This document shows positions 1 to 64,000 of a stretch of 64,000 nucleotides of DNA, piece after piece; position 1 is the first letter of the stretch; each line of letters starts with the position of its first letter. This stretch comes from Cetorhinus maximus (lineage: Eukaryota): assembly GCF_964194155.1 (NCBI RefSeq), contig NC_135901.1:25482001-25546000 (forward strand), read 5' to 3'. The translations under genes were made by a program, and so were the position numbers. The notes under the pieces are model-generated. The model was not told the DNA's origin. It did not search any database and saw only the letters and a program-made list of their open reading frames with translations.

Positions 1-131
1 GGTTGGGCTGAAGGAGATTATAGGGATAGGGAGGGCAAAAGGATTTGAAAATAAGGGTGAGAATTAAAAAATTTTGATATTTCATACCCGGAGCTTTTGT
101 AGGTCAGTGGGCACAGGGAAGATGGGTGAAC

Positions 132-898
132 ATTCGTGCCACACAAGTGCCAGGCAATGACCATCTCCAATAAGAGAGAATCTAACCATCTCCGCTTGAC
201 ATTCAATGTTACCATCGCTGAATCCCCAACTGTCAACATCCGGGGGTGGGGAGGGGTCACGGTTACCATTGACTGGAAACTGAACTGGACTAGCTACAAA
301 AATACAAAAAGAGCAGGTCAGAGGCTAGGAATCCTGTGAGGAGCAACTCATCTCCTGACTCCCCAAAGCCTGCCCACCATCTACAAGACACAGGTCAGGA
401 GTGTGATGAAATACTCTCCACCTGCCTGGATGAGTCCAGCTCCAACAGCACTCAAGAAGCTCGACGCCATCCAGGACAAAGCAGCCTGTTTGATTGACAC
501 TACATCCACCACCTTAATCATTCACTCCTTCCACCTCTGATGCACAGTAGCAGCAGTGTGTACCATCTACAAGATGCACTGCAGCAACTCACCAAGCCTC
601 CTTCGAGAGCACCTTCCCAGCACGTGACCCCTGCCATCTAGAAGGACAAGGGCAGCAGATACACCAACTGGAAGTTCCCATCCAAGTCACTCACCATCTT
701 GACTTGGAAATATATCACTGTTCCTTCACTGTCAGTGGGTCAAAATCCTGGATCTCCCTCCCGAACAGCACTCCGGCTGTACCTACACCACATGGACTGC
801 GGTGGTTCAAGAAGGCAGCTCACCTCGAAGGCAATTAGGGATGGGTAATGAATGCTGGTCCAGCCAGCGATGACCACATCCTATGAATGAATAAAAAG
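132..898 (+). mobile_element. 5'-truncated CR1-clade LINE (family B) 3' end
   Basis: ORF 136-339 'PHKCQAMTISNKRESNH' matches the RT-downstream region of the copy at 54156-54923 (FADD). Ends in the shared tail gggcaattagggatggg...cacatcctatgaatgaataaaaa. Confidence 0.8.
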
Positions 899-906
899 AT
901 GACTTG

Positions 907-1188
907 GGGCAGAATTTTCTGCTCATCAGGTGGGCGTGTGCCCAACTGGAAGAGTGTAAAATGACGCACGATGAGGTCAGGCAGCTCTGTCTCAGGGAGA
1001 TTTCCCACACGTGCGCTCGCCCTCCTCCACACAGGCAGTGCTGCAGCACACGATTCATGCTGGGCGTGCCTTAATTGGCCTGCTAGCATGAAATTGTGCT
1101 CGGGGCCCCAATCGCGGGCAGCGGTCAGCTTCCCAATCGCTCCCGCTCGCCCCTGCTGAGCCCACCTGGCGAGGGCAAAACTCTGCCC
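907..1188. mobile_element. MITE with ~29-bp imperfect TIRs and 3-bp TSD (Harbinger-like signature)
   Basis: GGGCAGAATTTTCTGCTCATCAGGTGGGC ... GCCCACCTGGCGAGGGCAAAACTCTGCCC, flanked by TTG on both sides. Paralogous empty site with a single TTG at 32605-32607. Confidence 0.8.
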
Positions 1189-2129
1189 TTGGTGTGAGTA
1201 GCACACGAGCAGCAGAGTTTTGGATGACCTCAAGATTACAGAGAGGTTGAATGTGGGAGGCCGTCCGGGAGTGCGTTCGGGTTGTTAAGTCTAGAGGTAA
1301 AAAAGGAATGGACGATGGTTTCAGAAGCTGGTGAACTGAGACTGGGCGGAATTGGACAATGTTATTGAGGTGGAAATAGGCGGTTTTGGTGATGATGTGG
1401 ATATGTGGTTGGAAGTTTATCTTGGGGTGAAATATTTCACTGTGATTGTGAACAGTCTGGTTCAGTTGCTGTGGAGAGCGATGGAGTTGGTTAGAGAGTG
1501 GACATTGTAGCAGGGACTGAAGACAATGCCTTCAGTATTCCCAATATTTAAATGAAGGAAATTTCTGCTCATCCAGTACTGGATGTCAGACAAGTCAGGA
1601 TGGTGTGTGACTTAGAGGGGAATTTGGAGGTGAAGGTGTTCACATACACCTGCTACCCTGGTCTTTCTAGGTGGTGTGTAGGTTGAAGGTTTTGGAGATT
1701 CTGTCAGAGTTATGGTCAAGCTGTATATATATAAAATCTCCCTCCTATCCCTCTCCTTTGCTCCCTGCCTTCTTCCTCCTCTCTTCCCATAGAGACCAGA
1801 GTCTTGTGTAGGCTCAGACTGGGTGGCAGGTTCCCTTCCCTGAAGGACATTAGTGAACCAGTCACGTTTTTAGGACAATCCAGCAGTTTTCATGGTCACT
1901 TTTTCCTAGTGTCAAGCCCCACAAATTACCAGATTCATTCAGTTCAATTTCACAACCTGCCTTCGTGTTTTTGTGGGTTCTCTCTCACTCCCTTTTTTCT
2001 GTTTTAAATCAATTTCACAGGTTATTAGAAGGGAAGGATTTGCAGTCAGAATACTGAAACCAAACATCTCATCTGGATCTCACAGGGTCACTCGATTCAC
2101 CCTGACCTGAATATTTTCAGCCTTTGAAC

Positions 2130-3170
2130 ATGGAAGCAAAAAGCACTGTTCACTCCGGGGAGAAACCATGGAAATGTGGGGACTGTGGGAAGGGATTCAA
2201 TTACCCATCTGAGCTGGAAATTCATCAGCGAGTTCATACTGGGGAGAGGCCGTTCACCTGCTCCGAGTGTGGGAAGGGATTCACTAAGTCATCCAACCTG
2301 CTGACACACCAGCGAGTTCATACTGGAGAGAGACCATTCCTCTGCTCCGAGTGTGGGAAGGGATTCGTTCAGTCATCCGACCTGCTGACTCACCAGCAAA
2401 TACACACTGGGGAAAGGCCATTCACGTGCTCCAAGTGTGGGAAAGGATTCACTTGGTCATCCCACCTGCTGAGACACCAGCGAGTTCACACTAAGGAAAG
2501 ACCACTCACCTGCTCTGAGTGTGGGAAGGGATTCACTAATTCATCCAACCTGAAGAGACACCAGCGAGTTCATATTGACAAGAGACCTTTTAAATGCTCA
2601 GACTGCGGGAAGTGCTATAAAAGTTCCCTGGACCTGATGCATCATCAACGTGTTCATACTGACGAGAGACCATTCAGGTGCTGTCACTGCGGGACTGGGT
2701 TCAGGCGATTATCGCAACTCATTGTACACCAGCAAATTCACACTGGGGAGAGACCATTCACATGCTCTGAATGTGGGAAGGGATTTGCTTATTCATCCCA
2801 CTTGCTTACACACCAGCGAGTTCACACTGCCGAGAGACCTTTCAAATGCCCAGACTGCGGGAAGTGCTATAAAAGTTCTGGGGAACTGATGTCCCATCAA
2901 CGTGTTCACACTGATGAGAGACCGTTCAGGTGCTCTCACTGTGGGACTGGGTTCAGGCGATCATCTGAACTCACTGTACACCAGCGAGTTCACACTGGGG
3001 AGAGACCATTCACCTGCTCTGAGTGTGGGAAGGACTTCACTCAAACATCCCACCTGCTGAATCACCAGCGAGTCCACACAGGGGAGAGGCCGTTCACCTG
3101 CTCCAAGTGTGGGAAGGGATTCACTCAGTTATCCCATGTGCTGAGACACCAACAAGTTCATTTACACTGA
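2130..3170 (+). CDS. Tandem C2H2 zinc-finger protein (12 fingers, no KRAB visible); two decayed fingers follow to ~3335
   Basis: ATG at 2130 ([16 protein letters not shown]), repeated CxxC...HxxxH with HTGERPF linkers, acceptor tttcacag at ~2020, AATAAA at ~3415 and ~3463. Confidence 0.8.
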
Positions 3171-3242
3171 TGAGAAACTGTTCAGGAGTTCTCAGTGCGG
3201 GACTGGGTTCATGCAATCATCTCAATTCATGTCCATAAGTGA

Positions 3243-3344
<102 letters not shown>

Positions 3345-3539
3345 TGAAGGGATTTTGCTGTTAACCACATTCATGACTGAACCATATTCATTGGATTCTG
3401 CTTCTGCTGATGTTAATAAACTCCAGCCCAATTATAGGGGTTAAGGTTATGGATAAAAGTCAAATAAATCAGTTTTGCGCTAAACACAGTGTGTTGAATC
3501 TTTTTCATATCTCAAACATAAGTTTGTTACTTTTGAAGT

Positions 3540-5630
3540 GCTCTCTCCTCCATCCTCACCTCCAACAAGCTCATGGATCTTCTCTATCACTAAGATTCAG
3601 ACCCTCTCATCAGCTGTCTCTGCTGCTTCCCTCCCTTCCACTAGCCCTCCGGGCCAAACTATCTCTAAAGTTCCTGTTTGTCCGGGCCCTGAACTCACAT
3701 CTTTCTCCAGTTTCTCTTCTATCTCCCTCTCAGTGCTCATCTTTCTGCTCCATGCACCCTATTCTCAACACACTACAGACCATCCATCTTCGCCATGTTA
3801 GCTGAAATTGTTAGCAGTTTTCTCTCCTCTTGATATTGTCCTTCTCATCTTTAACCACACCATCACCACACATCCTAAAATAACCCTTGACTCCACTGTC
3901 GTTGCAACCTACTCCCCATCTCCAATTTCCCTTTCCTCTCCAAAGCCCTTGAACTTGATGTCCCCCAAGGATCTATCCTTGGCCCCTCCTATTTCTCATC
4001 TACAGGCTGCCAGTAGGTGACATCACCCAAAAGCACCGTGTTAGTTTTCACATGTACACTGAAAATGCCCGGCTCTACCTCACCACCATCCCTCTCCATT
4101 CCTCCACTGTTACTAAATTATCAAACTGCTTATCCAACACCCAGTACTGGAGCAGAAATTTCCTCCAATTAAAAATTGGGAAGACCAAAGCCATTGTCTT
4201 CGGTCACCACTACAAATTCCGTTCCCGAACTACCGAGTCCATCCCTCTCCCTGGGAACTGTCTGAGGCTGAACAACACTCTTCCCAATCGTGGTGTCAGA
4301 TTTAACCCCAAGATGAGTTTCTGATCACATATCCACACCATCACTAAAAGCAGATATTTCAATATCCATAACGTCACCTGTCTCAACCCCACCCCAGCTC
4401 ATCTGCTGCTGAAACCCTCATCCACGCCCGTGTTACCTTTAGACTTGACGATTCCAATACATTCCAGGCCAGACTCTCATATTCATCCCACCCCCACGTG
4501 GAAACATGTGATCATCCAAAACTCTGCCCCTGTGCTTTTTCACACCAAGTCCCGTTCATCCATTCCTCACCATTTTTGATTTATTCTTTTACAGGATATG
4601 GGCGTCCCGGCTAGGCCAGCATCTGTTGCCCATCCCTAGTTGCCCTTGACAAGGTGGTGGTGAGCTGCCTTCTTGAACCGCTGCAGTCCATGTGGTGTAG
4701 GTACACCCACAGTGCTGTTAGGGAGTTCCAGGATTTTGATCCAGTGATAGTGAAGGAATGACCATAGAGTTCCAAGTTAGGATGGAGTGTTTCTTGGAGG
4801 GGAACTTGCAGGTGGTGGTGTTCCCATATTTCTGCTGACCTTCTAGGTGGTAGAGGTTGCAGGTTTGGAAGGTGCTGTCGAAAGAGCCTTAGTGAGTTGC
4901 TGCAGTGCATCTTGTAGATGGTACACACTGCTGTCACTATGCGTCACTGGTGATGGGTGTGAATGTTTAAGCTAGTGGATGGGGTGCCAAACAAGCGAGG
5001 TGCCAAAGGATGTTTTGGCCTGGATGGTGTCCAGATTCTTGAGTGTTGTTGGAGTTGAACTCATCCAGGCAAGTGGGCAGTATTCCATCACATACCTGAC
5101 TTGTGCCTTGTAGATGGTGGACAGGCTTTGGGATGTCAGGAGCTGAGTTTCTTGCCATATAATTCCTAGCTTCTGACCTGTTCTTGTAGCCACAGTATTT
5201 ATATGGCTGTTTCAGTTCAGTTTCTGGTCAATAATAATGTTGATGTAGTGTGTGACTGGCCCCTGGTCAAGCAATGATTCGATTTTAAAATTTGCATCCT
5301 TGTTTGCAAATTGTTCCAAGGCCTCTTCCCTCCCTATCTCTGTAATCTCCAATCACACACCCTCTGGGATATCTGCACTCTTCACATTCTGACCTCTTTA
5401 GCACCCCTGATTTTAATTACTCCATTGGTCACCAGGCCCAGGTGTGAAGCTCTGAAATTCCATCCCTAAACCTCTTAACCTCTCTCCTATTCGAGATTCT
5501 TGTTACAATCTGCCTCTCCAATCAAACTTTGGCCATTTACCAAAATAACCCCAATGTGACTCGGTGTCAATTTTTGTTTTATGAAACTTGTCTGAAGCAC
5601 ATTAATCGTGTTATATAAATACAAGTTGTT
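3540..5630 (+). mobile_element. Degraded L2 LINE fragments with a nested antisense CR1-B copy (4575-5235)
   Basis: ORF 4052-4324 resembles the L2 RT C-terminus ('LYLTT...LSNCLSNTQYW..NFLQLKIGKTKAIVFG'). The CR1-B tail appears reverse-complemented at 4580-4660. Confidence 0.65.
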
Positions 5631-6059
5631 ACTGTTTCACAACAGCCAGTTTGTGCACAGTTAGATTCTATAAGCAGCAATCAGACCAGTGACCGATTAA
5701 TCCAGTTTCTTTTTGGTGGTGTTAGTTAAAACACAAATGTTGGTCCCACTGCACCAGGAGAACTCCCCTGTGGACAGTATGTGGAGTTGTTGAGTTCTCC
5801 TGAGCTGAGAGTGGAGCTGATTGAGCTGTCGGGCCTGCAGTGTACCTTGAAGAACTGCTGTCTGGGACCTTTCCTCTTAATTCATTGACTCCCAGTTGGA
5901 CTTGTCTCTGCAGTAAAATAGTTAACTTTGAATATCAATCTCAATTTAATCTTTGATTCAAAATCTACAACTTTTAGTCAGCTGTAAAAGACAAAGAAAG
6001 TTCTTGTGCTCCTTTAGAACCTTTCACACCCTCAGAACATCCCAAAGTGATTTACAGTC

Positions 6060-7830
6060 AATGATGAATTTTGGGAGGAAGAATGAGGAGAGGCAGAATA
6101 AACTAAATGGTACAATTTTAAACAGAGTGCAGGAACAGAGTGACCTGGGAGTGTATAGACACAAATCTTTGAAGGGAGCAGGAAAGGTTTATCCAGCTGT
6201 TTTGTTTTACAGATATCCCTGTGGGGTCCTTGGCTTTATCAATGGAGACATGGAGAACAAAAGTAAGGAACTTATCCTGAATCTTTATAAATCACTGATT
6301 CATCCTCAATTTTAAGTCGGGTGTTCAGTTCTGAGCACCACACTTTAGGAAAGATGTCAAGCCCTTGCAGAGGGAACATGGGAGATTTACTAGAATGGAA
6401 CTGGGAATGAGCAGTTTCAGTTTTGAGGAGAGACTGGAGAAGCTGAGATTGTTCTCTTTGGAGCAGAGAAGGTTACCAAGCGATTTAATAGAGGTGTGGA
6501 CATTTTGAGGAGTTATCATCGACAAAGGGAGCAATTGTTTTCATTGGCAGGATGGTTGGTAGCTGCAGAACACAGATTTAAAATAATTGGCAAAAAATCC
6601 AGGGTGAAGATGAGGAGAGATTATTTTACTCAGTGAGTTTTGATGATCTGGAACACATTGCCTGAATGACTGGTGGAAGCAGATCCAATAGTAACTTTCA
6701 AAAGTGATTTCGGCTGTTACTTAATAAGGGAAGATTTATACGAACATACGAAATAGGAGCATACGTAGATCACTCGGCCTCTCAAGCCTGCTCCGCCATT
6801 CAATAAGATCATGGTTGATCTGTTTGTGATTCGAATTCCGCCTTCCCATCTATCCCCGATAGCCTTTGATTCCCTTACCTAACCAGAATCTATCTACCTC
6901 TGCCTTAAAAATATTCAGTGACCCCACCTCTATCTCCTTCGGAGGCGGAGTGTTCCTAAGTCACATAACCCTCTGAGAGAAAACATTTCTCCTCATCCCT
7001 GTCCGAAAAGGGCGATCCCTAATTTTCAAACAGTGCCCCCTAGTTCTGGACTCACCCACAAGAGGAAACATCCTTTCCACGTCCACCTTGTCAATACCAG
7101 AACAGCAGGGGAGTGGGACAGAATGGTAACATTTTCAGAGACAGATAGGACAATGGGCCAAATGGCCACCATCCCTGCTCTATTCTTCTATCATTTGAGG
7201 CTGGTACAGTGATGTTCCCCAAGGTTCAGTGCTGGAACCACTCCTTGTTTACTTTCTATAAATGACTAGAATTTTGGACTGCAGAATAAAATTTCTAAAT
7301 ATGCTGATGATGCCAAGCTTGAAGGAGTGGCAAAGAGTGACGATGATACAAATTGCCTGCAACAGGGCATGATAGGCTAGCAGAATGGGCAGGCAAGTGG
7401 CAGATGGAGTTGAATACAGAGAAGTGTGTGGTGATGCATTTTGGCAGAAGGGATTGGAAGAGGTAATATGGACTTAATGGCCCATTCTAAAGAGTGTGGA
7501 GGGACAAAAGGGAGGGTGCATGTCCACTGATCTTTGGAGGCAGTTCATATTGAGAGAGTGATTAGCAAACCAGATGGGAGCCTGGACTTCAATAAATAGA
7601 GATATTGAGCACAAAAGCAGGAAAGTTATGCTGAAGTTTTATAAAGATCTGGTTCGGGCCCAATTAGGGTCCAGTTCTGGTCACCACACTTTAGGAAAGA
7701 TGAGAAGGTCCTTGAGATGATGCAAAGGAGGTTTACCAGAATGGTTCCAGGAATTGGGGTTTTAGTTATAAAGTTGGGTTGGAAAGACTGGGATTATTTT
7801 GCTTGGAGCAAAAGAGATTGAGAGGAGGTT
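6060..7830 (+). mobile_element. Degraded CR1 LINE 3' fragments (with an antisense CR1 tail at ~6740-7100)
   Basis: 'LNGTIL.RVQEQ.DLGV', 'LYKSLI.PQ' and 'QFW.PH.RKD' motifs homologous to the intact CR1 ORF2 at 56409-57524. Confidence 0.65.
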
Positions 7831-8995
7831 GACTGATGTACATACGAATTAGGAGCAGGAGGAAGCCACTCGGTCCCTCGAGCCTCCTCCGCCATTCAAT
7901 CAGATCATGGCTGATTGTAATTTTCTTGAGTTACTTCCTCCCTTCCATTTCTTGATTTGCAGCTATTTCTGGGATGTTATGACAGGTTTAGATCAGGTCA
8001 ACAAGGATAAGCTCTTGCAGGTGTCATTGGCAGGGCCACCAGTTATTGCCCATCCATCATTGTCCTTGAGAAGGTGGTGATGAGATTCCTTTTAGGACAT
8101 GGTTTTGATATAACTGAGTGGCTCAGAGAGCATTTCAGAGTCAGCCACATTACTCTGATTCTGGAGTCACCAGGTGAGGTTAGGAGTGCAGGTTCCTTTC
8201 CTAAAGGATGTCAGTGAACCAGTTAGACTTTTACAACCACACAGTAGTTTCATGTGATACCAGCTTTTTATTCAGTTAATAGAATTTAAATTCCCCAACT
8301 TCTGTGGTGGGATTTGAACTTACATCTACCAGATTATCAGAGCAGCTTCTGTGTTACTAACCCAGTAAGATAACCATTAGGCTACTGTACCCTTCTTTAT
8401 ATCAAGATGAAATGCCTGTTGTATAATTGTAGCAACAGTTAACAGGCTCATGTGAACTCCTCCTAATTTAATTGAAGACTTTAACCAATTTACTTTCAAA
8501 AGGTTTCTTGAAAACAAAGTAACACCTGCCTCAAAAGGGTAGATTTAGGACTGTCACATTAAATATTCTAGAATAATTACCACAATCATTTCCAGACTGG
8601 AAACTTAAACCTGCCGTTTCACTCTCAGTCAGCAACAGGTCACAGTTTTACACCAGCCTCTGATTTGACAGCACATTTCCAGCATTCACTGTTGTTCTTC
8701 CTGACTCTAAACCCAGTTGTAAAGGAGCCTTCTGGTCCGTGTCTAGGAGCTTTGAACCATGAGCGGCTGGGACATATTTCTTACACACCTCAGGATTAAC
8801 CCACACGGGGACTTTGGTCAGTGAAGAGAGATGAGAAAGACCGAAGTGCCGTTTGTCCCTCTCAGTGTGTCCCTGAAGGACTGTGTCCAGGCTGAAGTTC
8901 TGTTCCTGCCGTATGATCCTCCCCCAGATTGTCCTTTCTGACCTCCAGCCAGGTGACGTTAAACACTCAGGACAAAAATCAACAACAATGTTTTT

Positions 8996-9190
8996 AAAAC
9001 TGCGGACGCTGGAATTCTGAAATATAAACAGGAAATGCCAGAAAAACTCAGCAGGCCTGTTAACTTCTGTGGATAGAGAAACAGATTGAATGTTTTGAGT
9101 CCAATATAACTCTTCCTCGAAGGACGAGAGTTATATGGACTCAAAACATTAACTCTGTTTCTCTCTCCACAGATACTACGAGGCCTGATT
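8996..9190. mobile_element. Penelope-derived fold-back (hairpin) element
   Basis: Inverted arms tgttttgagtccaatataactc / gagttatatggactcaaaaca with flanking tctgtggatagagaaacaga / tctgtttctctctccacaga. Same family as 30625-30802. Confidence 0.7.
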
Positions 9191-9331
9191 TATTTCACAG
9201 AATATTAAACTCCAGCCCAGTTACAGGGATTATAAACATCAGCAGAAAGAAACACCAGCTGTCAGAATGAACACTGTTCAATCCTGGACGTGATTAACAG
9301 CAGCAACAACAGCAGAATCCAACCTCTGCAG

Positions 9332-10174
9332 TCACTTGTGAATTCGCTTGTGAGTCACCAGGTTGGATGACCGAGTGAATCCCTTCCCACACTCAGAGCA
9401 GGTGAATGGTCTCTCCCCAGTGTGAAGTCGCTGGTGTCCCAGCAGGCTGAATTTTTGAGTGAATCCCTTCCCACACACAGAGCAGGTGAATGGCTTCTCT
9501 CCGGTATGAATTCGCTGGTGTGTCAGCAGGTGGGATGAATGGGTGAATCCCTTACCGCACTCGGAGCACGTGAATGGCCTCTCGCCAGTGTGAACTCTCT
9601 GGTGCTCCATGAGACTGGAAGATTGAGTGAATCCCTTCTCACACACGGAGCAGATGAACGGCCTCTCCCCAGTGTGAACTCTCTGGTGCTTCTGCAACGT
9701 GGAAGACTGAGTGAATCCCTTCCCACACAGAGAACAGGTGAATGGCCTCTCCCCAGTGTGAATGCGTTGGTGTGTCACCACCTCACTTCTACTTTTAAAA
9801 CTCTTCTCACATTCTGAACATTTAAAAGGTCTCTTGTCAGTGTGAACACGCCGGTGTGTCAGCAGGGTGGATAACTGTGCAAATTCCTTCCCACACACCA
9901 AGCAGGAAAATGGCCTCTCCCCGGTGTGAACTCGCATGTGCATGTGCAGCTTGGATAACTCTGTGAATCCCTTCCTGCACATGGAGCAGGTGAATGGCTT
10001 CTCCCCAGTGTGACTGCGCCGATGAATCTCCAGCTGGGATGGATAATTGAATCCCTTCCCACAGTCCCCGCATTTACAGGGTTTCTCTCCAGTGTGATTG
10101 CGTTGATGAGTGTCCAGCTCTGACGGGTAATTGAATCCCTTCCCACAGTCCCCACATTTCCACGGTTTCTCCAT
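9332..10174 (-). CDS. Tandem C2H2 zinc-finger protein (10 fingers)
   Basis: Intact [17 protein letters not shown]...HKRIHK* with canonical HTGEKP/HTGERP linkers; polyA-like signal at ~9190-9195 on the minus strand. Confidence 0.85.
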
Positions 10175-12159
10175 GGTGTGAGTGTCCTTGTGTCTCTCCA
10201 GGTTGGACGATCAGTTGAAGCCTCATCCACACACAGAACACATGTACGGTCTCTCCCCACTGTGAATGGTGTGATGTTTTTTCAGGATCTGTAACTGGTT
10301 AAAGATCTTTCCACAGTCAGTTCACTGGAACACTCTCACTCAGGTGTGTGTGTGTCTCAATACTTTTCCAGTCACACTGATGTTTGAAATTTTTTCCCAC
10401 AGACCGAACAGACAAACATTTCCCCTTTCACAATCAAAGACTGATGATATTCAGGTCCTGATGAATCGAGTGATTCTGTCAGATCCTGATGTGATATTTG
10501 ACTTGAGTTTCCTGTCTGTAAATCTTCCCGTTCTAATCCCCTGTAAAAGGAGTTCACACAGAATTACTTAGAATATAGAGCACAGAAACAGACCATTCAG
10601 TCCAGCAAGTTTGTGCCCATATTTATGCTCCAAACTCATCCCCTTCCATTCCATCTGCCTCAACTCAGCCTTTCAGTTTATCTTTCTATTCCCTTTTCTC
10701 TCATGTAATCAGTTAGTTTCCTTTTGAAACATCTAAGCATTTTGCCTCAATCACTTCCTGTGGCAGCGAGTTTCACATTCTAACCAATCTCAGAGTGAAC
10801 ACATTTCTCTTTATTGGATTCCTCAGTAACTGTCTTGTATTTCTGGCCCCGAGTTTTGGATTCTCTCACACGTGGAAACATTTTCTCCACATTGACCAAG
10901 ATCCCACATGGCAGACTGGGCAGGAAAGTAAAAACTCATAGGACCCTAAAAGGAGTGGCAAATTGGATGCAAAATTGGCTAATGGCAGGAAGCAGTGGTG
11001 CATGGTCAATGTATGTTTTTGTGAATGGAAGGCTGTTTCCAGTGATGTTCTGCGGGCCTCAGTACTGGTTAACAATAAAAATAAAAGCTGTAAGAGTGCA
11101 GAAAGATATCACTGGACTAGTCAGGTGGGCCAAGTGCTGTCTTCACACACTAAGGATACCCTCCATCATGCTGTGTGGCACTACCACTGTGCTGAATGAA
11201 ATAGATTCAGAGAGGATCCAGCAGCTCAAAATTGGACATCCATGAGGCGCTGTGAGCCATCAGCAGCAGCAGAATTGTATTCAACCACAATGTGTAACCT
11301 CATGGCCCTGCCTATCCCTCATTTCTGCCATTACCATCAAGCTTAGGAATTAACCCTGGTTCAATGAGGAGTGTAGGAGAGCAGCAGACTGCAGAAGTTC
11401 AAGAAGCAGTGATGGACTGCAGCGGTTCATGAAGGCAGCTCATCACCATCTCAAGGGCAATTAGGGATGGGCAATAAATGTTGGCCTAGCCAATGATTCC
11501 CACATCCCATGAATGAATTTAAAAGATGTGTGGCAGCGCCAGGCATATTGAGAAATGAGGCGTCCGCTTGGTGAAGATACAACACAGGACTACAGACATG
11601 TCAAACAGCGGAAGCAGAATGCAACAGACAGAGCTAAATGATCCCAATAGGTTAGATCTAAGCTTTGCTGTCCTGCTACATCCAGTGGCGAATGTTGGTG
11701 GACAATTAAACAACTCACTGGAGGAGGAGGCTCCACAAATATCTCCAACCTCAATGATGATGCCCAGCATGTCAGTGCAAAAGACAAGTTGCATTTGCAG
11801 CTTTTTACCTTCCACATTAAGATGCTGATGATATTCAGGTTCTGATGAATCGAGTGACTCTGTCAGATCTTATTGTGATGTTTGGTTTGAGTTTCCCATC
11901 TGTAAATCCTTCCTCTTCTAATACCCTGGAAAAAGAGCTTCGAAAGCCATCAATATCAGTGCAGAATAAATATTCAGAACTAACAAAGAGTTTGCTGTCT
12001 ATAATTCCACCTCGTGCCCCACGGCTTCTAATCCCCTCTAAAAGGAATTTTCGAAAGCCATCACTGCCAGTCCAGGATGGAAATCTCTCCTCCAGCTCCA
12101 GGCCGCAGAACGATCACGCATGCGCCGTCTACACATTGCCCCCCCCCCCCCCCCCCCGC

Positions 12160-12340
12160 ATAAAGATCGCGACGGCGCATGCGGCCTAGTGTGTATTGAC
12201 CCCGATAAAGATGGTGACTGCGCATGCGGCCTAGTTTGCTTTGTTCCACGATAAAGATGGCGACTGCGCATGCGGCCTAGTGCCTATTGACCCCGATAAA
12301 GATGGAAGCTGCGCATGCGGCCTATTGTACATTGATCCCA
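12160..12340. promoter_or_regulatory. Tandem ~45-bp promoter-like array (4 units), each with YY1-like AAGATGG(CG) and NRF1-like (T)GCGCATGCG
   Basis: Units start at 12160, 12205, 12251 and 12296, consensus ataaagatggcgactgcgcatgcggcctagtgyntattgaccccg. CpG-rich; upstream of the minus-strand ZNF at 9332-10174. Confidence 0.65.
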
Positions 12341-12779
12341 ATAGATAGCAGTCGTTAACATGGTTGTAGTTAGAAGCGCTACAGCTGTCGACTCGCTCGG
12401 TGCAAACGCACCAATAGATCCTTGTTCGGACCTTCAGGCCTACACCTGGTTTTTATGAAGCCTCCCCACACATCTCCGGGCTCATCGATCCCACCGAGTG
12501 GCCGCTGCTTCCTAGCTGCAGATGTGAAAAACAAGCCTGTGTCAGTCGGCATGCGCAATAGTCTCCTGTGGTGTGGATAGGGGGTATTCTGCACCGCGGG
12601 GATTTCTGGGTGAATGATCCGCCATTGAAAGTTCCACTTAGTTCATAACTTTTTTTGTTGTAATGGAGTGGACACTTGAGGAAATTGATAACATTAGGAA
12701 ATAAATTGGACTGAAACTGAAGTGAACGGACTCTCCATTATCCAGGAGAAAGAAGGGAATTGGAAACTGATGAACAATC

Positions 12780-12880
12780 GACAGTCCCTAAAACAGCAAC
12801 AATAACAGCAGAATCCAACCCGTGCATTTACATGTGAACTCACTCGTGTCTTAGCGAGTCGAGTGAATGAATGAATCACT
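12780..12880 (-). pseudogene. ZNF gene terminal-finger/3'UTR relic
   Basis: cagcaacaataacagcagaatccaacc...tgtgaactcactcgtgtct matches the 3' ends of the ZNF genes at 9300-9360 and 47950-48010. Confidence 0.55.
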
Positions 12881-12949
12881 GGGGACAGGCTATCAACAAA
12901 TATTCATCATAAGCCCAGCGTTTCCCAGAGCTACCACAACTACAGTTCC

Positions 12950-38143: not shown

Positions 38144-38240
38144 TGTCCATAATGTTCCGCGTGCGTGAACATGTCCCATCCCCATCAGAAGGGCCGTAAT
38201 GCGCAGGTGCGGAAAGGCCCCGCCCCCTGAGCCCGCCTGC
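38144..38240 (+). promoter_or_regulatory. Putative snRNA-type promoter: SPH/Staf-like element at -97..-80, candidate PSE at -70..-50, GC box
   Basis: tgtCCATAATGttCCGCG (38144-38161) resembles the SPH consensus CCCATAATGCAYYGCG. The PSE candidate is supported by position only. Confidence 0.45.
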
Positions 38241-38291
38241 ATACTTACCTGGCAGGGGAGAGACCATGATCATGGTTCTCCCAGGGCAAGG
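38241..38291 (+). ncRNA. RNU1: U1 snRNA 5' fragment (about nt 1-57, with a 6-nt loop I deletion)
   Basis: ATACTTACCTGGCAGGGGAGAGACCATGATCA------TGGTTCTCCCAGGGCAAGG vs human U1 ATACTTACCTGGCAGGGGAGATACCATGATCACGAAGGTGGTTTTCCCAGGGCGAGG. Starts exactly at U1 +1; truncated, no Sm site. Confidence 0.92.
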
Positions 38292-39795
38292 TCGTGGAGT
38301 GAAGTCTATAACCAATCGAACCCCATACCATGGGGTACCTAACACCATCCGAGTCACGGTGAAGGACAGCGAAGGAGGAGCACCCATGGATCGGGCCTTC
38401 TTCATCAAGAGGATCCTGTTGAAGGTGTGTGGTTTTGCAGCTGCGGAGATCTACTCCCTGCAAGACTTCCCCATTGCTGGATATTTCGACGGGACGTTCA
38501 AGCGAGTGGCAGCTTGCGTCAAGTTCCTGAAGGTGTTCGAGGAGAAGAGAGACCAACCGGAGATGAAGATCCTGACAGTGGAGCCACTCTTTGCTCTCCC
38601 GTTGCAACGGGACCGTGTGGTGACTGTGCATCTCTACAAATCCAACGTCCCTGTTGCTGACGTGCTCACCTTCCTCACCAGGTACGTCGACAAGGTTGGG
38701 AGCTGCACCGAGGTTAGAGACGCCTTTGGGATTTGGACATGAAAACGCCAGGTTAAGGTCATGCTCAAGACCGACGGTAAGGGAGCCATCTTACACCCTC
38801 CTTCCAGCTTCGCTATCGGGGGAAGCCATGGCTACCTTGTCTACGCTGGGCAACCCAAACTTTGTCGCTCATGCGGCAAGGCTGGTCATGTGGTGGCCAA
38901 TTGCAGCGCCACCCTCTGCAAGAACTGCAAACAGGAAGGGCACCAGACAAAGGACTGCAAACAGACTAAGTGCTGCAACCTGTGTGGCGAGGCAGGTCAC
39001 CTCTACAGGACCTGCCCCAAACGCTGCCTCACTTATGCGCAGGCAGCCAAAGCCAACGAGGGGGAGGCAGAAGAAATTCTTCGTGTCACTCCAACCACCA
39101 AGGCCCCCAGCGAGAACAATGGGACAAAGGAGGACAGGGAGAGAGACAAGGTGGAGGAAATGATTGAGGCAGCAGACAGCCAATCAACAGCACTGCCCCC
39201 TGAACCTTCCACTCCTCAGGACAGCGAATCAATGGAGGAGGAGGAAGCAGCAGAAAATCAGCAGGGGGAGTGGCAGCTGGTGAAGAGAGCCAAAAGGAAG
39301 AAGGGGCTAAGAAGAGACCAAGCCACTTCCCAGACAAGTGGCAAGAGGCATCTCCCATCCGACACAGATGACAAGGGCAGCTGCTCTTCGGATGAAGAAG
39401 TGCCAGGGCGGCACCGACAGAAGAAGCGGCAAAGCTCTAGGGAATTGGAGGACGAGACTCCCGAGCTCCAGAACATTGAAGACAATGAGGAGACCAGCGC
39501 ACCCCAACTTTGCCCACAACCTGAAGAGGCCAGCGCACCCCAGCTCCGGGAAGCTGGGAGCAGCAACGCCCCAGAGGGGGAGAGGATTGGAGAAGCTTCT
39601 CCAACAAAGGACATTTCAAATCCCGCTCTCTGCATGAACTCTCAAATGCCATCTGAGCAGAACATTACCAATGGGGAGGTTCAGGACATTTTCCTCAGCC
39701 CATCCAAAGTGAGGCAATTTGCGCACACTATGAGTATGAAGGAGCAGACCAAAGGTCTGGGACTCTCAGAGAAAACAGGTTTGGTAAGAGAATAA
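38266..39795 (+). pseudogene. Tx1 ORF1 (gag-like, ZCCHC3-like), one in-frame TGA at 38740-38742
   Basis: ORFs 38266-38742 and 38761-39795 are in the same frame; CRSCGKAGHVVANC, CKNCKQEGHQTKDC, CNLCGEAGHLYRTC. Confidence 0.85.
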
Positions 39796-42700
39796 ATGCT
39801 TTAAAATGGGTGTAAAGATTGTATCCATAAATGTGCGTAGCATTAAATCTACTACGCGATGTGTTGCGACCTTGGACTACCTTGCCAAGGTCAAAGCTGA
39901 CCTGTTGTTTCTGCAGGAGTGTGCGATTCCACACCTCAGCTCCTACAGGCAATGGTCACGATGGTGGACCCATGGGCCATCAATCTGGTCGGGCGGAAAT
40001 GACTCTCGTTCCTCCGGCCTGGGTATTCTGCTGCGGGGAGGCAACTTCACCATCTCCGAGGTTAAGGAGGTGGTGGGCGGGCGCCTCCTCGTAGCAGATG
40101 TAATGTACAAGAATGCTCCACTCCGGTTAATTAACGTGTATGCCCCATCACAAGGGGCCGAGCGGCTGGCGGTTTTTCAACAGCTCCCACTGCTGCTGGC
40201 GACCTCCAGGCCGGTCATTCTGGGCGGTGACTTCAACTGCATCATCGATGCGGCTGGACGATCCGGCAGGCCGACAGCACATTGGACGCTACGTCCAGGT
40301 TCCTGATGGAAACAGTAAAGGATGCCAAGCTGCACGACATCTTCAGCAACCATGCAGACGGAGCGCAGCGTAGATACACCTGGTCGCGGTCAGATGGGTC
40401 CATCCATTCCAGGATAGACTTCCTGTTTGTGTCCCGAGCATTCGCAGTCAGATCCACCGACATCAAGTTCTTCTCTGACCACTGCCTCCTACTGGCTGAC
40501 TGTCACTTAGAGAAAGACCAAAGGGTGGGCAGGGGGGCATGGAAGCTAAACGTGCAACTGCTGACCCCAGAGAACATTGAGGAGCTCAAGAGGGATTACA
40601 AAGGTTGGAGAACCGTGAAACCCCTCTTTGAGTCCCTGACACACTGGTGGGAAGCGATCAAGGGAAACATCAAGAGGTTTTTCATCCTCAAAGGCACCCA
40701 GAAAGCTAGAAAGGAACAGAGGGAAATGTCCCGACTCCAGAAAAACATGCAGAATCTGCTCTGGCTGCGGTCGATGGGGGTCGATGTCAAGGAGGAACTC
40801 CAAGAGGTGAAGAGCCAGCAAGCCTCGCTCTTTGCCTCGGAGGCCTCCAAGATCATCTTCCGTTCCAGAGTCCACTCTGTGGAGCAGGATGAGACATGCT
40901 CATGTTTCTTCTTCCAAAAGGTACACAGAGAGAGCTCTGTGATCTGCAGCCTGAAGGAAGAAGATGGCTCAGTAAAATCATCACAGTCCGACATTTTGAG
41001 GATCAGCAAATCCTTTTATGCCAGATTGTATGACGTGAAGCCCACAGATAGCACGGCCTCCCAGTCCTCCCTGTCCTCTATCACGGAGGTCTTAGACGAC
41101 AGTACACGGGAGAGCCTGGACAAACCGCTAACTCCTGACGAACTGACTAAGGCCCTTGAGTCCTTCGAGAAGAGTAAAACTCCTGGAAGCGACGGCTTGC
41201 CAGTGGAGTTGTATTCAGCTCTGTGGGGCTGGATCGGCCCAGACCTGCTAGAAGTGTACGAGAGTATGCTCCTGGCTGGCAGTATGTCAGAATCCATGAG
41301 GAAAGGCATTATCACCCTCATCTACAAGCACAAGGGGGAAAGAGAGGAAATTAGAAATTGGCGACCCATTTCACTGTTGAATGTGGATTATAAGATTCTG
41401 TCCAAGGTCATCGCCAATCGGGTCAAATCCGCTCTGGAATTGGTGATCCACCCTGCCCAGACCTGCACTGTGCCGGGCAGGAAGATCTCTGACAGCCTCG
41501 CGCTGCTCAGGGATATGATTGCCTATGTGCAGGACAGGGGTTGGACACTTGCCTCATCAGCCTGGATCAGGAGAAGGCCTTTGACATAATATCGCACACC
41601 TACATGGTGGATGTGCTCTCCAAAATGGGGTTTGGGGAGGGAATTCACAATTGGATCCAACTGCTCTACACTAATATCAGTAGCGCAGTCTCAATCAATG
41701 GGTGGGAATCAGATAGCTTTCCTATTAAATCTGGAGTCAGGCAAGGCTGTCCTCTCTCGCCTGTTCTTTTTGTGCGTTGCATAGAACTCTTTGCTGAGTC
41801 CATCAGGAAGGATCCAGGCATAAGAGGAGTGACGATCCCAGGCAGTGGAGGCACTCAGATCAAAGCCTCCCTGTACATGGACGATGTCGCCGTCTTCTGC
41901 TCGGATCCACTGTTGGTGCGCAGACTGATCCACATCTGCGACCAGTTCGAACTGGCCTCAGGAGCCAAGGTAAATCGTGGGAAGAGCGAGGCCATGTTCT
42001 TTGGGAACTGGGCTGACCGATCCTTTGTCCTCTTCACCGTCAGGGCTGATGGCCTGAAGGTGCTGGGGATATGGCTCGGAGGGACCAGGGCATGCGTTAG
42101 AAACTGGAAGGAGCGAGTGTCTATGGTGAAAAGGAAACTGACGCTCCCTCTCCATTGCAGGTAAGAACCTGGTCATCAGGTGTGAGGCACTCTCGCTGTT
42201 GCTGTACGTGGTGCAGGTCTGGCCCATTCCACACTCCTGCGTGATGGTGATCACCCGAGCCATCGCTTTATCTGGAGATCGAAAATGGATTGTGTCCACA
42301 GGGACGTGATGTACAAGCCTCTAGATAAAGGGGGAAAAAACGTGCCCAACATTGCCCTCATACTGATGGCCACCTTTGTGTGTGGCTGCATCAAGCGGTG
42401 CGTAGACCCTCAGTATGCAAACACCAAGTGTCACTATGTGCTGAGGTTCTACCTGTGTTATGAAGGATGAGTTTGGCCACACTGCCGCGGAACGCTCCAA
42501 GTAGTTGGACCGTGCCTAACCACCTGTCCCTCGTGGAAAAATTTATGCAGAGAAACAGCTTTGACCGCAAGTCCATCAGGCAGTGGTCGGCACGTAACGT
42601 CTTAGAGGCCCTGAGGGAAAAGGAGAGGGTGGATCCTGTGGGATGGTTCCCTGAGCAGGCTGTCAAAGTCATTTGGCAGAATGCCTCATCGCCAGAACTT

Positions 42701-43350
42701 TCCAACAAATACCAAGACGTAGCTTGGCTGGTGGTGAGAAAGGCCCTCCCCGTCAGATCCTTCCTACACACTAGGAGTCTCACCCCCTCGGCACGTTGCC
42801 CTCGAGGTGGCTGTGGTGGGGACGAGACCGTTGTTCACCTCCTTGTAGATTGTGCCTTTGCAAAGAGGGTCTGGAGAGAGATGCAGTAGTTTCTGTCGAG
42901 ATTTTAGCCCGAGCAGTTCTGTGACATAGGACTCTGTGCTCTATGGGCTGTTCCCAGGGACACACACCGAGACAAACATCAACTGCAGCTGGAGGATCAT
43001 CAACTCGGTGAAAGACGCTCTTTGGTCTGCCCGAAACTTGTTGGTCTTCCAGTGCAAAGAGTTGTCCCTGACCAAGTGTTGCAGACTGGCACATTCCAAA
43101 GTCCAGGACTACGTGCTGAGGGATGCACTAAAGCTTGGGGCAGCCGCTGCAAAGGTGCAATGGGGAAGGGTCGCTGTCTAAGACCTTTCTGCCAAAGTGC
43201 ACCGAGGGACTGGAAACTGTTTAGAACCCCTCAGGCTGTACATTTGAACATCTGTACAAATGAACATCTGCAAATGATTGTAGTATTCATTTATTGTATT
43301 GATGCACCTCGTGATACATGTTGTAAAAGTTGAACCTGATTGTACCTTTG
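38292..43350 (+). mobile_element. Near full-length Tx1-type (L1 group) non-LTR retrotransposon, inactivated
   Basis: ORF1 with three CCHC knuckles, ORF2 with APE endonuclease, RT and C-terminal zinc motif, then an AT-rich 3'UTR cut by a SINE at ~43350. Confidence 0.9.
39806..43181 (+). pseudogene. Tx1 ORF2 (APE endonuclease, reverse transcriptase, zinc motif), frameshifted
   Basis: SINVR, LQE, GDFN, RIDF, SDH (EN); WRPISLLNVDYKIL, GVRQGCPLSP, YMDD (RT); CPRGGC...HLLVDC. Split over ORFs starting at 39806, 40282, 41541, 42285, 42467 and 42936. Confidence 0.9.
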
Positions 43351-44401
43351 TAATGGTCTAATGGACTAGTAATCCAGAGACCTGGATGATTGTCTGGAGA
43401 CATGAGTTTGAATCCCACCGAGGGTATCTGGGGAAATTTAAATTTAATTAATTCATAAACCTGGAATAAATCTAAAAAGGCTGGTCATGATGATCATAAA
43501 ACTATCAGATTTTTATAAAGCCTCAAGCAGTTCCGAATGCCCTTTAGGGAAGGAAATCGGCCGTCCTTACCTGGCCTGGCCAACATGTGACTCCAGAACC
43601 ACAGCACTGAAGTGGACTCTTAAATGGCCGAGCATGTCATTCAGTTGTGTCAAAGTTCTACAGAAATTAATAAAACCAGACAGACCACCTTCAATGACCC
43701 TGCAAGGTCCTCCCTATAACAGCTGGACTTTGTGTCAATTTCTGTCAGATCTAGGGTTTGCTTTAACTTAATTGTAAAACGTAAGCCAATTACAATTGTT
43801 AGACTGAGCTGGGGGAGCTGATATAAAAGACATTTCAGTTCTGACTCACTACAGGATCATGCTGGTTACAAGTGTGCTGTCACGAGCTTCACAGAATTTA
43901 CTAAGTTAATCACAATAAGTACAAAATGCTAAACTTACCAAAGGCAGTGGAAACAGTCAGTTCACTTTGGAACACTCGCTCATGACTTCTGGCCAACTGT
44001 CATGTTCTGTTGACTGTAATCTATCTTCTTCCTGGAGCTGCCACTATGCTCCTGAAAGCTGGTGCTTATTAACTCTTTCTCGACACAGCCCCTGTGCACG
44101 ATCAATAGTGTTCCTGAACTCTGGTTCAGACGATGCATGATCAGTCCGATTGGTTTAGGTGGTGCGTGATTAGTTTCTGATGGGTCATCTACTGATGCCA
44201 TTTCCTTTAATCTCCTGACTCTCCACACCCTAATGTGTCAATAACTTGTGGGACTGTGTCCCTCATTATAGATTTTCCTGTCATTTCATTAAATTTTGTA
44301 GCTTTCTACTGAGATAATTGGATGCCTTAAGATGTTTTCTTTGTCCGCTTATTTGAGATAAGAAAGCATGTGGAGTCAAGTCCTAATGGTTAACACTTAG
44401 A

Positions 44402-44740
44402 GGGAGGCAGTGGCATAGTAGTATTGTCACTGGACTAGTATCCCAGAGACCCGGGGTAATGCTTTAGGGACCCAGGTTCAAATCTCACCATGGCAGATGG
44501 TGAAATTTGAATTAAAAGTCTGATGACGACTGCAAATCCATTGTTGTAAAAACCCATCTGGTTCACCAATGTCCTCAAGGGAAGGAAATCTCCTGTCCTT
44601 ATCTGGTCTGGCCTATATGTGGCTCCAGACCCACAGCAATGTGGTTGGCTCTTAATGCCCTCTGAACAAGGGCAATTAGGGATGGGCAATAAATGCTGGC
44701 CCAGCCAAGCAACACACATCCCATGAATGAATAAAAAAAA
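44402..44740 (+). mobile_element. tRNA-derived SINE with a CR1-B-derived 3' tail
   Basis: A-box-like tggcatagtagt, B-box-like ggttcaaatc, tail caagggcaattagggatgggcaataaatgctggcc...cacatcccatgaatgaataaaaaaaa shared with LINE copies at 830-898 and 51315-51388. A related partial copy lies at ~43350-43650. Confidence 0.75.
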
Positions 44741-45749
44741 CTTGGGCTCATTGTCCCAAATGCCTAATTGATGTATAGAAATCCTGTAGAGTTCTCATTA
44801 GGGCAGGCGTCTATCAATATGTTTTGGTTAAAGAAACTGCTTGCTGGTGTATGTTTTCATAGTGGCTGCCAGGGATTGGAACACAGTTAATTAAAAAGGT
44901 ACAAAGTTGCAGGCACACAGCCTTAAACTAATACAGAAATTACAATGTTACTTCAGACCTAAAATCGACAGGTAGTGTGCATAAAATCAGTGCATAAAGG
45001 CGATCAGTGTGTCAAAGTTGAGATAGCAAGATACACATAAAAGTGCATACAATTGATACATTTAATTGATACATGTTCATAAGTAATATGAGTCAAAAGA
45101 ACTACAGAGCTACAAAAACTGATTGGAGCACTTAATTCTTTAAGTTTACAGAACCAGGTTATGTATTGTTCAGGAAAGTGACTGCTTCTTTGAAGACACG
45201 ACAAGTTAAAAGGATAAACTGATTTAAGACATAAGGCTGAAGGTTTGAAACCCCACAGCTGTTTTCTTCACACACTCGGGCCTTCTAACTCAAGAATAAA
45301 TGATCAGTGTCAATGGCCGGGGAGTTAACAGTTCCAGACCTTAGTTCATCCAACCAAGACAGGGTTTGCAGCATTTACTCTGCAATTAAACCATAAAAGT
45401 GTAGCTTTGTACAAGCCTAGGGCCATGTGCTATATTTCATTTGTCAAGTAAGGATGCAGCTACAGACAAAGAGCCAGTCATGTGCTACTAGTGTTCTACA
45501 TTTATTACAATTAAACAGAATATCATATTAGGTTATTTGATTAATACACTTCAATTCCTTGATCATTACACATAACTAAACTAGAAACTAATTATTAAAC
45601 ATGACCTTGGCTACAGTCTCACAGACTAGTCAAGCAACAGTCTGACACAGTCACACTCAGAGATAGGCCCGAGCAGAGATGGCAGCACAGAGGTATACAG
45701 GGTGAGAGAGTGGCCCTGGGAGCCCTCCACATTCACGCCAGTCCCCATG

Positions 45750-47600
45750 AAGTCTCATGGCATCAGGTCAAACATGGGCATGGAAATCTCATGCTGATTA
45801 CTGCCTTCCCTCAGCTGATGAATCAGCGCTCCTCCATGTTGAACACCACTTGGAAGAAGCACCGAGGGTGGAAAGGGCATTGAATGTACAGTGGGTGGGG
45901 GAATGTCCATCACTAAGGCTGGCTCAGTAGTACCAATATCGACTGAGCTGGTTGAGTCCTAAAGGACACAGCTGCTAAACTGGGTCTGCAGTCAGTGATG
46001 AGGGAACCAAGAGGGAAAAACCTACCTGACCTCGTCCTCATCAATCTACCTGTTGCAGATCCTTCTGTCCATGACAGTATTGGTAGGAGTGACCACTGCA
46101 CAGTGCTCATCCACTTTCGGGTTGACTGTAACTGGTGGAGTGTCACAGGGATCAGTGCTGGGGCCTCAACTATTTACCATTTGACTCGGATGAAGGAATC
46201 AATTGTGTTATATTCAAATTTGCTGATGAAACAAAAATGTGGGAAAGCAAGTTGTGAGGAGGATATAAAGATACAGATAGGTTAATCGAGTGGTCAAAAA
46301 TTGTGGCAGGTATAATGTGGTAAAATGTGAGGTTGTCTACTTTGGCAGGAACAATAGTAAAACCATTTGATTTAAATGGGGAGAGACTGCAGAATGCTGC
46401 GGTATGGAGGGATCTGGGTGTCCTGGTACATGAATGACAGAAAGGTAGCATTCAGGAACAGCAAATAATTAGGGAGGCATTTTTGAAAGGGGGCTGAAGT
46501 GTAAAAGTAAGGAAGTCTTGCAATGACTGTACAGATCATTGGAGAGAGCACAGCGAGGGAACTGGGCAGAGTTTTCAGCCCCTTACTGAATGAAGGATAT
46601 ACATGCATTGGAAGCAGTTCAGAGAAGGTTCGCTATACTGATTCCTGGAATGAAGGGATTGTCCTATGAGGAAAGGTTGAGCAGGTTGGGCCCATACTCT
46701 TTGGAGTTTAGAAAAATGAGAGGTGATCTTATTGAAACAAGATCCTGAGGGGGCTTGACAGGGACAATGTTGGGAGGATGTTTCCTTTCGTGGGTGAATC
46801 TAGAACTAGGAGGCACAGTTTAAAGATAAGGGGTCTCCCATTTAGGACAGACACAAGAAGGAATTTCTTTGCTGAGGGTCATTAATCTTTAGAATTCTCC
46901 TCCCCAGAGAGCGATGAAGGCTAGATCACTGAATATATTCAAGGCTGAGTTGGACATGTTTTTGATTGACAAGAGAGTCAAGAGTTATGGGTGCAGACAG
47001 GAAAGTGGGAGTTAATGCAACAATCGGATCAGCCATGATCGGAGCAGGCTCGAGGGGCCAAATGACTTACTCCTGCTTCTAATTCTTGTGATCTTATAAG
47101 ACAAAGTCCCGTCTTCACACTGAGGATGCCGTCCATCATGTTGTGAGGCACTATCACCATGCTAAATGGGATAGATTCAGAATAGGTTGAGATATAAACT
47201 GGGCATCCATGAGGTGCTGTGGGTCATCAGCAGCAGCAGAATTGTATTCAGCCTCAATCTGTAACCACATGGTCCACATATCCCTCACTCTACCATTACC
47301 ATCAAGCCAAGGGACCAACCCTGGTTCAACACGGAGTGTAGGAGCAGCACCAGGCATTCCTAAAACTCAGATTCCAATCTGGTGACCCTACACGATGGAA
47401 CAATGTGCATTCTAAACAGTGGAAGCAGCATGCTCGAGGCAGGGTTAAGCGATCCCACAAACAATGGATCAGATCACAGATCAACCTACCACATCCAGTC
47501 AAGAAAGGTGCTGGACAAGTAAACAACTAACAGGAAAAGTAGGCCCCACAATCATCACCATTCTCAATGATGGCGGAGCCCAGCACATCATTACAAAAGA
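45750..47600 (+). mobile_element. CR1-B endonuclease-region fragment with a nested CR1 3' copy (~46120-47095)
   Basis: 'RGKNLPDLVLINLP...HDSIGRSDHCTVL' (EN C-terminus) is interrupted and resumes at 'acaaagtcccgtcttcacactgagg' at ~47100. Confidence 0.6.
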
Positions 47601-47927
47601 CTGGGTTTTGTGTTTAGTGATCCTGGGAGTGTTACCAATACCTTTTCTGGACACCAAGGCTAGGAGGGACAATTTGGAATGTATGGGACTTATCTGTGAG
47701 AGTAATTAAAGGCATGAGAACTGAAATAATCTAGAGTTAGAAAGGAGAAAAGGCTCCAAAAATGGAGCAGTTAGCAACTGGGCATCAATTAATCTCATGT
47801 TGGAGAAATGAAGGTCTCGAAAGTGTGTCTGTGACAATATTAGCTCACTTGACATTTATCCAGAATATTAAATTCCAGCTCAGTTACAGCAGCTGAAACA
47901 AAACCCAGCTGTCAGAATGAACACGGT

Positions 47928-48821
47928 TCATTGCTGAATCTGATTAACAGCAGCAATAACAGCAGAATCCAGTTCCTGCAGACTATTGTGAACTCGCTGG
48001 TGTGTCAGCAGGTGGGATGAGCGAGTGTATCCCTTCCCACAGTCGGAGCTGATGAACGGTCTCTCCCCAGTGTGCACTCGCTGGTGTCTCAGCAGAACAC
48101 TTGTGGTTTTAAAGCTCTTCTCACATTCAGAACATTTGAAAGGTTTCTTATCAGAGTGAACAAATTGGTGTGATCTGAGGCTGGTTAAATAAATGAATCC
48201 TTTTCCACACAGGGAGCAGATGAACGATTTCTCCCCAGTGTGAACTCGCTGGTGTTTCTGGAGGCTGGATGACAGAGTGAATCCCTTCCCACACACTGTG
48301 CATCTGAATGGCCTCTCCTCATTGTGAACCCGCTGGTGGATCAGCAGATCACTTGTGGTTTTATAACTCTTTTCACAGTCAGAACATTTGAAAGGTCTTT
48401 TATCTGTGTGAACTAGTTGGTGTAGCGCGAGGTGGAATGACCGAGTGAATCCCTTCCCACACAAAGAGCAGATGAATGGCCTCTCCCCAGTGTGAGTGCA
48501 TTTGTGTTCAATGAGGTTCTGTGATCTTTTAAACACCTTCCTGCGGTGAGAGCAACTGAACTGTTTCTCGGTGTGAACAACCTGGTGCCTGACTAGGTCC
48601 TTGGAGCTTTGAAAGCTGTTCTCACTCTCCGAGGGGTTACACAGCCTCTCATCAATGTGAACTTGCCGGTGGGTCTGCAGGTGGGATGACTGAATGAATC
48701 CCTTCCCATACACGGAGCAGGTGAATGGCCTCTCCCCACTGTGACTGCGTTGATGCATTTCCAGCAGGGATGGGTAATTGAATCCCTTCCCACAGTCCCC
48801 ACATTTCCACGGTTTCTCCAT
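47928..48821 (-). CDS. C2H2 zinc-finger protein with several degenerate fingers
   Basis: Intact ORF MEKPWKC...; fingers 2-4 and the last finger lack Cys residues (CSVY, CNPSES, CSHR, SSDC). May be decaying. Confidence 0.65.
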   Translation of the reverse strand: MEKPWKCGDCGKGFNYPSLLEMHQRSHSGERPFTCSVYGKGFIQSSHLQTHRQVHIDERLCNPSESENSFQSSKDLVRHQVVHTEKQFSCSHRRKVFKRSQNLIEHKCTHTGERPFICSLCGKGFTRSFHLALHQLVHTDKRPFKCSDCEKSYKTTSDLLIHQRVHNEERPFRCTVCGKGFTLSSSLQKHQRVHTGEKSFICSLCGKGFIYLTSLRSHQFVHSDKKPFKCSECEKSFKTTSVLLRHQRVHTGERPFISSDCGKGYTRSSHLLTHQRVHNSLQELDSAVIAAVNQIQQ

Positions 48822-50579
48822 GGTATGGGTGTCCTCGTATCTCTCCAGGTTGGTCGGTCAGTTGAAGCCTCGTCCACACACAGAGCATATGTACAGATCT
48901 CTCCACTGTGAACAGTGTAATGTTTTTTCAGGCTGTGTAACTGGTTAAAGCTCTTTCCCACAGTCAGTGCACTGGAAAACTGTCACTCGGGTGTGTGGGT
49001 GTCTCGGTGCTTTTCCAGTCACACTGATAGTTGAATTCTTCTCCCACAGACAGAACAGACAAACATTTCTCCTTCCACCTTTTAAATGCTCGAAGGCCGT
49101 TGATATTCAAGTCCTGATGAATCGAGTGGCTCTGTCAGATCTTGATCTGATGTTTGGTTTGAGTTTCCCATTAGCAAGTCCTCTCCTCCTAATCCTCTGT
49201 AAATAGAGTTGACAGAGTCAGTTACAATTGTTCAAAATCTGGATAAGTGTCAAATCAGCTTTGTATTAAACACAGTGTGTTGTGTCTTTTTAAAAGCACG
49301 AAGACAAGTTAGTTCCTTTTGACATGCTCTTTTTGTTCTTTCACAACAGCCAGTTTGTGCACAGCAAGATCCCCACAAACAGTAAGACAAATGACCAATT
49401 AATCCAGATTTTTTTTTTGGTGGTGTTAGTTAAAACACGAATGTTGGTTCCACTGCACCAGGAGAACTCCCCTGTGGACAGTATGTGGAGTTGTTGAGAT
49501 CTCCTGAGTTGAGTGGAGCTGATTGAGCTGCTGGACCTGCAGTGTACCTTGAAGAACCTCTGTCTGGGATCTTTCCTCTTAATTCGCTGACTGCCAGTCG
49601 AAGTTGTTTCTGCAGCAAAATAGGTAACTTTGAATATCAATTTCAATTTAATCTTTGGAGCAAAATCGACAACTTTTAATCAGCTGTAAAACAGAAAGAA
49701 AGTTCTTGTGTTCATTTAGCACCTTTCAGATCCTCAGAACATCCCAAAGGGATTCACAGTCAATGATACATTTTGGAAGGAAGAATGAGGAGAGGCAGAA
49801 TAAACTAAATGGTACAATTTTAAACAGAGTGCAGGAACAAGAACACCCTGTATGTAGAGAAATCTTTGGAGGTAGCAGGACTATTTGATAAAGCTTTAAT
49901 AAAGCACAAATGATCCTGTTTTCATTGAAATAGGCTCAGAGTACAAAAGCAAGGAAGCTATAGTAAACTTTTATTAAACCACTGGTGAGACCTCAGCTGG
50001 ATATTATGACCAATTCTGGGCACCGCAATTTAGAAAGGACGTCACTATCTCAGAGAAGGTGCAGGAGAGATTCAACAGAATGATACCAAGCCTGAAGGAT
50101 TTCAGTTCTGTGGAGGGACTGGATAAGTTGGGATTTCCCTCCTTGGAGCAAGGAGATTAGGGAGAAATTTAATGGTGGTGTTCAAAATGCTGAGAGGTTT
50201 CGACAGGTAGATAGGAACAAAATGTTTCCACTGTAGGAGAGTCAGTTAGCTCTGGAATTCCTTCCCTAAACATCTCCACCTCACTTTCCTCCTTTAAGAT
50301 ATTCCTTAAATCCTACCTCTTTGACGAAGTTTTTGGTCTCATCTGTTAATCCTTACATGGCTCATTGTCAAATGGTGATTGATAACTCTCCTGTGAAATG
50401 CTTTGGGGTGTTTCACAATGTTAAAGGTGCTACATAAATACAAGCTGTGGATGTGAGAGTCATACTGGATTATGAATTATAAATTGTACAAACATTAAAA
50501 AAGGAAAAGAGGATTTAAATCTGTCTGGTCTTTGATTACCTCTGCTCCAGATCCAAACAAATGTATTAAACAACAATAC

Positions 50580-51390
50580 TGAAGCAGTCACTGTCCAAAT
50601 GCAGCAAGACCTGGGCAATATCCAGGCTTTGGCTGACAAGTGGCAAACAACATTCGTGCCTCACAAGTGCAGGACAATGACCATATCCAACAAGAGAGAA
50701 TCTAACCATCGCCCCTTGACATACAATGGCATTACCATCACTGAATCCCCCACTATCAACATCCTGGAGGCTACCATTGACCAGAAACTGAACTGGACAA
50801 GCCATATAAATACTGTGGCTACAAGAGCAGTCAGAGGTTAGAGATCCTGGGGCGATTAGCTCACCTCCTGACTCCCCAAAGGTGTCCACCATCTGCAAGG
50901 CACAAGTCAGGAGTGTGATGGAATGCTCTCTGCTTGTCTGGGTGAGTGCAGCTCCAACAACACTCAAGAAACTTGACACCATCCATGTCAAAGCAGCCTG
51001 CTTGATTGGCACCCCATCCACAAACATTCGCTCCCTCCACCACTGACGAACAGTGCCAGCAGTGTGTACCATCTCCAAGATGCACTGCAGAAACTTGCCA
51101 AGGCTCCTTAGACAGCACCTTCCAAACCCATGACTGCTACTATTTAGAAGGACAAGGGCAGCAGATACATGGGAACACCACCAAATGGAAGTTCTCCTCC
51201 AAGGCACTCACCATCTTGATTTGGAAATATATCACCGTTCCTTCGCTGTCACTGGGTCAAAATCCTAGATCTCCCTCCCTAACAGCACTGGGTGTACCTA
51301 CGCCACCACCACCTCAAGGGCAATGAGGGACGGGCAACAAATGGTGGTCTAGCCAGTGACGCCCACATCCCATAAATGAATAAAAAAAGG
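50580..51390 (+). mobile_element. CR1-B LINE 3' fragment
   Basis: 'MQQDLGNIQALADKWQTTFVPHKC..TISNKRESNH' plus the family tail. Confidence 0.8.
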
Positions 51391-51769
51391 GTATGGTGGC
51401 ACAAAAATAAAATGCTGGAAATCTGAATTTAAAAACAAACAGAAAATGCTGACATCCAGAGGTATCTACTTTTATTTCAGGGAATAGTGGGACTTGGTTC
51501 CAGTGGGACTGAACCCCTGGTTCCAGTGGGACTAGACCCTGGTCTCCATGGGACTGAAACCTCAGTCACCAGCTCTTGTTTGCCTAAAATCCCTACCCCT
51601 GCATTGCGATTGTTTTTGACCGAGTGGGCCCCGGACTTTTGTGCTTCAGTTTTTTGTTACCCTCCCTGTTCTGAAAGGGCTTTTGCCCCTCAAATCCCCA
51701 CGCTGCCAGAGAAAACCAATGTTTCAATCGGAGATCCGCTGCTTTGATGGTGTGTGTCTGTACCCAGAA

Positions 51770-52260
51770 TGCACAGCAGGACAGAAAGCCTGCCACTCAG
51801 TCTGGAGAGGGAACTCTCCTTGGTCATGTGCAGCGTTGTTTGTATTTTTCCACAAGTGGATAAGGGGTTTGTACGGAGGTCCCAGTGGTGTAGTTTGGCT
51901 GCGCCGGGGCCTTCCCTGTCCTGAACCTGTTCAGCAAGGACCACTCTCATCGTGGCAGTTCAAAGCCATTCAGCAGATTGGGCTTGTCACGAGGAACCTG
52001 TCAGTGACTTTCTGTGGTTCCATTGCTTGATCCAAAGGATGTCTGCTGGTCAATCTTGCTCAGGAAGGGTGCTCCATATGGGGCAGCGAGATGGACGGTG
52101 GGCAGTAGGTTGGTTGAACAGGTCACCATGGAGTGGTTAGTGAGGAGCAGTACAGATGGCTTCAACCAGCTTGTGGGTTTTAGTCAGTTGGCGGATATGT
52201 GGCGGAGTGATGTTTATGAGGACAGGAAGCCAGGGGAGGGGTGTTGAGTGGAGAGTTCCA
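51770..52260 (-). mobile_element. I-group (Ingi/Vingi-like) LINE ORF2 C-terminal fragment
   Basis: Minus strand reads 'NGFELPR*EWSLLNRFRTGKG...LHHWDLRTNPLSTCGKIQTTLHMTKE', a decayed LNRxRTG...CxCG..QT..H...C motif. Confidence 0.55.
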
Positions 52261-52454
52261 GTTATGATTTGCATTGACAGTGAGATAACAGCAAACAACA
52301 ATATAAACCTCTAATAACAGCCTCCACCGCTTCCCTCCGAGCCGGATCACAACAAAAACCTGAGAGCAGAGGCAGTCCCAAAATCCAGGAGAGGCAGAGA
52401 GTGTCTGTAAATGTAGGAGAAATGGACATTGGTCAGGGAGCATCTGCATTGAGT

Positions 52455-53105
52455 CTTATTGAGGGTTTGGTGCCTCCAGCTGGTGTTTCTGAATCCTCCC
52501 CGTCCACCTCCCAGGGTTTCCTCCCTTCCCACAGATCAGATTCCTCATTGATTTGAGCCCAAAGTGTAACCTCTTATTTATTGTCCCCCCTCCCCCATCC
52601 TCTGATGTGAACCATCCACCACTCGCTGACCCAGGCTGGCGGCCGTTAATCTGGGCCTGTTCCCAGGAGGGAGAAGCCCCGCAGCTGTAAACCAGGAGCT
52701 GACAATTATTCCTCAGGGTTTGCGGATCCACAAAGTGTTTCCAAATCCTCCCCATCCAGCCGCCAGCTCCATCGCTCCCTCCCCCCGGGCCTGTCACCGC
52801 GGGGTAAACACGGGGCCTGGGGCCTAACCTAGAAGTTGATCCAGTTCTCAGTCCAGCCGCGGTTTCCAATCCTACCGTGCTCACAATCTCCTCCCGCCTC
52901 CCGAACAGTCCGCTCCTCCTCACTCTGTCACCATGACTGACACTGAGCATGCTCAGAGCGCACACCCACACTGCACCTGCGCATTGGGAATGGGCTCACC
53001 GGCCTCCGCCATCTTGGGAGAGGAAGGCGGGTCTTGTTCAGGGAGCTGGGCGCATGGGTGGCCATCTTGGTGAGGGAATGGGAACTGAGGGCGGGGCTTC
53101 CTCCA
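52455..53105 (-). promoter_or_regulatory. GC-rich promoter/5' cassette of the ZNF at 47928-48821
   Basis: Minus-strand YY1-like AAGATGGCGG, tgcgcaggtgc, gagcatgctcagtgtcagtcatg and GC box; near-identical to 62636-63290. Confidence 0.6.
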
Positions 53106-53586
53106 TGGTCATGTTGGGGTTTATTTAAATCTAACAGCTTTTCTTTAATTAAAAAAACCCAGGAAATTTGGTGAAAAGCAGAAAAACCCCAGCTATCACC
53201 ATGACTTTGTCATTCTCTTACTCACCAGCAAGGCCATCTCTCTTTGCTTCCTTGTGTCCCTCACATTCCCTGTCCTTCTGTATCCACTCAGAAAAACTCT
53301 CCCTAAGTCACTTACAGCAACTCTTTCAAACTCACAATGGTCTCGCCATTGGCCATCTATTCGTCACAATACTTCTACAACTGGTGATCTGCTCAAGCCA
53401 CTCCCACAACCTCTGAAGCCTTTGCCCTCAGTTAAACCCAGACTCTCTCCTACCCCTTATCACTCTCCCATCTTTTCTTCTTCAAGGCCAAGGAACACAG
53501 AACATACAAGCAAAACACTGTGGACGCTGGAAATCTGAAATAAAAACAGAAAGTGCTGGAAAAACTCAGCAGGTCTGACGGCATCT

Positions 53587-56500
53587 TTTTAAAAATTCAT
53601 TCATGGGATGTGAGCTTCGCTGGCTGGGCCAGCATTTATTGCCCATCCCTAGTTGCCCTTGAGATGGTGCTGGTCAGCTGCCTCCTTGAACCACTGCAGT
53701 CCATGTGGTATAGGTACAGCCACATTGCTGTTAGGAAGGGAGATCCAGGATTTTGACCCAGCAACAGTGAAGGAATGATATATTTCCAAGTCACGATGGT
53801 GAGTGACTTGGAGGGGAGCATCCAGGTGGTGGTGTTCTTATCTGTCTGCTGCTCTTTGTTCTTCCAGATGGTAGTGGTCTAGGCTTTGGAAGGTGCTCTC
53901 TAAGGAACCTTGGTGAGTTCCTGCAGTGCATCTTGTAGATGGTACACACTGCTGCTTCTGTGCGTCTCTGCTGGAGGGAGTAAATGTTTGTGGATGTGGA
54001 GTCAATCAAGCGGGCCACTTTGTCCTGGATGGTGTCAAGCTCCATGAGTGTTGTGGGAGCTGCACTCATCCAGGCAAGTGGGGAGTATTCCATCACACTC
54101 TTGACTTGTGCCTTTAGATGGTGGACAAGCTTTGGGGAGTCTGGAGGTGGGTTACTCATCGCACGATTCCTAGCCTCTGACCTGCTCTTGCCGCCACGGT
54201 ATTTATATGGCTAGTCCAGTTCAGTTCCTGGTCAATGGTCACCCCCAGGGTGTTGATAGTGGGGGATTCAGTTATAGTAATGCCATTAAACATGCCATTG
54301 AACATCAAGGGGCGATGGTTGGATTCTCTCTTGTTGGAGATGGTCATTGCCTGACACTGGTGTGGCACGAATGTTACTTGCCACTTGTCAGCCCAAGCCT
54401 GGATATTGTCCAGGTCTTGCTGCATTTGGACATGGACTGCTTCAGTATCTGAGGAGTTGCAAATGGTGCTGAACATCGTGCAATCATCAGCGAACATCCC
54501 CAATTCTGACCTTATGATGGAAGAAAGGTCATTGATGAAGCAGCTGAAGATGGTTGGGCCGAGGACGCTCCCCCGAGGAACTCCTGCGGTGATGTCCTGG
54601 AGCTGAATGACTGACCTCCAACAAGCGCAGCCATCTTCCTTTGTGCTAGGTATGACTCCAACCAGTGAAGAGTTTTCCCCCCGATTCCCATTGACTCGTT
54701 TTTCTCGGGCTCCTTGATGCCACACTCGGTCAAACGCTGCCTTGATGTCAAGGTCAGTCACTCTCACCTCACTTCTGGAGTTCAGCTCTTTTGTCCATGT
54801 TTGAACCAAGACTGTAATGAGGTCAGGAGCTGGGTGGCCCTGGCGGAACCCAAACTGAGCGTCAGTGAGCAGGTTATTGCTCAGCAAGTGCTGCTTGATA
54901 ACACTGTTGATAACCCCTTCCATTACTTTACTGATGATCGAGAGTAGGCTGATGGGGTGGTAATTGGCCCGGTTGCAAGAAATGATGTAGGGTCAGATGA
55001 TGTAGAATCTGTGTGGGTAGAGTTGGGGAACCGCAAAGGTGAAAAAACCATAATGGGAGTTATGTACAGGCCTCCGAACAGTAGTCAGGATGTGGGGCAC
55101 AAGATACACCAGGAGATAGAAAAGGTGTGTAAGAAAGGCAAGGTTACAGTGATCATGGGGGATTTCAATATGCAGGTAGAATGGGAAAATCAGGTTGGTA
55201 GTGGATCCCAAGAAAAGGAATTTGTGGAATGTCTACGAGATGGTTTTTTGGAGCAGCTTGTGGTGGAGCCCACTAGGGAACAGGCAATTCTAGATTTAGT
55301 GATGTGTAATGAGGCAGATTTGATAAGGGAGCTTAAGGTGAAGGAACCCTTAGGGGGAAGTGACCATAATATGATAGAATTTGCCCTGCAATTTGAGAGG
55401 AAAAAGCTGGAATCAGATGTAACGGTATTACAGTTGAATAAAGGCAACTACAGAGGCATGAGGGAGGAGCTGGCCAGAATTGACTGAGAGATGAGCCTAG
55501 CAGGAAAGACAGTGGAACAGCAATGGCAGGAGTTTCTGGGAGTAATTTGGGAGACACAGCAAAAATTCATCCCTAGGAAGAAGAAGCATACTAAAGGGAG
55601 GACGAGGCAACCATGGCTGACAAGGGAAGTCAGGGACAGGATAAAAGCTAAAGAGAAAGCATACAATGCGACGAAGAGCAGTGGGAAACCAGGGGATTGG
55701 GAAGCCTACAAAGACCAACAGAGAACAACTAAAAAAATAAGGAGGGAGAAGATTAAATATGAGGGTAAACTAGCCAGTAATATAAAAGAAGATTGAAAGA
55801 GTTTTTTTATATAAAGGGTAAGAGAGAGGCAAAAGTGGACATTGGGCTGCTGGAAAATGACACTGGAGGAGTAGTAGTGGGGAACAAAGAAATGGCAGAG
55901 GAACTGAATAGTTACTTTGCGTCAGTCTTCACAGCGGAAGAAACGAGTGACATCCCCAAAGTTCAAGAGAGTCGGGGGGCAGAGGTGAGTATGGTGGCCA
56001 TTACCAAGGAGAAGGTGCTAGGTAAACTGAAAGGTCTGAAGGTGGATAAATCACCTGGACCAGATGGGTTACACCCCAGAGTTCTGAAGGAGATAGCTGA
56101 AGAGATAGTGGAGGCCTTAGTTGTGATCTTTCAGGAATCACTGGAGTCAGGGAGGGTCCCGGAGAACTGGAAAATCGCTAATGTAACCCCCCTGTTTAAG
56201 AAGGGAGTGAGGCAAAAGACGGGAAATTACAGGCCGATTAGCCTGACCTCGGTCGTTGGTAAGATTTTAGAGTCCATTACTGAGGATGAGATTTCAGAAT
56301 ACTTGGAAGTGCATGGTAAAATTGGGCAAAGTCGGCATGGTTTCATCAAGGGGAGGTCATGCCTGACAAATATGTTAGAATTCTTTGAGGAGGTAACGAG
56401 TAGGTTAGATGGATGTTATCTACTTGGACTTCCAGAAGGCCTTTGACAAGGTGCTGCACAGGAGGCTGCTCAGTAAGATAAGAGCCCATGGTGTTAGAGG

Positions 56501-57727
56501 CAAGGTACTAGCATGGATAGAAGATTGGCTGTCTGGCAGGAGGCAGAGAGTGAGGATAAGGGGGTCTTTCTCAGGATGGCGGCTGGTGACTAGTGGAGTT
56601 CCACAGGGGTCAGTGTTGGGACCACAACTTTTCACTTTATACATTAATGATCTAGATGAAGGAACTGAGGGCATCCTGGCTAAGTTTGCAGATGATACAA
56701 AGATAGGTGGAGGGACAGGTTATATTCAGGAGGCAGGGAGGCTGCAGAAGGATTTGGACAGGTTAGGAGAATGGGCAAAGAAGTGGCAGATGGAATACAA
56801 CGTGGGGAAGTGTGAAGTCATGCACTTTGGTAGGAAGAATAGAGGCATAGACTATTTTCTAAATGGGGAGACAATTCAGAAGTCTGGAGTGCAAAGGGAC
56901 TTGGGAGTCCTAGTCCAGGATTCTCTTAAGGTTAACTTGCAGGTTGAGTCGGTAGTTAGGAAGGCAAATGCAATGTTGGCATTTATTTCGAGAGGACTAG
57001 AATATAAAAGCAGGGATGTGCTGCTGAGGCTTTATAAGGCTCTGGTCAGACCACATTTAGAATATTGTGAGCAATTTTGGGCCCCGTATCTCAGGAAGGA
57101 TGTGCTGGCCCTGGAGAGGGTCCAGATGAGGTTCATGAGAACGATCCCAGGAATGAAAGGCTTAACATATGAGGAACGTTTGAGGACTGTGGGTCTATAC
57201 TTGATGGAGTTTAGAAGGATGAGGGGGGATCTGATTGAAACTTACAGAATACTGAAAGGCCTGGATAGAGTGGACATGGGGAAGATGTTTCCATTAGTAG
57301 GAAAGACTAGGACCCGAGGGCACAGCCTCAGAGTAAAGGGAAGACCTTTTAGAACAGAGATGAGGAGAAACCTCTTTAGCCAGAGAGTGGTGAATCTATG
57401 GAATTCATTGCCACAGAAGGCAGTGGAGGCCAGGTCATTGAGTGTATTTAAGACCGAGAAACATAGGTTCTTGATTGGTAAGGGTATCAAAGGTTACGGG
57501 GAGAAGGCGGGAGAATGGGTTTGAGAAACTTATCAGCCATGATTAAATGGCAGAGCAGACTTGATGGACCGAATGGTCTAATTTCTGCTCCTATGTCTTA
57601 TGTTCTTATGGTTGGATTTGACCTGCTTTTTGTGTACAGGACATACCTGGGCAATTTTCCACATAGCTGGGTAGATGCCAGTATTGTAGCTGTACTGGAG
57701 CAGCTTGGCTAGGGGCGTGGCAAGTTT
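53587..57727 (-). mobile_element. CR1-B LINE copy (RT and tail), split by the CR1-A insertion
   Basis: ORF 54156-54923 (QFGFRQ, AFDRV, VPRGSVLGP, FADD); host sequence resumes at 57610-57727. Confidence 0.85.
54976..57609 (+). mobile_element. Young CR1 LINE (family A) ORF2: partial EN, RT and 3' tail
   Basis: MGDFN, LDLV, SDH (EN); NYRPISLTS, KFADD (RT); tail atgtcttatgttcttat; probable TSD ggttg at 54971-54975 and 57610-57614. Confidence 0.92.
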
Positions 57728-57791
57728 TGTGGAGAGAGAAACAGAGTTCAAGATTTGAGTCAGTATGACTCTTCTTCAGAGCTCACTCCCC

Positions 57792-58571
57792 CATCACGAC
57801 TGTGCTGCCCTTTACCCCGACCATCCCCAAGTCCCACTCATGCATCACGACTGTGCTGCCCTTTACCCCGACCGTCCCCAAGTCCCACTCACGCATCACG
57901 ACTGTGCTGCCCTTTACCCCGACCGTCCCCAAGTCCCACTCACGCATCACGACTGTGCTGCCCTTTACCCCGACCGTCCCCAAGTCCCACTCACGCATCA
58001 CGACTGTGCTGCCCTTTACCCCGACCGTCCCCAAGTCCCACTCACGGATCACGACTGTGCTGCCCTTTACCCCGTCCATCCCCAAGTCCCACTCACACAT
58101 CACGACCGTGCTGCCCTTTACCCCGACCATCCCCAAGTCCCACTCATGCATCATGACTGTGCTGCCCTTTACCCCGACCATCCCCAAGTCCCACTCATGC
58201 ATCACGACTGTGCTGCCCTTTACCCCGACCATCCCCAAGTCCCACTCATGCATCACGACTGTGCTGCCCTTTACCCCGACCATCCCCAAGTCCCACTCAC
58301 GCATCACGACCGTGCTGCCCTTTACCCCGACCGTCCCCAAGTCCCACTCACGCATCACGACCGTGCTGCCCTTTACCCCGACCATCCCCAAGTCCCACTC
58401 ACGCATCATGACTGTGCTGCCCTTTACGCTGACTGTCCCCAAGTCCCACTCATGCATCACGACTGTGCTGCCCTTTACCCCGACCATCCCCAAGTCCCAC
58501 TCACGCATCACGACTGTGCTGCCCTTTACCCCGACCATCCCCAAGTCCCACTCCCCCAGCATGACTGTGCT
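57792..58571. repeat. 51-bp minisatellite, 15 full units plus a partial unit
   Basis: Unit catcacgactgtgctgccctttaccccgacc(a/g)tccccaagtcccactca(t/c)g; runs directly into L2 3' sequence. Confidence 0.97.
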
Positions 58572-59005
58572 CACCGACCTACAAAGGCTCCAGCTCCACC
58601 AGTGCCTCCATTTTCAAATTCTAATCTCCTGTTCAAATCCCTTCAGTTCCACACCCCCTCCCTATGTCTGTAACATTTTCCAGCCGGACAACCCTCAGAG
58701 AGCTCTGCATCCCACCAACTCTGGCCTCTTACACATCCCTCACTCTCTCCGTCCCATTGGCCATGCCTTCAGTCATCGGCCTTAACCCTGGACTTCCTTC
58801 CCTATCCCTCTCTGCCGGTCCACAGCTCTCCCCCTTTAAGAGTCTCTTAAACACGTATATCTTTTACCAAGCCTTTAGTCAGCCCCCTTAATATCCTCTT
58901 CTTTGGCTCTGTGTCAGGTTTTGTCTGATTTGTCAGTTTATGCTTCTGAGATTCACCATGAGACACTCTCCTACCCTAAAGGTGTGATGTAAAGGAAAGT
59001 TATTT
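58572..59005 (+). mobile_element. L2 LINE 3' end
   Basis: ctgtgctcaccgacctaca..ggctcc...ttttcaaattctaatctcctgttcaaatcc...taaaggtg; homologous to the L2 end at 5260-5630. Confidence 0.65.
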
Positions 59006-59446
59006 TTCAATCACATTGTGACAGACTGGAGAAGCCAGGGTTAAAATAACATCTGAGGAAATGGAGTGAGGTCACAGATCAGCCATGACCTCAAGGAAGG
59101 AGAGAACAGGCTCGAGTGGGTAAATGACCTTCTCCTGTCCCTAATAAACTTGGACTCAAACACCAGCTGATAAATGGAAAGTCATGGGAGAACTGGGGAG
59201 AAGACACTTCAGCAGAAACCAGCACTGGAGCAGAGTTAGAGAGGGGGAGAAGTCTAGGCAGAAACTACACAGGAACTGGAGTAGGTCATTCAGTCCTTCA
59301 AGCCTGCTCTGTCATTCAATTAGGCTGCTCTGGCTGATCAATTGGTTTCTCATGAAGATTTATTTGATTTATATCCAGAATATTAAGCTCCAGCCCAGTG
59401 ATAAGGGAAATTAACATCAGCAGAAACAACCCCCAACTGTCAGAAT

Positions 59447-60754
59447 ACGAACATACGAATTAGGAGTAGGATTAGGTCATTCAGCCCCTTGAACTTGCTC
59501 CACCATTCAACAGGATCATGACTGATCAGAATGTGCCCTCAACTCCATTTCCCTGCCTACCCCTGATAACCTTTGAATCCCTTGTCAGTCAAGAATCTAT
59601 CAAACTCAGCTTTAAAAATATTCAATGGCCCTGCCTCCACCACTTTCTGGGGAAGAGAGTTTCACAGACTTATGACCCTCTGAGAGAAAAAGAATTCTCT
59701 TCATCTCCACCTTAAATGAGAGACCTCTTATTTTTAAACTGCGTGCGCTAGTTCTAGCCTCTACACAATCAACATCCACCCTGTCAAGTCCGCTCAGGAT
59801 TTTATGTTTCAATAAGATCACCTTTCATTCTTCTCAATTCCAGTGGATACTGGCCCAACCTGTCCAACCTTTCCTCATAACATAATCTCCTCCCATCCCC
59901 GGAATCAGCTGAGTGAACCTTCTCTGAACTGCTTCAAACGCAATTGTACCCTTTCTTACATAAGGAGACCAAAACTGTAGACAGTATTCTAGATGTGGTC
60001 TCATGAAAACCCTGTAGCAAAACATCCCTGAGCAATAAATGACAATATTCCATTTGCCTTCCTAATCACTTACTGTACCTGCATACTAACCTTTCCTGAT
60101 TCATGTACCAGGACACCCAGATCCCTCTGTACCTTTGAGTTCTGTAATTTCTCCACATTTCAATAAAATGCTGCTTTTTTATTCCTCCTCCAAAGTGGAC
60201 AAGTTCACATTTTCCCACATTATACTCCATCTGCCAAATCTTTTGCCCATTCACTTAACCTGTCTATATCCCTTTGCAGACTCCTTATGATGATTAACAA
60301 CTTACTTTCCAACCTATCTTTGCATCATCAGCAAATTTAGCAACCATACATTTGATCCCGTCATCCAAGTCATTAATATAAATTGTAAATAGTTGAGGCC
60401 CCGATGCTGATCTCTGTGGCACACCACAGGTTACATCTTGTCAACTCAAAAATGACCCACTTATCCCTATTCTCTGTTTCCTGTTAGCCAACCAATCTCT
60501 ATCCAAGCTAATATGTCACCCCAACATGATGAGCTCTTATTTTGCGTCGTAACCTTTGATATGGTACCTGTCAATTCCCTTCTGGAAATCTAAATACACC
60601 ACATCCACAGGTTCTCCTTTATCTACATTGCTTGTTACTTCCTCAAATACCTCCAATAAATTAGTCAAACATGATTTCCTTTGCACAAAACCATGTTGAC
60701 CCTGCCTGATTGCATTGAGATTATCGAAGTGCCCCACTCCAGCCTCCTTGACAA
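59447..60754 (-). mobile_element. CR1 LINE 3' fragment inserted in the 3'UTR of the ZNF at 60824
   Basis: 'QHGFVQRKSCLTNLLE..VDVVYLDFQK' RT motif; probable TSD cagaat (59441-59446 and 60755-60760); the ZNF 3'UTR resumes at 59350-59446. Confidence 0.8.
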
Positions 60755-60823
60755 CAGAATTCTCTTGGTTCAATCCTGGATGTGATGAACAGCAGCAATA
60801 ACAGCAGAATATTACCCTTGCAG

Positions 60824-61999
60824 TCACTTGTGAACTCGCTGGTGTCTCAGCAGATTGGATGACTGAGCAAATGTCTTCCCACATGTGGAGCAGGTGAATG
60901 ACCTCTCTCTAGTGTGAACCTGCTGGTGTCTCAGCAGGTGGGATGACTGAGTGAATCTCTTCCCACATGTGGAGCAGGTGAATGACCTCTCTCCTGTGTG
61001 AATTTGCTGGTGTCTCAGCAGGTCCTTTGTGCTCTTAAAGCTCTTCTCACAGTCAGGACATTTAAAAGGTCTGTGATCAGTGTGAACAAGTTGATGTACA
61101 GTGAGCTGGGATGGCTGAGTGAACCCCTTCCCACACATGGAGCAAGTGAACGGTCTCTCCCCAGTGTGAATTCGCTCATGTATCAGAAGGTGGGGTGAAT
61201 TAGTGAACCCCTTCCCACACACAGAGCAAATGAATGGCCTCTCGCCGGTGTGAACTCGCTGGTGTCTCAGACGCTGGGATGAATGGGTGAATCCTATTCC
61301 ACACACGGAGCAAGTGAATGGCCTCTCTCCTGTGTGAATTCGCTGATGTGTCACTAGATCCTGTTTGCTTTTAAAGCTCTTCTCACAGTCAGAACATTGA
61401 AATGGTCTATTATCAGAGTGAACGCGTTGGTGTGTCAGCAGGTGGGATAAAAGTCTGAATCTCTTCTCACACAGGGGGCAGATGAATGGTTTCTCCTCAG
61501 TGTGAGTGCGTTGATGGGCTTGTAAATCATTTTCACTTTTAAAACACTTCCAACAGTGAGAACATTGAAAAGGTCGCTGATCAGAGTGAACAAGTTGGTG
61601 TCTCAGAAGGTGGGATGATTGAGTGAATCCCTTCCCACACACAGAGCAGAGGAAAGGCCTCACCCCCATGTGAGTGTGTTGGTGTCTCTGCAGGTCCTTT
61701 GTGCTTTTAAAGCTCTTCTCACAGGCAGAACATTGAAAAGGTCTCTGATCAGAGTGAATCTGCTGGTGAATCAGGAGGTTTGATAAAGCATTACATCCAT
61801 TCCCACATTTGAGGCAGGTCAATGGCCTCTCGCCAGTATGAACATGGCATGTATCGAGACTGGATGAGAGAGCAAATCCCTTCTCATGCTCAGAGCAGGT
61901 GAATGGCCTCTCTCTGGTGTGACTGTGTTGATGAATATCCAATTCAGATGGGTAACTGAATCCCTTCCCACAGTCCCCAAATTTCCACAGTTTCTCTGT
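60824..61999 (-). pseudogene. C2H2 zinc-finger array (12 intact fingers) with ancestral start lost (ATG>ACA)
   Basis: 'TEKLWKFGDC' replaces [10 protein letters not shown]; frame is open to TGA at 60824. Close paralog of 20128-21276 (NALSNL, KSTKDL, VHxDQRPF). Confidence 0.65.
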
Positions 62000-62635
62000 G
62001 GTGTGGGTATCCTCATGTGTCTCCAGGTTGGATGATCAGTTGAAACCCTCTTTGCAAAGAATACGTGTATGGTTTCTACTCACTGTCAATGGTGTGAAGA
62101 TTTTTTAGGCTGTGTAACTGGTTATAGCTCTTTCTGCAGTCAATACACTGGAACACACACACTCTGGTTGGTGTGTCTCACTGCTTTTCCAGTCACACAG
62201 ATGTTTGAAATCTTTTCCCACAGAAAGAATAGACAAACATTTCTCCTTCCACATTCAAAGGCCGGTGTGATTTAGGTCCTTATGAATGGTGTGACTTTTA
62301 AATCTTGGATCTGAAGATTGATTTGAGTTTCCTGTCTGTAAATATTCCACTTCTAATATCCTGTAAAATGTGATTACAAAAGTCATCACTGTCAGTGCAG
62401 GTTAGAAATTCAGAACATGCAATTCTAGTTTCGATGGAACATTTTTTCCTCTCTTGTTCCTCCAAAGCTGTAAATCCCCGTCCCACACACTCTCCCTCCT
62501 CCCTGGGCTGAAATCCAAACCCATCTCACCATCTCCACCATTTCTTTCCTCCACTCCCAGTTTTCTCCCTCCCCCTCCTCTGCCTGGGTTCAGTTCTCCA
62601 GCTCCTGTCTGCAGACTGACAATAAAATCAATGAG

Positions 62636-63340
62636 TCTTATTGGGGGTTTGGGGCCTCCAGCGGGTGTTTCTGAATCCTCCCCGTCCACCTCCCAGGGTT
62701 TCCTTCCTTCCCACAGATCAGATTCCTCATTGATTTGAGCCCAAAGTGTAACCTCTTATTTATTGTCCCCCCCTCCCCCATCCTCTGATGTGAACCATCC
62801 TCCACTCGCTGACCCAGGATGGCGGCCGTTAACCTGGGCCTGTTCCCGGGAGGGAGAAGCCCCGCAGCTGCAAACCAGGAGCTGACAATTATTCCTCAGG
62901 GTTTGCGGATCCACAAAGTGTTTCCAAATCCTCCCCTTCCAGCCGCCGGCTCCATCGCTCCCTCCCCCCGGGCCTGTCACCGCGGGGTAAACACGGGGCC
63001 TGGGGCCTACCCCAGAAGTTGATCCAGTTCCCAGTCCAGCCGCGGTTTCCATTCCTACCCTGTGCTCACAATCTCCTCCCACCTCCCGAACCGTCCGCTC
63101 CTCCTCACTCTGTCACCATGACTGACACTGAGCATGCTCAGAGCGCACACCCACACTGCACCTGCGCACTGGGAGCCGGGCTCACCGGCCGTCGCCATCT
63201 TGGGAGAGGAAAGCGAGTCTGTTCAGGGAGCCGGGCGTATGGGCGGCCACCTTAGTGAGGGAGAAATGTGAGGGCGGGGCTTCCTCCCCGGCGACGGGCC
63301 CGGGTTACCCGGGCAACCGGCCGCCGCCATCTTATGCTGA
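62636..63340 (-). promoter_or_regulatory. GC-rich promoter/5' cassette of the ZNF at 60824-61999
   Basis: Two cgccatctt (YY1-like) sites, GC box, tgcgcaggtgc; duplicate of 52455-53105. Confidence 0.6.
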
Positions 63341-63489
63341 GGGTTTTCCATCCGGGTCTTTAGTGAAGGAATGGACAATGAGCTGGAGTCAGTTTGAAAA
63401 CTGTTCAGAGGAAGGTCTGAAATCAGATTTACATCCAGATACCTGTAAGGACAATAAAGTTTACATCAATTATGTGTTTAAAATGAAAT

Positions 63490-63645
63490 CAGAATGCTGG
63501 AAATACTCAGTTCTGAAGAAGAATCATATTGGATTGGAAATGTTAAATCAGTTTCTCTCTCTTCACAGAAGCTGCCAAACCTGCTGAGGATTTCCAGAAC
63601 TTTCTGTTTTTATTTCAGATTTCCAGCATCCACTGTATTTTACTA
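63490..63645. mobile_element. Penelope-type terminal sequence
   Basis: ctgaagaagaatcatattggattggaaatgttaa...ctgctgaggatttccag...tttcagatttccagcatc, the same family as the other hairpin elements. Confidence 0.6.
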
Positions 63646-64000
63646 AAATTATTATGTTTCTTTGAAATTTTGTTGCACAACTTAATTACGAGCATAATAA
63701 TTGTTACCATTTAAATGTACAAATCAGTGATATTTATCTGTGTAACTTGGTTGTTCAGGAACAATGTCAGAAATCACTTCACAGAAAATATAGTGGAAAT
63801 TTGGAATTCTGCTGAAATTTCGTCAGTTGGAAATTTTAAAAATACTGAGATTACTGGACATTTCTGAAGCAAGGGTATCAAGGCAAATAAATTGATTTAA
63901 CATGGAAATCAAGGATCTACATACTGGAGCTCAATGTCTGAGGTTGGACTGATTCTGGTTTTGTTTCAAAGGTGGTGTAGGTTTCCCGTCTGTTCTGTAG

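Follow-up and report, generated by a model that had tools for sequence, protein, structure and literature searches.

Tx1-type LINE families with U1- or U2-derived heads are known from crocodilians together with the SINEU elements, and the transcription of such snRNA-headed elements has been named as an open question because snRNA promoters lie outside of the RNA that is copied (Kojima, 2015; PMC4494074). The crocodilian Tx1-Mar elements (Tx1-2_Crp, Tx1-2B_Crp, Tx1-4_AMi, and Tx1-11_Crp) consist of a Tx1 LINE with an snRNA-derived 5′ head, and both they and SINEU are described as exhibiting repeated addition of U1 and U2 segments, tandem insertions, and a poly(A) tail (PMC4494074). The shark family represented in the 64,000-nt stretch of DNA analyzed here (the window) resembles them in each of these respects, including the family-wide U1 or U2 head that is characteristic of snRNA-headed Tx1-Mar elements. 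It differs from the crocodilian elements as they are portrayed in that report in that its members are young and intact, with some residing behind snRNA promoters, and in that its head provides an inferred start codon for ORF1, a feature not described in the text of PMC4494074. Whereas SINEU is short, non-coding, and non-autonomous, the shark elements span 5.2-5.3 kb and contain two open ORFs. No description of start-codon capture from an snRNA was found in the literature searched, the scope of which excludes the Repbase entries and the supplements to PMC4494074.

A second point of comparison is Keno, a Tx1-clade LINE with an AP endonuclease that is found in U2 genes with a 3′ flank beginning at nt 39 (PMC4494074; PMC4640811), which is the U2 insertion site of both Keno and Utopia (PMC4640811). 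The same arrangement is observed at 12 of 12 promoter-linked loci of the shark family. The family does not, however, share the U2 specificity of Keno: a U2 3′ flank follows 1 of 40 sampled U2-headed copies, and neither a U1 nor a U2 3′ flank was found among the 86 U1-headed copies that have a 3′ end. Moreover, unlike Keno, the shark family enters a U1 gene at an equal distance from the gene start and carries a U1 remnant that separates its U2 head from ORF1. When Keno is compared by its description, the shark family appears to resemble a loosened version of that element.

The RNA of R2 elements is freed by their own ribozyme. Co-transcribed with 28S rRNA, R2 is similar to the shark family in relying on the promoter of a multicopy target gene (PMC4494074), whereas the shark family would use a Pol II snRNA promoter and likely yield a capped RNA that is translated from an AUG. 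Chimeric snRNA-L1 retrocopies likewise join a 5′ piece of an snRNA to a LINE body, but these are independent, dead events (PMC4494074), in contrast to the shark fusion, which is inherited and evolves along one lineage. Classification of the shark element as an snRNA-LINE chimeric retrocopy was ruled out by its fixed junction and by derived heads that track the tree.

The element in the window is a Tx1-type LINE on the + strand, and this copy is dead. Its assignment to Tx1 derives from a predicted domain layout in which an AP-type endonuclease and a reverse transcriptase are preceded by an RRM-type ORF1 with CCHC knuckles, and the closest named proteins are from sharks. ORF1 (38266..39795) encodes two ZCCHC3-type RRM domains, CCHC knuckles, and an acidic tail (PF23057, PF23058, and PF00098), and is broken by a TGA at 38740. 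This nonsense codon, noted in a preliminary description of the locus, is private to the window copy (1 of 152 copies compared). ORF2 (39806..43181), which encodes an apurinic-type endonuclease and a reverse transcriptase (PF03372 and PF00078), contains several frameshifts and stops. A PDB search returned zinc-knuckle matches only. The 3′ UTR (43182..43357) is incomplete and is devoid of poly(A); neither a target-site duplication nor the 3′ end of the window copy was found, with the sequence ending near 43357. Poly(A) tails and target-site duplications are present in sister copies. No U1 promoter motif was found upstream of the window copy. At positions 39793-39808, the ORF1 stop is followed directly by a two-codon frame and then by the ATG of ORF2, an arrangement by which translation of ORF2 may be coupled to termination at the end of ORF1.

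The 5′ end of the element is formed by a U1 snRNA-derived head (38241..38291) corresponding to U1 nt 1-57 less 6 nt. Homology to U1 stops at 38291 (U1 nt 57). The head matches Rfam U1 with an E value of 5e-4, which is under the gathering score because the head is partial, and Rfam at its gathering threshold gave no matches in the window. This head is family-wide, and it is common, together with its deletion, to thirty loci whose flanks are mostly unrelated. It is followed by a 10-nt leftover of the element's own leader (38292..38301), which now lies within the reading frame, and by the native ORF1 start-codon position (38302..38304), which is AAG in the window copy and ATG in 21 of 100 U1-headed copies. 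The putative ORF1 start codon is the ATG at U1 nt 26 (38266..38268), with an A at −3. The frame that begins there (MIMVLPGQGRGVKSITN...NTIRVTVK) remains open through the 6-nt gap and up to the TGA at 38740. The only other ATG upstream of 38386 in the window copy is also U1-derived and in frame; it is located beside the deletion junction (38272..38274) and is already present in host U1 (nt 32-34). The first ORF1 domain begins at residue 26, and the next methionine is residue 41 (38386).

Searches of the genome gave 132 matches to the head pattern and 557 matches to a pattern for the living, U2-headed subfamily. The U1-headed set, composed of the window copy and 99 other loci, draws on 77 of the 100 listed head-pattern matches, with 3 and 20 from two other searches; it omits most segmental duplicates, and one locus was set aside as a U2-head-U1 chimera. 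The U2-headed set comprises 40 of the 100 listed among the 557 matches, plus all 12 loci linked to U2 promoters, such that 152 copies (100 U1-headed and 52 U2-headed) were compared in all. Subfamily ages were taken as divergence from the nearest copies, with trees consulted alongside; the ORF2 tree, rooted on L143, is reference-biased and resolves old copies poorly, and ages were not taken from it.

Ordered in this manner, the family forms a ladder. Four copies have an undeleted head and a native ATG GCT (3.3% divergence), and 13 carry the 6-nt deletion (d6) together with the native ATG (3.2%). The window copy and L068, both of which have AAG, are placed among the d6 native-ATG copies (3.5%). 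There follow 45 copies with AAT at the native ATG position (2.7%), 22 with AAG (1.6%), 8 with a second 6-nt deletion (d12; 1.3%), 40 with a U2 head (0.4%), and 12 that reside in U2 genes (0.2%). The native ATG is lost in all of the younger subfamilies. Relatives in other sharks (P0002-P0005, P0014, and P0104) begin at about the equivalent of 38302, with N-termini (MAIT..., MAST..., and MATA...) that place a few residues before a conserved N-T-V/I-R strand. Judged from these sequences, the native ATG position is ancestral, and the window copy has lost this codon, as opposed to never having had one. Its AAG is common to one other copy, L068, a weakly supported pairing (0.93 and 0.32 in two trees, with 2 exclusive shared sites). 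As the window copy sits among native-ATG subfamilies, it may itself have used the native ATG. The preliminary description had held that no element-encoded ATG precedes ORF1, and had pointed to a family ATG near 38308 as evidence that would count against its proposal; such a codon does exist, at 38302, in the oldest subfamilies, and is absent from all later ones, for which the original statement holds.

In the living subfamily, the 5′ end consists of U2 nt 1-34 or 1-37, followed by 14 nt left over from U1, the last of which belong to the AUG. A pattern combining a U2 promoter with this head identified 12 loci, each of which has more than 1 kb of flank that is 99.9-100% identical to U2 genes. 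All 12 copies are 5.2-5.3 kb long, with a 520-aa ORF1 and an open ORF2; in all of them the first ATG is the U1-derived one, at +50 or +55, and U2 from nt 39 onward follows the poly(A). The copies are 99.4-99.9% alike and most have differing 3′ flanks, although 10 of the 12 are on small contigs and some may be haplotype duplicates. A dispersed copy (L156) includes 13 nt of U2 upstream flank within its target duplication. For U1, two patterns joining the promoter to an uninterrupted element head gave no matches. One U1 gene was found to be split at nt 39/40 by stacked elements, with a d6 head carrying subfamily-specific bases positioned behind the promoter. The 890 nt of U1 flank at this locus are 88% like current genes and contain an octamer-like element at −208 and a PSE-like element at −55; beyond the d6 head are younger insertions, a transitional copy in which a U2 head is combined with a d12 body, poly(A), and the remainder of U1 (nt 40 onward) together with the U1 3′ flank. 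At this one locus, decayed and interrupted, an element head is thus joined to a U1 promoter, a configuration that could also have arisen by a template jump in the course of one insertion.

The head is therefore likely to represent the transcribed 5′ end of a host snRNA gene, with snRNA promoters likely driving transcription of the family. A capped U1-promoter transcript had been envisaged for the window copy. This idea is sustained at the family level, by 12 intact copies behind U2 promoters and by one head behind a U1 promoter, but not for the window copy itself, which is promoterless and dead. As for the cap, a G precedes the element (position −1) in 33 of 54 full-length copies (24% in the flank) and in 25 of 75 truncated copies (22.8 expected), with p 0.002 for full-length versus truncated copies. 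A 5′ G has been considered a possible trace of a cap in work on L1 (PMC9341517); here it offers a hint only, with the G lying mostly inside the target duplication. Promoters of snRNA genes are external and are normally coupled to a 3′ box and to non-polyadenylated 3′ ends (PMC5493778). One intact element was found to contain no 3′-box consensus and a single near match. Contigs from three sequencing runs, the kind of which was guessed, covered 28, 26, and 0 of 30 bins along the body of one intact copy, head excluded, and do not bear on start site or expression.

An alternative is that an internal promoter in the head or ORF1 region drives transcription, in which case dispersed copies would be the sources and insertions in snRNA genes a side product. 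The predominance of dispersed copies, as reflected in the single U2 3′ flank among the 40 sampled U2-headed copies, accords with this possibility, as do the many copies that are intact (ORF1 in 35 and ORF2 in 34 of those 40) and the failure of two patterns to recover an uninterrupted copy linked to a U1 promoter. We nevertheless regard an internal promoter as unlikely, given that the copies in U2 genes constitute the youngest clade, that heads follow host variants, that one dispersed copy retains U2 upstream flank, and that no internal snRNA promoter had been reported as of 2015 (PMC4494074). Even so, this alternative leaves start-codon capture intact.

Relative to the genome's own U1 variant, the 6 bases missing from the head are flanked by a pair of TG repeats (nt 33-40). 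The deletion is spanned by a perfect 14-nt palindrome (38263..38276), which exists because the arms of stem I enclose a self-complementary loop remnant; perfect palindromes of at least 14 nt number 11 in the window. In younger subfamilies, a second 6-nt deletion removes the second in-frame ATG, and the hairpin is weakened, from −23.6 kcal/mol over 60 nt to −15.5 kcal/mol over 54 nt. The preliminary description had drawn attention to the palindrome, the frame-preserving deletion, and retention of the splice-site-pairing 5′ end. A model in which selection favored the deletion and palindrome as a means of preventing U1-70K from binding, and the pairing end was kept for a role, draws on the occurrence of the deletion in all later U1-headed subfamilies and on its removal of part of loop I. 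It is nonetheless improbable, as undeleted heads also spread (4 of 100 U1-headed copies), the end of the loop I deletion coincides with the family's insertion site in U1, the hairpin was later dismantled, and U1 nt 1-11 were replaced by the U2 5′ end in the living subfamily. The palindrome is real but neither rare nor retained in later subfamilies, the deletion preserves the frame but is not required, and the pairing end was not kept. Evidence from one locus suggests that the 6-nt deletion is a junction scar of re-insertion. The palindrome, the loop deletion, and the pairing end all look incidental, with no role needed. Among the promoter-bearing U1 genes found (L031-L049), most do not have the nt-26 ATG, and 11 of 15 read TTG; the captured AUG would therefore have come from a minor or older U1 variant.

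Because retrieval by head pattern favors intact heads, a fair test of reading-frame phase is provided by a pattern with a free gap of 30-60 nt. This pattern found 111 matches, and in 94 of the 100 listed the U1 nt-26 ATG is in frame with ORF1 (84 d6, 7 d12, and 3 undeleted copies). Three of the six exceptions belong to a side branch that is devoid of both U1 AUGs, two of these having the native ATG; of five side-branch copies without the nt-26 AUG, four keep the native ATG and three have a 1-nt shift. Across the comparison sets, the nt-26 ATG is kept in 93 of 100 U1-headed and 52 of 52 U2-headed copies. Following loss of the native ATG, ORF1 acquired 178 substitutions, scored as subfamily majorities, none of which creates a stop, compared with 23 stops among 664 private changes (Fisher p 0.007). 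Lineage indels between the U1 AUG and Met41 measure 6, 6, 6, and 3 nt, all in frame, as against 51 of 270 private indels in frame, while the leader upstream of the AUG varied freely (58, 49, or 54 nt). In 52 of 52 U2-headed copies the +4 base has changed from A to G, yielding a better Kozak context, and the U1 AUG is still the first AUG in the living subfamily. Frame is conserved rather than random across the family's 5′ junctions, and these observations support, at the family level, the initial proposal that ORF1 starts at the U1 AUG: its phase is kept, the native ATG is lost, Kozak context is gained, and it is the first AUG of intact copies. We infer that the U1 nt-26 AUG is likely the ORF1 start of the family, an assignment that is well supported at that level.

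Translation could instead begin at Met41/42 or at a non-AUG codon, leaving the in-frame U1 AUG as a bystander. Of the 152 copies, 149 retain Met41, which has a G at +4, and no amino acid constraint was measured on ORF1 (nonsynonymous/synonymous changes of 133/45 versus 454/187, p 0.35), which reveals no purifying selection at this level beyond staying open; ORF2, unlike ORF1, is constrained (53/70 versus 1036/403, p 2e-10). However, initiation at Met41/42 would remove the first strand of RRM1, as PF23057 starts at residue 26, a strand is predicted at residues 27-32 (local pLDDT about 60), and the next methionine is at 41-42. Relatives have Val or Ile at that position, the upstream AUG comes first and in a strong context, and 4 of 4 lineage indels located before Met41 preserve the frame, all of which renders this alternative quite improbable.

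In L223, ORF1 residues 1-120 reveal that the first RRM was fast-changing around the switch from a U1 to a U2 head. Across this switch, the ORF1 core exhibits 27 nonsynonymous and 6 synonymous changes, a pattern that is possibly adaptive. Among 155 proteins examined for U1-derived N-termini in other species, P0001 was the only case. In the annotated proteins P0001 and P0095, part of the N-terminus is a translation of the U2 5′ end, and these are probably gene-model artefacts over U2-headed elements.

That heads were added anew at each insertion by reverse transcriptase jumps onto U1 or U2 snRNA, and were never present in translated RNA, is very improbable and largely refuted by shared derived heads: template jumps onto snRNAs do occur (L126, L180, L182, L189, and L236), but the junctions are fixed, and heads carry derived bases, absent from 20 host U1 loci, that track the body tree.

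We consider it highly probable that the family inserts approximately 38-40 nt into U1 and U2 genes, likely using their promoters and likely starting ORF1 at the captured U1 AUG. Source copies would reside within arrays of snRNA genes and share in the turnover of those arrays. Element RNA would begin at snRNA nt 1, contain neither the Sm site nor the 3′ box, be capped, and be translated; scanning ribosomes would meet the U1 AUG first, rendering the native ATG redundant. Dispersed copies, including the window copy, would be promoterless and would decay. Changes in head length would represent scars left at the junction by re-insertion, and those located past the AUG would be tolerated only as multiples of three. 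When the lineage moved from U1 to U2 genes, the 14-nt U1 remnant would have been kept because it carries the start codon. That an active LINE lineage has fixed a triplet of a spliceosomal RNA as its ORF1 start, and persists by moving from one kind of snRNA promoter to another (first U1, later U2), is in our judgment probable.

The intact copies behind U2 promoters make the transcription of snRNA-headed elements directly testable, and offer a natural experiment on the capacity of an snRNA promoter to produce a long mRNA that is translated. If the proposed history is true, an snRNA promoter can generate a 5-kb RNA that is capped, polyadenylated, and translated, and the genome keeps every step, showing how snRNA-headed elements such as SINEU come to be transcribed. 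The family would also provide a stepwise, dated record of a passage from non-coding to coding sequence, in which a triplet was captured as a start codon, the native ATG was lost, and Kozak context was gained later, and it offers young, intact elements for the study of site choice near Pol II starts.

Several additional arrangements were observed among the copies. Nine copies of approximately 1.8 kb (L058, L075, L077, L084, L097, L116, L128, L130, and L144) contain a U1 head and ORF1 without ORF2; with mostly identical breakpoints, the native ATG, and mixed head types, they form a non-autonomous subfamily. A composite retrocopy (L126:975-1230) unites a U2 5′ piece, an element head, and a full U1 within one target duplication. 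One young copy (L160) is inserted ahead of the 3′ half of U1, in this case not at nt 40. Among the 138 copies that have a 3′ end, 6 (L102, L168, L169, L172, L178, and L180) share a recurrent target flank that is neither U1 nor U2; this differs from Mariner-N4_AMi, the target for which crocodilian Tx1-Mar elements have a preference. Elements of the family often insert into other family copies, and at L183-L185 and L238-L239 several are stacked head to tail at a single site, where the target duplications become progressively longer.
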